64,000 nucleotides of DNA from Chthoniobacter flavus (lineage in GTDB: Bacteria > Verrucomicrobiota > Verrucomicrobiia > Chthoniobacterales > JACTMZ01), in assembly GCA_945871065.1 (NCBI GenBank), contig CAMBUL010000001.1, forward strand, positions 41,666 to 105,665. Reading direction: 5' to 3'. The translations under genes and the position numbers were made by a program. Numbering within the stretch: position 1 is the first letter of the stretch; each line of letters opens with the position of its first letter. This document shows positions 1 through 64,000 of this stretch, in pieces. Under the pieces are notes generated by a model. It was not told the DNA's origin. It searched no databases and worked only from the letters and a program-made list of their open reading frames with translations.

Positions 1-255
1 CATGAAGCCATGACCTCCTCCAGCGGCAGCGACGATGACGTGACCGAGGAGGACGAGGAGTTGGTGGTCCGGTGCCTCGGCATTATCAAACAAGAAGGCA
101 AGGCTTCCACCTCCATGCTGCAGCGCCGGCTCCGTCTCGGTTACACCCGTGCGGCCCGCGTGGTCGATATTCTCGAGCAGCGCGGTATTGTCGGTCCGAA
201 AGACGGGGCCAAGGACCGCGAGATACTCGTGGACTTGGACAGTTTGCCCGGTTGA
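1..255 (+). CDS. ftsK: DNA translocase FtsK, C-terminal fragment (gamma winged-helix domain); 5' end is upstream of the window
   Basis: Frame-1 ORF is open to base 1. The tail 'GKASTSMLQRRLRLGYTRAARVVDILEQRGIVGPKDGAKDREILV' is the FtsK-gamma signature. Confidence 0.85.
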   Translation, partial: HEAMTSSSGSDDDVTEEDEELVVRCLGIIKQEGKASTSMLQRRLRLGYTRAARVVDILEQRGIVGPKDGAKDREILVDLDSLPG

Positions 256-273
256 TGCATAGTAAAAATATCG

Positions 274-837
274 ATGAACCCTCATCCCGGCCAAGAGCTC
301 AAAATGTCGCGAGAGGCCAAAGGTATTAGCCTCGAGCAAGCAGCGAAGGACACCTGTCTCCGGGCCGATATCTTGCGACAGCTTGAGGAAAACGACTCGG
401 TCGACAACATGCCGGAAGTCTACCACCGGCTTTCTCTGCGCATGTATGCGCGATACCTCGAAGTCCCGGTAGTCAAAAGCCGCGGCCCTCGCCAGCCTGG
501 AGATGTAGCATTGTCGCCCGTCGACGGTTGCGTGGAGTTGGCCTACAGCGACACCATGCGCGACGCACCCGAGCCGAAAAAGCGGCGGGTGGTTGGACCC
601 GGCACAGTGCTGGCCGTCACGGCCTTGATCATCCTCACCACCGGCCTCTGGTCGCTTAATGCGAAGCTTTCGCGGCTCAACTTCGAAGATCGGCCCGAGC
701 GGCTGCCAGCCCCTGTGATGACGGAAACCGCCGTGCCCGGGCCGACCGTCCAACCCGCCGACCGCGTCTGTCTGGACAACGCCCTCTACCTGACCCTCGT
801 CCCGGCGCCGGACGTGGATGCATCGACAGCGCCCTGA
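274..837 (+). CDS. RodZ-like helix-turn-helix membrane protein
   Basis: N-terminal HTH ('MSREAKGISLEQAAKDTCLRADILRQLEEND...LRMYARYL') followed by one TM helix ('VLAVTALIILTTGLWSL'). Confidence 0.6.
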   Translation: MNPHPGQELKMSREAKGISLEQAAKDTCLRADILRQLEENDSVDNMPEVYHRLSLRMYARYLEVPVVKSRGPRQPGDVALSPVDGCVELAYSDTMRDAPEPKKRRVVGPGTVLAVTALIILTTGLWSLNAKLSRLNFEDRPERLPAPVMTETAVPGPTVQPADRVCLDNALYLTLVPAPDVDASTAP

Positions 838-872
838 TCGACCGCTCCCCGGTGGGTGTCAAAATTATCCGC

Positions 873-2261
873 ATGGCCACGGCAAACGCGCGCCCCAAGA
901 TCGGTATGGTCAGCCTCGGTTGCGCCAAAAATCTGGTTGATGCCGAGATCATGCTCGGTGGTGCCGCCAAGGATAATTTCGACCTGACCCGCGACCCGGA
1001 CGAAGCCGACGTGCTCGTGATCAACACCTGCGGCTTCATCGACCAAGCCAAAGAGGAATCGATCGACACCATCCTCGAAATGCACCAGAGGCGGCTCACC
1101 GCGCGCCCGGCCCAGAAAATCATCGTCAGCGGCTGCCTCGCCCAGCGCTACCACGAGGAACTGAAACGCGAAATCCCCGAAGTTGATGCCTTCATCGGAC
1201 TCGACCAAATCGCCGAGTTTCCCCGTATCGTCCGCGAGGTGCTTGAGCGACCGGCGGCCGGAGCGGGCGGTCCTCTCGACTTGGTCACGCGCAAGTCGCG
1301 CTACATTCCCGATTACGACACCCCGCGCTTCCAGCTAACCCCCCGCCACACGGTCTATGTGAAGATCGCCGAAGGCTGCAACCATCCGTGCAGCTTTTGC
1401 GTCATCCCGCAAATGCGCGGACGCCACCGCAGCCGGACTATCGGGTCGGTTGTGGCGGAAGCGCGCCAACTGGTCCAACAAGGGGTGAAGGAACTCAACC
1501 TGATCAGCCAGGACACCACTTACTTCGGGATGGATCTTTGGGAGCAGAAAGCGGGACCCCGCCAGCCGGTCGATTCTTCCCGCGGACCGACCCTTTGCCG
1601 CCTCCTCGGGGAGCTGGATCAAATCGAAGGCGATTTCTGGATCCGCCTGCTCTACACCCATCCCGCGCATTGGAGCGACGAACTTATCGCCACGATTGCC
1701 CGGAGCCGCAAAGTCGCCCGCTACGTCGATATGCCGCTGCAGCACATCCATGAAGACATGCTCAAGCTCATGCGCCGCGAAACCTCACGCCAACACATTG
1801 AGGACCTCATCATCCGGATGCGCGAAGGTATTCCAGGTCTCGCCATCCGCACCACCTTCATCACCGGCTTCCCCGGCGAAAACGACGAACATTTCGAGTC
1901 CCTGCTGGATTTTATCGACCGCGTCCGCTTCGAACGGCTGGGCGTTTTCAAGTATTCCCAGGAAGAAGGTTCCCGGGCGGCCAAGATGGACGGACAAATC
2001 CCCGAATCCGTGAAAAACAAACGTCACGCCCGGGCCATGAAGCTCCAGCAAAAGATCGCCCGTGAATTGGCGGAGGCGCAGCAAGGACGCACGATCAAAG
2101 TGCTCGTCGAACAACCGCAGGTCGCCCGCAGTGAACACGATGCCCCGGACGTCGACTGCCGCGTATTCCTCACGACTCCTTTGCCGGTCGGGGAGTTCGC
2201 CGAGGTCACCGTGAGCGGCGCGCAAGTCTACGACTTGGTGGCTGGGCCCCTCCGCTCGTAG
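873..2261 (+). CDS. rimO: Ribosomal protein S12 methylthiotransferase RimO (radical SAM, MiaB family, TRAM C-terminus)
   Basis: 'KIGMVSLGCAKNLVDAEIMLG' N-terminal domain and a 'CNHPCSFCVIPQMRG' radical-SAM cluster, with a C-terminal TRAM-like segment. ATG 873 is preferred over GTG 852 from the ORF track. Confidence 0.85.
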   Translation: MATANARPKIGMVSLGCAKNLVDAEIMLGGAAKDNFDLTRDPDEADVLVINTCGFIDQAKEESIDTILEMHQRRLTARPAQKIIVSGCLAQRYHEELKREIPEVDAFIGLDQIAEFPRIVREVLERPAAGAGGPLDLVTRKSRYIPDYDTPRFQLTPRHTVYVKIAEGCNHPCSFCVIPQMRGRHRSRTIGSVVAEARQLVQQGVKELNLISQDTTYFGMDLWEQKAGPRQPVDSSRGPTLCRLLGELDQIEGDFWIRLLYTHPAHWSDELIATIARSRKVARYVDMPLQHIHEDMLKLMRRETSRQHIEDLIIRMREGIPGLAIRTTFITGFPGENDEHFESLLDFIDRVRFERLGVFKYSQEEGSRAAKMDGQIPESVKNKRHARAMKLQQKIARELAEAQQGRTIKVLVEQPQVARSEHDAPDVDCRVFLTTPLPVGEFAEVTVSGAQVYDLVAGPLRS

Positions 2262-2275
2262 CGGCGGTTTCAAGA

Positions 2276-2299
2276 GGCCACTGGTAAGGTCCACTGGCC
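2276..2299. terminator. Hairpin between convergent rimO and the TPR gene (GGCCACTGG-taaggt-CCACTGGCC, one mismatch)
   Basis: 9-bp stem and 6-nt loop read directly, located in the 93-nt convergent spacer. No clear U-tract. Confidence 0.35.
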
Positions 2300-2354
2300 A
2301 GCGGACTGCATTCCCCCTTCTTCGTTACCTTCGTTTCCTTTTGTAAAAATCCCC

Positions 2355-3854
2355 TCACGCCGTATACGACGATTCCACCCGCGCGGCCACATCAAGGTAG
2401 CCGTAATCGACCTCGTAGATCTCTTTCATGCAATCGAGGGATTTCCCGGCATCGCCCATTCGCTCATAGACCAAGCCGAGATTGTAAAGAATGTCCTTCT
2501 TGGTCCCATCCATGCCGGGAATCTCGGACGCCGCGTCGGTCAGGGTCTTGGCCGCCAGGTCGAGCATGTTGCGCTCGGTGTAGCACTTACCGAGCATGTT
2601 GAGCGCTTTGGTGCGGGTGTTCGGGTTGCTGCGCGCTTTTTGCAGTTCAGGAATGGCCTCTTTGTAATGACCGGCCAGCACCATCTGCTCACCCAACTCG
2701 AAACGGTATTGCAGGTCGGTCGGGTTGCGGTCGACCCGCTTGCGGGCTTCGCCCAGCATTTGTTCGGCCTTGCCGCGCCGCAGGTCGTCGAGTTCGGCCC
2801 GCAGGGCCACGGCTTCAGGGCTGTCCGGGGCCATCGTGGTGAGCTCTTTGTCTTTGGCCGCAATTGCCGTGGAGATCTTACGCACCTCGGTGTCGCTGAT
2901 TTTGCGGAGCAAGCCGGGATCCGTGTCATTGGCCAAAGCGGAAAGATAACGGTAATACTCCAGCGCTTGGTCGTAGTCTTCTTTGGCGTAATGAATATCG
3001 GCGAGCTTGCGCGCAGCCTCGCGATCGGGATTGCCGGCTTCGTGAGCCTCGTAGACCACGCGGGCCAGGTCCTCGGCGGATTCACCCACAGTGACAACTT
3101 TTTCCTCCGCCCCGCCCTGCTGGCGTTGTTTGACCAGCTCGGCAAAAGTGGAGGTGCCTAGTTTACCGCGCTGCATGGAGCGCCGGGCTGCGGCCTCTTT
3201 CGCTTTGTCCCGCGCATCGAGGTCCATGGGGTTGCGGCGCAGGATTTCATCATACGCTTTCGATGCTTCGTCGAAGTCCTCAATGCGCATGAGATAGTCA
3301 CCGAGGTCGTGCCGCACCTTGGTGTTTTTCGGATCCAGAGCGATGGTCTCGAGGGCAAAACGGGCAATGGTCTCAAACACCCGGACCCTTTCCCGGGTGG
3401 TGTCCAAGTGGCGGGCGGCATTTTCCTTGCCCTCCTCGGGCGAGGTGTCGAATTCGGCCTGCCGCGAGGCCATTTCCACGCGGGCGGCCGCCGCCGCCGC
3501 TTCGGCCGCATCGTGCAACTCGCGGTTGGGTTGGGACCCCATCGGATCGGATTCCAACCCCTTCTCTGCCTCGGCGAGGGCCGCCCGGCAGTCGCCAGAT
3601 TCGATCAGTTTTTTAACTTTGCCGCGCCCCAGCGAAAGCCCGCTGCCGGAAAGCCCGAGGAAACTGGACTTCCCTTTCGATCGCATGACCTGCGCCTCAC
3701 GCAACAGTTTGCGGCCAGCCAGAAACTCCGGTTCCTCAGCGACCAGGGGTCCGAGCATCGACACCACCAATCCGTGGTTGCCAAGCTCCAAGGCGCTCAA
3801 GGCCTTGAGGTAGGCATTGCGCTTGGCCAGGGGGAGGTCTTTTTCGGTCTTCAC
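2355..3854 (-). CDS. TPR-repeat protein, function unknown
   Basis: 499-aa ORF with repeated TPR-like helix pairs ('DYDQALEYYRYLSAL', 'GHYKEAIPELQKARSNPN', 'ILYNLGLVYERMGDAGKSLDCMKE'). Confidence 0.6.
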   Translation of the reverse strand: MKTEKDLPLAKRNAYLKALSALELGNHGLVVSMLGPLVAEEPEFLAGRKLLREAQVMRSKGKSSFLGLSGSGLSLGRGKVKKLIESGDCRAALAEAEKGLESDPMGSQPNRELHDAAEAAAAAARVEMASRQAEFDTSPEEGKENAARHLDTTRERVRVFETIARFALETIALDPKNTKVRHDLGDYLMRIEDFDEASKAYDEILRRNPMDLDARDKAKEAAARRSMQRGKLGTSTFAELVKQRQQGGAEEKVVTVGESAEDLARVVYEAHEAGNPDREAARKLADIHYAKEDYDQALEYYRYLSALANDTDPGLLRKISDTEVRKISTAIAAKDKELTTMAPDSPEAVALRAELDDLRRGKAEQMLGEARKRVDRNPTDLQYRFELGEQMVLAGHYKEAIPELQKARSNPNTRTKALNMLGKCYTERNMLDLAAKTLTDAASEIPGMDGTKKDILYNLGLVYERMGDAGKSLDCMKEIYEVDYGYLDVAARVESSYTA

Positions 3855-3901
3855 GAGTGATCCTTCACCTTACTAGTTCCAGGGGCGCGGCGCAATGCGT
3901 C

Positions 3902-4969
3902 TCAGGATGCCGGCGTGTCGGCATAGCTGCCGAGGACCCGCGTGAAAGCACAGACCCGAGAAAGCTCCGCCAAGGCCGCGGCCAGATCGGATCCACCGGC
4001 GTGGCCGGCCAGATCGGCAAAAAAGTAATATTCCCAGGCCTGACGCTTGGAGGGACGGCTCTCGATCCGGGTCAGGCTGATACCCGCTTTCTCGAACGGC
4101 GCGAGAGCTTTGGCCAGTGCTCCGGGTTGATCCCTCAGCGCAAACATAACCGAGGTTTTGTCGCGGCCCGAGGGAGGTGCTGATTTTCGTCCGATGACAA
4201 AAAACCGCGTCACGTTGCTGGATGCATCCTGAATGGAAGGGGCAAGCACGGGCAGATTGAATTCGTCGCCCGCCATGCCGCTGGCCAGCGCCGCCGCGCC
4301 CTCCTCGGCCGCAGCCAACTCCGCGGCCCGCGCCGTACTGGAGACCTCGACACATTCGGCCGCGGGCAAGTATTCCGCCAACCAGCGCCGGCACTGGCCA
4401 AACGGTTGGGGATGAGAATAGACCTTGCGCACCTTGGCCAGAAGTCCGTTCCCAAGCAAATTCAGCTCAACCGGCAGAAAAATCTGGGCGCAAATTCGGG
4501 CCTCGCTCTCGATGAAACGGTCGAGCGTGGCATTGACCGAACCCTCTTGGGAATTTTCGATCGGCACCACGCCATAGTGGGCCCGTCCGCGTTCCACCGC
4601 TTCGAAAACCTCCCCGATAGTGCGCTCGGGGCAGAGTTCGACCGCACTGCCGAAATGGCGGGCCGCCGCTTGGTGGCTGAACGTCGCCCGCGGGCCGAGA
4701 TAAGCCACCTTGATTGTTTGCTCGAGCGCGCGCATGGAGGAGAGGATTTCGCGGTAAATGGCGCGCACGCCCGCTTCCGGCAGGCGGCTCGTATTGGTTG
4801 TGACCAAACGGCGCAACAAGTTCTCCTCGCGCTCCGGAGCATAGTAGGAGTCGCCGCTCTTGTCCTTGACCCGGCCGACCTCCTCGACCAGGCCGGCCCG
4901 TTCACCCAAGAGGTCAAGGATCCGGTCGTCGACCCCGTCGATGGCGGCTCGTAATTGTTCCAGCGTCAT
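3902..4969 (-). CDS. pheA: Bifunctional chorismate mutase / prephenate dehydratase (P-protein)
   Basis: CM helix 'LEQLRAAIDGVDDRILDLLGERAGLVEEVGRVK', PDT core 'VAYLGPRATFSHQAA...VPIENSQEGSV', and ACT 'TSVMFALRDQPGALAKALAPFEKAGISLTRIESRP'. Confidence 0.9.
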   Translation of the reverse strand: MTLEQLRAAIDGVDDRILDLLGERAGLVEEVGRVKDKSGDSYYAPEREENLLRRLVTTNTSRLPEAGVRAIYREILSSMRALEQTIKVAYLGPRATFSHQAAARHFGSAVELCPERTIGEVFEAVERGRAHYGVVPIENSQEGSVNATLDRFIESEARICAQIFLPVELNLLGNGLLAKVRKVYSHPQPFGQCRRWLAEYLPAAECVEVSSTARAAELAAAEEGAAALASGMAGDEFNLPVLAPSIQDASSNVTRFFVIGRKSAPPSGRDKTSVMFALRDQPGALAKALAPFEKAGISLTRIESRPSKRQAWEYYFFADLAGHAGGSDLAAALAELSRVCAFTRVLGSYADTPAS

Positions 4970-5652
4970 ATCGCCTCCTCGACTAGTACGGCTTCGCTCG
5001 GGGAAACAGCTTCCGTGCCATGGCTCCCCGGGGCTTGATCCAGAGGAAGAACCGGCTGGTCCTCGGGCCGGGCGGCGACCGGAAGTTCCACCCGGCGCAA
5101 TTCCGCACAGTTGGGCAATTCGTCGAGCGAGCGCAACGCAAAATGCTCAAGGAAAAACTCCGTCGTGCCATAAAGCAAAGGCCGCCCCGGAACATCGGCG
5201 CGCCCGGCAATACGGATGACCCCGCGCTCAAGCAGGGTCTGCATGACGCCGTCCACATTAACCCCGCGTACCGCCTCGAGGTCCGCCCGCGTGATCGGTT
5301 GCCGGTAGGCAACAATGGCAAGGGTCTCGAGCGCGGAAGGACTCAGGCGGGACGGACGGTTCTCCGGGAAAAGTTGCCGGACCCAAGGTGCTGCGTCTGG
5401 CGCGGTGACCACCTTCCAACCGGCACCACTCTCGATGAGGCGGAAGCCGCGCTGCTCTGCTTCATAAACGGACGCCAACTCGCCCAAAGCGGAAGCCACT
5501 TCGTCCGGCCTGCACTTGGCCAGAGCCACGGCGTCGCCATTCTCCGGCGCAGCCTCCATCGCTCCCTTCAGATGCTTGACGCACTCCGCCGGGCTCATTG
5601 GTTTGTCGGAGGCAAAGAGCAAAGCCTCGAGGACACGGGAAAGCGGGGTCAT
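4966..5652 (-). CDS. scpB: Segregation and condensation protein B
   Basis: 'LEALLFASDKPMS' and 'IVAYRQPITRADLEAVRGVNVDGVMQTLLERGVI' ScpB winged-helix repeats. 4-nt overlap with pheA. Confidence 0.85.
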   Translation of the reverse strand: MTPLSRVLEALLFASDKPMSPAECVKHLKGAMEAAPENGDAVALAKCRPDEVASALGELASVYEAEQRGFRLIESGAGWKVVTAPDAAPWVRQLFPENRPSRLSPSALETLAIVAYRQPITRADLEAVRGVNVDGVMQTLLERGVIRIAGRADVPGRPLLYGTTEFFLEHFALRSLDELPNCAELRRVELPVAARPEDQPVLPLDQAPGSHGTEAVSPSEAVLVEEAI

Positions 5653-5717
5653 AAAAGGGAACGGGAAGGATTTGCCATTTGTCGCAGCGCATCAACACCG
5701 AAAAAGGCCAGGGGCAT

Positions 5718-6518
5718 TCATCGGTTTCCATCCGGGGCGGCGGAGCCCGGCAAATTCGCCAAATCCTGCTCCGGCACCACGGCCAGACCCCGCCGCCGGA
5801 GCATAATCTCCCCGAACGGCCCTTCCTGCTCGACATGGACATGGCGGAGGCGCACCAACTCGAGCAAGGCGAGAAAAGTGGCCACCACCTCGCTGCGCGT
5901 GGTCTGGCCGGCGAAAAGTTCCTCGAATTTCAACCCCTCCTTCTCCGGCAAAATTTTCAGGACATATTCGATTTTTTCCGAAACCGTGAACCGGTCGGCC
6001 TCGATTTCACGCGCGGCGCCTTTTTGTTTTTCGATGCGCGCCAGCACCCGCTGGAAAGCGGCAATAAGGTCGAGAGTGCCGACTTCGCCGGCCAGCAAGG
6101 TCGCACCTCCATCGACCGCGGGCGCGGATGGTGTGCGTCCAAATAGCTTCGCCGCAAATTCCTCTCGGTCGCGCAAATTGCCGGCCGCCTCCTTGAATTT
6201 TTTGTATTCGATAAGCTGCCTGATCAACTCCCAGCGCGGATCTTCATCCTCGCCCTCTTCTTCGACCGGACCCTGGAGGTCGACCGGCAGCAAGGTGCGG
6301 CTTTTGATGTAAAGAAGGTTGGCGGCCATGACGATAAATTCGCCCCCGATCTCGACATCGACCGATTCCATTTCCCCGAGATACTCGAGGTATTGCCGGG
6401 TAATACGCCCGATTTCGATGTCATAAATATCCACCTCGTCCTTGCGCACGAGGTAGAGCAGGAGGTCGAGTGGGCCCTCGAAGACATCGAGTTTGACCTT
6501 GTATGCCGCGTCGGCCAC
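5718..6518 (-). CDS. scpA: Segregation and condensation protein A (kleisin)
   Basis: 'KLDVFEGPLDLLLYLVRKDEVDIYDIEIGRITRQYLEYL' ScpA N-terminus. Located upstream of scpB. Confidence 0.85.
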   Translation of the reverse strand: MADAAYKVKLDVFEGPLDLLLYLVRKDEVDIYDIEIGRITRQYLEYLGEMESVDVEIGGEFIVMAANLLYIKSRTLLPVDLQGPVEEEGEDEDPRWELIRQLIEYKKFKEAAGNLRDREEFAAKLFGRTPSAPAVDGGATLLAGEVGTLDLIAAFQRVLARIEKQKGAAREIEADRFTVSEKIEYVLKILPEKEGLKFEELFAGQTTRSEVVATFLALLELVRLRHVHVEQEGPFGEIMLRRRGLAVVPEQDLANLPGSAAPDGNR

Positions 6519-6526
6519 AGCCGTGC

Positions 6527-6874
6527 TCAGGCTCCGCGTTTGCGACGCTCGGCCGCCAATTGCGTCTTGTGTTTTTTCGACGTGACCAGGCGCGTCTTGC
6601 GCTTGCGGAGTTGGCGGGAAAGTTTGTCCATGACCAGATCGATGGCCGCATAGAGGTCGGCTTCACGGTCCTCGGCATGCAGGTCGGGCCCGGGAACGGC
6701 GAGGTGGATTTTGACCACATAGTTGCTCTTCTTTTTCGACTCGTCGTGCATGAGGACGACGTGGGCCGCGATAATCTGGTCCGACTGGTTGTCAAGGTGC
6801 GCCAGTTTGTTCACCACAAAGGAATTGATCGCGCCGGTGAGCACGAGGTGACGGGGACTCAAGTGGATATGCAT
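6527..6874 (-). CDS. hpf: Ribosome hibernation promoting factor (RaiA/HPF family)
   Basis: 'MHIHLSPRHLVLTGAINSFVVNKLAHLD...VKIHLAVPGPDLHAEDREADLYAAIDLVMDKLSRQLRKRK'. Confidence 0.85.
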   Translation of the reverse strand: MHIHLSPRHLVLTGAINSFVVNKLAHLDNQSDQIIAAHVVLMHDESKKKSNYVVKIHLAVPGPDLHAEDREADLYAAIDLVMDKLSRQLRKRKTRLVTSKKHKTQLAAERRKRGA

Positions 6875-6921
6875 ACAGCTTCAATAAACCATCCCCCGAC
6901 CCCGCGGCCAACCCGAATCAG

Positions 6922-7419
6922 TCAGGTCTCCACCCCAACCTCGGCCAGAACGACCTGCGCCGCCGCACGGAATCTTTCCCGGTTACGCCTCCCTTTGATT
7001 AAAAGCAGCGCATTATCCCGGATTGTCCGGGCCGATTCCGGATCTTTGTAAACGCGGAGCCAGATTTCCATCATGCGCAAATGCGGCGCGATTTCCTCCG
7101 GATGCTCCGCGGCAAGAGCTGCGTAGGCCTCGAGGGCTCCGGCGTAATCTTCCGCCGTCATGCGCCCCTCCGGGATGCTATACATCGGTTGCGGGCCTGA
7201 ATGCCGGGCGCCGGGCATAAATAACCCCGAGGCCCAATCGCCGAAGATGCCGGCCAGTGGTTTGGCCAGGAAAATCGCCGCGATAATGAGCACCGCGTGG
7301 GCGGCCAAAATCATGGGTATCCCGTCGGCCGGCCCTTGCTCCTGACCCCGCGAACCGAGCCACCACCAAGCCGCTGCGCATAGGGCCAACCCTAGGGTGC
7401 GCAGGATCATGCCGATCAT
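6922..7419 (-). CDS. Hypothetical membrane protein with helical (TPR-like) tail
   Basis: Start moved to ATG 7419 ('MIGMILRTLGLALCAAAWWWLG'). Two hydrophobic helices, then 'YAGALEAYAALAAEHPEE'. No homolog recognised. Confidence 0.45.
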   Translation of the reverse strand: MIGMILRTLGLALCAAAWWWLGSRGQEQGPADGIPMILAAHAVLIIAAIFLAKPLAGIFGDWASGLFMPGARHSGPQPMYSIPEGRMTAEDYAGALEAYAALAAEHPEEIAPHLRMMEIWLRVYKDPESARTIRDNALLLIKGRRNRERFRAAAQVVLAEVGVET

Positions 7420-7504
7420 GGTTGGCAATCTGCCATGCCGGGCGGCCGTCCGCAAAATATTCCATTTGCATCCACGCCCCGCTTTTGGTCCGGTGTGCGG
7501 CCAC

Positions 7505-8722
7505 ATGCGTATCCGTGCTTTTCAAGGACTCATCCCGCGAACCGATCTGGCGGCGGAACTGGCTTCACCTCCCTATGACGTGCTCGACACGGCGGAGGCG
7601 CGCCAAATCATCGCCACTCAACCGCACAGTTTCCTCCGGGTCGTAAGGTCCGAAGCCACCCTGCCGGAAGGGGTCAATCCCTACGGCCCGGATGTCTACG
7701 AGCAGGCGAGGCTCAATTTCGAACAACTGCAGAAGGACGGTGAACTGGTGCGCGAAGACGCACCGCAGATTTACCTATACCGCCAAATCATGGACGGCCA
7801 TGCCCAGACCGGTATCACCGCAGTCTGCCATGCCGACGATTACGCGGCGGGATTGATCAAGAAGCACGAGAAAACGCGGCCGGACAAGGAGGATGACCGG
7901 GTACGACTCAACACGGCGCTCTCCGCCCATATCGAGCCGGTGTTTCTCGCTTTCGAGTCCACTCCGGAAATAGCCACACTAATGCAAACTGCGGCGGAAA
8001 GGCCCCCGCTTTTCGACTTCACCGCACCCGACGGCGTGCAACACACCCTCTGGCGCATGGCCGACATAGCTTCGGTCACCGCGGCGTTCGCTTCGGTCCC
8101 GCATTCCTACATTGCCGACGGACACCACCGCTCGGCCGGCGCGGCGCGGGTCGGCGTGGCCAAACGTGAGGCCAATCCGCACCACACCGGCAAGGAAGAC
8201 TACAACTGGTTCCCCGCCGTGATGTTCCCGCAGGACCAGTTGAAAATCTTGGCTTACAACCGCCTGATCACCGACTTCAACGGATTGCATCCCGAAGAAT
8301 TCCTTGTTCGGGTGGGTCACGCCTGCCGATTGTCACCCTCGGCGGCACCGGTGCCGGCCAGCCCCGGTCACGTCTCGATGTATCTTGGCGGCCATTGGCT
8401 CGACTTGGCCTTTGATCTTCCGGCTGGTGCCGATCCGGTCTCCCGCCTTGATGTCAGCCTGCTGCAGGACAACATCCTGGCCCCCATCCTCGGCATCGAC
8501 GACCCGCGCACGAGCAAGAGGATCGATTTTGTCGGAGGGATCCGTGGCACGGATTATTTGCGTGCGCAAGTCGACACCAAGCGCGCGGCCGTTGCTTTCT
8601 CCCTTCACCCCGTGGCCATGCGGCAACTGATGGACATCGCCGACGCAGGACAAATCATGCCTCCCAAAAGCACATGGTTCGAGCCGAAGCTTCGCTCCGG
8701 GCTCTTCATCCATACTTTCTAG
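7505..8722 (+). CDS. DUF1015 family protein
   Basis: '[35 protein letters not shown]' N-terminus and ~405-aa length are typical of DUF1015. ATG 7505 is preferred over ORF-track 7397. Confidence 0.75.
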
Positions 8723-8746
8723 GCGGCCGGCCGGGAGTCCCGGAAA

Positions 8747-9316
8747 CTAACGTAGACGGCCGTAGGCGACGAGCCGGCCCTTCTTTTTGAAGAGCCCGAA
8801 AAAGCCACCGTGGCCGCCGTAGACGACACGCGGTTGTAATTGGTAAACTCCGACCCCGCGTGAGCTTTGCGAGCCGGCCATGAGCAATTCGCCGCGTTCA
8901 CCGCGTCCGAGATAAACCATGACGTGAGTAACGGGAGGCTTGCGCTGCGGCTTATAGGTGTGTTCCCAAAAAAGCAAATCCCCGGGTTCCAGCCGCTTGG
9001 CCCACCATTCGGTGTCCGGCACGCCGCCGAAGAGTCCGCCCACCCGCTTCACCTTTCCCCGCGAGCGCACGTAGTCGTATTGCTCGGATGCCGTGCGCGG
9101 CAGTTCGACCCCGCGGGTCTGCCGCAGCAGATAACGGGCGGTGTTCGAACAATCCATGGTCCAAGCCGATGTTTCCCCGGGCGGGACAAACGCACCGCCA
9201 TAGCCGATCCCCTGTTCCTTGAGAGCAAAAGCCTCGGCGGTCAGGCCCTGATCGGCCCAGACCCCCGCGGCCGCCAACAGTAGCAGAAATAGCGCGGAAA
9301 TCAGACAGCGGAACAT
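8747..9316 (-). CDS. Secreted NlpC/P60 (C40) family peptidase
   Basis: Signal peptide, catalytic Cys context 'MDCSNTARYLL' and His context 'THVMVYLG'. Confidence 0.8.
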   Translation of the reverse strand: MFRCLISALFLLLLAAAGVWADQGLTAEAFALKEQGIGYGGAFVPPGETSAWTMDCSNTARYLLRQTRGVELPRTASEQYDYVRSRGKVKRVGGLFGGVPDTEWWAKRLEPGDLLFWEHTYKPQRKPPVTHVMVYLGRGERGELLMAGSQSSRGVGVYQLQPRVVYGGHGGFFGLFKKKGRLVAYGRLR

Positions 9317-9408
9317 CGACTCTTCTATACGAGCGGACGGACGATTTGTCGACCGGACCGCGAATCGCCTTCGCGGCAGGGGTAATCTTGTGCTAAAGGT
9401 CCCTGCCG

Positions 9409-10029
9409 ATGCCGAAAAAGACGCGCCTTTCCGTCATGGCCGCCGGCCTCGCTCTTGTCCTGTCCGTCACAGGCTGCGAAACCATTCCCCTCGAACCGTC
9501 GCCGAATTTCGTCGGCAACATGGTGGTCAGCACCGAGTACGCCCAATTTTTCCGGCTCGGCCCGCAACAGGCCGGCGGTGCCGACCTCAGCCTGCGCAGT
9601 GGGAAGCTTGTGATGCTGCAGCGCAAAGAATTCGGCTACAGCCGCGTGCAGTTGGAAGACGGCCAGGTCGGTTACATGGCCAATGAAGACCTGCAGCCGG
9701 CACCACCCGAACCACCTCGAAAACGCGGACTCCGTTCGGCCGCCGCCGATGGGAGATCCCGGAACAATGCCTCCGGGCGCGTTTCACGTGGGGCACAAGA
9801 CTACGACGAAGAAACCTTCAACAATATCGCCCTGCCCGATCCCAATCTGGACATCATGCCCGAAGATGTTCCTCTTGAACCGCTGCCCGAACTCATTCCC
9901 GCCCCGGTCGACGAACCGGCGCGTGTGCCGACCAAGATCCCCCTGCCCGAGGCGGCCCCCTCCGCCCCGGCTCTCGAGAAGCTACCTGCTCCCGAAGCGA
10001 CCGCCCCGCCCGTCTCGACCTCGATGTGA
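9409..10029 (+). CDS. Lipoprotein with SH3-like domain and proline-rich tail
   Basis: Lipobox 'LSVTGC', 'GKLVMLQRKEFGYSRVQLEDGQVGYMANEDL', then a P-rich C-terminus. Confidence 0.6.
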   Translation: MPKKTRLSVMAAGLALVLSVTGCETIPLEPSPNFVGNMVVSTEYAQFFRLGPQQAGGADLSLRSGKLVMLQRKEFGYSRVQLEDGQVGYMANEDLQPAPPEPPRKRGLRSAAADGRSRNNASGRVSRGAQDYDEETFNNIALPDPNLDIMPEDVPLEPLPELIPAPVDEPARVPTKIPLPEAAPSAPALEKLPAPEATAPPVSTSM

Positions 10030-10045
10030 ATCTTTCCCGGAAGCC

Positions 10046-11314
10046 CTATTCGAGGGCCTTTTTGACGAACGCCTCCTCCTCCTCCACCATGCGCGTCCAG
10101 TTCGCCCGATAGTCCGGATCGTAACGCTGATCCATCAAGTCGACCAAAGCCCGCCTCCGCGTAACCAGCTCGCGCAACACCGGGCCCATTTCTTCGTGCG
10201 TCTCGCGAAGCACACGGAGGGCCGCCGCCTCGCGATCCCAGAGTCCCCCGAACGATCCCGAGAATTCCACCGCCGAGTGCGGCTCGTCGCGCTCGCTGGG
10301 ATGATATATGTCCTCCGGCGATGGCCGTCCCCCGAGCAGGCGGGGCGCGATATGGATATTGGCCATGATGCCCTCGCGGTATTTTTGCCGCGCCCCCTGG
10401 TCGTCCCCTTCGAGACAAAGGGTGAGGCCCCAGGCGAAACTCAGCCAGGCGTGCGGCATATCTCCCGGATAGCGCACGGCATAATGCCGGAAAAACAAAG
10501 ACGCCTCCTCATTCTCGCCGGCCAGGAGAAGAAGGAGCGGGACATAAAACCGCGCGCCCGTATGGTCGTCCGGATCGGTCTCCAGCAATCGCTGGCCTGT
10601 CTCGGCTGCCTCCGCGGCACGACCAAGGTGCCACTGGCAGAGCATCGTGCCAAAAAGCGACCGCAGTAAAGGCCGCGTCGTCCGATCGGTCCACCACTGG
10701 ACCGCGCGCCGCCGCAGCAAGGGGCACTCGATTTCTTCAATCTGTGCGAACAAACCCAAACTCTTTTCGTATCGCCCGGCCTGAAATTCCATCTCCGCGA
10801 GTTCGATCAACGCCGCGGTGCAGGCAGGATCGATTTCGGCTGCTTTCTCCAAAGTGGCACGCCGTTTCCCGGGCGAACGCAGCCGGGGCACATTACGGAG
10901 CAGACCTTCGGCCACCGCCGACTTCGGTAGGGCGGGCACGCGGGGGCTGTCTCCTTGCAGGCCGGCCAACTCGGACTGAAGCCTTGCTTCGTGTGGAGGG
11001 GGATTGACCAGTTTAACTTTCGTTTTCCAGTCACGTCCGAAATATTTCCATTCCTCCGAAACCCACTCCGGAGCCTTCCAGACCGACAATTGGTCCGGCA
11101 CACCGAGATCGTCGAAGTGATGGGCCACCCATTCTTCTGCTTCCACTTGGTCCAGTTCGTGGAAGATGGCCGGTGGGGCGAGGGGTTCGAAGGATGGACC
11201 AACCAACAGGAGAATGGTCGGTAGATAAAAATCCTCCTCCACCGGCAACGGCTCGGGCAAATCCACCCAGCAGAGAGACCAGATCGACGGAGTATTTTTC
11301 AGCGGTTGGATCAT
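10046..11314 (-). CDS. ST7-like / TPR helical-repeat protein, function unknown
   Basis: ATG 11314 overlaps the stop of the upstream exonuclease gene (ATGA). The C-terminal half has TPR-like pairs ('LIELAEMEFQAGRYEKSLGLF', 'MLCQWHLGRAAEAAETGQRLLETDP'). Confidence 0.5.
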   Translation of the reverse strand: MIQPLKNTPSIWSLCWVDLPEPLPVEEDFYLPTILLLVGPSFEPLAPPAIFHELDQVEAEEWVAHHFDDLGVPDQLSVWKAPEWVSEEWKYFGRDWKTKVKLVNPPPHEARLQSELAGLQGDSPRVPALPKSAVAEGLLRNVPRLRSPGKRRATLEKAAEIDPACTAALIELAEMEFQAGRYEKSLGLFAQIEEIECPLLRRRAVQWWTDRTTRPLLRSLFGTMLCQWHLGRAAEAAETGQRLLETDPDDHTGARFYVPLLLLLAGENEEASLFFRHYAVRYPGDMPHAWLSFAWGLTLCLEGDDQGARQKYREGIMANIHIAPRLLGGRPSPEDIYHPSERDEPHSAVEFSGSFGGLWDREAAALRVLRETHEEMGPVLRELVTRRRALVDLMDQRYDPDYRANWTRMVEEEEAFVKKALE

Positions 11315-11877
11315 GCCGCGACACGCTCCCGGGCCGGCGTTCCCCATTCCACCGCGACGCGACGCTTGCGTCCTAACCGGTCATGATAAAAGACCTCGCC
11401 GTGAGACATGCCGTATTCATGGACCAGGCGTGTCACCTTCACATCAAAGCAGCAATAGCGGGCCACATCGAGTTTGCGGCCTTGCCGCCACCATTTGATG
11501 GCGTCAAGTCCATCCGCCGTCTTCCCGCAACCCAGCGTCGATTGAGACACGGCATCCAACCCGATGCGGTGTCCGATTTTTTCTTCCAGCGAAACCATCA
11601 GGTCGAGTGTCGGAACGCTGTGCGCCAGATCGATCACCGTGTAACCCATCAACACCTCGTAATCAAAATTGATAAGATTGAACCCGACGACAAGATCTGC
11701 ACGCTGCAATTGCCCGACCAGTTCGTGCACACGTTCCTCCCCGTAAACCGCATATTTCCCCGTGCCCGAGCTGTAGGTGGCACCCACCGTCATGCCCATG
11801 GCCGCTTTTTTGTCCCAGCCCCCCGCATCATTCGCCGTCCGTTGTGTCTCGAGATCGAAATAAACAATATCCGCCAT
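11311..11877 (-). CDS. RNase H-fold DEDD-type 3'-5' exonuclease-like protein
   Basis: 'IVYFDLET' (ExoI), 'VGFNLINFDYEVL' (ExoII) and 'YCCFDVKVT' (ExoIII) motifs. Confidence 0.65.
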   Translation of the reverse strand: MADIVYFDLETQRTANDAGGWDKKAAMGMTVGATYSSGTGKYAVYGEERVHELVGQLQRADLVVGFNLINFDYEVLMGYTVIDLAHSVPTLDLMVSLEEKIGHRIGLDAVSQSTLGCGKTADGLDAIKWWRQGRKLDVARYCCFDVKVTRLVHEYGMSHGEVFYHDRLGRKRRVAVEWGTPARERVAA

Positions 11878-12010
11878 GGCCGCCTTTTCTATCCGCCCGT
11901 CCGCCGCCGCACAAGATCCACCCCTTCTCTCAAAGTCTCAAACTCATCCTTCATGGCCCCCTTCCCGCTTGAGCCTATGCCCCGGGTGCGCTTTATTGCC
12001 TCTTCACCAA

Positions 12011-12084
12011 GCACCCGTAGCTCAACTGGATAGAGCGCTGGCCTCCGAAGCCAGAGGTTGTGGGTTCGACCCCCGCCGGGTGCA
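12011..12084 (+). tRNA. tRNA-Arg (anticodon CCG)
   Basis: Hand-folded cloverleaf: acceptor GCACCCG/CGGGTGC, D-arm GCTC-AACTGGATA-GAGC, anticodon arm CTGGC-CTCCGAA-GCCAG, T-arm GTGGG-TTCGACC-CCCGC. No encoded CCA. Confidence 0.9.
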
Positions 12085-12093
12085 CACTTACGA

Positions 12094-12291
12094 TTAGTTC
12101 GCCGAAGGCAAGGCGCGATAGGAATACTCCACGTAAGGGCGGTCCCAGTCCGCTGGGGTATCCTCAACCGGACCGGTTAGTTCTTCTGGCATAACCATGA
12201 CAAGCACACGGCGTTTGCGGTCAAGGTGGACCGGGTGGTTGAAACGCACGGACCCTGTTTCGTCTATCTCTGCCTCGAGAGTTTGGATCAT
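12094..12291 (-). CDS. Orphan small antitoxin-like protein (AF2212/DUF104-like)
   Basis: 65-aa ORF ending 9 nt from the tRNA. '[29 protein letters not shown]' resembles the short swapped-hairpin antitoxin layout. No toxin gene is adjacent. Confidence 0.4.
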
Positions 12292-12400
12292 AGGGAAAAA
12301 ATAGGTCGGCCGGGCGGGTTGTCAAATGGTGATGCAGTAGGCGGAAGGTGTCATAGGGGTTGCTTTCCTGCCGGTATCCGGGCATGTTCTGTGTCTTTCT

Positions 12401-12634
12401 ATGAAGAACAAAATTGTCGAGTTGCCGGATCGCCGCTACGGGGCGAATCATCACATTTGGGACAACAACGGAACCTGGTGGTGCCACCTGAGCCTTGAGC
12501 GCAGGACCGGACCAGCCAAGCGGGTGAGGTTCTCTTTGCGGACGAACAATGTGCGGGAAGCGCGCAAACGGCGCGACCTCATCATGAACGCCAACGAGAC
12601 CAAAGCCAAAGCCTTGATCAAATCCTGGAAGTAA
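12401..12634 (+). pseudogene. Possible tyrosine-integrase N-terminal fragment (catalytic domain absent)
   Basis: 77-aa ORF. 'HIWDNNGTWWCHLSL...KRVRFSLRTNNVREARKRRDLIM' resembles integrase arm/SAM-like N-termini. It lies beside a tRNA gene. Confidence 0.35.
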
Positions 12635-12652
12635 GAGACGAGGCCGCCCCCG

Positions 12653-13456
12653 CTATTCGGTCACCACGCGATAGAAAGCACTGCCGGTCGGCGCGTTGGT
12701 ATCGTGGAAAATACCGGTCGTGTTGTTCGAAGAGACGACGGACCAAGTGCCGTGTCCGAGCTTTTCCCGGCGCTCCACGCGCACCGGGGAATTGGTCGAG
12801 AGTGGCGTCCAGCGAATTTCCACCGCATCGGAAGCGTGGGTCAAACTTGTGATGGCGAAGGGTACCACGCGGACCTTGTTGATGAGGACGAGGTAATCGA
12901 CCGAAAGGGAGGGTGAAAGCAGAGGTAGTTGACCGAAAACCGGACCCAATTGTGCCGCAGCGTTGTAAACCAGAACCGCACCAATAGCCTCAATCACAGT
13001 TTGTCCCGTACCCAAGACACTTCCAAATACAGCGTAGTTGAAATCGAGGCCTGGGTTGTCGGTAACATTGAAAAACCATTGGCTGGTGGCGCTATCAGGA
13101 TCGGATGTCCGGGCCATGGCGAGCGTACCGAGAGCATTGAGTCTCCCGGCTTCCAGCGGGATCGGTGGATCACTGGGGATGGGCGGAAGAGTATTGCCGA
13201 CGAGTTCGAAACCCCCGCCCTGCACGATTTGAATATCGAGAGGATTGTAAGTTGTGCTTCGATGAATGATGCTGGCGTCGTAGGCGCCGCGATTGGCATA
13301 GGCGCTGAAATTGCCGACTGACCGCGGAGCAGCGATGGGATCGAGCAAAACGTCAAAGTCGCCCATGTTCGATTCAAACCGCGCGACAAGGGGATCCGCA
13401 GAAACAGGGAAGGTGCTGAGGAGGAGACAGACTATGGTGAGCAGTCGGGACTTCAT
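12653..13456 (-). CDS. Secreted cyclophilin-type peptidyl-prolyl cis-trans isomerase with extra C-terminal beta-rich domain
   Basis: Signal peptide and cyclophilin core 'FDVLLDPIAAPRSVGNFSAYANRGAYDASIIHRS...VQGGGFE...GTLAMARTSDPDSATSQWFFNV'. Confidence 0.85.
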   Translation of the reverse strand: MKSRLLTIVCLLLSTFPVSADPLVARFESNMGDFDVLLDPIAAPRSVGNFSAYANRGAYDASIIHRSTTYNPLDIQIVQGGGFELVGNTLPPIPSDPPIPLEAGRLNALGTLAMARTSDPDSATSQWFFNVTDNPGLDFNYAVFGSVLGTGQTVIEAIGAVLVYNAAAQLGPVFGQLPLLSPSLSVDYLVLINKVRVVPFAITSLTHASDAVEIRWTPLSTNSPVRVERREKLGHGTWSVVSSNNTTGIFHDTNAPTGSAFYRVVTE

Positions 13457-13877
13457 CCGGTGGAGAAACTAAATTACTTCAGGGCATGGTGCAAATCGAT
13501 GCGGGCAAGAAATTCGTTCTTTGTTCGTCAGGGCCGGAACATTTTTCGTCGTTTTGTGCGGATGACAACTTTGTTGGCGGGGTGTGGACAAGATGCTCAT
13601 GGTGTGGACAACTTGATGTTCCACGTTGTTCCGTGAATGTTACCCGCCGGATACTGACCTTTGTTCACCGCGATCCATCGCCGTGGAACGCGCATTGGTG
13701 GGGCGTGGAGCAGGAGGTGTCCGGGTTGTTCACATCCTTATGATTGATAGTCTTGTAGGGTTTTAAAAACTTCCCATCCCCAGAGGTTGTGAACAAATGC
13801 CACCGGGTAGAAGTTTGAGAGAGGAAATCATAAATTGAAGATTTCAAGACGCCCAAGCGGAGATAAGATCGGGCCTG

Positions 13878-14987
13878 ATGAATTCTTTGTTTCCGCTGTT
13901 CGAACCGTTGCGCGTCGGCGCAACGGAAGTGCCGAATCGTTTGTTCATGGCTCCCCTTACCCGATGCCGGGCTGAAGCGGAGCATGTGCCGGGACAACTT
14001 ATGGCGGAATACTACGCGCAGCGTTCCACGGCGGGACTGATCATTGCCGAGGCGACGATGGCGATGGAGGGAAACTCGGCCTTTTATGCGGAGCCGGGAA
14101 TTTACTCGGCGGCGCAGGTTGCGGGGTGGAAAGCGGTGACCGACGCGGTGCACGGGGCCGGAGGACGAATTTTTTTGCAGATTTGGCATGGGGGACGGGC
14201 GTGTCATCCGTTTTTCAATAATGGGGCACAGCCGGTGGCGCCGAGTGCCCTGGCGATCACTAATGACGAGGTGCACACCCCGGAGGGGAAGAAGCCGTAT
14301 ACTATGCCGCGGGAACTGCGCGATGATGAATTGCCGGGCATTGTGGCTGGTTTCAAAAAGGCGGCGGAGAATGCCAAGGCGGCGGGGTTTGACGGGGTCG
14401 AGGTGCACGGGGCAAACGGGTATTTGCTCGATGAATTTTTGCGCGATGGGTCGAACCAACGGACGGGGGCCTACGGCGGATCAATCGAAAACCGGGCGCG
14501 TTTGTTGCTCGAGGTGATCGAGGCGGTATCTGGGGTGTGGGGCGCGGATCGCGTCGGCCTGCGTGTGTCTCCGCTGAACAGTTTCAACAGCATGAGCGAC
14601 AGCGATCCAATCGGATTGATATCGTGGCTGGGTGCGCAGCTGAACGCCTGCGGCCTGGCTTATTGGCATGTCATGCGGGCGGATTTTCTCGGACAGCAAA
14701 GCGGCGATGTGATGTCGGCCGCGCGGGCAGCCTATAATGGGGTGCTGGTCGGGAATATGGGCTACACACCGCAAGAAGCGGCGGAGGCTATAGCCGAGAA
14801 AAAGCTCGATGCGGTGGCCTTTGGCCAACCGTTCTTGGCTAACCCGGATTTGCCGGCGCGGGTCAAAGCGGGCGCAGCCCTCAACACACCGGATGAAACG
14901 ACGTTCTACTCACCGGGGGCTAAAGGCTATACGGATTATCCGGCGATGAAGGCAGGTTCGTCCTGTGATACCCTGACGAACGGATGA
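13878..14987 (+). CDS. Old Yellow Enzyme family NADH:flavin oxidoreductase (NemA-like)
   Basis: 'LFEPLRVGATEVPNRLFMAPLTRCRA' and 'VEVHGANGYLLDEFL' OYE motifs over the full length. Confidence 0.9.
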   Translation: MNSLFPLFEPLRVGATEVPNRLFMAPLTRCRAEAEHVPGQLMAEYYAQRSTAGLIIAEATMAMEGNSAFYAEPGIYSAAQVAGWKAVTDAVHGAGGRIFLQIWHGGRACHPFFNNGAQPVAPSALAITNDEVHTPEGKKPYTMPRELRDDELPGIVAGFKKAAENAKAAGFDGVEVHGANGYLLDEFLRDGSNQRTGAYGGSIENRARLLLEVIEAVSGVWGADRVGLRVSPLNSFNSMSDSDPIGLISWLGAQLNACGLAYWHVMRADFLGQQSGDVMSAARAAYNGVLVGNMGYTPQEAAEAIAEKKLDAVAFGQPFLANPDLPARVKAGAALNTPDETTFYSPGAKGYTDYPAMKAGSSCDTLTNG

Positions 14988-15234
14988 GCGGAGCCCGCAG
15001 CGCTGGCGGGACGGCCTAATAGAGCAGCGGTGCTCAAAGGCGGATCGAGACCACGCGCAATGGTATGGTGTCGTGGGAAGGATCTCAGGCTAACCGAGGT
15101 CTATACCCAAAACAGCGAGCAAGGACTGCCGACCAAGTCACCACGCCATCCCGCAGCCCACCGCTTGTCACTTTTTCACTGCCGTCTGTCCCTATAGCCC
15201 TCTCGTCCCATAAATTATGGTAGAAAATTATGGA

Positions 15235-15260
15235 GATTCACCTACTAAAAATGGTGAATC
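15235..15260. promoter_or_regulatory. Perfect 8-bp inverted repeat GATTCACC-N10-GGTGAATC in AT-rich DNA upstream of the 15307 gene
   Basis: Read directly. Preceded by the direct repeat AAATTATGG-N4-AAATTATGG (15212-15233). Confidence 0.35.
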
Positions 15261-15306
15261 AAATATTCAAGGAGGATGACAATCCCTAGTTTAATTTTTT
15301 ACCATC

Positions 15307-15882
15307 ATGAGAAATAACGCCGTTATCTTGATTTTTTCTTTTTGGTTGGTTCTTGGACTTGGCCAGGCGCTTGGTGTGGAGGACCTGGAAGGAGGTTTTG
15401 ATCATCTGGACAAGATGAAAACCACCGCTTCAACCAGCGCACCGACCAATGAGCTTCTTTTAGATTCTACCGTAAAATCTTTCTTCGGAGATGCTTCGTC
15501 CACGCTGACGCGATGGCGGAGCAACCACTTCACCCTTTATTTGTTCACCGTTAGTGTTTTGACCGGTTTGGGTGTGGGATTTATGGCCGCGTTACTGGCC
15601 CATTACGGGTGCGACCCACGGGCCACATGGAGGACTGTTCGGAAAAAATCGACCTGGCTGGCCGCGGCGTGCGGTTTGGGGACTGCTGTTTTGTTGGTCG
15701 GAGTGATGCTACCCATCCCTCCCCAAGGCCGGTTCACTTACCTTGTTCTTTCCGTCGCGACGTGTGCCGCGAGTGCCGCGCTGGGATGTTTGCTTTGTTT
15801 TGTCGTCGTGCGCCGGATCCGTCAGGGCCGCGCGGACAAGGCCGGACTTCTTTTCAATCTTGAACGGATGAAGGGCTTTTAG
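15307..15882 (+). CDS. Hypothetical membrane protein
   Basis: Signal-like 'MRNNAVILIFSFWLVLGLGQALG' plus three hydrophobic helices. The 5' third is visibly AT-rich. No homolog recognised. Confidence 0.45.
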   Translation: MRNNAVILIFSFWLVLGLGQALGVEDLEGGFDHLDKMKTTASTSAPTNELLLDSTVKSFFGDASSTLTRWRSNHFTLYLFTVSVLTGLGVGFMAALLAHYGCDPRATWRTVRKKSTWLAAACGLGTAVLLVGVMLPIPPQGRFTYLVLSVATCAASAALGCLLCFVVVRRIRQGRADKAGLLFNLERMKGF

Positions 15883-15988
15883 CCGTGTTTCGGGAGAAAC
15901 CGGTCAGCAACTTTTGACCTAGGCATGCCGGGTCCCCCCGATCCGCTACAGCCTAAAAAATAACTAGTTCCAGCCCTTCGTGGGATGT

Positions 15989-17365
15989 TCAGATGTGGAT
16001 GGCGTGACCGCGGGATTGTTCGGCCGCTTCGTGAATCGATTCGCTGAGTGTAGGATGAGCGTGGATGGTCGAGATGAGTTCCTCGTGGGTCGCTTCCATC
16101 TCGATGGCCAGGCCGAGCTCGGCGATCATTTCGGTGGCGTGGGCACCGAGGATGTGGGCGCCCAGGATTTCTCCGTGCGGTTCGCCGAAAATGATTTTGA
16201 CGAAGCCTTCGCTTTCGCCCACGGCGAGGGCTTTGCCACTGGCCATGAAAGGGAATTTTCCGACTTTGTATTTGAGGCCTTTTTCTTTCGCCGCCCGTTC
16301 GGTCAGCCCGACGCTGGCCACTTGCGGTTCGCAGTAGGTGCAGCCCGGGAAGACATCCACTTTGCGTGGGGATTTGCCGGCGAACATACCTTCTACGGCC
16401 TGGATGGCCTCGAAGCTGGCCACGTGGGCGAGCCAAGGCGGCCCGATGATATCGCCGGCGGCGAAGACACCACGCATCGAAGTTTCGTAGCGGTCGTTGG
16501 TTTGGATCCAGCCCTTCGGATCGAGTTTGACCTTTAGTCCTTCGGGCAGGAGGGGAGCCACCCCGATGGCCACGAGAGCAATGGGCGCTTCGAGCGTTTC
16601 GTTGGCTTTGCCGCTGACCGTGAGTTTGACCCCTTTGTGGGTCGCTTCGGCTTTGTCGACTTTGGTGCCGGTGAGGAAGCGGATACCTTGCTTGGTCAGG
16701 GATTTTTCCAAGGCCACGGAGACATCGGTATCTTCAACCGGGAGAATGTTGGGCAGCATTTCAACCACGGTGACCTTGGTGCCGAAGGCGTTGAAAAAGT
16801 AGGCGAATTCGATGCCGATGGCGCCGGCACCGATGATGATGATTTCTTTCGGTTGCTCGGGCAGGACCATGGCTTGTTTGCTGCCGATGACGCTCTTGCC
16901 GTTAAAGGGGAAGCCGGGCATTTCGCGAGAGACGACGCCGGTGGTGACGAGGATTTTCGATGCGGTATGCGTGACTTTTTTGCCCTCAGCGTCGGTGACT
17001 TCCACCACCCCGGCTTTGGGAATGGCGGCGGTGCCGCGGAGGTAATCGACCTTGTTTTTTTTAAGGAGCATCTCGATACCGCCGGCCAGTTTGTCGACCA
17101 CACCACGGCTGCGGCTAATCACTTTGGTCCAATCGAAGGAAAGCTTTTCGAAGGTCATACCGAACTCGGCGGCATGCTTGGACATCATTTGGTAAAGCTC
17201 CGCGTTGCGGATGAGCGATTTGGTCGGGATACAACCCCAGTTGAGGCAAGTGCCGCCGACACGTTCCAGTTCGACGCAAGCCACCTTTTTGCCGAGTTGC
17301 GCGGCGCGGATTGCGCCGACGTATCCGGCGGGGCCGCCGCCTACCACAATGAGGTCGTATGCCAT
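15989..17365 (-). CDS. lpdA: Dihydrolipoyl dehydrogenase (E3)
   Basis: 'YDLIVVGGGPAGYVGAIRAAQLG', redox disulfide 'GGTCLNWGCIPTK' and C-terminal 'HAHPTLSE'. ATG 17365 chosen. Confidence 0.92.
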   Translation of the reverse strand: MAYDLIVVGGGPAGYVGAIRAAQLGKKVACVELERVGGTCLNWGCIPTKSLIRNAELYQMMSKHAAEFGMTFEKLSFDWTKVISRSRGVVDKLAGGIEMLLKKNKVDYLRGTAAIPKAGVVEVTDAEGKKVTHTASKILVTTGVVSREMPGFPFNGKSVIGSKQAMVLPEQPKEIIIIGAGAIGIEFAYFFNAFGTKVTVVEMLPNILPVEDTDVSVALEKSLTKQGIRFLTGTKVDKAEATHKGVKLTVSGKANETLEAPIALVAIGVAPLLPEGLKVKLDPKGWIQTNDRYETSMRGVFAAGDIIGPPWLAHVASFEAIQAVEGMFAGKSPRKVDVFPGCTYCEPQVASVGLTERAAKEKGLKYKVGKFPFMASGKALAVGESEGFVKIIFGEPHGEILGAHILGAHATEMIAELGLAIEMEATHEELISTIHAHPTLSESIHEAAEQSRGHAIHI

Positions 17366-17423
17366 AAGAACGTGTAACATGCCTGTTTTGGGGAGGGGGA
17401 CTCAAGAAGGAATGGTCCGTAAA

Positions 17424-17460
17424 AGTTTGCAGTGTTCAGTTTTCAGCATTGAGCAAAGAC
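17424..17460 (+). repeat. Heptad-periodic repeat, copy A (TTTGCAG TGTTCAG TTTTCAG CATTGAG CAAAGAC)
   Basis: Read directly. Ends 14 nt before the mutM ATG. 33/37 identical to copy B. Confidence 0.8.
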
Positions 17461-17474
17461 ATTAGGATACCCGG

Positions 17475-18266
17475 ATGCCGGAACTCGCCGAGGTGGCTTT
17501 TTATTCCAAGAAGTGGGCACCCGGGCTCGGGGATCGTGTCACGGAGGTGATTTGCCGGGAGCGGGCCCGGATTTACCGGACGGCGGTGCCGGCGGAAATC
17601 CGGCGCGGACTGCAAGGGAAGAAGCTCACTGGTATCGAGACCAAGGGGAAGCAAATGCGTTTCGTTTTCGAGGAGGCGAGCCTCGGGCTGCATCTCGGGA
17701 TGACGGGCAAACTTCTGGTCAAAGGCCAAGACCATGAACCCGGGCGTCATGACCATCTGGTCATCCGGCAGACCAAGCGTTCGCTCGTTTTCCGCGATGC
17801 GCGGATGTTCGGGGCTCTCAAATTCGATCCGCGTGAGGAACCTAATTGGTGGGTGAAGCTGCCACCGGAGGTCGTCTCGCGGTCGTTTACCTCCAAGGTG
17901 GTGAGTGCCTATTTGCGCCGGCGCAAGGGAAGTCCGCTCAAGGCGGTCCTGCTCCAGCAAGAGCGGTTTCCGGGGGTGGGCAATTGGATGGCGGATGAAA
18001 TCCTCTGGCGTTGCCATTTCCATCCCGGACGCAGGGCGGGAACATTGAGCGAGGAAGAAGCACAAATTTTCTTCCGGAATACGAAGCAACTTTGCCGCGA
18101 TGCGCTGAAAATCATCGGCCCAAACCACGGACGTCCCCCGTCCTCCTGGCTTTTCCGGCACCGTTGGCGGCGCGGCGGGAAGTGTCCGCGGGACGGAGCG
18201 ACGCTCGAGCGGGCGACGATCGGCGGTCGGACCACGGCCTGGTGTGCGCAGTGCCAGCGGATGTGA
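17475..18266 (+). CDS. mutM: Fpg/Nei-family DNA glycosylase (formamidopyrimidine-DNA glycosylase-like)
   Basis: N-terminal 'MPELAEV' (Pro2/Glu3) and C-terminal zinc finger 'CPRDGATLERATIGGRTTAWCAQCQ'. Confidence 0.8.
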   Translation: MPELAEVAFYSKKWAPGLGDRVTEVICRERARIYRTAVPAEIRRGLQGKKLTGIETKGKQMRFVFEEASLGLHLGMTGKLLVKGQDHEPGRHDHLVIRQTKRSLVFRDARMFGALKFDPREEPNWWVKLPPEVVSRSFTSKVVSAYLRRRKGSPLKAVLLQQERFPGVGNWMADEILWRCHFHPGRRAGTLSEEEAQIFFRNTKQLCRDALKIIGPNHGRPPSSWLFRHRWRRGGKCPRDGATLERATIGGRTTAWCAQCQRM

Positions 18267-18283
18267 ACCGCCGCGGAGCCGCG

Positions 18284-18320
18284 AGTTTGCAGTGTTCGGT
18301 CTTCAGTATTCAGCAAAGAC
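18284..18320 (+). repeat. Heptad-periodic repeat, copy B (TTTGCAG TGTTCGG TCTTCAG TATTCAG CAAAGAC)
   Basis: Read directly. Starts 18 nt after the mutM stop and exactly 860 nt from copy A. Confidence 0.8.
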
Positions 18321-18372
18321 GGAAATTGCTCAGGGCTGTCTCATGGACTCGGACCAGAGGAAGGCCAACGGG

Positions 18373-18792
18373 CTATTCGACGGGGAAGCCTTCGAGGTTG
18401 GCTGCGTCGCGGAGGCGTTGGTCGGCGGTGAGGAAAGGGAGGTGCTGGGGTTGCTCGCGGCAGAAGATGAGGGCGGCGGCGAGTTGGAAGGCGTCGGCGG
18501 CACGGAGCGGATGGACGCGGAGGAGACGGATGGCGCGGGCGCGGACTTCGGTAGTCGGGGTGACTTCGGTCCATTGCTTGGTCATTTCATGCAAGCGCTT
18601 CCGTGCCGCATGTTCGACGTCCGCTGGCAACTGACCATCGCGTTGGCGGCGGACCAGCGAGGACTCGATTTCCGCGAGGGTACCAAACCACACCACGGCC
18701 CAAGGATCCGCGGCGTATTGCTTTCTTCGCAGGTCGGACGATGCCTCGGTGACGATTAGCGGAACCAAAGCCGAGCTGTCCCAGAAATTCAT
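18373..18792 (-). CDS. vapC: PIN-domain toxin (VapC family)
   Basis: PIN acidic positions in 'FWDSSAL', 'LAEIESSL', 'RAADAFQLAAAL' and 'FLTADQRL'. Confidence 0.8.
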   Translation of the reverse strand: MNFWDSSALVPLIVTEASSDLRRKQYAADPWAVVWFGTLAEIESSLVRRQRDGQLPADVEHAARKRLHEMTKQWTEVTPTTEVRARAIRLLRVHPLRAADAFQLAAALIFCREQPQHLPFLTADQRLRDAANLEGFPVE

Positions 18793-19076
18793 CGATCTTC
18801 GCTGCGTTCTTCGAGGATGGCTTCCGTGAGGCGGGCGTTGCTCTTCGGTAGCGGTAAGTCGAGTACAGCGCGCGCATTGGGTTTACATTTTGGCGGAGTG
18901 ACTAGGCCATCCGCGACAAGTGAGCGAACATGTTCATCCATAAGATCTTGCTCCAGTGGATAGACCACAGCGATGGGCTTGCGGTGGTCGGTGATGATCA
19001 GGGGTTCGCCGGCGATGACGGACTTGAGGCGGGCGGAGAGGTTGTTTTTGAGGTCGGAGACGCTAGCGGTCTTCAT
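18789..19076 (-). CDS. Phd/YefM-family antitoxin
   Basis: 'MKTASVSDLKNNLSARLKSVIAGEPLIITDHRKPIAVVYPLE'. ATGA overlap with vapC. Confidence 0.75.
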   Translation of the reverse strand: MKTASVSDLKNNLSARLKSVIAGEPLIITDHRKPIAVVYPLEQDLMDEHVRSLVADGLVTPPKCKPNARAVLDLPLPKSNARLTEAILEERSEDR

Positions 19077-19079
19077 ATA

Positions 19080-19094
19080 TGGCTAGTATAGCCA
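19080..19094. promoter_or_regulatory. Perfect palindrome TGGCTA-gta-TAGCCA 4 nt upstream of the phd start codon (candidate TA operator)
   Basis: Read directly. Its position fits autoregulated type II TA promoters. Confidence 0.35.
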
Positions 19095-19150
19095 GATTTT
19101 TAATAAACGCAAACGAAGAGACGAAGGTGGTGAGAGGCTGGCCACTGACC

Positions 19151-19723
19151 CTATCGGGCAAAGACGGAATGGCGCTCGTTTTCCGTCAGTTCGCGCCACT
19201 GGCCCGCAGCGAGGTTTGGGGGGAGATGGAACTGACCGATGGCGACGCGGAGGAGTCGGAGGGTCGGGAAGCCGGCGGCGGCAGTCATTTTGCGGACTTG
19301 GCGGTTGCGGCCTTCGCGCAGGGTGAGTTCGATCCAGCTGGTTGGGATGTTCAGACGATGGCGGATGGGTGGATCGCGTGGAGTGAGGTCGGGGTGGATG
19401 GGTGCCACCTCGGCGGGGCGGGTCATGGTTCCTTCGAGGACGATGCCGCGGTGCAGTTTTTGTAGCGCTTCCTCAGTCACCGCCCCTTCCACTTGTGCCT
19501 GGTAAGTGCGGGGGTGGGCGTTTTTCGGGTCGAGGAGTTTGGTGTTAAGTCCGGCTTCGTCGGAGAGGAGAAGAAGGCCTTCGCTGTCGCGATCGAGGCG
19601 TCCGAGCGGGTAAACATTTTCCGGCAACCCGAATTCGGACAGGGTGCGCTGTTCAGGATGGTCCGGCGTGAACTGTGAGAGGACGCCGTAGGGTTTGTTC
19701 AGCGCCAGGAGCACAGTGGACAA
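19151..19723 (-). CDS. rluE: RsuA/RluE-family rRNA pseudouridine synthase (RluE-like, no S4 domain)
   Basis: 'LNKPYGVLSQF' and catalytic 'GRLDRDSEGLLLLSDE'. 190 aa. Confidence 0.75.
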   Translation of the reverse strand: MSTVLLALNKPYGVLSQFTPDHPEQRTLSEFGLPENVYPLGRLDRDSEGLLLLSDEAGLNTKLLDPKNAHPRTYQAQVEGAVTEEALQKLHRGIVLEGTMTRPAEVAPIHPDLTPRDPPIRHRLNIPTSWIELTLREGRNRQVRKMTAAAGFPTLRLLRVAIGQFHLPPNLAAGQWRELTENERHSVFAR

Positions 19724-19819
19724 TCTTCAGTTTTGGCTAGGGCCCGTTTGCCTGAGCGCTATCTACGGTTCGCAGACTCGGTTCCACCGGAAAGATCGAA
19801 CCGAAGCGGATGTCGAAGG

Positions 19820-21064
19820 TCAGAGCAGAAGGAGCGCGGGTTTTTCAACGAGACGTCGGAGGGCATTCATGTATTCCGCCGCGACGGCGCCGTCGACCAC
19901 GCGGTGATCGCCGCTTCCGGAAATGACGAGGCGGTGACCGACCACGAGTTGATCCTGCTCGTTGACCACCGGCTGTTTGATGATGGCGCCGATGCCGAGG
20001 ATGAAGGATTGCGGTGGGTTGATGATGGGCAGGAAGCTGTCGATGCCGTAGCCACCGAGGCTGGAGAGCGTGATTGTTCCGCCCTGGTATTCCTCGGGCT
20101 TGAGTTTTTTGCCGCGGGCTTTGGCCGCGAGCTCCTTCATTTGCGCGCTGATTTCGCGCAGGGTGAGGGTATTGGCTTTTTTGATCACCGGAGTGATTAG
20201 TCCGTCTTCGATCGCCACAGCCACCGCGAGATTCACCTCGGCGTATTCGATGATGGCATCGCCATCGTAAGCCGCGTTGATTTTCGGCACTTCGGCTGCA
20301 GCGCGGGCGGCGGCCAGGAGAATGAAGTCGTTGACCGTTAGTTTTTGTCCCCCGTCCTTTTCTGCCATGGCATTGAGTTCCTTGCGCAGGACCATGAGCG
20401 GTCCGGCGTCCATCGTCACGCTGAGATAGAAATGCGGGATTTGTGTTTTGCTGGCGAGGAGGCGCTCGGCGATGGTTTTGCGCATGCCGGTCAGGGCGAT
20501 GATTTTTTCTTCCCCAGCGATGCCGTGGGCGGCACGAATGGAGGGTGTGGCCGGAGATGCCACTCCCCCACCCCCACCGGCTGGCGCATTTTCGACGTCC
20601 TTCTTGACGATGCGTCCGCCGGGGCCGGTGCCGGCGATAGAGGAAAGATTGACCCCGCGGGTGGCGGCGATTTTGCGGGCGAGAGGAGAGGCTTTGGTCC
20701 GTCCAGTCGTGGCCGGTGCAGCGGCGCGGGGTGCGAGAGCAAGGGGAGTCGTGGCCGCGGGCGCAGAGGTTTTCGGTTTTTCAGCAATCGGAGTGGATTG
20801 CGCTGCGGGGGCGGTGTCGGCCGTTTCGCCGTCGGCGAGGATGAGAGCAATTTTGTCACCGACTTTAATAGTGCCCCCCTCTGCGACGTAAAGTTCGCTC
20901 AATGTTCCTTCGTCGAAGGCCTCCATTTCCATGGTGGCTTTGTCCGTCTCGACTTCGGCCAGAATGTCGCCGACTTCAACCTTGTCACCTTTGTTTTTGA
21001 CCCATTTGACGAGAGTGCCCTCGACCATGGTGTCGCTGAGTTTGGGCATGGTGACGATGGGCAT
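19820..21064 (-). CDS. pdhC: Pyruvate dehydrogenase E2, dihydrolipoamide acetyltransferase
   Basis: Lipoyl 'AEVETDKATMEMEAF', E3-binding 'ASPLARKIAATRGVNLSSIAGTGPGGRIVKKDV' and catalytic 'DHRVVDGA'. Confidence 0.9.
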   Translation of the reverse strand: MPIVTMPKLSDTMVEGTLVKWVKNKGDKVEVGDILAEVETDKATMEMEAFDEGTLSELYVAEGGTIKVGDKIALILADGETADTAPAAQSTPIAEKPKTSAPAATTPLALAPRAAAPATTGRTKASPLARKIAATRGVNLSSIAGTGPGGRIVKKDVENAPAGGGGGVASPATPSIRAAHGIAGEEKIIALTGMRKTIAERLLASKTQIPHFYLSVTMDAGPLMVLRKELNAMAEKDGGQKLTVNDFILLAAARAAAEVPKINAAYDGDAIIEYAEVNLAVAVAIEDGLITPVIKKANTLTLREISAQMKELAAKARGKKLKPEEYQGGTITLSSLGGYGIDSFLPIINPPQSFILGIGAIIKQPVVNEQDQLVVGHRLVISGSGDHRVVDGAVAAEYMNALRRLVEKPALLLL

Positions 21065-21073
21065 GGTGGGAAG

Positions 21074-21115
21074 TGATGAGTGAAAAGTGACGAGTGACGA
21101 GTGACGAGTGGAATG
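21074..21115 (+). repeat. Six tandem heptads TGATGAG TGAAAAG TGACGAG TGACGAG TGACGAG TGGAATG in the pdhB-pdhC spacer
   Basis: Read directly. On the pdh mRNA the tract ends 9 nt upstream of the pdhC AUG. Confidence 0.85.
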
Positions 21116-21139
21116 TCGGCGCGGGCGGGGACCCGCGGA

Positions 21140-22114
21140 TCAGGAGATGGCGAGGACTTTTTGGATGATGCGGTCGGCGGTGGGGAGCTGCAGCGCTTCG
21201 AGCGGGGGGCTGTAGATGGCGGGGGCATCGAGGGAGCAGACACGCTGGACTGGGGCGTCGAGGTCGTCGAAGGCGCGTTCCTGGATCATACTGGCGATCT
21301 GCGCGGAGACGCCGCAGAAGGGTTTGTTTTCGTCGACCAGGACGGCGCGGTGGGTTTTTCGCACGCTGGCCAGGACGGTTTCTTCGTCCAATGGACGGAT
21401 ACTGCGGAGGTCGACGACCTCGGCTGAAATATTGAATTCCTCGTGCAGGCGGTGGGCGGCGGCGAGAGCGGTGAGCACAGCGCGTCCGTGGGCGATAAGG
21501 GAGACGTCGGTGCCTTCCCGTTTGACGTCGGCCACGCCGATGGGGATGAGGTATTCGCCTTCGGGTACTTCACCTTGGTCGCCGTAGAGGAGGGTGTTTT
21601 CCATGACGCAGACCGGATCGTTGTCGCGGATGGCCGATTTCATCAGGCCCTTGGCGTCATAAGGCGTGGCGGGTGAGACGACTTTTAGGCCCGGGGTGTT
21701 GGCCAGGAAATTTTCTGGAGTGTGCGAATGGGTGGCACCGACATTGGTGCCCCCGTTGGCCGGGCCGCGGATGACGAGGGGGCAGTTGATTAGTCCGCCG
21801 GACATGTAGCGCACGCAACCGGCGTTGTTGATGATCTGGTCGTAGGCCACGTAGGCAAAGCTCCAGAACATGAGTTCCATCACCGGACGCATGCCCATCA
21901 TGGCAGCTCCCACTCCGAGGCCGATGAAGCCGGCCTCGCTGATCGGGGTGTCTATGACACGCTTGCCACCGAAGCGTTTCCAGAGACCATCGGTGATTTT
22001 GTAGGCGCCGTTGTATTCGGCGACTTCCTCTCCCATGACAACGACGTTTTCGTCACGCTCGAGTTCTTCGGCTAGTGCGTCGTTGAGGGCTTGGCGGTAG
22101 GTGATGACGGGCAC
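21140..22114 (-). CDS. pdhB: Pyruvate dehydrogenase E1 beta subunit
   Basis: 'ITYRQALNDALAEELERDENVVVMGEEVAEYNGAYKIT' and full-length transketolase-like similarity. GTG start. Confidence 0.92.
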   Translation of the reverse strand: MPVITYRQALNDALAEELERDENVVVMGEEVAEYNGAYKITDGLWKRFGGKRVIDTPISEAGFIGLGVGAAMMGMRPVMELMFWSFAYVAYDQIINNAGCVRYMSGGLINCPLVIRGPANGGTNVGATHSHTPENFLANTPGLKVVSPATPYDAKGLMKSAIRDNDPVCVMENTLLYGDQGEVPEGEYLIPIGVADVKREGTDVSLIAHGRAVLTALAAAHRLHEEFNISAEVVDLRSIRPLDEETVLASVRKTHRAVLVDENKPFCGVSAQIASMIQERAFDDLDAPVQRVCSLDAPAIYSPPLEALQLPTADRIIQKVLAIS

Positions 22115-22125
22115 GGCGGAGAAAA

Positions 22126-22160
22126 GTAAGAAGTGGGAAAGATGAAGGAAGAAGTGCAGG
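22126..22160 (+). repeat. Five purine-rich heptads GTAAGAA GTGGGAA AGATGAA GGAAGAA GTGCAGG in the pdhA-pdhB spacer
   Basis: Read directly. 7-nt periodicity, degenerate. Confidence 0.6.
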
Positions 22161-22165
22161 CGGCT

Positions 22166-23347
22166 TCAGTCGTTGAAGAAGTGACGGCCGGTTTGGCCGG
22201 ACTCGGTCCCCATATCGACTTCATAATAAATGTCGCTGAAGATGTCTTCCACTTCGGGGAACGGGCTGTCTTCGGCGAATTGCACAGCGGCCGCGGCTTC
22301 TTTCTTGGCGGCCTCGTCGATTTTTTTTAGCCCGGCGTCGTCGAGGATCCCCTCCTCTTTCAGGCGGTTTTCCCACAGCGTGATGGGGTCGTGGTTCTGC
22401 TTGTAGAACTCGATCTCTTCCGGCTTGCGGTATTTCTTCGCGTTGGCGTCGGCCACGGAATGTCCGTAGTAGCGGTAGGTGTCGATTTCGAGGACGGTGG
22501 GCCGGCACTTTTCGTGGGCGCGCTCGATGGCGTCCCAAGTTTTGGCCCGGACTTCATAGAGGTCCTCACCATTGACGATGTCCCAATCGATGTTGTAGCC
22601 CTCGGCGCGTTCGGCCAGACAGGATTTGCTCGCGGAGGAACGGGCTAGGCTGGTGCCCATGGAATACTGGTTGTTTTCGATGATGTAGACCACCGGGATG
22701 TCCCAGAGCGAAGCGAGGTTGAGGGACTCGTGGTAGACGCCTTGGTTGACTGCACCATCGCCGAGGTAGGTGAGGCAACAACCCTTGAGGCCCTGGTATT
22801 TGAGGGCGTAGGCAATGCCGAGGCCAAGCGGGGTTTGTCCGGCCACAATTCCGTGGCCGCCCCAGAAATTTTTATCCGGCGCGAAAAAGTGCATCGAGCC
22901 CCCCTTCCCTTTCGAACATCCGGTGGCTTTGCCGAGAAGTTCGGCCATGCACTCGTTCATTGACATGCCGACCACGAGGGCGTGGCCGTGGTCGCGGTAG
23001 GCGGTGATGGCGTGGTCGTTCTCGCCCATCAGCGCGAGGGTGCCGACGGCGACCGATTCTTGTCCGATGTAAAGATGGAGAAAACCGCCCATTTTCCCTT
23101 GCTGGTAAAGCTTGAGGGAGGCCTGCTCGAAGCGTCGGATGCGGAGCATATCGGCGAGGAAGCCGAGCTTTTGCTCCTTGGTCAGGTCGGCGTTGATTGC
23201 GGCCGTGGCGTAGTCGACCGGGTTGCGACCGGTTTTTTTGGGCTTTTCGGCTCGGGTAACACTCACGTTGGGATATCGGGTTCGGTTGGTTACGGGTAGC
23301 GGTCTGACCGCAGATGCGAAGGGCGGAGGGCACCTTGGCAAGAACAA
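22166..23347 (-). CDS. pdhA: Pyruvate dehydrogenase E1 alpha subunit
   Basis: TPP motif 'YLGDGAVNQGVYHESLNLASLWDIPVVYIIENNQYSMGT'. The first ~30-40 codons are uncertain, and a later GTG start is possible. Confidence 0.9.
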   Translation of the reverse strand: MFLPRCPPPFASAVRPLPVTNRTRYPNVSVTRAEKPKKTGRNPVDYATAAINADLTKEQKLGFLADMLRIRRFEQASLKLYQQGKMGGFLHLYIGQESVAVGTLALMGENDHAITAYRDHGHALVVGMSMNECMAELLGKATGCSKGKGGSMHFFAPDKNFWGGHGIVAGQTPLGLGIAYALKYQGLKGCCLTYLGDGAVNQGVYHESLNLASLWDIPVVYIIENNQYSMGTSLARSSASKSCLAERAEGYNIDWDIVNGEDLYEVRAKTWDAIERAHEKCRPTVLEIDTYRYYGHSVADANAKKYRKPEEIEFYKQNHDPITLWENRLKEEGILDDAGLKKIDEAAKKEAAAAVQFAEDSPFPEVEDIFSDIYYEVDMGTESGQTGRHFFND

Positions 23348-23595
23348 GGAATAGTGGAAAATTTCGCGGCTTTTGGCAAACGGAAATGAAGAGGGAAAAA
23401 GAAGGAGGAGACTTGAGTTGGAAGCCTGAGTGGGAGGGTCGTGGAGCGGGAGGAGATGGGGACCGGAGATTTGAAATTTCAGATGGCCGTGGGGCCGCTA
23501 TGACATTCTTTGGCGTCCTTGCTTGCGGCTCGGGTTGGAATTAGGATGCTAAATCTTCTGGATCTAGGTTAAGTCCTTAATCGACAATATTTTAT

Positions 23596-23997
23596 ATGCA
23601 AAATACTGAACAGCAATTAGTTGCACAAGCGATGGAGGTAGCTGGACGCGCTTACGCGCCTTATTCCAAGTTCCTGGTTGGAGCAGTTTTGGTCGGGAAG
23701 GATGGCCGGATTTTTGCCGGGTGCAATGTGGAGAATATCAGCTTTGGACTGACCATCTGCGCGGAGCGCAATGCGGTCTTTGCCGCGGTGGCGGCGGGGT
23801 GTCGGGAGTTCGAGAAGATCGTCATTGTGGCGGACACCGAGGTGCCGGCCTCGCCTTGCGGGGCTTGCCGGCAGGTGCTGGCAGAATTTGATCCTGACCT
23901 CGAGATTGTGTTGGCGAACTTTCGGGGCCAGACGGAGATGTTCCGGCTTTCTCAGCTCCTCCCCCGCCCCACGGCGGGGATTTTGGATCGGAGCTGA
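23596..23997 (+). CDS. cdd: Cytidine deaminase
   Basis: Zinc ligands 'CAERNA' and 'PCGACRQ'. 133 aa. Confidence 0.9.
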   Translation: MQNTEQQLVAQAMEVAGRAYAPYSKFLVGAVLVGKDGRIFAGCNVENISFGLTICAERNAVFAAVAAGCREFEKIVIVADTEVPASPCGACRQVLAEFDPDLEIVLANFRGQTEMFRLSQLLPRPTAGILDRS

Positions 23998-24081
23998 GGG
24001 ATTTATGGAGGGATTATCCGGAGCCTTTGTTGGTCCGCGGACACAAGGTCCGCCGCGCCGCTGCTGGATTCCACGTGGAAC

Positions 24082-26001
24082 ATGACCAGCATGTACGAGT
24101 ATCCGGAGACATTTGACGTTCTCGTCTTGGGTGCGGGGCATGCGGGAGTGGAGGCGGGTCTGGCTGCGGCGCGGTTGGGGGCGCACACCGGGATTTTGAC
24201 CCAGAACTTGGACACTATCGGGCAAATGTCTTGCAATCCGGCTATCGGGGGCCTGGCCAAAGGGCACATGGTGCGGGAGATTGATGCGCTCGGGGGGGTG
24301 ATGGGCCAGAACACGGACGCCACGGGGATCCAGTTCCGGATGCTCAACGCGAGGAAGGGTCCGAGTGTGCAGGCGCCACGGGCCCAGTGCGACAAGAAGG
24401 CCTATCAATTCCGTTTGAAGTGGGTGCTGGAGCACTCCCCTCGCCTTGATTTGCTCCAAGGGAACGCGGTGCGGATTTTGGTTGAGAATGACCGGGTCGT
24501 CGGGGTGGAGACCAACCTCGGACTGCGCTATCGGGCGCGGTCCGTCGTGGTGACCACGGGGACGTTTATGCGGGGACTAATGCACGTCGGGCTGCAGAGC
24601 GCGGTCGGCGGACGGATGGGTGATGCGGTCTCAACTTTGAGTGATTCTTTAAAGGAACTGGGCTTGGCGGTGGAGCGGTTCAAGACGGGGACGCCCTGCC
24701 GGTTGCTGGGGCGGTCGATCGATTTTACCAAATGTCAGCGTCAGGACGGCGACTCCCCTGCCCCGATGTTCAGTTTTTCTCCCGAAGATTGGGCGGCCGA
24801 GAGTGGCCAAGGACCTCACGGCGAGAGCGGAGGAACTCCATTTACCCTCAATCGGTGGGCGGACGGCCAGTTCCACGTGGAACAAATGCCTTGCTGGTTA
24901 ACTTACACCAACGCGCAAACCCATGACTTGATCCGAGCTAACCTCGATAAGTCTCCAATCTACGCGGGAATTATCGAGGGGGTTGGGCCGCGGTATTGTC
25001 CGTCGATCGAGGACAAAGTGGTGCGCTTTGCCGACAAGGAGCGGCATCAGATTTTTCTCGAGCCGGAGGGGCGTCAAACCGGGGAATATTACGTCAACGG
25101 AGTTTCGACCAGTTTGCCCTTTGAGGTGCAGTTGGCCTTTATCCGGTCGGTGCCGGGACTGGAGGCGGCCCACATTTTGCGGGCCGGGTATGCGGTGGAG
25201 TATGATTATTGTCCGCCGACGCAGTTGCATTCGACGCTCGAGACAAAGTTGGTCGAGGGTTTGTATTTCGCGGGGCAAATTAATGGGACCTCCGGGTATG
25301 AGGAGGCGGCAGCCCAGGGCTTGGTCGCGGGGACCAATGCGGCGCGCAAGTTGGACGCCAAGCCCGCGTTCCACGTGGAACGTTCGGAGGGCTACATTGG
25401 GGTCTTGATTGATGATTTGGTCACCCGCGGCACACCGGAGCCTTATCGGATGTTCACCAGCCGGGCGGAGTTCCGCTTGCTCCTGCGGCAGGACAATGCC
25501 GATCTGCGTCTCGCGGCGAAGGCGAGGGGGGCCGGGTTGATTTCACTCGGGCGCGCGGCCAAGACGGAAGCAAAGGCACGCGCGATCGAAGAGCTCAAAG
25601 AAACATTACAAGATATTCGATACGAAGGCATTACACTAAACCAATGGATCCGTCGTCCGGAAAACTTTTTCCGTGCTTTGCCGGCCGATTTGCGGTGCTT
25701 GGCTCCGGAGAATATTTGGGCTCAGGTGGAAACGGATTGTAAATACGAAGGCTACATTCGTCGTGAGTTGGAGTCGGTGGCGCGTCAACGGCGCCAGGAA
25801 GATCAGCCCATGCCGATGGACTTGGATTACGCGAGCATTCCTGGGTTGCGCAACGAGTCGCGTCAGAAACTGGCGCAGGTGCGTCCGTCCACGCTCGGCC
25901 AAGCCTCGCGGATCAGCGGGGTGACACCGGCGGATGTGGGATTGTTGGCGGTTTGGATTCGCAAGCTGCGGGGTGGGGCGGGCAAGGTGGTTGGGGTATG
26001 A
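24082..26001 (+). CDS. mnmG: tRNA uridine 5-carboxymethylaminomethyl modification enzyme MnmG (GidA)
   Basis: '[23 protein letters not shown]' FAD site. Full-length GidA-like through '[14 protein letters not shown]'. Confidence 0.95.
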
Positions 26002-26291
26002 GAGTGCTTGCGGCGATCTTGGCGGTGGGGGTTCTTGTGGGGTGTGGAGAGAGTGTTGTGGTGAAGGAATGGGACCAAGGGGAGTCCTGGGACCAGTGGG
26101 CTCGCGGGGTGAAGGCACGGTTTGCGGTGGGGGATGCGCAGGGGCATGGACCGGATGTGGGAAGCGAGGAGTGGGCGCGGGGTTTGCAGTGGAAGCTGGG
26201 GATTGTCGATGCGGACGGGCATGGGCCGGATCTCGGGTCGGCGGAGTGGCGGGCGGCGGTGGAGGAGAAGATCGGGGGGCTCGGGGAATAG
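25998..26291 (+). CDS. Small lipoprotein with two tandem GHGPD-x-GS-x-EW units
   Basis: ATG 25998 overlaps the mnmG stop (ATGA). Lipobox 'LVGC'. Repeats '[23 protein letters not shown]' and '[23 protein letters not shown]'. Confidence 0.5.
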
Positions 26292-26345
26292 GCCGATCAT
26301 TTTTCTTAAGAAATCGGGCGACTCCGCGTTGACTTGTTACAGCCC

Positions 26346-26861
26346 ATGTCCCCGGAGCAAATCATCGTTGGAGCACTTGACCGATACGAGCGGATGCTTG
26401 TCAGCTATGCTCGCGAGATCACCGGCGATCTCGACTCGGCGCGCGATGCGGTGCAGGAGACATTTTTGCGGCTCAGTCGTCAGGACGTCGTTTCTCTCGA
26501 ACCCCGGCTGCGGCCTTGGCTTTTCCTGGTCTGCCGCAACTGCGCTCTCGATCACCGCCGCAAAGTCGTGCGTTTCTCCACCGAACCGGTCGAGGAGGCC
26601 GCCCAGACCAGCGAAGAGATGCCGCCGGATGTCCGGGCGATCGCCGAGGAGGACGCAATCCGTCTGCGCGGACTCGTGTCCGGACTGCCGCGCCAGCAAC
26701 GCGAGTTGATCAAACTGAAATTCGAAGCGGACCTCAGCTACAAAGAAATGGCCGAGGCCTTGAAGACGAGCGTTTCGACGGTCGGCGTGCAGCTTCACGA
26801 GGCGATCAAGACTCTTCGCCGCCAATGGACGCAGGAAAACACCGAGATCCTACCGACATGA
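26346..26861 (+). CDS. ECF-type RNA polymerase sigma factor
   Basis: Region 2 'DAVQETFLRL...RPWLFLVCRNCALDHRR' and region 4 'LPRQQRELIKLKFEADLSYKEMAEALKTSVSTVGVQLHEAIKTLR'. ATG 26346 is preferred over TTG 26334. Confidence 0.85.
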   Translation: MSPEQIIVGALDRYERMLVSYAREITGDLDSARDAVQETFLRLSRQDVVSLEPRLRPWLFLVCRNCALDHRRKVVRFSTEPVEEAAQTSEEMPPDVRAIAEEDAIRLRGLVSGLPRQQRELIKLKFEADLSYKEMAEALKTSVSTVGVQLHEAIKTLRRQWTQENTEILPT

Positions 26862-27469
26862 ACGACCCACGTATTACCGCTTATGCCTTGAATGAAATGC
26901 GCGGCGACGAGCGCGAAAAATTCGAATTTGATCTGGCGGCCGACACGCGGAAGCAGACCGACTTGCAGCAAGCGACCGAAGTGGTCGGGGCCTTGGGTCA
27001 GGTGATGACGCAACCCAGCGAAGGCCTCGAACCGCAGGCGCGGGAAAAGCTTCTGCGCGAAATTGCGCAAAACCAAAAAATGTTTCAACAGCGCCGAAAA
27101 ATTGTCCGCTTCGCCGTGCCGGTCGCGTTGGCCGCCGCCGCTTCCATCGTGGTGCTCCTGTGGGTTTCCGGGGGGAAGACCACGCAAGGGCCTGCGGTGG
27201 CGGCGGCGGATGGGGCGGAAGTTTCCGGGGATGAAAATTTGTCCACCCCGGCCGGTCCGGATTCCGCGGAGTCGACCGTCTCATTGCAGGTCCGTGGGAT
27301 CGACTCTTCGTCTGGGGCGGGTCGCACCATACGGATGAGCGAAAGCGGGCGGGCCGCTTGGGAGATGCGTGCTGACACCAATTTTTCGCTCACGTCGCCT
27401 GCGGTGCGGATGAAGCCCCTTATTTGGGATGAAGAATTGCCGCGATGGGGCGGATTGCATCACGAGTAG
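26858..27469 (+). CDS. Putative anti-sigma factor (single-pass membrane protein)
   Basis: ATGA overlap with the sigma gene. 'MNDPRITAYALNEMRGDEREKFE' N-terminus and TM helix 'VPVALAAAASIVVLLWV'. Confidence 0.6.
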   Translation: MNDPRITAYALNEMRGDEREKFEFDLAADTRKQTDLQQATEVVGALGQVMTQPSEGLEPQAREKLLREIAQNQKMFQQRRKIVRFAVPVALAAAASIVVLLWVSGGKTTQGPAVAAADGAEVSGDENLSTPAGPDSAESTVSLQVRGIDSSSGAGRTIRMSESGRAAWEMRADTNFSLTSPAVRMKPLIWDEELPRWGGLHHE

Positions 27470-27471
27470 TC

Positions 27472-29280
27472 ATGAGATCATCGCGTCGCAGAAATGAATT
27501 GCTTCGCCACCCAGTGTCAGGCATGGATCGCGGAGTTGGCTTTCTTCCCGTGATCCGCCGCGTCTTATTTTTTATCCTTCTGCTCTCCATGCCCGCGCGG
27601 GCCGGGGAGCAAGTGGTCTGGGAACCGGCGCAGATTCTCGATGCCGAGCAGATCGCGGAATCGGGGGCGTTTGTCCCGCTGGCCATTCCCACTTTCTTCG
27701 ACAACTTCCGCTATCCGTTTTTGCAGGATGATGGGTCGGTGGTCTTCATTGCTAACGACGAGGGAAGCGAGGGCTTGGGGCGCGAAGGAATTTTCTGCAT
27801 CGGCAGGAATGGCGAAGTGAGCAAGCTGATCGAGGTTGGCGACTATTTTTACGGCACGGGATTGCGGCTGACCGGGGTGTCGGGATTGCGGGTAGATGGG
27901 GGCCGGGCCGTGTTCCGCTGTGGAGCGGACGACGGCAGCGCCGGGGTGGGGATGTGGGAGGATGGCCGTTTGTTCCTGCTCGCGCAGACCGGGGAAGCGG
28001 GCGGCTTGGGCACCATCGGTTATCCCGGATTTGCCGGCAATACCGTGACCTTTTATGCGGAGGACGCTGGGGAGAGCGGGGCGGTTTACGCGGTGGACCT
28101 CGCCGCGTTCCCGCGCGTGCCGCGCAAACTGGTCGACACCACGACGACGATTCCGGGAAGCGAGGGAAAGCTATTCGGAAGTTTCGGATTCCAGCAGGAG
28201 GCGGAGGATGGGGTGTCCGTTTTTCGCGGTTTTGCGGTGGGTGCGCGCGAACTGCTGCAATTCACCGGCGGAAACGAACAGGCCTTGGGCGGAGTTTTCC
28301 GTCAGAACATCCGCGAGGAGGGGGAGCCCGAGAGGAAGCCCGAGAAGATCCTCGACACACTGGCTCCGCTGCCCGGCGGGCCGCCGGGCGCGACCTTCGG
28401 CGAACTGCAGAACGCCATTCCGCACGACGGCACCGTGCTGGTGCCTTCTTGGACGCGCGACCACAGCGGCCTTTATTATGTCGGGCGCGATGGCCAACCG
28501 CGGCTGGTGGCCGACACGAACACGCGGATTCCGGAGTTGTTCGACGGAAATTTCACCCGCTTCGACAAGTGGGCGGCGAACTGTGCACCGTGGGTGATTT
28601 TTATCGCGGAAGCCGGTTCCTACCGGGGTCTCTTCGCCATGCACATGGAGCGCAACGAACTTTTCCTCCTCCTCGACAATCGCACCGAGTTGGGCGGCAA
28701 GACGGTGTCCAACTTCGAACTGGGTTCCCGTCCGAAACTCGGCGACAACATGGTCATGGCCATCGAATTCACCGATGGCAGCTCCGGAGTGTATCTGTTG
28801 AAGTTCGGTGACGGATGGGGAAAAGCCATTTTCCGCCGCGGCGCCGGGATGGCCGCGGAATTGGTCGAGGAAGGGTCCTTCCGCATGATCGGGAACTCGA
28901 CCACGTACACGGCTCCCGATGCCGCGACGGGTGAAACCAACAAGGTGGACGAAGCAGAATTGATCCAAAACGCAGCGGTTTTCCCTGCGATCAAAGGACT
29001 GAATTTCGGCTACCGCTATGTCCTGCGCTCGCCTGGAGAAGACCGTTGTGATGTTGGCGGATTCGACATGTTCGTTGTCCATCCCCCGATGAAAGGACCG
29101 GATGGCAAGGTGCACACCCACTCGACCATCCCGATGAAAGTCTGCTTCAAGGACGGAAAAGCCGAGGATTTCGTCATTTATTCCCTCGAGGAGAATATCG
29201 AAGTCCTCCCGGGCCAATGGATTCTCCAGGTCCGCAAGGACCATGAGGTCTTGCTTTCGCGGTCCTTCACCCTTCTTTAA
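27472..29280 (+). CDS. Secreted beta-propeller-like protein (NxxGxxAF-type repeats) with DUF3859-like C-terminal domain
   Basis: Signal 'VIRRVLFFILLLSMPARA'. Recurring 'DDGSVVFIA', 'VDGGRAVFRC', 'AGNTVTFYA', 'EDGVSVFRG'. C-terminus 'GLNFGYRYVLRS...VLPGQWILQVRKDHEVLLSRSFTLL'. Domain names are from memory, not searched. Confidence 0.5.
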   Translation: MRSSRRRNELLRHPVSGMDRGVGFLPVIRRVLFFILLLSMPARAGEQVVWEPAQILDAEQIAESGAFVPLAIPTFFDNFRYPFLQDDGSVVFIANDEGSEGLGREGIFCIGRNGEVSKLIEVGDYFYGTGLRLTGVSGLRVDGGRAVFRCGADDGSAGVGMWEDGRLFLLAQTGEAGGLGTIGYPGFAGNTVTFYAEDAGESGAVYAVDLAAFPRVPRKLVDTTTTIPGSEGKLFGSFGFQQEAEDGVSVFRGFAVGARELLQFTGGNEQALGGVFRQNIREEGEPERKPEKILDTLAPLPGGPPGATFGELQNAIPHDGTVLVPSWTRDHSGLYYVGRDGQPRLVADTNTRIPELFDGNFTRFDKWAANCAPWVIFIAEAGSYRGLFAMHMERNELFLLLDNRTELGGKTVSNFELGSRPKLGDNMVMAIEFTDGSSGVYLLKFGDGWGKAIFRRGAGMAAELVEEGSFRMIGNSTTYTAPDAATGETNKVDEAELIQNAAVFPAIKGLNFGYRYVLRSPGEDRCDVGGFDMFVVHPPMKGPDGKVHTHSTIPMKVCFKDGKAEDFVIYSLEENIEVLPGQWILQVRKDHEVLLSRSFTLL

Positions 29281-29342
29281 ACGGCGGCTTCCCCGGTTTT
29301 GAAAAGGCAAGACGCCGGCCGACCCTGTGCTAAAGTTAAGGT

Positions 29343-30710
29343 ATGCCTTCGATAGATTTAGTTTGTCCGGTGCCCGGGCCGAGGAGCCGGGCGGTGTTTG
29401 CCGAGCGGGTCAAGCACGTGGCGCCGGGGCCTTTTCATACCACGCCGATTGTCGCGGAGCGGGCGGAGGGGGCGACGATCACCGATGTGGATGGCAATAC
29501 ATTTTTGGATTTTTCCTGCGGGATCGGGGTGGCGAATTTGGGGCATAGCGAACCGTCGGTCGTGGCGGCGGTCAAGGCGCAGGCCGATAAATTTTTCCAC
29601 ACAAGCATCAATGTGGTGGCCTACGAGGGCTATGTGGACGTGGCGAGGCGGCTCAATGAGCGGGCGCCTGGGGATTTTGCCAAGAAAACGTTTCTGGCCA
29701 GCTCGGGGGCGGAGGCGGTGGAAAATGCAATCAAGTTTGCCCGCGCTTACACTAAGCGCCAAGCGGTGATTTGTTTTGAGCACGCCTTTCATGGGCGCAC
29801 CTATATGGCGATGGCTTTGACCGGGAAGGCGAATCCTTACAAGAGTGGGTTCGGTCCGTTTCCGGCGGAAATTTATCGCGCTCCGTTCCCGGATTTTTAC
29901 CGCTGGCCGGGGGTGGACGGCGAGGCGCCGGTTTGTCCGGGGAAGTTGCCTTGTTCGCTGTCGCGGTGTTTGTGCTCTGAGGCCTTCGCGCGGTTCACCG
30001 AAATCGCCCAGGCCGACATCGGTGAGACGAATGTGGCGGCGGTGATTATCGAACCGGTGACCGGCGAGGGCGGGTTCATCCCGGTGCCGGCCCCGTTTTT
30101 GCGCATGCTTCGCGAATGGTGCGACCAGCATGGCGTGGTGCTGATTTTCGACGAGATCCAGACGGGCTTCGGTCGGACCGGAACGCTTTTCGCTTGTCAG
30201 CAATCCGGGGTGGCGCCGGATTTGCTCGTCTTGGCCAAGGGTTTGGCCAACGGGCTGCCACTCTCCGCGGTGGTGGGTAAAGCGGAGGTGATCGATGCGG
30301 TCGGGGTTGGGGGCGTGGGCGGAACCTACGCCGGAAATCCGGTGGCCTGTGCGGCGGCGCTCGCGGTGATGGACAAATTCGACCGTCCGGAGACTCTGGA
30401 GCATGCGCGCCAGCTTGGGAGACTCTTGCAAGACCGGTTGGAGTCTTGGTGCAAGAAATTCCCCAAAATCGGACAGGTGCGGGGTCTTGGTCCGATGCGG
30501 GCGATGGAATTGGTCAAGGACCGGGCGACGAAAGAACCGGACAAGCCGGCGGCGGCCGCCTTGGTGAAGCACAACTACGAAAACGGGGTGATTACTTTGT
30601 CCTGCGGGACGCACGGCAATGTGTTGCGCTTTTTGATTCCGCTCATCGCGACGAAGGAACAACTGAACGAAGGGTTGGATGTGATCGAGGTGGGGTTGGC
30701 TAAGCTTTGA
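29343..30710 (+). CDS. gabT: Class-III aminotransferase, 4-aminobutyrate aminotransferase-like
   Basis: 'FLDFSCGIGVANLGH', 'SGAEAVENAIKFAR', 'DEIQTGFGRTG' and PLP-Lys context 'LLVLAKGLANG'. Confidence 0.8.
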   Translation: MPSIDLVCPVPGPRSRAVFAERVKHVAPGPFHTTPIVAERAEGATITDVDGNTFLDFSCGIGVANLGHSEPSVVAAVKAQADKFFHTSINVVAYEGYVDVARRLNERAPGDFAKKTFLASSGAEAVENAIKFARAYTKRQAVICFEHAFHGRTYMAMALTGKANPYKSGFGPFPAEIYRAPFPDFYRWPGVDGEAPVCPGKLPCSLSRCLCSEAFARFTEIAQADIGETNVAAVIIEPVTGEGGFIPVPAPFLRMLREWCDQHGVVLIFDEIQTGFGRTGTLFACQQSGVAPDLLVLAKGLANGLPLSAVVGKAEVIDAVGVGGVGGTYAGNPVACAAALAVMDKFDRPETLEHARQLGRLLQDRLESWCKKFPKIGQVRGLGPMRAMELVKDRATKEPDKPAAAALVKHNYENGVITLSCGTHGNVLRFLIPLIATKEQLNEGLDVIEVGLAKL

Positions 30711-30953
30711 CCCCATGGAAGCGCGCAGTATCGAAACTGGACGATATCAACGAATTGCAACGCGGTGAAAAAGGCCGTGGATAAAATCGAACCGGATTGG
30801 CATTGGGGCACCCCGGAGGGCAGCCGTGAGTTCGATCGTTTGGTCGATCGCAGCATTACCTTTCGTGAGACGCTCGGATGGCTCGAGAAAGCGGAGACGC
30901 TCACTTTGCGGATGGCGGCCGGGGTTTGCGAGTGAGCGAAGGATCAACCGTCT

Positions 30954-31370
30954 TTAGGCGACCAGTGAATCCGCGCGGATGATTTGCAAGCGCGCGTGGC
31001 GGTCGTTCCAGCCGGTGATTTGACGGTCGGCGGTGATCAAGGGCACGCCGAGGACGAGCGCCGTCGCGACGATGAGGCGGTCGGCGGGGTCGCCGTGGAA
31101 ATCTTGTAAACGACAGCTTTCGAGGCTGATCTCGGGATGGAGCGGTTCGAGGCGGACCGGAGGTTGGAGATTTTCGCGGATCCACCGGTCCACATCGGGC
31201 TTCAATTCGAGGCGGCCTTTGGAGGCCAGCATGGCCACCTCCCAGACGGAAATCGCCGGGACAATCGAGGTGCCGCGGAAATTTCGCAAGGCCCCGAGTT
31301 GCGGGTCACCCGCGGACGCGCGCAGCCAGATGTGCGTGTCGAAAACGGCCGCAGCGGTCTTCTCAAGCAT
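30954..31370 (-). CDS. vapC: PIN-domain toxin (VapC family)
   Basis: 'AVFDTHIW', 'SVWEVAML', 'DPADRLIVATAL' and 'LITADRQI' PIN motifs. ATG 31370 ('MLEKTAAAVFD') chosen. Confidence 0.75.
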   Translation of the reverse strand: MLEKTAAAVFDTHIWLRASAGDPQLGALRNFRGTSIVPAISVWEVAMLASKGRLELKPDVDRWIRENLQPPVRLEPLHPEISLESCRLQDFHGDPADRLIVATALVLGVPLITADRQITGWNDRHARLQIIRADSLVA

Positions 31371-31587
31371 CGGCTTGCCAAGTTTCGCCCGTGGCGAGGG
31401 CATCGTCGTGCAGGGTCATGGTGCCGGACGCCCGTCCGAAAAAAAGGGGCGCGGGTGCCTTCTCGACCGCGACCAATTCAACGGCCGGTTGTCCGTGACG
31501 ACTGACCACGATGGAGCACTTCTCGCGTTGCACCTTCTCGATCAGGCTGAGGCACTTGGCTTTGAATTGGGTGACGGTCACCTGCAT
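31363..31587 (-). CDS. Phd/YefM-type antitoxin
   Basis: 'MQVTVTQFKAKCLSLIEKVQREKCSIVVSRHGQPAVELV'. 8-nt overlap with the toxin start. Confidence 0.65.
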   Translation of the reverse strand: MQVTVTQFKAKCLSLIEKVQREKCSIVVSRHGQPAVELVAVEKAPAPLFFGRASGTMTLHDDALATGETWQADA

Positions 31588-31590
31588 AAA

Positions 31591-31610
31591 ATGACCATGA
31601 TATGACCATG
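31591..31610. promoter_or_regulatory. Direct repeat ATGACCATG-at-ATGACCATG, 4 nt upstream of the antitoxin start codon
   Basis: Read directly. 11-nt period. Candidate antitoxin operator. Confidence 0.35.
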
Positions 31611-31616
31611 GTTGTT

Positions 31617-31632
31617 TGTCAATCGTATGACA
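31617..31632. promoter_or_regulatory. Inverted repeat TGTCA-atcgta-TGACA in the TA / dinB-dnaE2 divergent region
   Basis: Read directly. Perfect 5-bp arms. Confidence 0.35.
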
Positions 31633-31644
31633 GACTAAAACTAG

Positions 31645-31658
31645 TGAACATTTGAACA
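31645..31658. promoter_or_regulatory. Direct repeat TGAACA-tt-TGAACA about 40 nt upstream of the dinB-dnaE2 start
   Basis: Read directly. It contains GAACA half-sites but not a palindromic arrangement. Confidence 0.3.
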
Positions 31659-31696
31659 GTAGTCAGGTTTCGTGCTAAATCTGTGGGGTGAAGCGG

Positions 31697-32860
31697 ATGG
31701 AACAGCGGGCGGCGGTCCATTTGGATGCGGATGCCTTTTTTGTCGGATGCGAGGTGGCGTCCGAGCCCCGCTTGCGCGGGAAGGCGGTTGCGGTGGGGGG
31801 GATGAAGCGGGGGATTATTGCTTCGGCCAGTTATGAGGCGCGCAAGCTGGGGGTTTACACCCCGATGCCGACGGCGCGGGCCTTGAAGATTTGTCCGTAC
31901 CTCATCGTGCTGCCGGGGGATTATGAGAAGTATGAACATTTTTCGCGGCTGATGTTTTCCTTGGTCCACGATTACACACCGGTCGTGGAGGTGGGGTCGA
32001 TCGACGAGGGCTACGGGGATTTGTCGGGGGTGACAAAATGGAGTCCGCGCACGGCGGCGGAGCGCTTGCGGCGCAATATCCGCGAGCATTTGCGTTTGTC
32101 GGTCTCGCAGGGGCTGGGGACGAACAAGCTGATCTCGGCCGTGGCTTCGAAGTTGCGCAAGCCGGATAATTTTCTCGAGGTGCCGGCGGGGACGGAGCGG
32201 GAATTTCTCGCGCCGCTCGAGGTGAAATGGCTGCCGGGGGTGGGGGCGAAGATGGAGGGCATATTCCAAGCGGCGGGTTTGCACCGCATCGCGCAAGTGG
32301 CGGAGACGACGGTGGAGAGTTTGGAATTGATCGCGGGCTCGGGGGCGGGGCGGTTGCGGCAATTTGCCCAGGGCATCGACGAGCGTCCGATCGTGACCGA
32401 GCGTGAAGATGCCCAGTCTTACGGGAAGCAGGAGACGTTCGACGAGGACACGACGGATGAAGAATTTGTGCGGCGCGTGCTGCGCGGGATGGCGGATCAT
32501 TTGATGGCCAAGGTGCGGTCCGACGGGAAGATGACCCGGTGTGTCGAGGTGCGGTTGCGTTACAATGACATGGAGCAAAGCCGGCGGAGCGAGAGCCTCG
32601 AGGAGCCAACGGATTTGGAGACGGACGTTTACGGGGTGATCGATCGGCTGGTGCGGCGGGCCTGGGACCGGCGGGTCAGTTTGCGTTTGGTCGGGTTGAA
32701 ATTGTCGCGGGTTTATGACGGCGGCGGGTGGCGTCAGACGGGGCTGGATTTGCCGGGCACGGGCTATGAGCGGGAGACGCGGCGGGTCTTGGCGCGGGTC
32801 ATGGATGAGGCGCGGGTGAAATACGGCGCCGGGAGTGTGGTCAGGGGGCATCAGATTAAA
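31697..32860 (+). other. dinB: DinB (Pol IV) module of the fused ORF
   Basis: Catalytic Asp/Asp/Glu retained ('DADAFF', 'SIDEGY'). The usual C-terminal tail '...VKYGAGSVVRG' ends here. Confidence 0.8.
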
Positions 32861-35800
32861 AGTGTTCAGTGTTCCGTTGGCCGTGTTCAGAAAGAGGCTG
32901 GGACGAGCGGCTCGCTTATCCGTGCGGTGAAGAGCGGACACGTGGGCCGCGTGTCCCTTCCTGCCCTAAATGTGAAAAGTTGCTTTAGCTTTATGGATTC
33001 GTTGCTCCGGCCGGGGGACATTGTGCGGATGGCGGGGGAGCGGGGGATGAAGGCGGTGGCGATGACCGATCCGAATTTGCACGGGGCGGTGGAGTTTTGT
33101 GCCGCGGCGAAGGAAGCGGGGATCCAGCCGATCGTGGGGGCGGAGGTGAAGGTGGGGGGGATGAGGTATTTGGCCTATGTCGAGAATGCCGCGGGTTACC
33201 GGCATTTGTGCGGTCTGCTCAGTGGGACGAATAAGGATGTGCTGGAGGGATTGATCCTGCGGCCGGTCACGGCGTTTCCGGAGGTGCGGTATGCGGCGAC
33301 GCGGGAGGCGAAATTTTATGAGGTCGTGCAGAGTATCCGGACTTTGTCCTTGGCGGGGCAGATGCAGGGGGGAAAGCGGCGGGGGGATTTTTCGTGGGGG
33401 CGGGAGATGAAGGCGTCGCCGGGGATGATGCGAGATGCGGAGGAGATGGCCGAACGGTGCGAGTTTGTCTTGCCGATCGGCGGATTGAAGTTTCCGCGGT
33501 TTGCCCCGCCGGATGGATCTTTGCCGCGGGAGTTTTTAGCTCGGTTGGCCCGCGAGGGAATGAAGTGGCGTTACGGGGCGGCGCCGTCCGACGGGGTGCG
33601 GCGTCAGGTGGAAGAGGAATTGCGCATCATCGGCGAGGTGGGCTATGAGGAATATTTTCTGGTCGTCTGGGATTTGCTCCAGCTTTGCCGGGAGCGCGGG
33701 ATTGAATGGATCACGCGGGGCAGCGCGGCGGATTCGCTGGTCTGTTATTGCCTTGGGATCAGCACGGTGTGTCCGGTGCGGTTTGAATTGTATTTCCGGC
33801 GCTTTCTCAATCCGGAACGGATGAAGCTGCAGAAGTTGCCGGATATCGACCTTGATTTTCCCCATGACCGGCGGGACGAGGTGGTGGATATTATCTTTGC
33901 CCGATACGGGCCTCACCATGCGGCCGTGGTGGGGGGATTCAACACGTACCAAGGTCGTTCCGCTTTTGCCGATATCGCCAAAGCGCTGGGGGTTTCCGAA
34001 CTCCAGATCCGGCGCATGACGGAAAAATTGCCGCACACTTCGGCTCATGATGTGGCCGAGGTGGCACGGGACGGGGTGGAATCGGGTGGTTTGGGGTGGG
34101 AGGAGAATCCTTACCGGGCGGCGCTAAAGTTGGCGGCGCGGCTCGACGGGTTCCCGCGGCATGCCAAGATGCATCCCTGCGGTGTGGTTATTTCACGCGA
34201 ACCGGTGGGGGAATTGACACCGTTGTTCACCAGCGCAAGCGGGCGATTGACCACGCAATTCGAGATGGAAGCGGTCGAGGCGATGGGGTTGGTCAAGCTC
34301 GATATTCTTGCGCAGGGCGGGCTTTCTGTGCTTCGCGACGCGCGTGCGGCATTACGCGCCCGCGGATTCGATCCGCCGGAGCCCGGGGCATGGGATGATC
34401 CGCAGGTGTGGCGGATGATTGCCGAGGGCGAGGCCCGCGGGGCGCATCATATCGAGAGTCCGGCTATGACATCTTTGGCCCGGAGGTCCGGGGTCCGGGC
34501 CATCGACCAGTTGATCGCTATTGTCTCAGTCATCCGTCCGGGCGCGGCTAACAGCCTGCGCAAGGAACAGTTCGCGCGGCGCGCGCGCGGCGAGGAGCCG
34601 GTGACCTATATCCATCCGAGCTTGGAACAGGTCTTGCGTTCGACCTATGGCGTGGTCGCTTACGAAGAGCATGTGCTGCAAATTTGCGAGGTGTTCGCCG
34701 GATGGGATGCGGGGCGGGCGGACCAATTGCGGCGCTTGCTGGTGAAAAACCGGATGGCGCAGGTGGATTCGTGGCGCGAAGAATTCGCCGCGGCCGCGCG
34801 GGTTGCTGGGCGCGCGGAAGACGAGATTGCGGACGTGTGGGACTTGCTCATGAAGTTCCGCGGGTATGCCTTTTGCCGGGCTCATTCGACCGCTTACGGT
34901 TTGGAGGCTTACGAAGCGGCGCAGTTGAAACGGTATTGGCCGGCGGAATTTCTGGCCTCCGTGCTGACCCACGGGAAGGGATTTTACTCCCGGTTGTTTT
35001 ATACGATCGAGGCGCGGCGGCTGGGGGTTTTGTTCGGGAGGCCGGATATCAACGGGGAGACAACGAAGTTTTCCGTTGGCCGTGTTCGGTGTCCAGTGAG
35101 CCGGAGAAAAACTGCCGAAGGCGCGGCGGGTGGGAGAATTCAAGTGCCATTGGGTATGATCAAGGGATTGTCGGAAGGATTGTTGCGGAGAATCGGGGAA
35201 AGACGGCCCTTTGTTTCATTGGCGGATTTTTGGCGGCGTTGCGCGCCGCAGGCGGATGAAGCGTCGGCTTTATTGAGGGTGGGGGCGTTTGACGCGTTCG
35301 GGCCATCGCGCACGGAGATGTTTTGGGAATTGCGTGCCTTGGCGCCCTGCGTGACGGGACAAGGTCTGCTTTTGGAGGCGCGGGGTGCGGTGTTGCCGGA
35401 CTGCAGGACGGAGCCGGGACGGCTGGAAAAGTTGCGCGATGAAATGGAACTGCTTGGCTTTCCGGTCAATGGACATCCGGTGGAGCTTTGGCCGGAGGTG
35501 GGATGGGAGACCTATTGTCCGGTCGGCGAGGTGCGGAAGTTTGCGGGTCAACGGGTCACGACGTGCGGGTTGGTTGTGGCGCAGCGGTTGCACCGTCAGT
35601 CGGACGGGCGCACCATGAAATTCATCAGCATTTGCGACCGCACCGATATCATCGAGTGCGAGATTTTCGCGGAGGTTTACCGCCGCTGCGGCGGCGTGCT
35701 GGCCCGGTGGCCGGTGGTCGAGGTGACGGGGAAGGTGGAGACCCCGGGCGGACGCGGTGGCGTGCTGCGGGTGGAGGAAGTGCGGCGGGCGCGGGAGCTT

Positions 35801-35866
35801 ACGAAGCCGGACGTTCGTCGTAGGGCATCTCGGCCAGCTGGAATTTCGGCACCGATTGGCGGATGA
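31697..35866 (+). CDS. Single ORF encoding a Pol IV (DinB)-like Y-family polymerase fused to a DnaE2/ImuC-type C-family polymerase
   Basis: 1,392 codons with no stop from GTG 31688 (ATG 31697 is an alternative start). N-terminal module has 'HLDADAFF...SIDEGYGDLSG'. From 'LPALNVKSCFSFMDSLLRPGDIVRMAGERGMKAVAMTDPNLHGAVEF' onward it is DnaE-like (PHP, palm/fingers 'LPDIDLDFPHDRRDEVV', HhH 'GMIKGLSEG', OB). Confidence 0.8.
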   Translation: MEQRAAVHLDADAFFVGCEVASEPRLRGKAVAVGGMKRGIIASASYEARKLGVYTPMPTARALKICPYLIVLPGDYEKYEHFSRLMFSLVHDYTPVVEVGSIDEGYGDLSGVTKWSPRTAAERLRRNIREHLRLSVSQGLGTNKLISAVASKLRKPDNFLEVPAGTEREFLAPLEVKWLPGVGAKMEGIFQAAGLHRIAQVAETTVESLELIAGSGAGRLRQFAQGIDERPIVTEREDAQSYGKQETFDEDTTDEEFVRRVLRGMADHLMAKVRSDGKMTRCVEVRLRYNDMEQSRRSESLEEPTDLETDVYGVIDRLVRRAWDRRVSLRLVGLKLSRVYDGGGWRQTGLDLPGTGYERETRRVLARVMDEARVKYGAGSVVRGHQIKSVQCSVGRVQKEAGTSGSLIRAVKSGHVGRVSLPALNVKSCFSFMDSLLRPGDIVRMAGERGMKAVAMTDPNLHGAVEFCAAAKEAGIQPIVGAEVKVGGMRYLAYVENAAGYRHLCGLLSGTNKDVLEGLILRPVTAFPEVRYAATREAKFYEVVQSIRTLSLAGQMQGGKRRGDFSWGREMKASPGMMRDAEEMAERCEFVLPIGGLKFPRFAPPDGSLPREFLARLAREGMKWRYGAAPSDGVRRQVEEELRIIGEVGYEEYFLVVWDLLQLCRERGIEWITRGSAADSLVCYCLGISTVCPVRFELYFRRFLNPERMKLQKLPDIDLDFPHDRRDEVVDIIFARYGPHHAAVVGGFNTYQGRSAFADIAKALGVSELQIRRMTEKLPHTSAHDVAEVARDGVESGGLGWEENPYRAALKLAARLDGFPRHAKMHPCGVVISREPVGELTPLFTSASGRLTTQFEMEAVEAMGLVKLDILAQGGLSVLRDARAALRARGFDPPEPGAWDDPQVWRMIAEGEARGAHHIESPAMTSLARRSGVRAIDQLIAIVSVIRPGAANSLRKEQFARRARGEEPVTYIHPSLEQVLRSTYGVVAYEEHVLQICEVFAGWDAGRADQLRRLLVKNRMAQVDSWREEFAAAARVAGRAEDEIADVWDLLMKFRGYAFCRAHSTAYGLEAYEAAQLKRYWPAEFLASVLTHGKGFYSRLFYTIEARRLGVLFGRPDINGETTKFSVGRVRCPVSRRKTAEGAAGGRIQVPLGMIKGLSEGLLRRIGERRPFVSLADFWRRCAPQADEASALLRVGAFDAFGPSRTEMFWELRALAPCVTGQGLLLEARGAVLPDCRTEPGRLEKLRDEMELLGFPVNGHPVELWPEVGWETYCPVGEVRKFAGQRVTTCGLVVAQRLHRQSDGRTMKFISICDRTDIIECEIFAEVYRRCGGVLARWPVVEVTGKVETPGGRGGVLRVEEVRRARELTKPDVRRRASRPAGISAPIGG
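32863..32897 (+). repeat. Heptad-periodic repeat, copy C (TGTTCAG TGTTCCG TTGGCCG TGTTCAG AAAGAGG), in frame at the DinB/DnaE2 junction
   Basis: Read directly. Translated as 'VQCSVGRVQKE'. Confidence 0.8.
32927..35866 (+). other. dnaE2: DnaE2/ImuC module of the fused ORF (in-frame GTG codons at 32927, 32942 and 32951 could act as internal starts)
   Basis: Degenerate PHP N-terminus with C-family polymerase motifs through the OB-fold. About 970 aa. Confidence 0.75.
35069..35110 (+). repeat. Heptad-periodic repeat, copy D (TTTTCCG TTGGCCG TGTTCGG TGTCCAG TGAGCCG GAGAAAA), in frame inside the DnaE2 module
   Basis: Read directly. 35069-35089 is 19/21 identical to 32870-32890. Translated as 'FSVGRVRCPVSRRK'. 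Confidence 0.8.
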
Positions 35867-36518
35867 AATCCTTGAGCATATCGAGAGTCTGCTGGTCGGT
35901 CTTGGCCCCGGGCCGGAGTCCTTCGAGCACGGGAGCGCTGACGATCACGTAGGCCCAGCGATGCTGGAGTTTTTTCACCACCATGTCCCAATTGGTCTTG
36001 GCCAAGCGAACCCAGTGGTGAGGGGTGGAGGTGTCTTTGCCGACGAACCAGTAAAGGAAGTAACTCTTCAGATTGACCCTCTGACCGGGGCCGGTTTCGA
36101 TTTCGCGGTTGAGGGTGAGTTTCATCACGTCGAGCGTGCGGCCGTTGGCCAGGGTGATAGGAACCACTTCGCCCGCTTGGACCGACCAGCCTTGCCCCGG
36201 GAGACAGACCTCGGGGCGGTGGATACTGCGCTTTTCGCCACCGCTGAGCACGACTTGGGCGGTGAGGGAATTGCCGGTGAGGTCCTGGTAAATTTTTTTC
36301 TCGAACTCGGTGTCACCGGGCAGGAGAGCCAACTCGCTCGGCGAAATCGGCTCGCTCGTGCCCCAATACTCGCCGACCAAGGTGGGAAGATCCATGATGA
36401 CCCCGGATTCGGGCGAGATGTTGGGTGGCGCGCTTTCGCGGCACAGCCAGATGGTGAGAGCGGCCAGCGCGATCACCGTACCGGAGCGCCACCAAGGGAT
36501 ATCGATGGCGCGGATCAT
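35799..36518 (-). CDS. epsI: Exosortase-associated EpsI family protein
   Basis: N-terminal TM, then 'MDLPTLVGEYWG...HRPEVCLPGQGW...YFLYWFVG' typical of EpsI. ATG 36518 overlaps the exosortase stop (ATGA). Confidence 0.8.
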   Translation of the reverse strand: MIRAIDIPWWRSGTVIALAALTIWLCRESAPPNISPESGVIMDLPTLVGEYWGTSEPISPSELALLPGDTEFEKKIYQDLTGNSLTAQVVLSGGEKRSIHRPEVCLPGQGWSVQAGEVVPITLANGRTLDVMKLTLNREIETGPGQRVNLKSYFLYWFVGKDTSTPHHWVRLAKTNWDMVVKKLQHRWAYVIVSAPVLEGLRPGAKTDQQTLDMLKDFIRQSVPKFQLAEMPYDERPAS

Positions 36519-37486
36519 GGGGTTGGTGCGGTAGGCGGTTGGGGAGCGAAGCGTTGCAGCAACCATCCCACCCCGAGCATGCCGCCGAGCGCGACGGCGA
36601 AGACGAGGAATCCGGAAAGCATGTGGAAAGTGGTCGGTTCCTCCAGCGTACCAATGGCGGTTTCGGGTCCGAGCGCGATGGTGCCGATGGTCAGCATGAT
36701 GATGCGGGCAAAGTTGCCGGCCACGGCAAGGGGAACCGAGGCAAGAAAGACGGCCCATTTTTGCCACGATCTATCCATGGCGATGAATCCGTAGAGGGCA
36801 CTGACCATCATGAGGGCGAAGAGCGAACGGATGCCGCTGCAAGGATCAGCCACGTCGACCGCGAAGCGTTCACCGGCCGCGAGGCCTGCGGCGAAGTCGG
36901 GCGTCGAGACAATGGCAGTGCCCTGTTGCAGGCAGGGCAGACCAATCAGATTGAGGAAACCGACACTGACCGTGGACATGAAAATGCGCAGGGGGAAGGC
37001 GAGAAAGTTGTCCATGAACGGCAAAGGAAACATGAACGCCAGGAATGCGATGGGGAAGGAAATCGCCTTGAGCCATTGCCATCCGAGGAACCAAAGGACG
37101 AGTGAACCGATAAACCCGAGCATGGCGGCATAACCGACGTAAATATTGTCCGCCAAATAGCCGACCCAATAGACAAAGAGAGTTCCGAGCAGAGCAGCCA
37201 AGCCGAGCCACGAACCTCTGACCGGAAGCGCGGCGAGTGCTTTGCGGCGGTAAATGACGAGTCCGAGGGCGAAGAGGGGTACCAGCCAGCAGTGTTCCCA
37301 TTCGGGGTTGTTTTTCCAAATCCAGCCCATGAACTCGAACATGCCGACCCGCGTGGCCCCGTAGCCCGAGGCGTAGGGGAACCAGAAAAAGAGGGCGTAG
37401 AAAATACCGGCCGCGGTGAGAGCCGCAAAAATGTTCGGCGCGGCCAGGGAGGCTCGCCAGTCAGGGGCCACAGCGGTGGAGTTCAT
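36515..37486 (-). CDS. Exosortase (EpsH/Xrt family transpeptidase)
   Basis: Polytopic membrane protein with 'DPCSGIRS' (Cys), 'AGNFARI' (Arg) and 'FHMLSG' (His). ATG 37486 ('MNSTAVAPDW') chosen. Confidence 0.85.
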   Translation of the reverse strand: MNSTAVAPDWRASLAAPNIFAALTAAGIFYALFFWFPYASGYGATRVGMFEFMGWIWKNNPEWEHCWLVPLFALGLVIYRRKALAALPVRGSWLGLAALLGTLFVYWVGYLADNIYVGYAAMLGFIGSLVLWFLGWQWLKAISFPIAFLAFMFPLPFMDNFLAFPLRIFMSTVSVGFLNLIGLPCLQQGTAIVSTPDFAAGLAAGERFAVDVADPCSGIRSLFALMMVSALYGFIAMDRSWQKWAVFLASVPLAVAGNFARIIMLTIGTIALGPETAIGTLEEPTTFHMLSGFLVFAVALGGMLGVGWLLQRFAPQPPTAPTP

Positions 37487-37511
37487 GGGAAACCAGAAGC
37501 TTTCACACTGT

Positions 37512-38384
37512 TTACGCGGCGGCAACCGATTTCCACGCGGAAAGGAATTCACCCAGACCCTCCTGCCACGTTCGCGGCCCGGGCGGAAGGACCGAGGCAA
37601 GCTTCCCGGCATCGAGGCAAGAGTAGCGCGGCCGCTTGGCCCAATCGGGTCCGAGTTGCTCGTAAGGTAGGGTTTGAATGTCCCCACATTTTGGAGCAAG
37701 GCCCAGAGCATTCATCTGGACCAAGGTCGCTTGGGCGAATTCTTCCCAAGATGTTCCACCGGGGTTGACCAAATTGAGCAATCCGGTCTGGCCGGCCTCG
37801 ATTAGTTGGCGCGTCCAGAACGCGCCGTCGGCGGCGTAAAGGCAGCAGCCTTTTTTACCCGCTGCGGTGCGAACAGATTGCTGCTGCATGAGAAGACCGG
37901 GCATGCGGCTCATGAAGGTTTTTCCCCCCAGCCCGTAAAGCCAGGACACGCGCAGGATCAGGCTGCGCGGACAAGCGGATGGAATGAGCTGCTCGAGATC
38001 GGCCTTTTGGCGTCCGTACACCGAGAGCGGATGGGGAGCTTCGGACTCGGAGAGCAATCGGTCGTCTTCTCCGCCGAAAACATAGTCCGAGCTGTATTGG
38101 ACGAATAGCGCATCTTGCGCCGCGCAGCGCCGGGCCAGGTCAAGGGGCGCCTCGCGATTGATGCGTCCGGTCTCCCCGGGGTTCTTCTCGCAGGCGTCGA
38201 AATCGCATACCGCTGCCGCATTGATGACGGCATCCCACCGCCGCGCGAACAACCCGTCGAGGCGCGATGCGTCGGTGATATCGGCGTCTTGGTGTGTTTG
38301 TGCGACCAGGGTATGCCCGGCGGCCAACTCCTTGGCCAGATAACGGCCGAGCAAACCTCCGGACCCGAGCAGAAGAATATTCAT
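37512..38384 (-). CDS. RmlD-like NAD(P)-dependent sugar nucleotide reductase (dTDP-4-dehydrorhamnose reductase family)
   Basis: 'MNILLLGSGGLLGRYLAKEL' Rossmann N-terminus and RmlD-like length and layout. Confidence 0.7.
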   Translation of the reverse strand: MNILLLGSGGLLGRYLAKELAAGHTLVAQTHQDADITDASRLDGLFARRWDAVINAAAVCDFDACEKNPGETGRINREAPLDLARRCAAQDALFVQYSSDYVFGGEDDRLLSESEAPHPLSVYGRQKADLEQLIPSACPRSLILRVSWLYGLGGKTFMSRMPGLLMQQQSVRTAAGKKGCCLYAADGAFWTRQLIEAGQTGLLNLVNPGGTSWEEFAQATLVQMNALGLAPKCGDIQTLPYEQLGPDWAKRPRYSCLDAGKLASVLPPGPRTWQEGLGEFLSAWKSVAAA

Positions 38385-39451
38385 GGGTCGAACTTCAGGC
38401 GTTCCAATTGTGCGAGCACGTCACCGGAGGTCACGGCATCAAGGCAAAGGTAGCTGTCCATGCCGCAACGGTCGATACACGGGTGCAGGGGACAGGCCCG
38501 GCGCTGCACCACGCGATGGCGATTGTTCCATGGCGCGAACCAATCGGGTTCACCCGAGCCGAAAATCGTCACCACCGGTTTGCCCAGGGCGGCGGCAAGA
38601 TGGGCCGGAAACGAGTCGTGGCAGAGCACCGCGTCGGCGCCCCACAGCACAGCCACGAGGGACAAAAGATCGGGTGTTGGCACTTTGCGGGCGTGTTCCG
38701 GGGTCACGGGCTCGGCCCCCTCCGGAAGCACCTCGACCAGTTCGAATTTCTCCGCGACCCGATCCGAAGCGGCAAGTTCGCGCCAGCGGCTGAGCGGCCA
38801 TTGTTTGCTCGGAAGGCGGGCTTGCGCGTGTACGGCGAGCACCGCGCGCCGGTGGCTTCCTCCTTTAGCCGGCGCGCCGGTTGCCGCAATCCAAGGCACG
38901 GAAACATCGCACGAAAGATCCATTGCCCGGGCGATCTGGTGCCAGCAATGCAAGTGCGTTTGCCGCGGCGACTCGCGATGCAGCTCTTGGGTGAGGAGGG
39001 GACGGCAGGGGTGGAGCAACCGCCAGAGATTTTCCAAAGCGCGACCGAAAAGCCGCCGCCTCCGGCGCCATGGCAAGTCGGCGGCATAGTAGTTGCCGCG
39101 CGTCATGGGAAAACCGATCCGTCGTGCAGCGTGCGTTTCCGCCATGAGGACGCCAACCCTCGCATCCGCCCACGCGCAGACGGCAGCATCGAAAGACAAG
39201 GGTCGCAGCACACGGCCCTTGTCGCGGGCCGCCACGAGCGCTGGCCCCAAGCCGGACGGTTGAGCGTCTTCCCAGGGTGTTTCCCACTCATGAATTACCG
39301 GGGGGTGGGGAAGCAACCGGTAAACTTCGCTACTGGCCGGGCGGCAGAGGACATGGACTTCGTAACGGGCTGCCGCCCCGCGGACAAACGGGAGGCTCAT
39401 CACCGCATCTCCGAGGTGATGAAGTTCAACCACAAGGAGGCGGGGCTTCAT
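38381..39451 (-). CDS. Glycosyltransferase family 9 (heptosyltransferase-like)
   Basis: 'MKPRLLVVELHHLGDAVMSLPFV' and C-terminal 'LCHDSFPAHLAAALGKPVVTIFG'. 4-nt overlaps at both ends. Confidence 0.75.
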   Translation of the reverse strand: MKPRLLVVELHHLGDAVMSLPFVRGAAARYEVHVLCRPASSEVYRLLPHPPVIHEWETPWEDAQPSGLGPALVAARDKGRVLRPLSFDAAVCAWADARVGVLMAETHAARRIGFPMTRGNYYAADLPWRRRRRLFGRALENLWRLLHPCRPLLTQELHRESPRQTHLHCWHQIARAMDLSCDVSVPWIAATGAPAKGGSHRRAVLAVHAQARLPSKQWPLSRWRELAASDRVAEKFELVEVLPEGAEPVTPEHARKVPTPDLLSLVAVLWGADAVLCHDSFPAHLAAALGKPVVTIFGSGEPDWFAPWNNRHRVVQRRACPLHPCIDRCGMDSYLCLDAVTSGDVLAQLERLKFDP

Positions 39452-40209
39452 CGGGCGAACCAGCGTCGTTTGAGCAGATAGTAGTGACGTCCCCAGAGGG
39501 CCATGGAGAAAGCGTTCCACCAAGGCCCGAAGCGCCATCCCTCACGCGTGAGCATCCGGGCGGTCTCGCACCACATTTTGGAAAGTTGACGGCTCGTCTT
39601 GGCATCGGCGTGCAAACGCGAAACGGCCAGAGGTTCGGGCATGTAGTGCCATTGCACCTTGGCACCCAGCCGGAGCCAATATTCATGATCCATGCAGTAA
39701 TGAAGCGTCTCGTCGAAACCGCCGAATTTTTTATAAACCCCGCGCCGCCACCAGACCGCGGGTTGTCCGAGCGGGTTGCTCTTGATCAGCTCGGTCGGGA
39801 CAAACTTGGCCGCCGACTTGCGCCGTTTCCGTCCGGAATCCCCCTCGAGGAAAAAAAAATCGGCATAAACAACATCAACGGTGTCCTCACGGTTGAAGAC
39901 ATCAAGGACGCGCTGCACGGCCAGCGGTTCGTAAAGGTCGTCGGCGCACAAGTAGGCGAGGATGTCCCCGTTGGCTAGGCCGAACCCCTTGTTGATGGCT
40001 TGGGACTGTCCGTTGTCCTTCTCCGAGACCCAACGCACCCCGCTCTGTTGGCGCAGAATTTCGGTCGTTCCGTCGGTCGATCCTCCGTCGATGACGATGT
40101 GCTCGATTTCGTGCGAGGGAGCATGTTCCGCGGCCAGGCGGACCGAATCAAGGCACGCTCCGAGATAGCGTGCCTGGTTGAGCGAAGGGGTGACAACCGA
40201 AAGTTTCAT
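39448..40209 (-). CDS. Glycosyltransferase family 2
   Basis: 'LSVVTPSLNQARYLGACLDSV...IVIDGGSTDGT...YLCADDLY' GT-A signature. Confidence 0.8.
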   Translation of the reverse strand: MKLSVVTPSLNQARYLGACLDSVRLAAEHAPSHEIEHIVIDGGSTDGTTEILRQQSGVRWVSEKDNGQSQAINKGFGLANGDILAYLCADDLYEPLAVQRVLDVFNREDTVDVVYADFFFLEGDSGRKRRKSAAKFVPTELIKSNPLGQPAVWWRRGVYKKFGGFDETLHYCMDHEYWLRLGAKVQWHYMPEPLAVSRLHADAKTSRQLSKMWCETARMLTREGWRFGPWWNAFSMALWGRHYYLLKRRWFAR

Positions 40210-42098
40210 GATGTGCCGTTCGCACCGATGCGACGGAAGATTTCTTCATACCGGTCGAGCACGGACTCCCACCGGAATTGTTCCGCACGGTGGCGGGCGC
40301 GTCGCCCCACCGCCGCACAGTCTTCCGGATGGTCCGCGGCCCAAACGAGTTTCTCGGCCAGCGCTTCGACCGGATGGTCCGGACCGAAAGGGATACCGGC
40401 ATCACCGACCACTTCGCGTGTCGCCGTGCAGTCGTGGTACATGATCGCCTTGCCCATGCCGAGCTGGTCGAGCAGAACCAATCGCGTGGCCTCGATGGTG
40501 GCGGGCATGATGAAAGCCCGTGAATGCTGACTCAGCTCGATGTAGGCATCGGAAAACCGCAGCCCGGTAAAAATCACCCGATCGGTGGCCAGAGCCGCCA
40601 GCTTTCGGTGGTAGGCTTGTTCGTAGGGATCACCGCCCACCATGACCAGCGGCAGTGGATCGGCCAACTCGCGGTATGCGCGCAACAGCAATTCCGCCTC
40701 GTTCTCCGGAGTGAGTCGGGAAACATAAAGGAAGTAGTTGTCCGGCCGGAGTCCCCAGCGTTCCAACTCCCCGGAGCGCACGGGCGCATCGCGTATGGTC
40801 AGCCCGTAGGAGAGGTGCTCGGTTCGCGTGGCATGACGGTCCGCATAGCGGTCGGCAATGGTGGCGTTGTCCGCGATGATGCAGTCAGCGGACTGCGTGG
40901 CCCAACGTTCGCTGTGTTTCAACCAGAACCGGGCGAATCCGCGCCACTTTTTACGGCTGAAGTCCGCCCCGTCCACATTGATGATCACCTTGGTGCCGCG
41001 CCATCGGGCGAGGCGACCGAGGATGGCATTGCCCACCCCACAGAGATAGATAATGTCATAGTTCCTGCGCATCGCATCGAGCATCGACAGGGTGGTGTGC
41101 ACGATGGTGTCGAGACTCTTGGTCGGGATGGTCGGTAGTCCGATGATGTGCATGCCCTCCCAGATCGGCTGGGGTGCCCCGTGGTGGGGCAGGCGGTTGT
41201 AGACCGTCACATCATGTCCCCGCGCGGCGAGGCGTTTGCCGAGCTCCTGAACGACGACCTCGAATCCCGAGTAGCGGGCCGGCACGCCGCGGGAACCGAG
41301 AAAGGCGATGCTGGGTTTTCCGGAGCCAGCGGGTTTTGCCTTCGGTCGGCCGCCCAAAGCTTCGCGGATGGTGTAGTAGACAAAGAGCGAATTGAACTGG
41401 GTGTAGCGCCTCCAGAGACGGCCGGGCTCCTGCCAAAGGCGGTAGACCCATGTGGTGCCGGAGCGCTGCATCCAATGTGGTGCGAAAGCCCGCTGTCCAC
41501 CAAGAAGGACAAAGGCATCTCCCACCGCGAAGAAGACCCCGCGGGCGTGGCGCGCCAGGTTGTCGATGATCCATCGCTCCTGCCGCTCGCCGCCGAGGGC
41601 GACCCAGATGAAATCGGGCTTGGCTTCCGCGATGGTCCGGGCGAAGGCCTTTTCGTCGTCCTCGGTCCACGTCCGGAAGGGCGGCGACAAAGTGCCGGCA
41701 ATTTCGAGGCCGGGTTGGATCTCACCCAAGTGCGCCACGAGGGCCTCGAGTGTTTCCTCCGTTCCGCCGAAGAAAAAATGGCGCCACGGACGCGGGGTGG
41801 CACGGATCATTTTCTCCATGAAATACGGGCCGTAGACGCGGTCCTTGAGGGCGGCTCCGTGTGCGTTGAGGCTCCAGCGCAGCGGCATGCCATCGGGCAG
41901 GATGAGGTCAAACTTCCTCATGACGTCGCCGAAATCGCGTTGGTGGCGGGCCAACGCGACGATGTGGGTATTGCTGGCCGCCACGGCGGCGGGATGCTGT
42001 TCGCCGGCCAGCCGGATGCTTTCCGCGATGGCCGCATCGTAATCGACCACCGACACCGGAGTTCCGAGGATTGTAATCTTGCGTGGTGCCGTTCTCAT
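40206..42098 (-). CDS. Two-domain glycosyltransferase: WecG/TagA/CpsF (GT26) N-terminal domain fused to a DUF1972/GT4 C-terminal domain
   Basis: 'ITILGTPVSVVDYDAA...LILPDGMPLRW...FIWVALGGERQERW' (GT26), then 'IAFLGSRGVPARYSGFEVVVQELGKRLAARGHDVTVY...' (GT4). ATG 42098 chosen. Confidence 0.75.
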   Translation of the reverse strand: MRTAPRKITILGTPVSVVDYDAAIAESIRLAGEQHPAAVAASNTHIVALARHQRDFGDVMRKFDLILPDGMPLRWSLNAHGAALKDRVYGPYFMEKMIRATPRPWRHFFFGGTEETLEALVAHLGEIQPGLEIAGTLSPPFRTWTEDDEKAFARTIAEAKPDFIWVALGGERQERWIIDNLARHARGVFFAVGDAFVLLGGQRAFAPHWMQRSGTTWVYRLWQEPGRLWRRYTQFNSLFVYYTIREALGGRPKAKPAGSGKPSIAFLGSRGVPARYSGFEVVVQELGKRLAARGHDVTVYNRLPHHGAPQPIWEGMHIIGLPTIPTKSLDTIVHTTLSMLDAMRRNYDIIYLCGVGNAILGRLARWRGTKVIINVDGADFSRKKWRGFARFWLKHSERWATQSADCIIADNATIADRYADRHATRTEHLSYGLTIRDAPVRSGELERWGLRPDNYFLYVSRLTPENEAELLLRAYRELADPLPLVMVGGDPYEQAYHRKLAALATDRVIFTGLRFSDAYIELSQHSRAFIMPATIEATRLVLLDQLGMGKAIMYHDCTATREVVGDAGIPFGPDHPVEALAEKLVWAADHPEDCAAVGRRARHRAEQFRWESVLDRYEEIFRRIGANGTS

Positions 42099-42192
42099 GC
42101 CCCCGGCCAAACTAATGGAGCAGACCGCCGGCGGCAATGGCGGGACGGGAAACCGCTGGCTCCCTGCCGCGCCCGTGCTTAGGCTGCCGCCC

Positions 42193-42648
42193 ATGAGCCT
42201 GACCGTCCGGATCGACGAGGACATCAAAGCGGCGATGAAAGCCAAGGAGACCGACAAACTCGGCGCCTTGCGCATGCTCAAGTCGTCCCTGAAATACGCC
42301 GTGATCGAAAAAGGGGCGGCGACCGATGCCGTTCTGGCCGATGCGGACGTCATCACGGTCCTCCGTCGCCGGATCAAGCAGTGCCAGGACGCCATCGAGG
42401 GTTTCGCCAAGGGTGGACGTGACGAGCAGGCGGCCAAAGAAAAGGCCGAACTCGTATTGCTCGAGACCTATTTGCCCGCCTCGCTTTCGGCCGACGAGTT
42501 GTCCGCGCTGGTGCGCGAGGCCATTGTGGAGTCGGGGGCGACCGGCAAAGCGCAAATGGGTGCGGTGATGAAAGTCGTCATGGCCAAAGCGGGCGGACGG
42601 ACCGAGGGCAAGGCTGTCAATACGGAGGTTCTCAGGCAACTTGGCTAA
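42193..42648 (+). CDS. yqeY: GatB/YqeY domain protein
   Basis: 'IDEDIKAAMKAKETDKLGALRMLKSSLKY...LLETYLP...GKAQMGAVMKVVMAKAGGRTEGKAVNTEV'. Confidence 0.85.
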   Translation: MSLTVRIDEDIKAAMKAKETDKLGALRMLKSSLKYAVIEKGAATDAVLADADVITVLRRRIKQCQDAIEGFAKGGRDEQAAKEKAELVLLETYLPASLSADELSALVREAIVESGATGKAQMGAVMKVVMAKAGGRTEGKAVNTEVLRQLG

Positions 42649-43354
42649 AAAAACACCATCGAAAAAAAGCGGGGTATGGGCTGTCATCGTGGCCGCCGGC
42701 TCCAGCCGTCGCATGGGCTTCAACAAATTGACGGCCGAACTGGAGGGTCAGCCTGTGCTCGGCCGCAGTGTGGCAGCCTTCAATCAGTCAAAGCTCATCG
42801 ATGCGATTGTCCTGGTTTGTGCGGCCAGCGCGCGGACCGAACTGGAGGAGATTGCCCGGACCGCAGCCCCGACCAAGCTCAAAGCCGTAGTGGAAGGTGG
42901 AGCACACCGCCATTTGTCCGTGGCCGAAGGCCTTGAGTGTGTACCCGAAGATGCGGCCATCATTGCGGTGCACGATGCGGCCCGTCCATTAGTCACTTGC
43001 GCCATGATCGAGCGCTGCCTCGAGAGTGCACGCAACAATGGCGCCGCGGCTTGTGCCAGGCCGGTCACCGATACGCTCAAGCGGATTAACGACGAGGGCT
43101 TCATTGTCGAGTCCGTCGAACGCGATGGACTCTGGGCTGTCGAGACCCCGCAAATTTTCCGCGCCGAATTGCTACGCCACGCTTACGCCGAAGTCATCGC
43201 GACCGGCGGCCAAGTTCCGGACGAGACATCCGCGGTTCAAGCGGCCGGGGCCCCGGTTGCCCTGGTCGAGACTCCGGAGTGGAATGGCAAGATCACTTAC
43301 CCGGCGGACCTGGAACTGGCCCGCCTCGTTTTGCGCGGGCGCAAAGAGGACTGA
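42641..43354 (+). CDS. ispD: 2-C-methyl-D-erythritol 4-phosphate cytidylyltransferase
   Basis: 'WAVIVAAGSSRRMG' and 'IIAVHDAARPL'. TTG start overlaps the yqeY stop. Confidence 0.85.
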   Translation: MAKKTPSKKSGVWAVIVAAGSSRRMGFNKLTAELEGQPVLGRSVAAFNQSKLIDAIVLVCAASARTELEEIARTAAPTKLKAVVEGGAHRHLSVAEGLECVPEDAAIIAVHDAARPLVTCAMIERCLESARNNGAAACARPVTDTLKRINDEGFIVESVERDGLWAVETPQIFRAELLRHAYAEVIATGGQVPDETSAVQAAGAPVALVETPEWNGKITYPADLELARLVLRGRKED

Positions 43355-43361
43355 GATCCTC

Positions 43362-43757
43362 ATGGGCGGGAAGATTCTCACCGTTGGTCTGGTTTGTTTC
43401 CTCTTGGGTGCTGCTGCCGCGATGCTTGCCGGGCTGTGGTTGGCTCTGCCGCCGGGCGACGATCTGCCGCCTTGTCCGTATCTTGAGAAACATAGTTTCG
43501 CCGAGGTGCCGCCTTATGTCGTCACCGCGATCGGTGCTTACGAAGCAATCCGGGAGACTCTCCTGCGCGAATCTTTAGAAGGGGTGGGAGATCAGTCCAC
43601 CGTGATCGCCCGCGCTTTTGCCGGGGAGGATCAACGGGTTGCCTCGCTGGCCAAGCGCCTGGGTGCCGAGCAGGACGTCGAGTCGGCGCGGCGGGCTTTC
43701 CGGCGCCTGCACCGGTTGATGCAGAAGCATGCGGACAAGTTGCCGGAGTCCTCTTGA
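43362..43757 (+). CDS. Hypothetical membrane-anchored helical protein
   Basis: TM 'ILTVGLVCFLLGAAAAMLAGLWLAL', then an all-helical tail. No function recognised. Confidence 0.5.
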   Translation: MGGKILTVGLVCFLLGAAAAMLAGLWLALPPGDDLPPCPYLEKHSFAEVPPYVVTAIGAYEAIRETLLRESLEGVGDQSTVIARAFAGEDQRVASLAKRLGAEQDVESARRAFRRLHRLMQKHADKLPESS

Positions 43758-44168
43758 TTCCGGAGGTCCAAGAGCGAGGAGCAAGACAGCGGATCGTTGT
43801 CCCAGTAGCTGTGCGAAGTGAGTTTGACCTTCCCGCGTAAGATGAGATGGACGCTGACCGTGTAGGCTAGGATGATGCGCGTGATCATGTGGGTCTTCGG
43901 CGTTGAGGTGGCCTTCATGTCCTACGGTGTAGGGGTTGGCTTCCGCACCAGTGGTGGAGTCGTGGGCAACGGCGGCGCGGGCGTGATTTTGGGAATGGAT
44001 CTCACTCCTCCGGCCAAAGACGGCCCGATCGATCCCGTGGAATTCACCGCCGCGATGATCCGCAGATTCTGGAGCGGAGGTCCGCGGCACGCTCATTCCT
44101 TTTTTCCAAGCAGCCAATTTTCGCTGGTGAGCCTGGGGCAAAGCTGACAAACAAAGATCCGAGTTCTT

Positions 44169-45107
44169 TTGGCGATGATCGACCCACCTTCAACCCTAGC
44201 CATTGCGGAATCCTTTCTGCAGCCGATGGGGCCCGTGGCGGCGGAGCAGTTGCGGCATCTCAAACTTGTAACTCTTCTGACTATGATCGCGGTGGTTCCC
44301 GTCCTGGTCGCCACACCGTTGATTCTGTGGAGGTATCGTCGAAGCAAGCCGACGGGCAAATATCGCCCGAACTGGGAATCGAACCGGGTCCTTGAATCGT
44401 TGATGTGGGGCGTGCCGATTCTTGTCGTCACTTTGATGGGGGTGAGTCTTTGGAACATGACCTTCCGCCTCGACCCCTACAAGGAACTGGGCAAAGACCC
44501 GCTGCAAATCCATGTTATAGGACTCGATTGGAAATGGATCTTCATCTATCCGGACGAGGGAGTTGCGCTGGTGGATGAGTTGGTCGTGCCCGAGGGGCGT
44601 GCGGTCGAGTTGACTTTGACGACCGACACCGTGATGCAGAGCCTGCGGATTTCGGCGATTGTCGGTCAGATTTATGCCATGCCGGCCATGACCACGAAGT
44701 TGAACTTCCTTGCCGCCCGGCAGGGTGAGGCCACCGGGATGAATACGCAATTCACGGGGAACGGATTCTGGAAGCAGAAATTCCAAGTTTTCTCGGTTTC
44801 CCAGGAGGAATACGAGGCCCGGATGAAGAAGGTGCAAGCGAGCGACCTCGCGCTCACCGCCGACACCTACGCCCTCCTGGCCGTGCAGGGCACTGCGGAA
44901 GAGGCCAAAAAATCCCTCAACATCGAGGACCGAAGAGGTCCGATTGAAATGGTCCTCGGGGACTCGAAAATTTTTCAACGCGTGCTGGCCCGCTACATGG
45001 TCGAGGACATGACTCCGGAAAGCCAGCCGGGCAGCCCCTCTTACGATCCCGCGAAATCCCCCCTTCCAGCCGCCCCGGAGAAACCCATGATGGATATGAA
45101 AATGTAA
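44169..45107 (+). CDS. cyoA: Cytochrome o/bo3-type ubiquinol oxidase subunit II
   Basis: Two TM helices and 'LDWKWIFIYPDEGVALVDELVVPEG...VMQSLRISAIVGQIYAMPAMTTKLNF' (CyoA-like, no CuA ligands). TTG 44169 or ATG 44175. No signal peptide or lipobox. Confidence 0.8.
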   Translation: MAMIDPPSTLAIAESFLQPMGPVAAEQLRHLKLVTLLTMIAVVPVLVATPLILWRYRRSKPTGKYRPNWESNRVLESLMWGVPILVVTLMGVSLWNMTFRLDPYKELGKDPLQIHVIGLDWKWIFIYPDEGVALVDELVVPEGRAVELTLTTDTVMQSLRISAIVGQIYAMPAMTTKLNFLAARQGEATGMNTQFTGNGFWKQKFQVFSVSQEEYEARMKKVQASDLALTADTYALLAVQGTAEEAKKSLNIEDRRGPIEMVLGDSKIFQRVLARYMVEDMTPESQPGSPSYDPAKSPLPAAPEKPMMDMKM

Positions 45108-45108
45108 A

Positions 45109-47187
45109 ATGTTCGAGGCGCTTTTTGGCAGACTGACATGGGACTCGATCATTCTCGTCCAGGAGTTTGAAGATCCCAATTTGAATACCTTCATCACCGC
45201 CGGTGCGGCGGCCATGTTGCCGGTGGGAGGGGCGTTGGTGGTTGCGCTTCTTTTTTGGATGAAGTGGTGGAAGCCCCTTTTCGAATGGCTGACGAGTGTC
45301 GATCACAAAAAAATCGGCACGATGTATATCATCTTCGCGGTGATCATGTTGTTCCGCGGGGTGGTCGAGGGCATTTTGATGCGGGTCAACCAGGCGGTGG
45401 GCCTCAATGGCGGGTTTCTCTCGTCCGATCATTTCAACCAACTCTTCACGACCCACGGCACCAACATGATCTTTTTCGTGGCGATGCCGTTCCTGATCGG
45501 TCTGATCAATATCGTCGTCCCCTTGCAGATCGGTGCCAGGGACGTGGCCTTTCCGAAGCTCAATCAAATCAGCCTGGGTCTCACGGCGGTCGGCGGATTC
45601 CTCATCATGATCTCGTTGCTGGTCGGGGAGTTTTCGACGGGTGGGTGGACCGGGTATCCTTCGTTCACCGGTCGCTTGATCAATCCCGGAGTCGGCCCGG
45701 ATTATTACATTCTGTCCATCGGGATTGCGGGCCTCGGCTCCACCCTCACCGGGGTCAACTTTGCGGTGACCATTTACAAGATGCGCGCGGCGGGGATGAG
45801 TTTCATGAGGATGCCGCTGTTCACGTGGACGGCCCTCTGCACCTCCATCCTGCTGATCTTCGCCATGCCGCCACTCACCGCCTGCTGCCTCATGCTCGGG
45901 CTCGACCGCTACCTTGGCTTTCACTTTTTCACGAACGACATGGGCGGGAATTTGATGAACTACATCAACCTGTTTTGGATGTTCGGCCATCCGGAGGTCT
46001 ACATCCTCATCCTTCCGGCCTTCGGGGTGATGTCGGAAATCGCGGCCACCTTTTCCGGGAAGCGTCTTTACGGCTACGTCGGGTTGGTGGCGGCGACGAT
46101 GTGCATCGCGGTTCTTTCCTTCATGGTCTGGCTGCACCACTTCTTCACCATGGGGCAGTCGACCACGGTGAACGCCGCTTTTGGCATCGCGACGCTGCTG
46201 ATTGCCATCCCGACGGGGGTGAAAATCTATGATTGGTTGGCGACTTTGTGGGGCGGGCGGGTCCGTTTTACCACGCCGATGCTCTACCTGTGCGGATTTT
46301 TCGTCCTCTTTGCCATCGGCGGTCTCAGCGGGGTGATCCTGGCCAACCCCACGCTGGACTACCAGTTGCACAACAGCCTTTTTCTGGTCGCCCATTTCCA
46401 CAATGTGATCATTCCCGGAACTCTGTTTGGCGTTCTCGCGGGTATCTACTACTGGTTCCCGAAAATTTACGGGTTCCGGCTCCTCGACGGTTACAGCCGG
46501 ATCACGGCCTTCCTCTGGGCGTTCGGCTTCATTCTGGCCTTCCTACCTCTCTACCAAGTCGGAATGATGGGAATGACCCGGCGGACGGTCGCCTACGAGA
46601 ATCCGGCGCTGGTCCCCTGGATGGTGGTTTCGGGAATTGGCGCGCTCTTTCTGGGTCTCGCCTTCACTTTCGTGCTCCTGACTCTCTGGCGAAGCGTTGT
46701 GAACCGGAAGAAATTGATGGTTCCTTTTGGTGATCCTTGGGACGGGCGAACTCTCGAGTGGTGGACCCCGGCGCCGACTCCCGAATGGAATTTTGCGGTT
46801 CTGCCCAAGGTCGATGGCCGGGATGCCTTCACGGAGGCAAAGGCCAAGGGCACGGCCTACCAGCCGATCGAGAAATACGAAGACATCGAGATGCCCGCCA
46901 ACACCTACTACGGCTTGATTATTGCGGCACTGGGCTCGGGGCTCGGCTTCGGCTTGGTCTGGTATATGTGGTGGTTGGCCATCATCTGCTTCCTGGGTTG
47001 CATCGTGACGGTCATCACTTACGCCTTTCTGCCGGAAAGAAAAAAAATCATTCCCGCCGCCGAGGTTCGCGAGATCGATGAAACCTGGCGCCGGGCGGCC
47101 CGCGAAAGTCGGGGCGTCACGCGCGACGACGAGTGCAACGAGGCCAACCAAGGGCTGGCCCGTCCCGACATCATCACCAACCCATGA
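45109..47187 (+). CDS. cyoB: Ubiquinol oxidase subunit I (heme-copper oxidase)
   Basis: 'WMFGHPEVYILILPAFG', 'WLHHFFTMG' and 'HFHNVIIPG'. 692 aa. Confidence 0.93.
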   Translation: MFEALFGRLTWDSIILVQEFEDPNLNTFITAGAAAMLPVGGALVVALLFWMKWWKPLFEWLTSVDHKKIGTMYIIFAVIMLFRGVVEGILMRVNQAVGLNGGFLSSDHFNQLFTTHGTNMIFFVAMPFLIGLINIVVPLQIGARDVAFPKLNQISLGLTAVGGFLIMISLLVGEFSTGGWTGYPSFTGRLINPGVGPDYYILSIGIAGLGSTLTGVNFAVTIYKMRAAGMSFMRMPLFTWTALCTSILLIFAMPPLTACCLMLGLDRYLGFHFFTNDMGGNLMNYINLFWMFGHPEVYILILPAFGVMSEIAATFSGKRLYGYVGLVAATMCIAVLSFMVWLHHFFTMGQSTTVNAAFGIATLLIAIPTGVKIYDWLATLWGGRVRFTTPMLYLCGFFVLFAIGGLSGVILANPTLDYQLHNSLFLVAHFHNVIIPGTLFGVLAGIYYWFPKIYGFRLLDGYSRITAFLWAFGFILAFLPLYQVGMMGMTRRTVAYENPALVPWMVVSGIGALFLGLAFTFVLLTLWRSVVNRKKLMVPFGDPWDGRTLEWWTPAPTPEWNFAVLPKVDGRDAFTEAKAKGTAYQPIEKYEDIEMPANTYYGLIIAALGSGLGFGLVWYMWWLAIICFLGCIVTVITYAFLPERKKIIPAAEVREIDETWRRAARESRGVTRDDECNEANQGLARPDIITNP

Positions 47188-47825
47188 GTGCCCCGACCGG
47201 ACAATCACTCCATCCCGGCCTGAATCTGGGCGAAGAGCACGGCGACGACCACCTCGAGGCGGAGACCTCCGTCTTCGGGTTCTGGGTTTTCATGATGAGC
47301 GATCTGGTGACGTTCGGGATGTTTTTTGCCGTCTTCGCCACCACCATGCCTCTCGCGTGTTGCCCCGGCCCCAAGGAACTCTTCGACTTCGGCAGCATCG
47401 CCTGGCAAACCGCCTTTCTTCTCCTCTCGAGTGTGACCAGCGGAATGGCGGTCTTGACCATGAAGCAGGAACATGGCGGCCGAGGTGCCTGCACCAAAAA
47501 ATTGGTGTTTTGGCTCCTGCTCACGGTCCTGCTCGGGTGCGGATTCCTTTATCGTGAGATTTCCGACTTCATCTCCATGGCCGCCGCCGGTGGACCGCCG
47601 ACCCGCAGCGGCTACCTCTCCGCCTTGTGGTCCCTGGTCGGACTCCACGGTCTGCATGTGACCGGCGGAATCATTTGGTGTCTGGTCATTGTCGTCGGGG
47701 TTCTGGTTCGGGGGGTCGACCGCCGCTGGAAGTTGGCCCTGCTCCGCTGGGCGTTGTTCTGGCATTTTCTCGATGTGGTCTGGATCTTCATCTTTAGCTT
47801 CGTCTTCTTGGGAGGATTGCTCTGA
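47184..47825 (+). CDS. cyoC: Ubiquinol oxidase subunit III
   Basis: ATG 47184 overlaps the cyoB stop. 'FGFWVFMMSDLVTFGMFFAVF' and 'WHFLDVVWIFIFSFVFL'. Confidence 0.88.
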   Translation: MSAPTGQSLHPGLNLGEEHGDDHLEAETSVFGFWVFMMSDLVTFGMFFAVFATTMPLACCPGPKELFDFGSIAWQTAFLLLSSVTSGMAVLTMKQEHGGRGACTKKLVFWLLLTVLLGCGFLYREISDFISMAAAGGPPTRSGYLSALWSLVGLHGLHVTGGIIWCLVIVVGVLVRGVDRRWKLALLRWALFWHFLDVVWIFIFSFVFLGGLL

Positions 47826-48115
47826 TGAAAAAATCCAAGGAACTTCACCACTACCTGACCGGCTTCGCCCTGGCGGCGGTTCTTACGATCATCCCCTTCA
47901 CCCTCGTGGCGACGGTGGGAGGGGCGCGCAGCTATATCGTTCTCGTCCTCTGTGCCATCCTGCAAGTGATCGTCCATCTGCGCTTCTTCCTGCACCTCTC
48001 GTTCAGAGGCCAGCAGAAGGAAGATCTCCAACTGGTTTTGTTCACCGGTTTCATCCTGTTCCTCATGATTGGAGGAACCATCTGGGTCCTGGGCGATCTC
48101 TACACCCGAATGTAA
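47825..48115 (+). CDS. cyoD: Ubiquinol oxidase subunit IV
   Basis: 96 aa with three TM helices. 'YLTGFALAAVLTIIPF...QVIVHLRFFLHL'. Confidence 0.85.
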   Translation: MKKSKELHHYLTGFALAAVLTIIPFTLVATVGGARSYIVLVLCAILQVIVHLRFFLHLSFRGQQKEDLQLVLFTGFILFLMIGGTIWVLGDLYTRM

Positions 48116-48167
48116 GCCCGGCGTTGTGGCAGAGGGCTTCGCGGATCGATGGATCCCGTGACCACCT

Positions 48168-49207
48168 TTACTCGGGCACGAGCCGCACGACTTTGCCGGG
48201 TTCGTCGTAGACGACGTAGAGGAAACCGTCGTCGAACGAGCGGACGTCGCGGATGCGCCCGGTCTCGCGGAGAAGAATCTCCTGTTTGGCCACGCTGGTT
48301 CCGTTGAGTTCAAGACGCACCAACCTTTGCCCGGCAAGTCCGCCGGCAAAAAGATTGCCGCGCCAGTGCGGGAATTTATCGCCCCGGTAAAGGGCGAGCC
48401 CGGACGCGGCAATGACCGGGGTCCATTGCACGACAGGATTTTCCATTCCGAGGGCTGACTTCTCTTCGCTGATCGTCGTCCCGTTGTAATTGATGCCGTG
48501 CGTCACAAGCGGCCAACCGTAGTTGGCACCTTTGCGGATGATATTGAGTTCGTCTCCTCCGCGCGGCCCGTGCTCGGTAGCCCACAATCGCCCGGTTGTC
48601 GGATCGTAAACCAAGCCCTGGGCGTTGCGTGTACCCAAAGCCCAGACTGAAGGCATGGCACCCGTCGTGCCAACGAAAGGATTGTCGTCCGGAATTTGTC
48701 CGTCATCCCCGAGGCGACGGAAAAAAACAAGTGTCCGCGCCCGTCGAAAGCAAGGCGCGAGCCGAAATGAATCGCGCCGGAATGGGCCTGATCCTCGGGC
48801 GGATCGAATACGGTCTCGACATGAGTGAAGCGGTCTCCCTCCAGCTTGCCGCGCACGATGGCGGTGTGCGCGCCCTTGCCGGACGGTTTGGAAAACGAAA
48901 GGTAGATCCAGCCATTTTTCTCATAATCGGGGTGAAGCACGACATCGAGAAGCCCGCCTTGGCCGGAGGCCACAACCTGCGGAACGCCGGCGACCTCGCG
49001 CGGTTCCGCGGAGGCGGCGGCGAAAAGAAGGAGTCGTCCCCCCCGTTCGCTGACCAGAAACCGTCCGTCTGGGAGTTGTGCCATCGCCCACGGGCGCTTG
49101 AGTCCTTCGGCGACGGTCTCGATGCGGAAGCGGTGGGCGGAGGAGTCCACCGCTTTGGCCCGACAATCGGCAAACGCGAGGAGCAAGATGAGCGGCACGA
49201 ATCTCAC
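48168..49207 (-). pseudogene. PQQ-dependent soluble sugar (glucose/sorbosone) dehydrogenase, frameshifted and internally deleted
   Basis: The N-terminal part (48503-49207 frame: 'VAEGLKRPWAMAQLPDGRFLVSERGG...FDGRGHLFFS') and the C-terminal part (48168-48656 frame: 'GQIPDDNPF...WALGTRNAQGL...EHGPRGGDELNIIRKGANYGWP') are in different frames. They switch at an A7 run at 48721-48727. Confidence 0.7.
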
Positions 49208-49861
49208 GGCTGGTCAATCTTGACCAAGCCGGCCGATCCGTCGAAGCGGAAAACGGCGCGGGCATCACCCAAGGGAGGGGCCGGCGGGGTGTTTGCCCTC
49301 CATGGGGCAGAGGCCACGTTGGGTTGCTTTTGGTCCGCGGTGGTTAACATCCACGGCGCCGAAACTTCCGAGAGAGCGCCGAGCAAGCTATTGCCGGTCG
49401 GTGGTTCGCCGGGTGTGGTCACCCCGCCGAATGGATTTATAACGGCCCCGTTGTTGGTCAGCCTGGTGTTCATGACCCAAACGCGCATCTGTGCCGGGTC
49501 GGCCGGAACGGTCTGGCGCGCGTAAGCGCGGGGCATAAGCGAGCGGACCAGGTATTTCGCGGGAGAGGTTGGCACTCCGAGGTAAGCCGCACACTCCGTG
49601 ACGATGCGGCCACCGCGGCCTTCTTCGTATTCCAGCACTTGCCCGGGGAAAAGCGGTGGCAACTTGCCCCCGTGGTCCACCGGATATTGCAGGACGGCAA
49701 GACCCATGGTGCGGGTCTTGGCCAAGGCATCCGCCCGTTGGACCCGATCAAAGAGACCCGGCAGCATGCCGGCGGTCACCCCGGCAAGGACCACCACGAT
49801 GGCCGTGACGACGAGAATCTCGACCAGGGTGAATCCCCTGCGATGGGAAAAAGCGATCCAT
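49204..49861 (-). CDS. Prepilin-type N-terminal cleavage/methylation domain protein (start unresolved, possible frameshift)
   Basis: 'RRGFTLVEILVVTAIVVVLAGV' class-III signal motif. The only nearby ATG (49861) is out of frame by one base across a T5 run. In-frame alternatives are GTG 49944 or ATG 50034, both overlapping fur. Confidence 0.6.
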
Positions 49862-49907
49862 CCTCCCGGACGGACCGCTCCGGTCGATTCTACTTTCGTG
49901 GTTGGCC

Positions 49908-50309
49908 TCAGGCCAATGCGGCTGCAGCAGGTCGATGGGCGCACGAGGGATCGTTGCAGACACCGTATAGTGTCAACGAGTGGCGCTTGACCGTGAATCC
50001 GGCGGGAGCCAACTGGTCGATCCCCGAGGTGCAAGCCTCAACCTCGAACACTTTCTGGCAGGTTTCGCACAGAAAGTGGTGGTGATGGTGTGGATGCTTG
50101 CGCTCGTAATGGGGAGGGGCCCCCGGGATTTCCACCACTTCCACTGCACCCATATCCATCAGGATACGGAGAGCACGGTAAACGGTGGCGATGCCCAACC
50201 CCGGAGACAGGGTGCGGGCGGTGGTCCATATGTCGGCTGGGGTCATGGGGCGACCCGCGTCTTCGAGCGTTTTTTGTACTGCTGATCTTTGTCTGGTAGC
50301 GTAGTTCAC
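49908..50309 (-). CDS. Fur-family metalloregulator (Zur-like)
   Basis: wHTH 'GIATVYRALRILMDMG', 'HHHHHF', and Cys pairs 'CETC' and 'CNDPSC'. Confidence 0.8.
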   Translation of the reverse strand: MNYATRQRSAVQKTLEDAGRPMTPADIWTTARTLSPGLGIATVYRALRILMDMGAVEVVEIPGAPPHYERKHPHHHHHFLCETCQKVFEVEACTSGIDQLAPAGFTVKRHSLTLYGVCNDPSCAHRPAAAALA

Positions 50310-50327
50310 TTCTTTGTTGATGGTTGA

Positions 50328-50345
50328 TGTGACGTGAGGGTCACA
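50328..50345. promoter_or_regulatory. Inverted repeat TGTGAC-gtgagg-GTCACA upstream of the fur-family gene
   Basis: Read directly. Lies 19-36 nt upstream of the start codon. Confidence 0.3.
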
Positions 50346-50372
50346 ACGGCAAAGCTCCGTTATCCGATGTCA

Positions 50373-50382
50373 ATTTGCAAAT
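50373..50382. promoter_or_regulatory. Perfect 10-bp palindrome ATTTGCAAAT in AT-rich context upstream of the fur-family gene
   Basis: Read directly. Confidence 0.3.
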
Positions 50383-50449
50383 AAATTCCCCGGCCTTGCG
50401 ATTCCAGAAAAGCACCGCCCGCCCCTCTATGCTTCTGATTCCGTAACGA

Positions 50450-51340
50450 TTATGTGCCGCCGGTGAGAACTCGGAAGACACCATTCTGATCCCGATAAAA
50501 TCCTCTCAATTCAGGATTCTTGCCGGTTAGGGCCTGCATGGCTTGGTCGAGCCAGTTTCCATTTTCCTCCGCTTGATCGGCCCGCAGGCTGCCATCCGAG
50601 TTGTTCACTTTCTCAAACGGGCGCGTGATGGCGGCGTAGGCTTTGTCAGAAAGGCGGGCGGCCTCCAGAAGTTCGGGCTGGTAAACCACAATCCAAGTGC
50701 CGCCGTAGCCGTCGGGGTCCTTGGGGGCAATGAGGCGGAAGGCGAGTTTCCCGCCGCGCGCGTCGCGCTGTTTGGGGCCGAGGCTGTAAAGTGCGCGGAT
50801 CTGGTTCTTGTCGTGCAGGTGGCCGGCGATGAATTCGCGGAACAGTTGCCGCGTTTTCTGACCCGGGCGCGCGGAACCGTAAACACCGAATTCGATGGCG
50901 ACCGGTTTCTGCGGGTCACCGTAAACATTAAGTTCCCATTGTTTGTTCGCGCGGAAGGAAAGGTAAGGGATGTTGCGCAGCAGGCCATTGTCGATTGCTG
51001 TGGGGGGAATTTGTTCGAAGCGCCGGATGCCGTCATGGGTACGCAAATCGTGGACGATCGAACGCCACGAGGGCAAAGCATCGCGGTCCGTGATGTCGGA
51101 AAAGATGGCTTCGCTGTTCGGCGCATCGTCGATGCGGCGGATGTATTCCTTGGGAATGCGGGCTTCACCCCGGTCAGTCTCAAGCACAACCAAATCGGGG
51201 GTGTTTTGAATAATGAGCCCGCGCAACTCGGTCCCGTCATTCATCCGCACTTGATCCGGAGCCCGGTCGAGGCGGGGGAGCGCCCCTGCTTCGAGAGGGA
51301 GCAGACAGGCGGTGGCTAAAGCGAGGCGGGTTGCCAACAC
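50450..51340 (-). CDS. Hypothetical secreted protein
   Basis: Signal peptide 'MLATRLALATACLLPLEAGA'. 296 aa. No motif recognised. Confidence 0.5.
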   Translation of the reverse strand: MLATRLALATACLLPLEAGALPRLDRAPDQVRMNDGTELRGLIIQNTPDLVVLETDRGEARIPKEYIRRIDDAPNSEAIFSDITDRDALPSWRSIVHDLRTHDGIRRFEQIPPTAIDNGLLRNIPYLSFRANKQWELNVYGDPQKPVAIEFGVYGSARPGQKTRQLFREFIAGHLHDKNQIRALYSLGPKQRDARGGKLAFRLIAPKDPDGYGGTWIVVYQPELLEAARLSDKAYAAITRPFEKVNNSDGSLRADQAEENGNWLDQAMQALTGKNPELRGFYRDQNGVFRVLTGGT

Positions 51341-51369
51341 AATCGAAGAATACTAACCTGCCCCACGTC

Positions 51370-52692
51370 ATGCAAGCAGCCCGGTACCTTCTTGTCGTTG
51401 CGCTGGCTGCGCTGGCCGGGTGTGTGACCGCGCCCGGCGGCTACCAACGCCCCTCGGGAGCGGTGGTGCTGAAACCGTTGCCCAAGGAAAAATTCTGGTG
51501 GGGAACATCGACCGCCAGCTTCCAGAACGAGGACCGCGGCCTCGCGCCGGACGATCCCATGAATTTCCGCACCGACTGGGATGTTTTCGCGGAGGAGGGC
51601 AGAACGCCGGCGCGGGGTGACAAGGCGGTGTCATCGTGGACGCGCTTCGATCTCGACCTCGGGGCGGTCAAACAACTTGGCGTGTCGCACTTCCGCTTCG
51701 GGGTGGAGTGGGCCCGGATCGAGCCCCGGCCCGGGGTGATCAACGAGAAGGCGCTGGCCCGTTATGTCGAGATGGCGCGGCAACTGCGTGCTGCGGGCAT
51801 CGAACCGATTGTCACCCTTTGGCATTTCACCTTCCCCGACTGGCTCTATGACAAAAACGACAAGCGCCGCGTCAATTTCCTCCATCCCGACGCCAAGGAA
51901 TCATGGCGGGCGCACGTGACGCGCGTGGTGCGAGCCATGAAGCCCTACGTGCGTATCTACGTTCCGCAAAATGAACCGAACGGCGCGATCAATCTCGGCT
52001 GGATTGCCGGACACTGGCCCCCGGGTCTTCTGCTTCGGCCCTTCGCTTACAAGCACGCCTTGCGTGCTTCGGCCGATATGTTCCGTGATGCGGCACAAAT
52101 CATCCGCCGCGAGCGGCCCGGTGCCATCGTCATGGGAATCTATTCGCTGCCCGACTGGCGCCGCAGCCATCTCGCCGATCCCACGGCACTGATTTACAAT
52201 ATCGTGCAGCGCCAGAATTTCGACCAACTCGACATGGTGGCCGACTCGATGGATATCATCGGGGTGAACTATTACTACGCGCAGGATGCCAGTCTGGTCC
52301 GCTTTCTCAGCCGCGGCCACGGGGAGCTGTCATCCGACTACACGCAACTGGGCTGGGAGATCGTGCCCGAAGGTCTCTACAATGTGCTCACCAAGGTGCA
52401 CCAGCGCTACGGGAAGCCCGTTGTCGTTTCGGAGAACGGCCTCGGTACGCAGAGCGAGCAGAAACGCATCCGTTACCTGCGCGAACACATCGCCCAGATG
52501 CGCCGGGCCATGGCCGATGGGGTCGATGTGCGGGGCTACTTTCCGTGGACGCTGGTCGACAACTATGAGTGGAAAGAAGGATGGCACGGACAGTTCGGCC
52601 TCTTTTCTTTCGACCGCCGCACCAAGGCCCGTAATCTCGAACCAACCGGCAGGTGGTTTTCGGCCTACGTCAAGGCATACCCCAATCCCTGA
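51370..52692 (+). CDS. Glycoside hydrolase family 1 (beta-glucosidase-like) lipoprotein
   Basis: 'FWWGTSTASFQNE', acid/base 'PQNEPN' and nucleophile 'VVSENGLG'. Lipobox 'LAGC' from ATG 51370. Confidence 0.85.
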   Translation: MQAARYLLVVALAALAGCVTAPGGYQRPSGAVVLKPLPKEKFWWGTSTASFQNEDRGLAPDDPMNFRTDWDVFAEEGRTPARGDKAVSSWTRFDLDLGAVKQLGVSHFRFGVEWARIEPRPGVINEKALARYVEMARQLRAAGIEPIVTLWHFTFPDWLYDKNDKRRVNFLHPDAKESWRAHVTRVVRAMKPYVRIYVPQNEPNGAINLGWIAGHWPPGLLLRPFAYKHALRASADMFRDAAQIIRRERPGAIVMGIYSLPDWRRSHLADPTALIYNIVQRQNFDQLDMVADSMDIIGVNYYYAQDASLVRFLSRGHGELSSDYTQLGWEIVPEGLYNVLTKVHQRYGKPVVVSENGLGTQSEQKRIRYLREHIAQMRRAMADGVDVRGYFPWTLVDNYEWKEGWHGQFGLFSFDRRTKARNLEPTGRWFSAYVKAYPNP

Positions 52693-52754
52693 GACCGGCG
52701 AAACGCATCGCGGCACAATCTTGCCTTGCCGCTCGGGCGAACTAATAGATTCTG

Positions 52755-53651
52755 GTGAGAATGAGGAATTTAATCGCTAATCACTTGATGATCAAATTGA
52801 GCGCCGCGCTTGTGTCTGTGGTCTTTGTGTTGTGGCCCGCGCACCTTTGGGCCAACCAATCGCTGCGCGTTGTCACCTCGTTTTATCCGGTCTATGTTGC
52901 CGTGTTGAATGTCACCGCCGGAATTCCCGGCGTGGAGGTTTCCAATCTGGCCAGCCCGCATGTCGGATGCTTGCACGATTACCAACTCACGGCCGGCGAC
53001 GTGCGACGGCTCGCTGATGCGGACCTTCTCCTGGTCAACGGTGCCGGCATGGAACCTTTCCTCGGCAAGGTGGCGCAGCAATCACCCGGTGTCCGGGTGG
53101 TCGGGGTGAGCGAAGGTATTGCGCTCCTGGACGACAACCCGCATGTCTGGGTGAGCCTCGAGGGGGCCCGGCGTCAGACGGAGAACATCGCAGCCGCCCT
53201 TGCCGCAGCGGCACCCGACCGCGCAGATGCTTTCCGCGCCAACGCCTCGGCCTACAACGCGTCGTTGTCGGCGCTGGAAGAAAAAATGCGCGCCGCCCTC
53301 GCGCCGTATGCCGGCACACCGATTGTCACCTTCCACGAAGCGTTTCCTTACTTCGCGCGTGATTTCGACCTTGATCTGGCCGGGGAGATTGAGCGCGAGC
53401 CCGGGGCCGAGCCGAGCGCTCGGGAGTTAGCTGACACTGTGAAATTGGTCCGCGAACGCAAGGTCAAGGCGCTCTTTGCCGAACCCCAGTTCCCGGACAA
53501 AAGCGCGCAAGTCGTGGCGCGCGAGACAAGTGTCCGGGTTTACAGTCTGGATCCCGTGGTGACAGGTCCGTCGGATCCCGAAGAGGCGCGCGGGGCTTAC
53601 CTGCGGGCCATGGAGAAAAATCTGGAGGTTTTGCAGGAAGCCTTGCGCTGA
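52755..53651 (+). CDS. znuA: Metal (zinc-type) ABC transporter substrate-binding protein, TroA/ZnuA cluster
   Basis: 'LRVVTSFYPVYVAVLNV', 'NPHVWVS' and 'FHEAFPYFARDF'. Start is GTG 52755 or ATG 52761. Confidence 0.7.
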   Translation: MRMRNLIANHLMIKLSAALVSVVFVLWPAHLWANQSLRVVTSFYPVYVAVLNVTAGIPGVEVSNLASPHVGCLHDYQLTAGDVRRLADADLLLVNGAGMEPFLGKVAQQSPGVRVVGVSEGIALLDDNPHVWVSLEGARRQTENIAAALAAAAPDRADAFRANASAYNASLSALEEKMRAALAPYAGTPIVTFHEAFPYFARDFDLDLAGEIEREPGAEPSARELADTVKLVRERKVKALFAEPQFPDKSAQVVARETSVRVYSLDPVVTGPSDPEEARGAYLRAMEKNLEVLQEALR

Positions 53652-53664
53652 TAGACCTGTCGGC

Positions 53665-54441
53665 ATGCACATTCCTCCGGATGACGCCCCCGCCCATCAC
53701 GGCATCGCGCCGCACCGCTGCGGAGAGTGTTGCACGACCATGCGCGGTGTGGCTGCGCGGCGCAATGGAGTGACGGTGCTCGAGGATATCGACCTCCATT
53801 TGCACTGCGGCGAGCTGACCGCGGTGATCGGCGAAAACGGGGCGGGCAAGACCACGCTGGTCAAATGTCTGCTCGGTGAACTGCCGCACACCGGTGAAGT
53901 GCATTTTCTCGACGCGGCCCACCGGCGCAAAGACAGCCCGGTCATCGGTTACGTGCCCCAGCACAACAGCTTCGACAAAGAGGCTCCGGTCAGTGTGCTC
54001 GATCTCTTCGCCGCTTCGCTCTCGGCGCGCCCCGCGTGCCTCGGTGTCTCTGCTCCGGTGCGGCAAGCGGCGTTGGCCGGCTTGCAACGCACCAGTGCCG
54101 GCCAGCTGGTCGATCGCAAGGTCGGAAGTCTTTCCGGCGGCGAGCTGCAGCGTGTCTTGCTCGGGCTGGCCCTCACCCCGGTACCGAACATCCTTGTGCT
54201 CGACGAGCCGATGTCCGGTGTCGACCACAGCGGGCGCGAACAATTTTACGGACTGCTCTCCAAACTGCGCCGCGAATACGACCTCGCGGTGCTGCTTGTC
54301 TCGCATGATCTGGCCACCTTGGCGCGCTTTGCCGACCGGATGGTCTTTCTCGACCGGCGCATCGTCTGCGAAGGCACGCCGTCCGAAGTGCTGCACGATA
54401 CGCGGGTGCGCGAGGCTTTCAGCCTGCATTCGCTTTCATGA
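53665..54441 (+). CDS. znuC: Metal ABC transporter ATP-binding protein
   Basis: Walker A 'GENGAGKTT', signature 'LSGGELQR' and Walker B 'ILVLDEP'. The start could be the internal ATG 53740. Confidence 0.75.
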   Translation: MHIPPDDAPAHHGIAPHRCGECCTTMRGVAARRNGVTVLEDIDLHLHCGELTAVIGENGAGKTTLVKCLLGELPHTGEVHFLDAAHRRKDSPVIGYVPQHNSFDKEAPVSVLDLFAASLSARPACLGVSAPVRQAALAGLQRTSAGQLVDRKVGSLSGGELQRVLLGLALTPVPNILVLDEPMSGVDHSGREQFYGLLSKLRREYDLAVLLVSHDLATLARFADRMVFLDRRIVCEGTPSEVLHDTRVREAFSLHSLS

Positions 54442-55286
54442 TGGATTCTCCGCTCGACCTCTGGCACCGCGCGGTGTCCTCGCTGCCTTTCGAATGGGCC
54501 GGTTACGAGTTCATGCGGCTCGCCTTGCTCGCGGTGCTTCTTATTTCCCCGTTGCTCGGGGCGCTCGGGACCGTGGTGGTGGCCAATCGCATGGCATTTT
54601 TTTCCGAAGCGGTCGGCCATGCCGCATTCACCGGCATTGCCATCGGCGTCATTCTCGGTCTGGCCGACCCCATGTGGTCGATGATCGGATTCGCCCTCGT
54701 GCTCACCCTGGCCATTGCCTGGGTGCGGCGCCGCGGAGCATTGTCCTCCGATACCGCGATCGGCCTGGTCATGGCCTTCACCGTCTCGCTCGGCATTGTC
54801 ATCCTCTCGCGGGGAGGGGACTTCGCGCGCTACACCAACTTCCTGATTGGCGACATGCTGGCCATTTCGTCGCGCGATGTCGTCTGGCTGGCCGCGCTCG
54901 GGGTCGTGTCGGCCGGACTCTTTCTTGTTTTCTTCAACCGCTTGCTCCTCGCCACGATGAGTCCGTCCTTGGCCCGCAGCCGGACCAAGCATGCGGGCGC
55001 GGCCGAGTTGGTCTTCGCCTGTCTGCTCGCCGTGGTCGTGACCTGCGCCCTGCCCTGGATCGGCATCCTGGTGATCAATGCCCTCCTTATTCTCCCGGCT
55101 GCCGCGGCCCGGAATCTGGCCCGCAATACGGCCGGATTTTTCGGTTGGTCGATCGCCGTGGCTTTGGTCACCGGGATCGTTGGGCTGATCGCCTCGTTCT
55201 ACGCCTCGACCGCCACCGGTGCGACCATCGTGCTGGCCGCCATGGCGGTTTACCTGCTCACCCTGCTGCGGCGGGTGGTGCCGTGA
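54438..55286 (+). CDS. znuB: Metal ABC transporter permease
   Basis: ATGA overlap with the ATPase gene. ZnuB/TroC-like polytopic protein ('MAFFSEAVGHAAFTGIAIG'). Confidence 0.75.
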   Translation: MMDSPLDLWHRAVSSLPFEWAGYEFMRLALLAVLLISPLLGALGTVVVANRMAFFSEAVGHAAFTGIAIGVILGLADPMWSMIGFALVLTLAIAWVRRRGALSSDTAIGLVMAFTVSLGIVILSRGGDFARYTNFLIGDMLAISSRDVVWLAALGVVSAGLFLVFFNRLLLATMSPSLARSRTKHAGAAELVFACLLAVVVTCALPWIGILVINALLILPAAAARNLARNTAGFFGWSIAVALVTGIVGLIASFYASTATGATIVLAAMAVYLLTLLRRVVP

Positions 55287-55951
55287 ACGGAACCGTGGTC
55301 GCGCTGCCGGGCTTTCTCGGGAAGGGCAGCGATTGGGCTGAGGTGCGGGCCGCTTCGCCGGCGGGGCTGCGCTGGATTTGCTTGGATCTTTTCGCGCCAG
55401 GGGCGGAGCCGGTCAGACCGCCCGCCGTGGAGGGCCCGTGTTGGTTGGCCGGTTATTCCTTCGGCGCGCGGCTCGCTTTGCGTTGGTTGCAGGAAGCGCC
55501 GGAAAAATGGGAGGGAGCTTTGCTGCTTTCGGTGGACCCGGGGAATTTCCAGACCGAGGAGGAACGCGTGGCGCGTCGGAAGTCCGATGCGGATTGGTCC
55601 GCCGCATTTCGTGCTGAGCGGTGGGAGGTGGTGACAGACCGTTGGAATGGGCAGGCTGTTTTTCAGAATAATACCGCGCCGCTGCGTGAAGAGCGGGACT
55701 TTGACCGGGGGAAACTTGCCGCGGCCCTGGTCGAAGATTCGGTTGCCGGGCAATTCACCGACCCTCTGCGCCTGCCGACCCGGTTGGTTTGGATGGCCGG
55801 CGCACGCGACGGAAAATTTGTCCGCCTGCAAAATCAGATGCGCGACACGGGGTTTCCCGGCACGTTTCCGGTGGTCGGCGAGGCCGGTCATCGCCTCCTG
55901 CTCGAAGCGCCGCAGGCGGTCGCGGGGGCTCTCGACGATCTGGTTGCTTGA
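55283..55951 (+). CDS. Alpha/beta hydrolase (MenH-like)
   Basis: GTG 55283 overlaps the znuB stop. Nucleophile elbow 'LAGYSFGARLAL' and 'GEAGHRLLLEAP'. Confidence 0.6.
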   Translation: MNGTVVALPGFLGKGSDWAEVRAASPAGLRWICLDLFAPGAEPVRPPAVEGPCWLAGYSFGARLALRWLQEAPEKWEGALLLSVDPGNFQTEEERVARRKSDADWSAAFRAERWEVVTDRWNGQAVFQNNTAPLREERDFDRGKLAAALVEDSVAGQFTDPLRLPTRLVWMAGARDGKFVRLQNQMRDTGFPGTFPVVGEAGHRLLLEAPQAVAGALDDLVA

Positions 55952-55984
55952 TCCGCGGGCGGGAAAAAGCGGAGGCTGCCAACC

Positions 55985-57082
55985 ATGAGCAAATTGATTT
56001 ATGCGGCGAGCCCCCGGTCGGCCGACATGCTTTATGCCACCGGTTTCCACGCTCCGGATGCGTTTTTTTTCCTCGAGCATCGCGGCAAGAAATCCATCGT
56101 GCTCAATGATCTTGAGATCGACCGGGGCCGGCGCGAGGCGGAGGTCGACGAGGTTCTCTCCGCTTCGGAACTCGCCCGCGAATTCGGCAGCCACTCTCCT
56201 GCCGTGCTTGCCGCCGGTCTTTTGCTTCGGCGTAAAATTCGCAGTGTCGATGTGCCGTCGGACTTCCCACTGGGCCCGGCGCGCGTGCTGGAAAAAGCGG
56301 GTCTGCGTGTCGTTCCGGTCGAAGGACATTTTTGGCCGGAGCGCGAGGTGAAGGATCAGAGCGAACTGGCCGCGATTGGCCGCGCCACGCGGCTCGCCGC
56401 GATCGGGCTGGAGCGCGCGGTCGAGGTCCTGCGCGAGGCCAAGATCGTCCGTACCGGCCTGCTTCAGTGGAAAGGGAAACCCCTGACCAGTGAAATAGTG
56501 CGCGCCGAGGCCGATGCTACCGTGCTTCGCGCGGGCGGCGTTCCCGAGGGAACGATTGTGGCGGGCGGGCGGCAAGCGTGCGATCCCCACGAACGCGGAC
56601 ACGGGCGGTTGCGGGCCCATGAATTGATCATTCTTGATATTTTTCCGCGCGACGCGTGCGCCGGCTACTTCGGTGACCTGACCCGTACCGTGGTGCGCGG
56701 ACGCGCCAATGCGGCCCAGCGCCAGCTCTGGGACACGGTGTGTGCCGCACAACGTCTGGCCATCCGTGCGATCAAGCCCCGGGCCAAAGGAGCCGCGGTG
56801 CACAAAGCGGTGCAGGAATTTTTCGCCGCCCGCGGCTATGCCACGGAACGCCGGGGCGGACGCTGGACGGGCTTCTTCCACGGCACAGGTCACGGTCTGG
56901 GGTTGGATTTGCACGAGGAGCCGCGCCTCGGGTCCACTGTTTTCCGGACAGGCCAGGTTTTCACCGTTGAGCCGGGTCTTTATTACCCGGACATCGGCGG
57001 TGCCCGTCAGGAGGATGTCGTCACGGTGACCTCCGGGGGTTGCCGGCCGCTTTCTCGGCTGCGGGTTCCGCTGGAACTCTGA
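55985..57082 (+). CDS. M24 family Xaa-Pro aminopeptidase
   Basis: 'HGTGHGLGLDLHEEP' and 'VFTVEPGLYYPDIGGARQEDVV'. Confidence 0.85.
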   Translation: MSKLIYAASPRSADMLYATGFHAPDAFFFLEHRGKKSIVLNDLEIDRGRREAEVDEVLSASELAREFGSHSPAVLAAGLLLRRKIRSVDVPSDFPLGPARVLEKAGLRVVPVEGHFWPEREVKDQSELAAIGRATRLAAIGLERAVEVLREAKIVRTGLLQWKGKPLTSEIVRAEADATVLRAGGVPEGTIVAGGRQACDPHERGHGRLRAHELIILDIFPRDACAGYFGDLTRTVVRGRANAAQRQLWDTVCAAQRLAIRAIKPRAKGAAVHKAVQEFFAARGYATERRGGRWTGFFHGTGHGLGLDLHEEPRLGSTVFRTGQVFTVEPGLYYPDIGGARQEDVVTVTSGGCRPLSRLRVPLEL

Positions 57083-57139
57083 ACGTATTTTGAACAAGAT
57101 TCCTCTTCCAGTGTCTCAACGGGTAATTCCGCACCTGCC

Positions 57140-57817
57140 ATGAATATGTCCATTTACCTTCTCCTCATCGGTGTCCCTCTCGCCCTCGGCCTCTACGCCC
57201 AGATGCGGGTGTCGTCCGCTTTCGGCCGTTACAAAAAGGTGGCTGCCACCTCCGGCGTGACCGGTGCGCAGGCCGCCCGCGAGATCCTCAATGCGGCCAA
57301 AATCCATGATGTCGAAGTCCGGGAAATCAACGACATGCTCGGCGACCATTACGATCCGATGAAGAAACGCCTCTGTCTTTCGTCCGATGTCTACCATACG
57401 CCGAGTGTGGCCGCATTGGGTATCGCGGCCCATGAAGCGGGTCACGCCATCCAGCATGCCCGCGCGTACGCTCCGCTCAAATGGCGCATGGCCATTGTCC
57501 CGGTCACGCAGTTCGCTTCCCAGATCCTGCCGTTGGTCATCATCGGTGGCTTCATTTTCCAAATCAGTGGCCTGATTACGCTCGGCATCATTTGCTACGC
57601 CGTGCTTGCCGTATTTCAATTGATCACTTTGCCGGTCGAGTTCGACGCCTCCAAACGTGCCAAGGTCATTCTCCAGCAAATGGGTATGGTCCAACCCGGT
57701 GGCGAAGCGGCAGGGGTCAACAGCGTGCTCAATGCCGCCGCACTTACTTACGTGGCGGCCTTTGTCGCAGCCCTCGGCAACCTTGCTTATCTTATCATGG
57801 CGCGTCGCCATGAGTAG
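57140..57817 (+). CDS. Membrane zinc metallopeptidase (Zn_peptidase_2 / YpfJ-unrelated 'neutral zinc metallopeptidase' family)
   Basis: 'GDHYDPMKKRLCLSSDVY...SVAALGIAAHEAGHAIQH' plus C-terminal TM helices. Confidence 0.8.
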   Translation: MNMSIYLLLIGVPLALGLYAQMRVSSAFGRYKKVAATSGVTGAQAAREILNAAKIHDVEVREINDMLGDHYDPMKKRLCLSSDVYHTPSVAALGIAAHEAGHAIQHARAYAPLKWRMAIVPVTQFASQILPLVIIGGFIFQISGLITLGIICYAVLAVFQLITLPVEFDASKRAKVILQQMGMVQPGGEAAGVNSVLNAAALTYVAAFVAALGNLAYLIMARRHE

Positions 57818-58640
57818 GCGCACCGCGTCGCCACCGGTTGTTCTGACCATCGCGGGTTCCGACAACTCCTGCGGAGCAGGAATCCAGGCAGACCTCAAAA
57901 CTTTCGGTGCCTATGGTGTCTACGGTCTCACCGCCGTCACCTGCGTGGTCTCCGAGGTTCCGGGGCGGGTGGAGAAAGTGCAAGCTGTCACCCCCGAGGT
58001 CCTGCGCTCGCAGATCCGCATCCTCTTCGAGGCCTACCCGATCGTTGCGGTGAAAACCGGCATGCTTTATTCCCGCGCCTTGCTCCGCGTGGTTTCCGAA
58101 GAATTGGCCGATCGCCTCGGCATGTTTCATCTCGTGGTCGACCCGGTCATGGTGGCAAGCAGCGGTGATCCGCTGCTGAAAAAGGACGCCGTGCGCGCCT
58201 ACGAGGAGGAAATGCTCCCGCTTGCCGATGTCATCACCCCAAATCTCGACGAGGCCGCTGTCCTGCTCGGTCGTAAAATCTCTTCGCATCGCGCCATGGT
58301 CCGGGCTTCGGAGGAATTGTACGGGAGATACGGAGCCGCGGTCCTGCTCAAAGGGGGGCATTTGCGCGGCCGCGATGCGGTCGACATCCTGTGCGACCGC
58401 CGTGGCGTGCGCGAATTCTCACTGCCGAGACTGAATGGTTGCGAAACCCACGGCAGCGGTTGCACGCTTTCTGCGGCTCTTGCCGCGGGCCTGGCCCGCG
58501 GTCAATCCCTCGCGGCGGCCGTGGCAGGCGCGAAAAAATTCCTCCACCAAGCCATCGCGCACCAACTCGTCTGGAAACGTGGCCGGGCTCGTATCCGCGC
58601 CCTGCAGCATCGGGTAGAGGTGGACGGAAGGGGCCGATGA
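57810..58640 (+). CDS. thiD: Hydroxymethylpyrimidine/phosphomethylpyrimidine kinase
   Basis: 'LTIAGSDNSCGAGIQADLKTF' and 'VLLKGGHL...GCTLSAALAAGLA'. ATG 57810 overlaps the upstream gene by 8 nt. Confidence 0.88.
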   Translation: MSRRTASPPVVLTIAGSDNSCGAGIQADLKTFGAYGVYGLTAVTCVVSEVPGRVEKVQAVTPEVLRSQIRILFEAYPIVAVKTGMLYSRALLRVVSEELADRLGMFHLVVDPVMVASSGDPLLKKDAVRAYEEEMLPLADVITPNLDEAAVLLGRKISSHRAMVRASEELYGRYGAAVLLKGGHLRGRDAVDILCDRRGVREFSLPRLNGCETHGSGCTLSAALAAGLARGQSLAAAVAGAKKFLHQAIAHQLVWKRGRARIRALQHRVEVDGRGR

Positions 58641-59671
58641 AAAATTTACTCGGCCTTATTTTCGTGGCCTCGACCGCTATCGCTCCGATGTATGCCGCGG
58701 AATTAACAACTCCTTCGCCCGGTGTGCCGCCAGCTGCCGATCCGTTCCTGGCGCTCGACGGCGGGCAGGTGGAGCAAGCCATCTCCATTCTCCGGCGGGA
58801 TCACGTGCGCGGGGCAAAGATCGATGATGCGGCCCTCGGGCGCGCGACGCTGCGGGGTTTGATCCAAAGCCTCGCACCCGGTGCGGCCCTTGCGGCCGAC
58901 GCCCCCGCGCCTGTCCCCCTTTCGCCTTTCCGGGCTGAAATCCTCGACGGCCGCGCCGGATACATCCGACTTGGGTCGCTGCAAACGGAAAACTTGGCCG
59001 AACTCGACGCCTCCTTGCGGGACTTCGCAGCAAAGGACGTGCATGGCGTCATTCTTGATCTGCGTGCCACCCCGGAGTCCTCCGACTTTGCCGCCGCCGC
59101 GCAGTCGGCCAGCCGGTTTTGCCCGCCGGGAACCGCGTTGTTCACGCTGGCTGGTCCGGGTCGCGACGAGAGCGAGGAATTTGTTTCTGCGGGCGACAAC
59201 CTGTCGCGCGGCGCACTGGTTGTCCTGATCGACGAAAACACCGCGGGTGCGGCGGAGGCCCTTGCCGCGACGTTGCGATGGAACGCCCGTGCTCTGTTGG
59301 TCGGAACGCGCTCGAGCGGGCGTTGTGTCGCATTTGCCGAGGTCCCCGTCGGGGAGAAGACGAGTTTGCGCGTTGCCGTGGCCGAGGTCCTGGTCGCCGG
59401 GCAAGAGGTTTATCCGCGCGGGCTGCGGCCCGACATCGAGATCCCGCAGGATGCCGCCGAGCGCGAGACGATCCTGGCTGCGGCGCTGGTGGATGGCTCA
59501 GCGGGCTTTGTCTTCGAAAAAGAACGTGCGCAATTTGATGAGGCATCGCTTGTCGCCGGCACCAATCCCGAGATCGGCAGCGTGGCGGTCAAACCGGGGT
59601 TGATCGACCGTCCACTGCAGCGCGCTGTGGATCTCGTCACCGCCTTGCGGGTTTTCCGCAAAACGGACTGA
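58637..59671 (+). CDS. S41 (C-terminal processing peptidase)-like secreted protein, apparently lacking the Ser/Lys dyad
   Basis: ATGA overlap with thiD. Signal peptide. S41 core 'VVLIDENTAGAAEALAATLRWNARALLVGTRSSGRC', with Gly and Arg where Ser and Lys are expected. Confidence 0.65.
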   Translation: MKNLLGLIFVASTAIAPMYAAELTTPSPGVPPAADPFLALDGGQVEQAISILRRDHVRGAKIDDAALGRATLRGLIQSLAPGAALAADAPAPVPLSPFRAEILDGRAGYIRLGSLQTENLAELDASLRDFAAKDVHGVILDLRATPESSDFAAAAQSASRFCPPGTALFTLAGPGRDESEEFVSAGDNLSRGALVVLIDENTAGAAEALAATLRWNARALLVGTRSSGRCVAFAEVPVGEKTSLRVAVAEVLVAGQEVYPRGLRPDIEIPQDAAERETILAAALVDGSAGFVFEKERAQFDEASLVAGTNPEIGSVAVKPGLIDRPLQRAVDLVTALRVFRKTD

Positions 59672-59699
59672 TTCCGTTCCGCCGGACATACCCCAACGC

Positions 59700-60986
59700 T
59701 CACCGGGGCATCATCTCACGCAACAACCCGCCGATGGCTTCGGATGCGACGTCTGGAATTTCGACCACAGATTTGGCTGCACCCGCGGCCGGGGCGAGCG
59801 CGAGCGCGGCGGCTACCCGCGCGCTGAGGTTTTCCGTCGGTGCCGCGGGTGTCCCCCCGATCCTGACCCGCGTCCAATAATAGCCGTCTTCCCGGCTACT
59901 GAAGAGCACTGGCACGAAGGCGGCGAGGATGGGCCGGCCCGCAGCTTGCACCCCGACATGCAGGTCGGCATCGATGCGGTCGGTGGCAAAGGCTCCTTTT
60001 CCGCGCACGGCCAATCCTTTGGGGGAAACGGCCAGCAGGTCGTCCATCTCCATGCGGCCGTCGGGCTGCATGCTGAAATTGAAACGAAAAATGCGCCACG
60101 GAATGCGCTGCCAGTCTTCGTGGTCGAGAAGACCAGCCAGTTTGACAAAAAGATCGACGGATTTGGTTTCCGCACCCGCGACTTCTATTTTTCCGCGGAT
60201 CACACCATCTTTGAGCACGGCCTCGCCCGTGACCCGTCCGCCGAGGTGGCTGGAGACATCGGGAGGCACAAGCACGGCCGGGTCGAGGTCCTGCCATGAA
60301 ATTTTGGCCGACCAGATCCCCCCGCTGTTGGCGGCCGAACCGGCCATGGTGCCGCCTCTCACATCCTTGAGGGCAAAGCTGTCAATACTCCAGGATCCTT
60401 CCCTGTTTTCCGCGGCCAAGCGTTCGATTTGCAGTGGGGAACGGGCCTCCGCGCTAAGCGAACCGCCCGTCACGGAAAACGTCCAGGCGTCCGCGCTCTG
60501 CACGGCATGGACTTGGGCGCCGTCGACTGTCCACCCCCGGCCGTCGGCGCGCCGGAGCCGGCTTTTTGCCACCCGCAAGTCGAGCGGTCGTGAAGCGGAA
60601 GCGTGGTAGGACGATGCGCCCGGCTTCTTGCCTGGTTCGAGATGGGGCGGATAGACCACGTCCACCGCGGCCACCTCGACCTGCAGGGGTTGCGACGAGG
60701 CACCCAGCAGGTCCCTCCAGTCGACCACCGCACGCAATTCCCGTGCCTCGAGGCTCTGGAAAGCATAGTCCCCGCCGGACATCCGGAAAACACGTGCCTG
60801 GAGAACACCGTCTTTCCATGCCACGCCCTGCAAATCTACCGCCGCGCCGAGAGTATCGGCCAGTGTTCCGGCCAGCTGGCGCTTGATCCAGTAGTTGGCG
60901 ATGTTCTCGCGCACCAAAAAGGCCGCACCTGCGGCGATCAAGAGCGCCGCGACGACAGCGGCCGGGATCTGCCAACGTTTCACCAC
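59700..60986 (-). CDS. Hypothetical membrane-anchored protein (AsmA-like layout, uncertain)
   Basis: N-terminal TM 'IPAAVVAALLIAAGAAFLV', then a ~400-aa beta-rich periplasmic region. Confidence 0.45.
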   Translation of the reverse strand: MVKRWQIPAAVVAALLIAAGAAFLVRENIANYWIKRQLAGTLADTLGAAVDLQGVAWKDGVLQARVFRMSGGDYAFQSLEARELRAVVDWRDLLGASSQPLQVEVAAVDVVYPPHLEPGKKPGASSYHASASRPLDLRVAKSRLRRADGRGWTVDGAQVHAVQSADAWTFSVTGGSLSAEARSPLQIERLAAENREGSWSIDSFALKDVRGGTMAGSAANSGGIWSAKISWQDLDPAVLVPPDVSSHLGGRVTGEAVLKDGVIRGKIEVAGAETKSVDLFVKLAGLLDHEDWQRIPWRIFRFNFSMQPDGRMEMDDLLAVSPKGLAVRGKGAFATDRIDADLHVGVQAAGRPILAAFVPVLFSSREDGYYWTRVRIGGTPAAPTENLSARVAAALALAPAAGAAKSVVEIPDVASEAIGGLLREMMPR

Positions 60987-61228
60987 TCCAATAGAGCACG
61001 CGTCTGTGCACCTGGCCAGCCGTCTTGCCGCCTTCTCCTGGGCAAAGCCGGCCGGAAGGCGGCTTGATCAGTTGCGCTATGACGTGGCCGTTCCCGCCAG
61101 AGTCGGCCCGTGAGCGCGTGCTTTAACTGGATTCCCGGACGGGTGGAGCTAGTGTTTTTGTAAAGCCGTGCGGAATCCCCGTTTTCGCATCCGCCGGCCG
61201 GGTAACATTCTGGCAATTTCCAGCGACC

Positions 61229-61381
61229 ATGTGGCGTCACGTCAAAAATTTCCTGCTTTTCCTGCGCGAAGAGAAAGCATGGTGGCTGGTTCCGCTCATC
61301 GTCATCCTCGCTCTTCTCGCGGCAGTGCTTTTATTCAATGGCAGTGCGGTGCTCGCGCCTTTTATGTATCCGGTCCTTTGA
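61229..61381 (+). CDS. DUF5989-like 50-aa membrane protein (below the ORF-track size cutoff)
   Basis: ATG...TGA of 51 codons. 'MWRHVKNFLLFLREEKAWWLVPLIVILALLAAVLLFNGSAVLAPFMYPVL' matches the remembered family pattern (basic patch, WWL-P-I, GSA-x-APF-x-Y). Confidence 0.6.
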   Translation: MWRHVKNFLLFLREEKAWWLVPLIVILALLAAVLLFNGSAVLAPFMYPVL

Positions 61382-61483
61382 CTCCTCTCGCCAGCGGGGC
61401 GAACTACCGCCCGGAAAATCCGGGTGTCACCGTGGTTTCTCTTAGGTAGCAGGCGCATCCAAGTAGGAGGCGGTAGAATGACT

Positions 61484-63343
61484 TCAACGGATGTTAGCAA
61501 GCTCTTGGCGGGCAATGGTCAAATCCGGGCTGATCCGCAGGGCGCGTTGGAGGTAGCTGGCAGCCTCGGACCTTCTTCCCAATCTGGCCATGACCGAGCC
61601 GACGAAATAATGCGGCCAAGCGGCATGCGGCAGGAGTTCGCAAACCAATATCCCCTGATTGACCGCTTCCGACAGGCGTCCGGCCCGCTCGAGGAACTGG
61701 GCATAATTCCACCTCAGCAAGGTGTCGTCGGGCTGGCCTTCCAGTGCCGCTTCATACATTTGTTCATCGCGGAAGGGAGACAAGGGGGTTGTCCGGGAAT
61801 CTGCTTCTTTCACACGGTCCTTGCAGTATTGCAGGTTGTCGGGGTGGCTGGATTGTGAGTTGAAGGGTGCAGCGGAAATCCGTCCGAGCGCAACTTCCCA
61901 AACCCGTTTTTGATCCCAGCTGGTCGCAGCCACGCGCCGCTGGCAAGCCTCGGATTCGACTTCGGTCGGCAGCGGGCCGCCCTGGCTGGTGATCGCCGCC
62001 GGGAGCTGTCCTTCCACTTTCTCGGCCAGGATGCGGGCGAGCAGTTCGTTTCCGGCCATGGTGAAATGGACATGTTCGTAAAACAGCTCTTTGCCTGGAA
62101 TCCCATCGGGCGTTTGCTTGGAGAGTTCCTGCGTGGCGTCCACCCCGGCCACCGATGCGCCGGCCTCCTCGATCATCCGGTTGATCCGGGTATCGGCTCG
62201 GACGGGGAGGGCGTCGCAATCGCGCGCCCGCTCGAAGGAGGTCCGCGCTGCACTGCGGTCGTTCAAGGCGAGTTGACAGGTGCCGATGCGAAATTGCAAC
62301 TCAGCGAAATCGGAATCGATGGCGGCCGCTTTCGCGTAAACCTCGAGGGCAGCCTGGAACGAACCAGCGGCTTCGAGGGACAGACCCTGCTGGAACAGGT
62401 CTTCCCACTCGGCCAGCTGCGACGGTTCCAGTCCAACCTTGTGCAGTGAGGAAAACGGCGAGCAATCCCTCAGGTTGACCGCCACCGTGCTGAGAATGAC
62501 CGGGACATCGGCATTTTTCCCGGCTTCGAGAATGTCATCAAGGTTGCCCTTGAAGTTTTCATAGGTCCGCAGTCTTTTCGGGTCGTCGTAACGCAGTTGG
62601 TTTTTGCTAAACATGTTGATGCCGTCCCACGATTCCGGAGCCGGGGATCCTCCGCGGACGCTGGTGATCAGCTGATCCATAAGCTGTCCCACTCGGGTCG
62701 TCTTGAGTGCCAGAACGGTTCTGACAAAGCCAAGGCCCGGCGCTTTTTCTCCAAACACTGTGCTTGCTCCGTAAGGGCCGATCATTTCGTTGTTCCCCAT
62801 GTAAACAATCCACATGTCCCCGTCGTGCTTGGCGCATTCCTCGGCGATGGGGAGAAGCACGTGGGAGTTGATTGCGGTGATGGCGACGCAGACCACCTCG
62901 AAATCGGTGGAAGGATACCGGGTCTCCAAGAGGGCCTCCAAATAGCGACCTACCCCAAAGGAAGGATCCGGGTCTCCGTAGGCGGCGGACTCGCCGAGCA
63001 GGAAAATCCGGTAGGTCCCCGCCGGCTTGTGCGCAGCCATCCTGCCGGACAGCGGGGCGCGGGCCAGGGCCGGGGGGAAGAACCGGTGGGGGAACTTTTC
63101 GTTGGGAATGAGAAATTCCTCGCCGCCGATGGTGCGGGGGAGAAACAAGCGGGTCGAGTAGCCGTAGCCCGCCAACCGCAAGCCCAGCTCCAGTCCGCCG
63201 AAAATCATGAGCGGTACCAAAGTGGCGGCAGCCAGTCGCATCCACCGGCGGCGGCAGGGGCTGGCCGGTTGCTCCCGGACGCCACTTGTCTTGGCCGCTC
63301 CGGGCGCCTTCCCCGCCCGTCGTTGCTTCGGTTTCTTTTTCAC
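61484..63343 (-). CDS. Membrane-anchored SGNH/GDSL-like hydrolase domain fused to TPR repeats
   Basis: TM 'LAAATLVPLMIFGGLELGL', 'YRIFLLGESAAYG', and C-terminal TPR ('AGSFQAALEVYAKAAAIDSDFAELQFRIG', 'GRRSEAASYLQRALRISPD'). Confidence 0.6.
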   Translation of the reverse strand: MKKKPKQRRAGKAPGAAKTSGVREQPASPCRRRWMRLAAATLVPLMIFGGLELGLRLAGYGYSTRLFLPRTIGGEEFLIPNEKFPHRFFPPALARAPLSGRMAAHKPAGTYRIFLLGESAAYGDPDPSFGVGRYLEALLETRYPSTDFEVVCVAITAINSHVLLPIAEECAKHDGDMWIVYMGNNEMIGPYGASTVFGEKAPGLGFVRTVLALKTTRVGQLMDQLITSVRGGSPAPESWDGINMFSKNQLRYDDPKRLRTYENFKGNLDDILEAGKNADVPVILSTVAVNLRDCSPFSSLHKVGLEPSQLAEWEDLFQQGLSLEAAGSFQAALEVYAKAAAIDSDFAELQFRIGTCQLALNDRSAARTSFERARDCDALPVRADTRINRMIEEAGASVAGVDATQELSKQTPDGIPGKELFYEHVHFTMAGNELLARILAEKVEGQLPAAITSQGGPLPTEVESEACQRRVAATSWDQKRVWEVALGRISAAPFNSQSSHPDNLQYCKDRVKEADSRTTPLSPFRDEQMYEAALEGQPDDTLLRWNYAQFLERAGRLSEAVNQGILVCELLPHAAWPHYFVGSVMARLGRRSEAASYLQRALRISPDLTIARQELANIR

Positions 63344-63669
63344 GCGGTCGAACCTCGGTGATCTTGTTTCTCTTCCCCTTTGCGCCAGGCCCCCCGAAAA
63401 ACAGCATCCCCTCGAGGGTGATCAGCACGATGAAAGGCGGCAACCATGGGGAGATCTTGCCCCGAAACGGGCAGAGTTTGGGGACCGAAACGCTTTATTC
63501 TGTCTCTGGAGCCGACCCGATGGCAAGAGTCTGTTCTCGGACTCCGTGGGACGCGAAGGGCCAAACCTTCCCCGCTCCCGCCGGGTCGGAGAAGCGGCCG
63601 GACAGCGCGGCTGCAATGTCCGTTTTCTGCTGTGCAAGGTGCGCCGGAGGCGGTTTCATTGGTGCTGTC

Positions 63670-64000
63670 ATGCTGATGTCACGCTTCCGCTTGCTCTTGC
63701 TGCTCGGACTGCTTCCTTTGCTCCTTACGGGTTGTCCGAAAAAAGAGAAGCCCGCGATGCCGGAACTTACTGTGCCGGTGACCGCTCCGCTCCAGCAAAA
63801 AGTTCCCGTCATTCGCGAATGGGTCGGCATGCTTTCCGGCTTGGTCAATGCCAACATCGTGGCCCAAGTAAGCGGCTATCTTGTTTCGCAAAATTACGAA
63901 AACGGGTCGCTGGTCAAAAAAGGCCAACTTCTTTTCCAAATCGACCCTCGGCCCTTTAAAGCCGTCCTCGACCAGTCCACCGGCCAACTCGAGGAGGCCA
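63670..64000 (+). CDS. RND efflux periplasmic adaptor (membrane fusion protein) lipoprotein, 5' fragment running off the window
   Basis: My own translation gives 'MLMSRFRLLLLLGLLPLLLTGC...VAQVSGYLVSQNYENGSLVKKGQLLFQIDPRPFKAVLDQSTGQLEEA'. It has a lipobox and the MFP lipoyl-like hairpin motif. Not in the ORF track because no stop is reached. Confidence 0.75.
   Translation, partial: MLMSRFRLLLLLGLLPLLLTGCPKKEKPAMPELTVPVTAPLQQKVPVIREWVGMLSGLVNANIVAQVSGYLVSQNYENGSLVKKGQLLFQIDPRPFKAVLDQSTGQLEEA

Follow-up and report, generated by a model that had tools for sequence, protein, structure and literature searches.

A dispersed heptad-repeat tract in the linker of a DinB-DnaE2 fusion gene, probably acquired after the fusion

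The DinB-DnaE2 fusion gene described here, from a freshwater Verrucomicrobium, carries, in the DNA linking its two error-prone polymerase modules, an in-frame tract of a dispersed heptad-repeat family. We consider it reasonably probable that this tract is a copy of the family that entered a pre-existing, disordered linker, as an event secondary to the fusion. An earlier note had taken the linker for a former dinB-dnaE2 intercistronic spacer, which is not borne out, as the fusion is phylum-wide and the tract is limited to one Chthoniobacterales clade. Having arrived after the gene fusion, the tract would therefore be no relic of an old gene boundary. The material comprises the window (the whole stretch of DNA that was analysed, 64 kb) with its flanks, the corresponding loci of relatives, and a metagenome sample of 137 tracts.

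The fusion gene (31688-35866, plus strand) encodes a single chain of 1392 amino acids that joins a Pol IV to a DnaE2-like Pol III alpha, as deduced from the translated open reading frame, Pfam and homologues. Pfam domains along the chain are IMS (residues 12-155), IMS_C (243-351), PHP (427-517), DNA_pol3_alpha, finger, HHH_6 and OB. The DinB module (31688-32857, plus strand), defined by the NCBIfam Pol IV profiles and the IMS and IMS_C domains, has the catalytic motifs D-x-D, E and SIDE in the translation, as well as a clamp-binding-like QTGLDL at residues 354-359. The DnaE2-like module (32966-35863, plus strand), assigned by Pfam and NCBIfam, starts with a PHP domain whose N-terminal His ligands are gone (LNVKS); this domain is followed by the Pol III alpha core, fingers, HhH and OB, and the tau-binding tail is absent. 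Its NCBIfam score is slightly higher for DnaE (544 bits) than for the error-prone polymerase (482 bits), both being below the curated cut-offs. The module ends had previously been placed at about 32850 and 32955, and rightly so, since the alignment to the Pol IV profiles ends at residue 390 (about 32857) and the PHP domain begins at residue 427 (32966). Such a DinB-DnaE2 fusion is not mentioned in two polymerase surveys (PMC3919608, PMC12926913), and no imuA is seen beside the fusion gene. A candidate damage-responsive operator lies upstream of the gene; TACTGAACATTTGAACAGTA is a predicted candidate target sequence for the host LexA.

The fusion is widespread. Its full-length homologues form more than 110 clusters, with identities down to 52%, and fused reading frames at 38-42% identity are found in Methylacidimicrobium and other Verrucomicrobiota. 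The junction motifs in common and the full-length similarity suggest, at the sequence level, that the fusion had a single origin. In distant fusions the linkers are ordinary basic segments (for example GHDLWLKQ..KPRAD..VRDYVPLN) without heptads; one distant fusion, L017, has linker heptads of another class, which may represent an old tract with class turnover instead of a late arrival. The alignment does not reveal relatives with an ancestral stop codon and a separate dnaE2 start, since the gene is fused in relatives as distant as 38% identity and the sole split form, L080, is derived: it is nested inside the fused clade and its linker tract has an exact 14-nt, two-heptad deletion that splits the fusion, the GTG of LNVKS being called as a start. 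Two short DnaE2-only proteins (P0131, P0162) are rejected as natural splits, their scaffolds carrying 100-N gaps at the linker, as are P0059, P0060 and P0062, which were probably cut off by the ends of their short contigs. Assemblies do break at the linker position, at such 100-N gaps.

The linker tract lies at 32861-32890 (plus strand) and consists of four units, AGTGTTC AGTGTTC CGTTGGC CGTGTTC, followed by AG. The heptads reported at this junction are found there as described, by sequence as well as by a blind scan. The tract encodes SVQCSVGRVQ and follows the skeleton AGTnnTC, the reverse complement of GAnnACT. It is in the "reverse" orientation, which is stop-free in all frames, whereas the reverse complement unit GAACACT contains TGA in every frame. 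The heptads form only the first 30 nt or so of a linker of about 105 nt. The rest (32891-32965, plus strand) is an A-rich AAAGAGG followed by two hairpin blocks, one degenerate (32901-32921) and one with a 10-bp stem (32936-32956), and no further copies of these hairpins are found elsewhere in the window. Among relatives, the hairpin block varies by presence and absence, and it is decayed in L001 and L002. The GTG codons at 32927, 32942 and 32951 are inside this block, which many relatives are without, and neither a conserved Shine-Dalgarno sequence nor a conserved start codon for the possible internal DnaE2 start is found among the relatives. The RNA structure of the query linker is weakly non-random (z = -1.7). 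The linker of one relative, L004, contains a palindromic mini-element with a 27-bp perfect stem, and its last heptad is paired with an ACTGAAT that overlaps the Leu-Asn codons. The linker peptide is hypervariable between relatives and is predicted to be disordered (pLDDT of about 30 for residues 384-438).

Several scans point to a genuine repeat family. When scanned blindly for autocorrelation at lag 7, the window yields 17419-17460, 18283-18319, 21066-21120 and 32861-32888, together with a chance coding match at 14525. The skeleton (AGTNNNC)x4, required at 14 or more of 16 positions, matches the window at 17424, 18284 and 32861 only, with no match in 200 dinucleotide shuffles and none at periods 5, 6 and 8-11; when 15 relatives are added to the window, there are 37 matches at period 7 and none at periods 5, 6, 8, 9 and 10. 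The best non-self matches of the 37-nt elements described below, over the whole window and both strands, are at 32861 and 35074 (24/37 each, against a background mean of 9 with a standard deviation of 2.6). In the metagenome sample, 10 of the 137 tracts are spanned by long open reading frames and the other 127 are not. Moreover, the start of a long open reading frame is found within 17 nt of 16/76 tracts in the forward orientation versus 4/78 in the reverse one, and within 80 nt of 33/76 versus 16/78. The family is mainly intergenic or intercistronic in the query lineage and in metagenomes, typically upstream of starts and in the orientation opposite to that of the linker. The linker thus does contain DNA from a family of repeats that elsewhere are for the most part non-coding, here read through in frame, as had been proposed. 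The only Rfam match of the window is one tRNA, the heptad tracts having none.

The intergenic copies of the window all have the orientation of a leader to a minus-strand gene (lpd, PDH E2, E1beta). A 37-nt element (17424-17460, minus strand) lies between the divergent lpd (minus) and fpg (plus); relative to lpd it is forward, with an ACT skeleton, and 43 nt from the lpd ATG. Its second copy (18284-18320, minus strand) is identical to it at 33/37 positions, and the two form a direct repeat on both sides of fpg. The third locus cited earlier is a module between the PDH E1beta and E2 cistrons (21072-21139, minus strand) and is of a different unit class. Read in mRNA order from 21140 to 21064, this spacer contains the stop codon, a hairpin (about 21118-21139), (ACTCGTC)n heptads and, 7 nt on, the ATG. 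The unit at 21072-21110, (AGTGACG)n, has the period and the AGT phase in common with the linker tract, but not the sequence; orthologous tracts are found at L002:2505, L008:1684 and L012:2683. The purine heptads between E1alpha and E1beta (22120-22157, minus strand; pyrimidine-rich in the mRNA), with orthologues at L001:3643 and L002:3551, are a weaker example. The spacer that follows PDH E2 holds a degenerate tract (19708-19735, minus strand) that resembles L008:357-398. The view that the non-coding copies form one family therefore holds for 17424 and 18284, which are the same element, but the site at 21074 belongs to a related, different heptad class. Likewise, these copies are non-coding, as stated, but the one at 18284 is not the leader of a plus-strand gene, because it lies between the convergent fpg (plus) and vapC (minus).

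The linker is not the only in-frame site. The earlier note overlooked a second tract within the fusion gene itself, AGTTTTC CGTTGGC CGTGTTC GGTGTCC AGTGAGC (35067-35101, plus strand), which encodes (K)FSVGRVRCPVS in a surface loop of the DnaE2 module (loop 2), between the fingers and HhH domains. This loop is short in distant fusions and was never intergenic. The linker and loop-2 tracts have in common a derived 17-mer, TTCCGTTGGCCGTGTTC, found only in the two in-gene tracts of the query sublineage, which points to sequence exchange between them. In addition, an insert of about 30 nt that interrupts the loop-2 tract of L080 recurs within the linker tract of L203-L208. All in-gene skeleton matches of the window and close relatives follow the sense strand of the gene. 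Further in-frame copies occur within UvrA (L098) and within proteins whose C-terminus bears an apparent sorting motif for type IX secretion, T9SS (L099, L137; read from the translations, without a family scan), so that in-frame heptads occur at permissive sites in several unrelated proteins: the fusion gene, with two, UvrA and these putative T9SS-motif proteins.

Orthologues of the linker tract in 13 relatives are conserved with a period of 7 nt, not 3 nt. The skeleton positions, including those falling on third codon positions, have a pairwise identity of 0.88, versus 0.64 at flanking third positions, and heptad positions 4-5 are at 0.32-0.40. As a C or T is fixed at third positions while the amino acids vary, the constraint is not on the peptide. 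Four units are retained in nearly all relatives; tracts are of 3-4 units, at most 3 of them identical, and those of the window are degenerate (two identical adjacent units in the linker tract, none in the loop-2 tract). Turnover is nevertheless visible. In-frame deletions of 7 amino acids (21 nt) are present in P0024, P0042 and P0062; the AGT type is swapped for a purine type at the same linker position in L008 and P0005/7/30/46, and a swap of the same kind is seen at the E1beta leader; linker alleles are mosaic inside clusters of 90% identity; and the tract is lost without loss of the gene in P0019 and P0033. Finally, L204/L205 and L206-L208 differ by no substitution over 4386 nt and by one 7-nt indel in the loop-2 tract, the loss of 7 nt truncating DnaE2 in a gene that is otherwise identical; in L203-L205, the frame beyond the frameshift is still intact.

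How do these data bear on the possible origins of the tract? The fossil-spacer view proposed earlier, in which the dinB stop codon was lost and translation reads through a former spacer, would account for a hypervariable and disordered linker made of intergenic-type repeats and hairpins, and the heptads of another class in L017 could be cited in its favour. We nonetheless regard it as highly improbable. The fusion is phylum-wide with plain linkers in most lineages, the same family is found inside an internal DnaE2 loop, the sole split form is derived and the apparent splits P0131 and P0162 are N-gap artefacts. Furthermore, the orientation and the order of the modules are opposite to those of true same-strand spacers: the linker has AGT-heptads followed by hairpins, whereas such spacers have a hairpin, ACT-heptads and then the ATG. 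A variant with a split followed by re-fusion, in which a leader-type module settled in the linker within the query clade and split the gene for a time, dnaE2 was translated from the GTG at LNVKS and read-through was later regained by mutation, seems very doubtful too. L080, with its called GTG start at LNVKS, is a split form viable enough to have been assembled, and the pairing of the last heptad of L004 with ACTGAAT over the Leu-Asn codons would fit, but stop codons are kept there in no relative and the loop-2 copy indicates that direct in-frame acquisition happens. The "forward arm" of L005-type linkers (ACTCAC ACTCAA ACTCAA), a candidate degenerate remnant of such a module, is rejected, having a period of 6, not 7, and a fold z-score of -0.3. 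As to a chance resemblance, or selection of the peptide S-x-Q-x-S-V as a linker motif of the protein, the shortness of the tract and the frequency of linkers rich in Ser, Gln and Val speak in favour; however, the observed skeleton score is reached in 0/200 shuffles and never at the control periods, and it is the third-position nucleotides that are fixed while the amino acids are variable, which makes this reading barely credible.

The 7-nt-periodic conservation could instead stem from selection on a nucleic-acid element. The tract would then be either a binding site for a leader factor or a slippage switch for phase-variable control of the polymerase, a reading that we consider unlikely as a whole. 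It would explain why the tract is conserved in 13 orthologues while the adjoining hairpins decay, why nearly all relatives keep four units, why frameshift alleles that differ by unit number only occur in independent samples (L204, L205 vs L206-L208), why L080 is shorter by exactly 14 nt, and why the frame after the frameshift is intact in L203-L205. Against it, the tracts are short and imperfect, the in-gene orientation is not that of leaders, and class swap and tract loss (P0019, P0033) are tolerated with the gene kept. One frameshift allele per site may also reflect a single spreading mutation rather than reversible switching. Moreover, the derived 17-mer in common makes the conservation explicable by conversion, no function being needed. 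A slippage switch in the strict sense, in which a unit change in the linker would uncouple DinB from DnaE2 and one in loop 2 would truncate DnaE2, appears rather improbable; if it were true, a lake population would contain sub-lineages that differ in translesion or mutator capacity, by means of an element of a kind used elsewhere as a translation leader.

We therefore return to late entry into an existing linker. A sister copy would have entered the surface loop of the DnaE2 module, and hairpin (palindromic) mini-elements would have accumulated beside the heptad tracts. The copies may have arrived by template switching, by a MITE-like insertion or through conversion from another copy; terminal repeats, target-site duplications, a link to a transposase or an insertion mechanism are not found in the copies examined. 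Slippage, ectopic conversion among copies and an open-frame filter, rather than selection for the peptide, might keep up the heptad pattern. The tracts would thus be passengers, translated as a flexible spacer, which persist inside the gene because their orientation is stop-free in every frame and because the protein tolerates extra residues at these places.

Three other candidates were discarded. TGTTC is a half-site of the Verrucomicrobia LexA (PMC4951493), but an array of such half-sites is rejected, as TGTTC is unconserved in orthologous tracts (CGTC and TGTC units in L007 and L012); the palindromic LexA box is not enriched in the window. An antisense gene (31619-32941, minus strand), whose ATG at 32851 follows the forward-reading tract by 10 nt, is spurious since most relatives have it interrupted after 33-234 codons. 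A composite of GGAATGT and a hairpin that would tie 21072 to the linkers is not retained, its motif being unconserved in orthologous PDH spacers.

All these results indicate that intergenic-type tandem repeats can persist in an essential-class enzyme wherever the fold permits. A coding segment conserved with a 7-nt rather than a 3-nt period calls for care in gene calling and in analyses of selection. The tracts also give rise, in nature, to frameshifted alleles of a fused error-prone polymerase, be they a liability or a switch. They also extend heptamer "leader" repeats to Verrucomicrobiota and document several heptad unit classes before cistrons of the PDH operon without an evident Shine-Dalgarno sequence.

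The tracts extend two known phenomena, intergenic heptamers of the TAACTGA type and repeats inserted in frame, of which the Rickettsia palindromic elements are an example. Cyanobacterial STRR heptamers, CCCCAGT and CAACAGT, are also 7-nt tandem intergenic repeats; we take them to fit the AGTnnnC phase, with units and hosts different from those of the query. TAACTGA direct repeats are intergenic in Beggiatoaceae, Cyanobacteria and Bacteroidetes (MacGregor 2015, PMC4679880). They resemble our tracts by their units of 7 nt, in tandem and built on an ACTGA or ACT core, by their mostly intergenic location, in one orientation just before starts and often without an evident Shine-Dalgarno sequence, and by indels in 7-nt steps. 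For TAACTGA and the K-type GAAMACT, as here, the forward orientation has stops in all frames and the reverse one is open and found inside open reading frames (PMC4679880); a role in translation is only proposed in both cases. In contrast, the units here are GAACACT/GAAAACT, which match TAACTGA at 5-6/7 positions, have just the ACT(G)A core in common with it and are variable at inner bases, plus classes such as ACTCGTC, the host belongs to Verrucomicrobiota, a group missing from MacGregor 2015, and the in-frame copies are in a defined enzyme, in its linker and loop, where they are clade-conserved and polymorphic in unit number. The Rickettsia palindromic elements and other intragenic MITE/REP sequences (PMC10969869) are likewise short dispersed repeats found in frame in unrelated housekeeping genes, at sites tolerated by the fold, and translated as an extra peptide, and the linker here also has palindromic mini-elements; however, the heptad tract is a tandem repeat and not a palindrome of about 150 bp, its mobility is only putative, and terminal inverted repeats and target-site duplications are not seen in it. 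As in simple-sequence contingency loci, a unit that is not a multiple of 3 lies inside a reading frame and unit-number alleles shift the frame, but the tracts here have only 3-4 imperfect units, and neither reversible switching nor an on/off phenotype under selection is in evidence. The fusion itself recalls the ImuA-ImuB-DnaE2 (ImuC) mutasome, in which a Y-family polymerase fold stands beside a DnaE2-type polymerase, the candidate damage-responsive operator being a further likeness; here, in contrast, the Y-family part retains its catalytic residues, scores as a Pol IV and is covalently fused to its partner.

The fusion gene (31688..35866, plus strand; 1392 aa from the ORF list and its translation) comes from a freshwater member of the Chthoniobacterales (Verrucomicrobiota), the loci closest to the window being lake MAGs labelled Chthoniobacterales, Chthoniobacter or Verrucomicrobia. 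It encodes, in order, the Pfam domains IMS, IMS_C, PHP, DNA_pol3_alpha, finger, HHH_6 and OB. With NCBIfam profiles, the N-terminal module scores as DNA polymerase IV, with alignments reaching aa 390, and the C-terminal module as a relative of Pol III alpha and error-prone polymerase. The linker lies between His388 (32849) and Leu427 (32966) and opens with a heptad tract (32861-32890, AGTGTTC AGTGTTC CGTTGGC CGTGTTC AG), followed by AAAGAGG and by hairpin blocks at 32901-32921 and 32936-32956. Disorder of the linker, which the earlier note had proposed to predict, is indeed indicated by an AlphaFold2 model of aa 240-560 (34-sequence alignment), in which aa 384-438 have a pLDDT of ~30 and are devoid of secondary structure. 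About 35 aa ahead of the linker, inside the fusion, stands a clamp-binding-like QTGLDL (aa 354-359; 32747-32764). The PHP domain starts with LNVKS (32966-32980) where DnaE proteins have H-x-H-x-HS, so it has lost its N-terminal metal ligands. A 440-codon antisense ORF over the DinB module (31619-32941, minus strand) is interrupted in most relatives and was rejected as spurious.

About 28 nt upstream of the GTG start (31688), TAGTGAACATTTGAACAGTA occupies 31641-31660. The form TACTGAACATTTGAACAGTA is identical in 11/11 relatives examined, even with different upstream genes, and is followed by TGCTAAAT, a -10-like box. Its CTG-N10-CAG shape is that of an E. coli-type SOS box, unlike the published Verrucomicrobia TGTTC-N4-GAACA motif, and it is a candidate damage-responsive operator. 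Directly upstream (30954-31590) are two small minus-strand ORFs, where the scaffold of a relative, L201, carries genes called as PIN and PhdYeFM; the window's 149-aa ORF there has no NCBIfam hit.

A blind lag-7 autocorrelation scan of the window returns all four heptad sites that the earlier note had named and, besides these, a single coding hit put down to chance. Within the window, (AGTNNNC)x4 as a skeleton with >=14/16 matches is found at 17424, 18284 and 32861, and is absent from 200 dinucleotide shuffles and from periods 5, 6 and 8-11. In the window and 15 close relatives, there are 37 skeleton matches at period 7, all on the sense strand of the fusion gene, vs 0 at control periods. The two elements 17424-17460 and 18284-18320 agree at 33/37 positions. 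Self-matches aside, nothing in the window matches them better than the linker tract and a second tract at 35074 (24/37 each). The grouping of all sites into one family thus holds for 17424, 18284 and the linker; it fails for 21072-21110, an (AGTGACG)n repeat with the period and AGT phase of the linker tract and a different unit.

The repeats are intergenic, as had been claimed, although their gene context has to be corrected. PDH E1alpha (22166-23347), E1beta (21140-22114), E2 (19820-21064), a phd/vapC pair and lpd (15989-17380) form a minus-strand string, among which the plus-strand fpg (17475-18266) is inserted. When read on the minus strand, ACT-skeleton heptads precede E1beta, E2 and lpd; the E2 spacer runs from stop to hairpin, heptads and, 7 nt further on, ATG. 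The 18284 copy lies between convergent fpg and vapC. Direct 37-nt copies bracket fpg on both sides, as if its insertion had duplicated the lpd leader. The E1beta-E2 (21064-21140) and E1alpha-E1beta (22115-22165) spacers have pyrimidine-rich heptads right before start codons and no evident Shine-Dalgarno sequence; relatives' orthologous PDH spacers retain a tract, with a changed unit class. At 18373-19076, a phd-family antitoxin gene (NCBIfam hit) adjoins a 139-aa gene, without NCBIfam hit, which we read as a PIN/VapC toxin.

The linker consists of repeat DNA of the intergenic type, through which translation continues, but the earlier note's interpretation is only partly right, as the proposal of a former dinB-dnaE2 intercistronic spacer is disfavoured by the age of the fusion, the tract orientation, a second in-gene copy and the derived nature of the only split. 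The fusion is old: full-length fused clusters (>110) go down to 52% identity, and Methylacidimicrobium and other Verrucomicrobiota have fused ORFs of 1472-1693 codons, with 38-42% identity across the junction. A fusion of catalytically intact DinB with a DnaE2-like polymerase is kept across these Verrucomicrobiota clusters, including Methylacidimicrobium; neither of two bacterial polymerase surveys consulted (PMC3919608, PMC12926913) was found to mention it. The linkers of the 52-58% clade are basic, 30-40 aa long, conserved within subclades and without heptads (for example GHDLWLKQ..KPRAD.ER..VRDYVPLN and GHDLFLQ.YG...EWAALN), and the AGT-type tract, found across the whole of the query's clade (>=69% identity), is confined to it. 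Two distant fusions carry other repeats in their linkers, (AGTCCAC)5, purine heptads and inverted (GTGGACT)6 in L017 and REP-like palindromes in L019, so that linkers have been colonised more than once. The linker tract does not have the orientation of a leader. In true same-strand spacers the hairpin comes before the heptads; here the heptads come first and the hairpins follow. The second in-frame tract, loop-2 (35067-35101), lies between the fingers and HhH domains, where distant fusions and basal clade members have only F-x-P-E-x-G-IRVPL; this position was never between genes. The sole split relative, L080, is derived: it is nested in the fused clade, and what separates it from L012 and L007 is a single gap of exactly 14 nt (two units) in the linker tract. 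Two apparent stand-alone DnaE2 genes (scaffolds L201 and L202) were rejected, as both are interrupted by 100-N gaps exactly at the linker or adjoining it; assemblies appear to break there through strain heterogeneity or hairpins, which yields false calls.

Nothing that speaks for a separate initiation of DnaE2, and nothing that excludes it, was found in the linker GTGs, the A-rich stretch or the tract orientation. The in-frame GTGs that had been suggested as starts are inside a hairpin block absent from many relatives, the A-rich stretch after the tract holds no conserved Shine-Dalgarno sequence when relatives' linkers are compared, and the tract is not oriented as a leader.

In 13 orthologous linkers, mean pairwise identity is 0.88 at skeleton positions (AGT..TC), and likewise 0.88 where these are third codon positions, vs 0.86, 0.88 and 0.64 at flanking codon positions 1, 2 and 3; it is 0.32-0.40 at heptad positions 4-5. 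Third-position C or T is fixed while the amino acids vary, and the constraint is therefore 7-periodic and not on the peptide. The main rival reading, in which selection keeps the tract as a nucleic-acid element or it serves as a slippage switch, seems unlikely to us. Turnover can explain this periodic conservation, and several sequence comparisons favour turnover over selection. A derived 17-mer, TTCCGTTGGCCGTGTTC, is common to the window's linker and loop-2 tracts, is nowhere else in the window and recurs, among fetched loci, in L001 and L002 only. A ~30-nt insert (..CTGTCTCGNCAANCCTCGGC..) lies within the loop-2 tract of L080 and within the linker tract of L203-L208. Purine heptads (GGATGAA..) replace the AGT-type tract at the same linker position in L008, P0005, P0007, P0030 and P0046, and the unit class of the E1beta leader also differs between relatives. 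Within 90%-identity protein clusters, linker alleles differ, some having an 81-nt hairpin block that others lack, and the linker variants are combined independently with those of loop 2; where relatives are very close, the tract stays the same or varies at inner positions only, and hairpin 2 is decaying.

Four kinds of unit-number events, read as slippage, are seen: in-frame 7-aa (21-nt, three-unit) deletions (P0024, P0042, P0062), the 14-nt linker deletion of L080, a 6-nt deletion in part of cluster 2, and a 7-nt loop-2 deletion truncating the protein at 1216-1219 aa. This 7-nt indel alone distinguishes L204/L205, which come from different samples, from L206-L208, with 0 substitutions across 4386 nt; L203 has the same indel as L204/L205 on a recombinant background. 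L003 (12909-13150) has a 210-nt, in-frame tandem duplication of the loop-2 insert. We consider it reasonably probable that a dispersed heptad family, accompanied by hairpin mini-elements, took up in-frame residence secondarily at two permissive sites of a polymerase that was already fused; slippage, ectopic exchange and an open-frame filter would uphold the tract pattern.

When metagenome contigs are scanned for exact matches to three K-type units, at least 120 stretches of very different GC backgrounds are obtained. Among the matches listed, 43/137 tracts would fold into a hairpin with an inverted partner no more than 150 nt away, 10/137 are spanned by ORFs, and a long-ORF start is <=17 nt away in 16/76 cases for the GAAMACT orientation vs 4/78 for AGTKTTC. 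In-frame copies occur in a freshwater metagenome UvrA (L098:504-3749, minus strand) and in two further proteins whose C-termini, judged from translations alone, resemble sorting domains of type IX secretion (T9SS). The UvrA tract, with its inverted partner, reads QCSVFSVQSG... (aa 526-535), and SVQSSVISSQ, another insertion of heptad-like type, separates the interaction and DNA-binding domains. The initial observation is confirmed and extended.

TAACTGA heptamer repeats have been described for Beggiatoaceae, Cyanobacteria and Bacteroidetes; in the forward orientation they stand ahead of start codons and have stops in every frame, whereas in the reverse orientation they are open and found inside ORFs (PMC4679880). 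The metagenome tracts are like them in being mostly outside ORFs and, in the GAAMACT orientation, more often near starts. With Rickettsia palindromic elements as a further comparison system (PMC10969869), the in-gene heptad tracts are a variant related to TAACTGA repeats, to these palindromic elements and to contingency loci.

Follow-up and report, generated by a model that had tools for sequence, protein, structure and literature searches.

The window analysed here, a stretch of 64,000 nt from Chthoniobacter flavus, contains a gene for a 1392-aa fusion polymerase, and the repeat array described below lies within the C-family module of this protein (Table 1). Full-length homologs with the same fusion numbered more than 100, and all Pfam domains are intact in the single ORF despite the presence of the array. 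The initial annotation had labelled the C-family module DnaE2, a name that our profile comparisons did not establish, since the module passed only the superfamily model (TIGR00594, 486 vs 434), while it scored 480 bits with NF004225 (error-prone DNA polymerase; cut-off 939) and 542 bits with NF004226 (DnaE; cut-off 1002). The most apt name is therefore DnaE-type C-family module; the Pol IV-like module fused to it and an SOS-box-like operator would nevertheless be suggestive of a DnaE2-like role. The operator-like sequence upstream of the gene, TACTGAACATTTGAACAGTA (31642-31661), is invariant, and the heptads of the array repeat TGTTCAGT, the reverse complement of one of its half-sites. The LexA motif of Verrucomicrobia is TGTTC-N4-GAACA; in the window this motif is no more frequent than expected by chance, and it is not formed by the arrays, and a LexA site was rejected on these grounds.

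Table 1. Positions of the fusion polymerase gene, its two repeat arrays and the intergenic family members in the window.
Feature	Position	Strand	Description
Intergenic member	17424..17460	+	AGTTTGC AGTGTTC AGTTTTC AGCATTG AGCAAAGAC; ends 14 nt upstream of an fpg-like gene's ATG
Second intergenic member	18284..18320	+	Between the stop codon of the fpg-like gene and the ATG of the next ORF (18343); 89% identical to 17424-17460
Fusion polymerase gene, 1392 aa	31688..35866	+	Pol IV-like Y-family module (residues 12-351) and DnaE-type C-family module (PHP, palm, fingers, HhH, OB)
Linker copy	32861..32897 (heptads 32861-32888)	+	Four heptads AGTGTTC AGTGTTC CGTTGGC CGTGTTC and tail AGAAAGAGG; translated SVQCSVGRVQKE; Y-family/C-family junction
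Whole variable hairpin loop, residues 1123-1150	35054..35137	+	Between PDIN and IQVPLGMIKGLS (HhH); from PDB alignments, homologs and AF2
Degenerate five-heptad array	35067..35101	+	AGTTTTC CGTTGGC CGTGTTC GGTGTCC AGTGAGC; read in frame as (K)FSVGRVRCPVS
Purine-rich rest of the lineage-specific loop	35102..35137	+	CGGAGAAAAACTGCCGAAGGCGCGGCGGGTGGGAGA, codes RRKTAEGAAGGR; from homologs and relatives' DNA

The five 7-nt units of the loop array are in register and fit the pattern NGTNNNC, a class that requires at least three head-to-tail units. As reported in the initial annotation, positions 35069-35089 (TTTTCCGTTGGCCGTGTTCGG) are identical to positions 32870-32890 (TGTTCCGTTGGCCGTGTTCAG) at 19 of 21 nucleotides, and the two copies have in common an exact 17-mer, TTCCGTTGGCCGTGTTC, which is found on the + strand at 32872 and 35071 and of which no further copy with up to three mismatches was detected in the window. 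Because the 17-mer copies are 2199 nt (3 x 733) apart, both fall in the same frame of the polymerase ORF, where the linker copy reads CSVGRVQ and the loop copy FSVGRVR. The translation proposed earlier for the segment between RPDING and GMIKGLSEG, KFSVGRVRCPVSRRKTAEGAAGG, was correct, and the two additional heptads that had been noted there are present, with one extra heptad also situated before them. The remainder of the loop is akin to an 'EKRKTAE...' module in the loops of relatives. The first heptad overlaps a native K-F-x-V strand, and part of the array may consist of native codons; the strand is conserved, and as the first unit coincides with it the array may have originated in place from such codons. 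Three additional, independently assembled metagenomes of this lineage (L003, L249 and L250) carry the array with 0-2 nt changed, which excludes an assembly artefact, and each of the four haplotypes, that of the window included, has five units in frame. The insert is 35-70 nt in size and non-palindromic, its RNA fold was no better than that of shuffled sequences (z = -0.66), and an Rfam search of the window gave no match to it, one tRNA being the sole match in the window.

The loop array is a member of the same repeat family as the linker array, both intergenic arrays of the window and one more intergenic array contributed by the syntenic loci (L008:47-67), with all of which it aligns in register. 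Throughout the 235 kb formed by the window and the syntenic loci, the arrays outside the polymerase gene are all intergenic, but the family is sparse, and with three such arrays in this sequence a dispersed non-coding family in this genome would be represented by few copies. The linker array is kept in the linkers of 8 of the 9 relatives, among them the short-looped L007. Like the loop copy, the copy in the linker is translated, and since distant fused homologs lack a linker array, this copy too was probably inserted into the already fused gene.

Although TTCCGTTGGCCGTGTTC is the longest dispersed exact repeat of the window, three other dispersed 16-mers are present, and 57% of 60 second-order Markov simulations of the window contained at least one repeated 17-mer. 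Taken alone, the exact 17-mer pair is thus within chance as a blind window-wide event. For a match to a family member specified beforehand, 0.27 occurrences were expected at up to three mismatches and two or more were found in 3 of 100 shuffles, while the calculated value for an exact 17-mer match to such a member was approximately 1e-5. Runs of at least four NGTNNNC heptads were absent from all 100 simulated windows, while the real window has three of them, at 18284, 32861 and 35067, of which the run at 35067 is the longest with 5 units; this simulation test is partly circular, as the pattern was derived from the same arrays, but the units flanking the 17-mer are independent of it. The significance of the resemblance therefore stems from the heptad periodicity together with the two intergenic members in the window and the relatives, and not from the 17-mer alone.

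In comparison with the Pol III alpha structures from Taq (2hpi/3e0d) and E. coli (5fku), the segment constitutes a 15-16 residue insertion, located at the tip of the beta-hairpin ahead of the HhH motif. AF2 assigned pLDDT values of 59 and 52 to the insert, with values below 50 at residues 1135-1145, as opposed to 93 and 95 for the flanking strands. In this model, which includes neither DNA nor partner proteins, the insert is predicted as a low-confidence protrusion at a solvent-exposed, permissive hairpin tip, and the extra residues, about 15 in number, are probably disordered. The earlier expectation that other C-family polymerases have only a short hairpin at this position agreed with an alignment of 112 full-length homologs, in which distant fused homologs (52-58% identity) mostly had a hairpin of approximately 10 residues. 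Short loops were also found within the close clade (P0034, P0039, P0046-49, P0051, P0052 and P0054), and given these short hairpins in both distant and several close homologs, the extra residues are lineage-specific and variable and represent no conserved motif. SVGRV occurred only in the window's own lineage.

Within the close Chthoniobacterales clade the loop varies in length from 12 to more than 50 residues and is a mosaic of translated repeats, comprising heptads and REP-like palindromes that are always in frame. In some relatives the loop carries a palindrome (GGCATCGGCATCCTGCCGATG...CATCGGCAGGATGCCGATGCC) or an element that is nested inside the heptads, again all in frame, and L251 has in this loop a near-consensus array with family flanks (AAAAGTTTTC AGTTGGC AGTGTTC AGTGTTC AGAAAG). 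Even close relatives differ in which of several unrelated modules occupies the loop, with no conserved peptide, and independent insertions at the same hairpin site were observed in distant lineages. Consistent with relaxed constraint, the window and L001 differed by 0.57 nonsynonymous changes per codon in the loop and by 0.05-0.14 in the domains, an approximately 5-fold difference. Loops of the heptad type are spread over the whole close clade and interleaved with short loops, a scattered distribution that requires repeated loss, repeated gain or recombination.

Arrays of this kind were also found well beyond this lineage. The pattern CAGTGTTCAGTNNNCAGTGTTCAG had at least 120 matches in species-representative genomes, compared with a calculated chance expectation of approximately 0.3, and the matches listed came from many phyla and had 3-35 units each. 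The large majority of the arrays from other genomes were intergenic (117 of 128), located in leaders and trailers in both orientations, and AGTNNNC arrays often form hairpins with heptad arms. Where arrays fell within long stop-free spans, their orientation was sense in 12 of 12 cases. Both intragenic copies in the polymerase gene are likewise in the AGTGTTC sense, which reads S-V-Q-C-S-V-F and is stop-free, while the reverse complement, GAACACT, when read from the sequence, gives a TGA in every frame within 21 nt. At least one further real gene with an in-frame array, encoding a LeuRS-like tRNA ligase, was found in L012; Pfam searches of five other array-bearing long stop-free spans returned no domains, and these spans are probably not genes. 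A scan of metagenome contigs with the 17-mer yielded at least 120 single matches in unrelated contexts, such as conserved coding sequence, with no polymerase among the matches listed; 17 nt is too short a query for a collection so large, and the scan is uninformative. A search of the literature for the literal sequence of AGTGTTC arrays retrieved only an unrelated paper on an earthworm microsatellite.

Together, these results make it likely that the loop insert is a degenerate, translated passenger repeat, derived from a mostly intergenic AGTNNNC element and residing in a permissive loop; the repeat itself is real, and it is probably harmless. The initial annotation had suggested that a non-coding repeat was inserted or had expanded in a tolerant surface loop without breaking the frame, which is supported by the homologs, the structures and the heptad scan. 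The source would be a short dispersed element of tandem AGTNNNC units (consensus AGTGTTC) that normally lies between genes, and a copy of it would have become embedded in coding sequence at the tip of the pre-HhH beta-hairpin of the C-family module, either by insertion or by local expansion seeded on native AAG-TTY-xxx-GTG codons. Its persistence may be explained by the lack of stop codons in any frame in the present orientation, by a net length change that is a multiple of three and by the tolerance of a solvent-exposed hairpin tip for added residues. The element would be transcribed and translated as approximately 15 extra residues, which we infer to be without function, and point mutation would then have decayed the array; as the five units are now all different, slippage is no longer possible. 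Neither a target-site duplication nor a transposase or any other mobilising function was identified, which counts against this reading, as do the sparseness of the family, the overlap of the first unit with the conserved strand and the scattered distribution of heptad-type loops. The 19/21 identity to the linker copy reflects common family membership, as both arrays carry an xGTTGGC-xGTGTTC pair, and gene conversion over a short tract may have contributed to it in the lineage of the window.

That the 17-mer identity is a coincidence of unrelated sequences in a GC-rich gene and the loop an ordinary variable loop is extremely improbable. Repeated 17-mers arise readily by chance and other dispersed 16-mers are present in the window, as described above, but no simulation produced a periodicity of five units, the two copies share their strand and the stop-free orientation, the loop array is in register with intergenic arrays, and more distinct AGTGTTC arrays in relatives, at both of these positions, largely refute coincidence at the DNA level. 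It is also highly improbable that the loop copy is a recent intragenic conversion, or ectopic copy, of the linker array 2.2 kb upstream. Such an event would account for the 14-17 nt core CGTTGGCCGTGTTC that both arrays have in common in the window lineage, and for the three changes between AGTTTTC in the loop of L001, from the sister group, and CGTTGGC in the window, all of which are towards the linker, where xGTTGGC is the ancestral third unit (L003, L006 and L008). However, the loop array is found clade-wide whatever the sequence of the linker, L251 has xGTTGGC in its loop but not in its linker, and the two arrays vary independently over the four haplotypes, with L003 carrying A..C in its linker array but C..A in its loop array. 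Moreover, 17 nt is a short stretch of identity for conversion that depends on RecA. Unlikely as well, in our view, is an adaptive loop in which basic, flexible residues beside the HhH motif modulate binding to DNA, the clamp or a partner, with the repeat serving as raw material. The insert is kept in most of the close clade, arose independently in distant lineages, always preserves the frame and adjoins the HhH motif; its long retention could mean that the loop is useful, an observation that sits uneasily with a passenger. In contrast, the loop has no conserved peptide, its length and modules change freely, its nonsynonymous rate exceeds that of the domains, some close relatives lack the insert, and AF2 predicts no structure for it.

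A role at the level of the nucleic acid appears very unlikely, whether as a site for a heptad-binding protein or an RNA-binding factor, as a leader for internal translation or as a tract whose slippage would switch the polymerase on and off by phase variation. Intergenic members lie just upstream of start codons, as do TAACTGA repeats, for which a post-transcriptional regulator has been proposed (PMC4679880), the array iterates the reverse complement of an upstream operator-like half-site, and a slipped 7-nt unit would shift the frame. Against this, slippage is not expected with five units that all differ, and phase variation was ruled out by this heterogeneity and by the constant number of five in-frame units in 4 of 4 haplotypes; loop arrays are absent from many functional-looking relatives, arrays elsewhere occur in leaders and trailers in either orientation, and neither the fold of the insert nor the Rfam search pointed to an RNA element. 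We give similarly little credence to the fused translesion polymerase gene being a preferential sink for short repeats and not merely a tolerant host. Repeats recur in this gene at three places, namely in the linker, around residues ~512-522 and in the pre-HhH hairpin, and within the window and the syntenic loci (235 kb) both a REP-like palindrome (CATCGGCAGGATGCCGATG) and the nested GC-rich element are confined to it. In the same sequence the gene holds 10 of 14 heptad arrays and 6 of 6 palindrome copies, counts that are inflated by shared ancestry; enrichment in one gene is not predicted by a purely passive model and runs against the passenger view. If true, a sink would fit targeted insertion or template switching tied to the expression or activity of the gene; alternatively, the arrays could be intragenic binding sites for the regulator of the upstream operator.

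As a passenger repeat, the loop array provides a comparative case outside Rickettsia, in abundant free-living soil Verrucomicrobia, of intergenic-type repeats absorbed into the coding sequence of an enzyme. The hairpin and the inter-module linker would be natural insertion-tolerant sites in DnaE-type polymerases, useful for the engineering of tags, and for annotators 'words' such as SVQCSVF or HRQDADAT in conserved proteins would be translated repeats and not motifs. In addition, the AGTNNNC arrays across many phyla extend published observations on TAACTGA and STRR repeats. The cyanobacterial STRR heptamers reportedly described by Mazel and co-workers in 1990 had the units CCCCAGT and CAACAGT, and we know of no description of a translated heptamer copy in a polymerase. 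Heptamers are the most abundant class of long simple-sequence repeats in many bacteria (Mrazek et al., 2007, as cited in PMC4679880). Similar to these and the STRR repeats, the present arrays are dispersed, mainly intergenic tandem heptanucleotides with a CAGT core, although the former were described as non-coding.

A parallel in unit and distribution is offered by the TAACTGA heptamers of Beggiatoaceae, Cyanobacteria and Bacteroidetes, most of which lie between genes, in many cases directly ahead of a start codon; in ORFs they occur only in the stop-free orientation and mainly at the protein periphery, with one case inside an RNA polymerase beta'-like ORF (MacGregor, 2015; PMC4679880). Both families consist of 7-nt tandem units that are scattered over many phyla, mostly intergenic and often close upstream of start codons, and within ORFs stop-free and mostly at tolerant positions, and the reverse complement TCAGTTA corresponds to a unit AGTTATC that is present in the arrays studied here. 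In contrast, the dominant unit here is AGTGTTC or AGTTTTC, the hosts are Verrucomicrobiota, Planctomycetota, Chloroflexota, Flavobacteriia and others, the arrays are short and degenerate, and the loop copy lies at a hairpin tip in the middle of a folded domain and not at a protein end. Contingency loci likewise have in-ORF repeats whose unit length is not divisible by three, but they are long homogeneous tracts with strain-variable copy number, while here all units differ and five copies are found in four haplotypes.

In the mode of its accommodation the insert resembles the Rickettsia palindromic elements (RPE), a case of selfish DNA in coding genes in which the elements are inserted in frame (work from 2000 and 2002, summarised in PMC10969869). 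Both are dispersed families that also have non-coding copies, and their intragenic members lie in unrelated genes and are in frame, translated, absent from orthologs and located at sites compatible with the fold. However, RPEs are palindromes of approximately 100-150 bp with a family-specific conserved peptide in obligate intracellular Rickettsia, while the present element, from a Verrucomicrobium that lives freely in soil, measures 35-45 nt and is built of 7-nt tandem units without a palindrome; the 'HRQDADAT' palindromic elements in the loops of relatives are nearer to RPE or REP in form. The loop insert thus works like an RPE but stands outside the RPE family.

The five-heptad array in the pre-HhH hairpin of the fused polymerase was found to be a member of a mostly intergenic class of 7-nt tandem repeats (AGTNNNC units, consensus AGTGTTC) embedded in frame in a permissive loop, as the initial annotation had proposed and as is supported by the protein alignment, the structure model and the DNA of relatives (loci with L-numbers). 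The host gene is a single ORF in which a Pol IV-like Y-family module with catalytic-looking motifs (HLDADAFF and SIDEGY) precedes a DnaE-type C-family module that falls under the NCBIfam cut-offs for both the DnaE and the error-prone polymerase models. Protein searches recovered the same architecture in more than 100 full-length homologs (52-99% identity), two of them named at NCBI and derived from Chthoniobacterales MAGs. A 2026 survey of bacterial polymerases makes no mention of such a Y-family/C-family fusion. The 68-nt overlap of the ORF's 3' end (35799-35866) with a convergent EpsI/DUF3485 gene is kept at all relatives' loci, and the polymerase tail (residues 1366-1392) differs by 1 nt between the window and L001, compared with 12-16% elsewhere in the gene. 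A PIN/PhdYeFM-type toxin-antitoxin pair, divergent and directly upstream, is found in some relatives but missing from others (e.g. L002, L005-L007 and L249-L251). One homolog, P0004 (L003:5141-9220, 96% identical), has no PHP Pfam match and misses 30 residues in the PHP/early C-family region, which may be due to a naturally occurring deletion or to faulty assembly.

Coordinates of the repeat arrays, associated elements and genes (window positions unless a locus is named)
Feature	Position	Strand	Remarks
Fused polymerase ORF	31688-35866	+	1392 aa
Y-family module	residues 12-351	+	Pfam IMS, IMS_C
C-family module	from about residue 427	+	Pfam PHP, pol3_alpha, fingers, HHH_6, OB
Loop array	35067-35101	+	AGTTTTC CGTTGGC CGTGTTC GGTGTCC AGTGAGC
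Linker array	32861-32888	+	AGTGTTC AGTGTTC CGTTGGC CGTGTTC, then AGAAAGAGG
Intergenic element, 37 nt	17424-17460		heptads with AGCAAAGAC tail; upstream flank of fpg-like gene
Intergenic element, 37 nt	18284-18320		heptads with AGCAAAGAC tail; other flank of fpg-like gene
(AGTGACG)5.6 array	21072-21110		between E1-beta and E2 genes
Operator-like sequence TA(C/G)TGAACATTTGAACAGTA	31642-31661		about 27 nt upstream of polymerase start
Toxin-antitoxin pair	30954-31600	-	PIN/PhdYeFM type
EpsI/DUF3485 gene	35799-36767	-	convergent
REP-like palindrome GGCATCGGCATCCTGCCGATG ... CATCGGCAGGATGCCGATGCC	L001:5092-5147, L004:13568-13623, L006:13460-13511		pre-HhH hairpin, in frame
Half-copy of palindrome (EHRQDADAT)	L001:3160-3178, L006:11543-11561		third hot spot, about window residues 512-522
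GC-rich element GGCC[A/T][G/A]GGCC[T/C]GTCTCGCCAAGCCTCGGC	L005:4585-4615, L002:13393-13423		GQGLSRQAS or AKARLAKPR
LeuRS-like ligase array with inverted array	L012:543-600 (WRPG01000029.1)		in frame (SNQCSVNSVQTENWKLNTEN); after conserved YW segment

Re-reading of the window confirmed the annotated coordinates and sequence strings exactly. The 17-mer TTCCGTTGGCCGTGTTC has one copy in the inter-module linker (32872) and one in the loop (35071), with no further copy at up to three mismatches within the 64-kb window. Because the two copies lie 2199 nt and hence 733 whole codons apart, both are translated S-V-G-R-V; their common orientation is explained by AGTGTTC being the only direction without a stop in any frame. 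Taken blind, this exact match is unremarkable: it is the longest dispersed exact repeat of the window, three dispersed 16-mers exist too, and at least one repeated 17-mer was present in 57% of the windows simulated with a second-order Markov model. Significance rests instead on the heptad runs and the intergenic family members. Runs of at least four heptads of the looser pattern NGTNNNC were absent from 100 simulated windows, and runs of at least three start in the real window at 17424, 18284, 32861 and 35067, plus a triplet at 5290 that is probably due to chance. These four arrays and an intergenic array of a relative (L008:47-67) align with each other in register. The two intergenic elements, 89% identical, are direct repeats bracketing the fpg-like gene (17475-18266), and each stops 14-22 nt short of a start codon. 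In the 2-oxoacid dehydrogenase operon (minus strand), the AGTGACG array ends 7 nt upstream of the E2 ATG; its unit has the AGTG start in common with AGTNNNC and no C at position 7.

An alignment of 112 fused homologs, compared from the PDxN to the IRVPL..KGLS motifs, indicated that the extra loop residues are indeed lineage-specific. The hairpin of distant homologs (52-58% identity) mostly comprises about 10 residues (e.g. PDVN-RS-RDHFFPEGNA-IRVPL), while the segment ranges from 12 to more than 50 residues in the close clade (73-99% identity), where loops are assembled from peptide 'words' that keep recurring (KFSVFSVQCSAG or KFSVGSVQCSESRR, EKRKTAENAKSTE, ADGWASRPYRGGE and GIGILPMMMGGHRQDADAT). 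These words were traced to DNA in eleven relatives; SVQCSVF, for example, arises when (AGTGTTC)3 is translated cyclically. The L251 loop holds a near-consensus element (AAAAGTTTTC AGTTGGC AGTGTTC AGTGTTC AGAAAG) whose flanks (5' AAAAGT, 3' AGAAAG) match the linker and intergenic copies of the window. In L001 and L006 four heptads are followed by the long palindrome, in L002 and L005 the heptads are broken by the nested GC-rich element, and L007 combines a 13-aa loop without heptads with a linker array; the reading frame is kept in every variant. In a neighbour-joining tree of core columns, heptad-type loops are scattered through the close clade among short loops and other modules, so that the loops must turn over at a high rate by loss, gain or recombination. 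Four haplotypes of the window lineage (96-99% protein identity) always carry five units in frame and differ in the loop array by single substitutions. Phase variation was rejected in view of the heterogeneous units and the constant copy number.

Sequence alignment with solved Pol III alpha chains placed a 15-16-residue insertion at the hairpin tip, at PDVNRSGFDFKVV/GEEILFGLSAVKNVGE in Taq (2hpi/3e0d) and at PDINSGLYHFHVND/DGEIVYGIGAIKGVGEG in E. coli (5fku), in agreement with the initial annotation, according to which other C-family polymerases have only a short hairpin there. An AlphaFold2 model (residues 420-1392, 42 homologs, no DNA or partner proteins; mean pLDDT 84.8) predicted strands at residues 1129-1131 and 1150-1152, with ten-residue pLDDT means of 93 before the insert, 59 and 52 inside and 95 after it, and values below 50 at residues 1135-1145 (CPVSRRKTAEG). 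Such low values between confident flanks are the picture of a predicted disordered surface protrusion. Nonsynonymous changes per codon between the window and L001 amounted to 0.57 in the loop and 0.40 in the linker relative to 0.05-0.14 in the folded modules, and the substitution data support a loop array that would be evolving almost freely. Its RNA folded no better than shuffles, and Rfam gave no match for the array. An adaptive role of the longer loop is disfavoured, since no peptide is conserved and short-loop relatives exist.

Judging from the homologous proteins, the linker copy is unlikely to be a relic of an intergenic spacer: distant homologs are already fused and have no linker heptads, and the linker and loop copies are therefore regarded as insertions into an existing ORF. 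The loop copy of the window is orthologous, though diverged, to that of the sister group (P0005-8). Gene conversion of a short stretch, with the linker as donor and the loop as recipient, could explain CGTTGGC in the window lineage versus AGTTTTC in the sister group; it is possible but not supported, because changes at the two sites are independent among the haplotypes and an xGTTGGC unit also occurs in the L251 loop although the L251 linker has none. The first heptad of the loop array overlaps the native K-F-x-V strand, where short-loop relatives read R/E-F-V/A-A, and the array may thus have arisen through insertion guided by microhomology or through seeding in place.

The same gene has received other elements. 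The REP-like palindrome is translated GIGILPMM..HRQDADAT, and the GC-rich element, located inside the heptad array of the L005 and L002 loops, represents an in-frame insertion within an insertion. In 235 kb (the window and syntenic loci) the polymerase gene contains all six copies of the CATCGGCAGGATGCCGATG palindrome and 10 of 14 heptad arrays, a count inflated by shared ancestry of the loci and probably reflecting 4-5 events; arrays and palindromes fall at three recurrent sites. A large, non-essential, linker-rich gene is a natural survivor of insertions, and the enrichment is still noticeable. Upstream, the 16-nt core CTGAACATTTGAACAG of the operator-like sequence is identical in most of twelve loci examined and its flanks diverge (the L002 core ends ...CAGC; the left arm in the window and L003 is TAGTG instead of TACTG, G for C). 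It includes a TGAACA-N2-TGAACA direct repeat and conforms to CTG-N10-CAG, the SOS-box pattern of the E. coli type; the 64-kb window holds no second such site. The heptad arrays iterate an 8-mer whose reverse complement is the half-site of this operator-like sequence, a likeness treated as coincidence.

When one genome per species was scanned for CAGTGTTCAGTNNNCAGTGTTCAG, at least 120 matches were obtained, with about 0.3 expected by chance. Those listed come from Planctomycetota, Verrucomicrobiota (including Chthoniobacter and Chthoniobacterales), Kiritimatiellae, Lentisphaeria, Chloroflexota, Flavobacteriia and others, and comprise arrays of 3-35 units (AGTGTTC, AGTTTTC, AGTATTC, AGTAATC, AGTGGTC, AGTTGGC and AGTTATC), often with a reverse-complement array within a few dozen bases, forming hairpins with heptad arms. 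Unit types change blockwise within the listed arrays (e.g. AGTGGTC x5, then AGTGTTC x4). A crude ORF call placed 117 of the 128 arrays among the matches listed between genes, in leaders and trailers and in both orientations. The 12 arrays situated in long stop-free spans are all in sense orientation. For one of these spans a real gene could be verified: it encodes a LeuRS-like class I tRNA ligase in a Limisphaerales MAG, and its insert extends between the YW segment and a second conserved segment, with one TGA of the inverted arm apparently avoided via TGG.

In-frame passenger repeats and heptanucleotide arrays are already known kinds, and the value of the present locus lies mainly in a well-documented comparative case together with the indication of a cross-phylum repeat class. 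The most familiar in-frame repeat insertions are the Rickettsia palindromic elements (Ogata, 2000, 2002, as reported in PMC10969869), and heptanucleotides were described as the most abundant long simple-sequence repeats (Mrazek et al., 2007, as cited in PMC4679880). Among published repeats the TAACTGA direct repeats come closest; their reverse complement, TCAGTTA, corresponds to the AGTTATC unit of AGTNNNC arrays. Those repeats occur in Beggiatoaceae, Cyanobacteria and Bacteroidetes, mostly in intergenic positions just upstream of start codons, and are found within ORFs only in the stop-free orientation and mostly at the protein periphery (MacGregor, 2015; PMC4679880).
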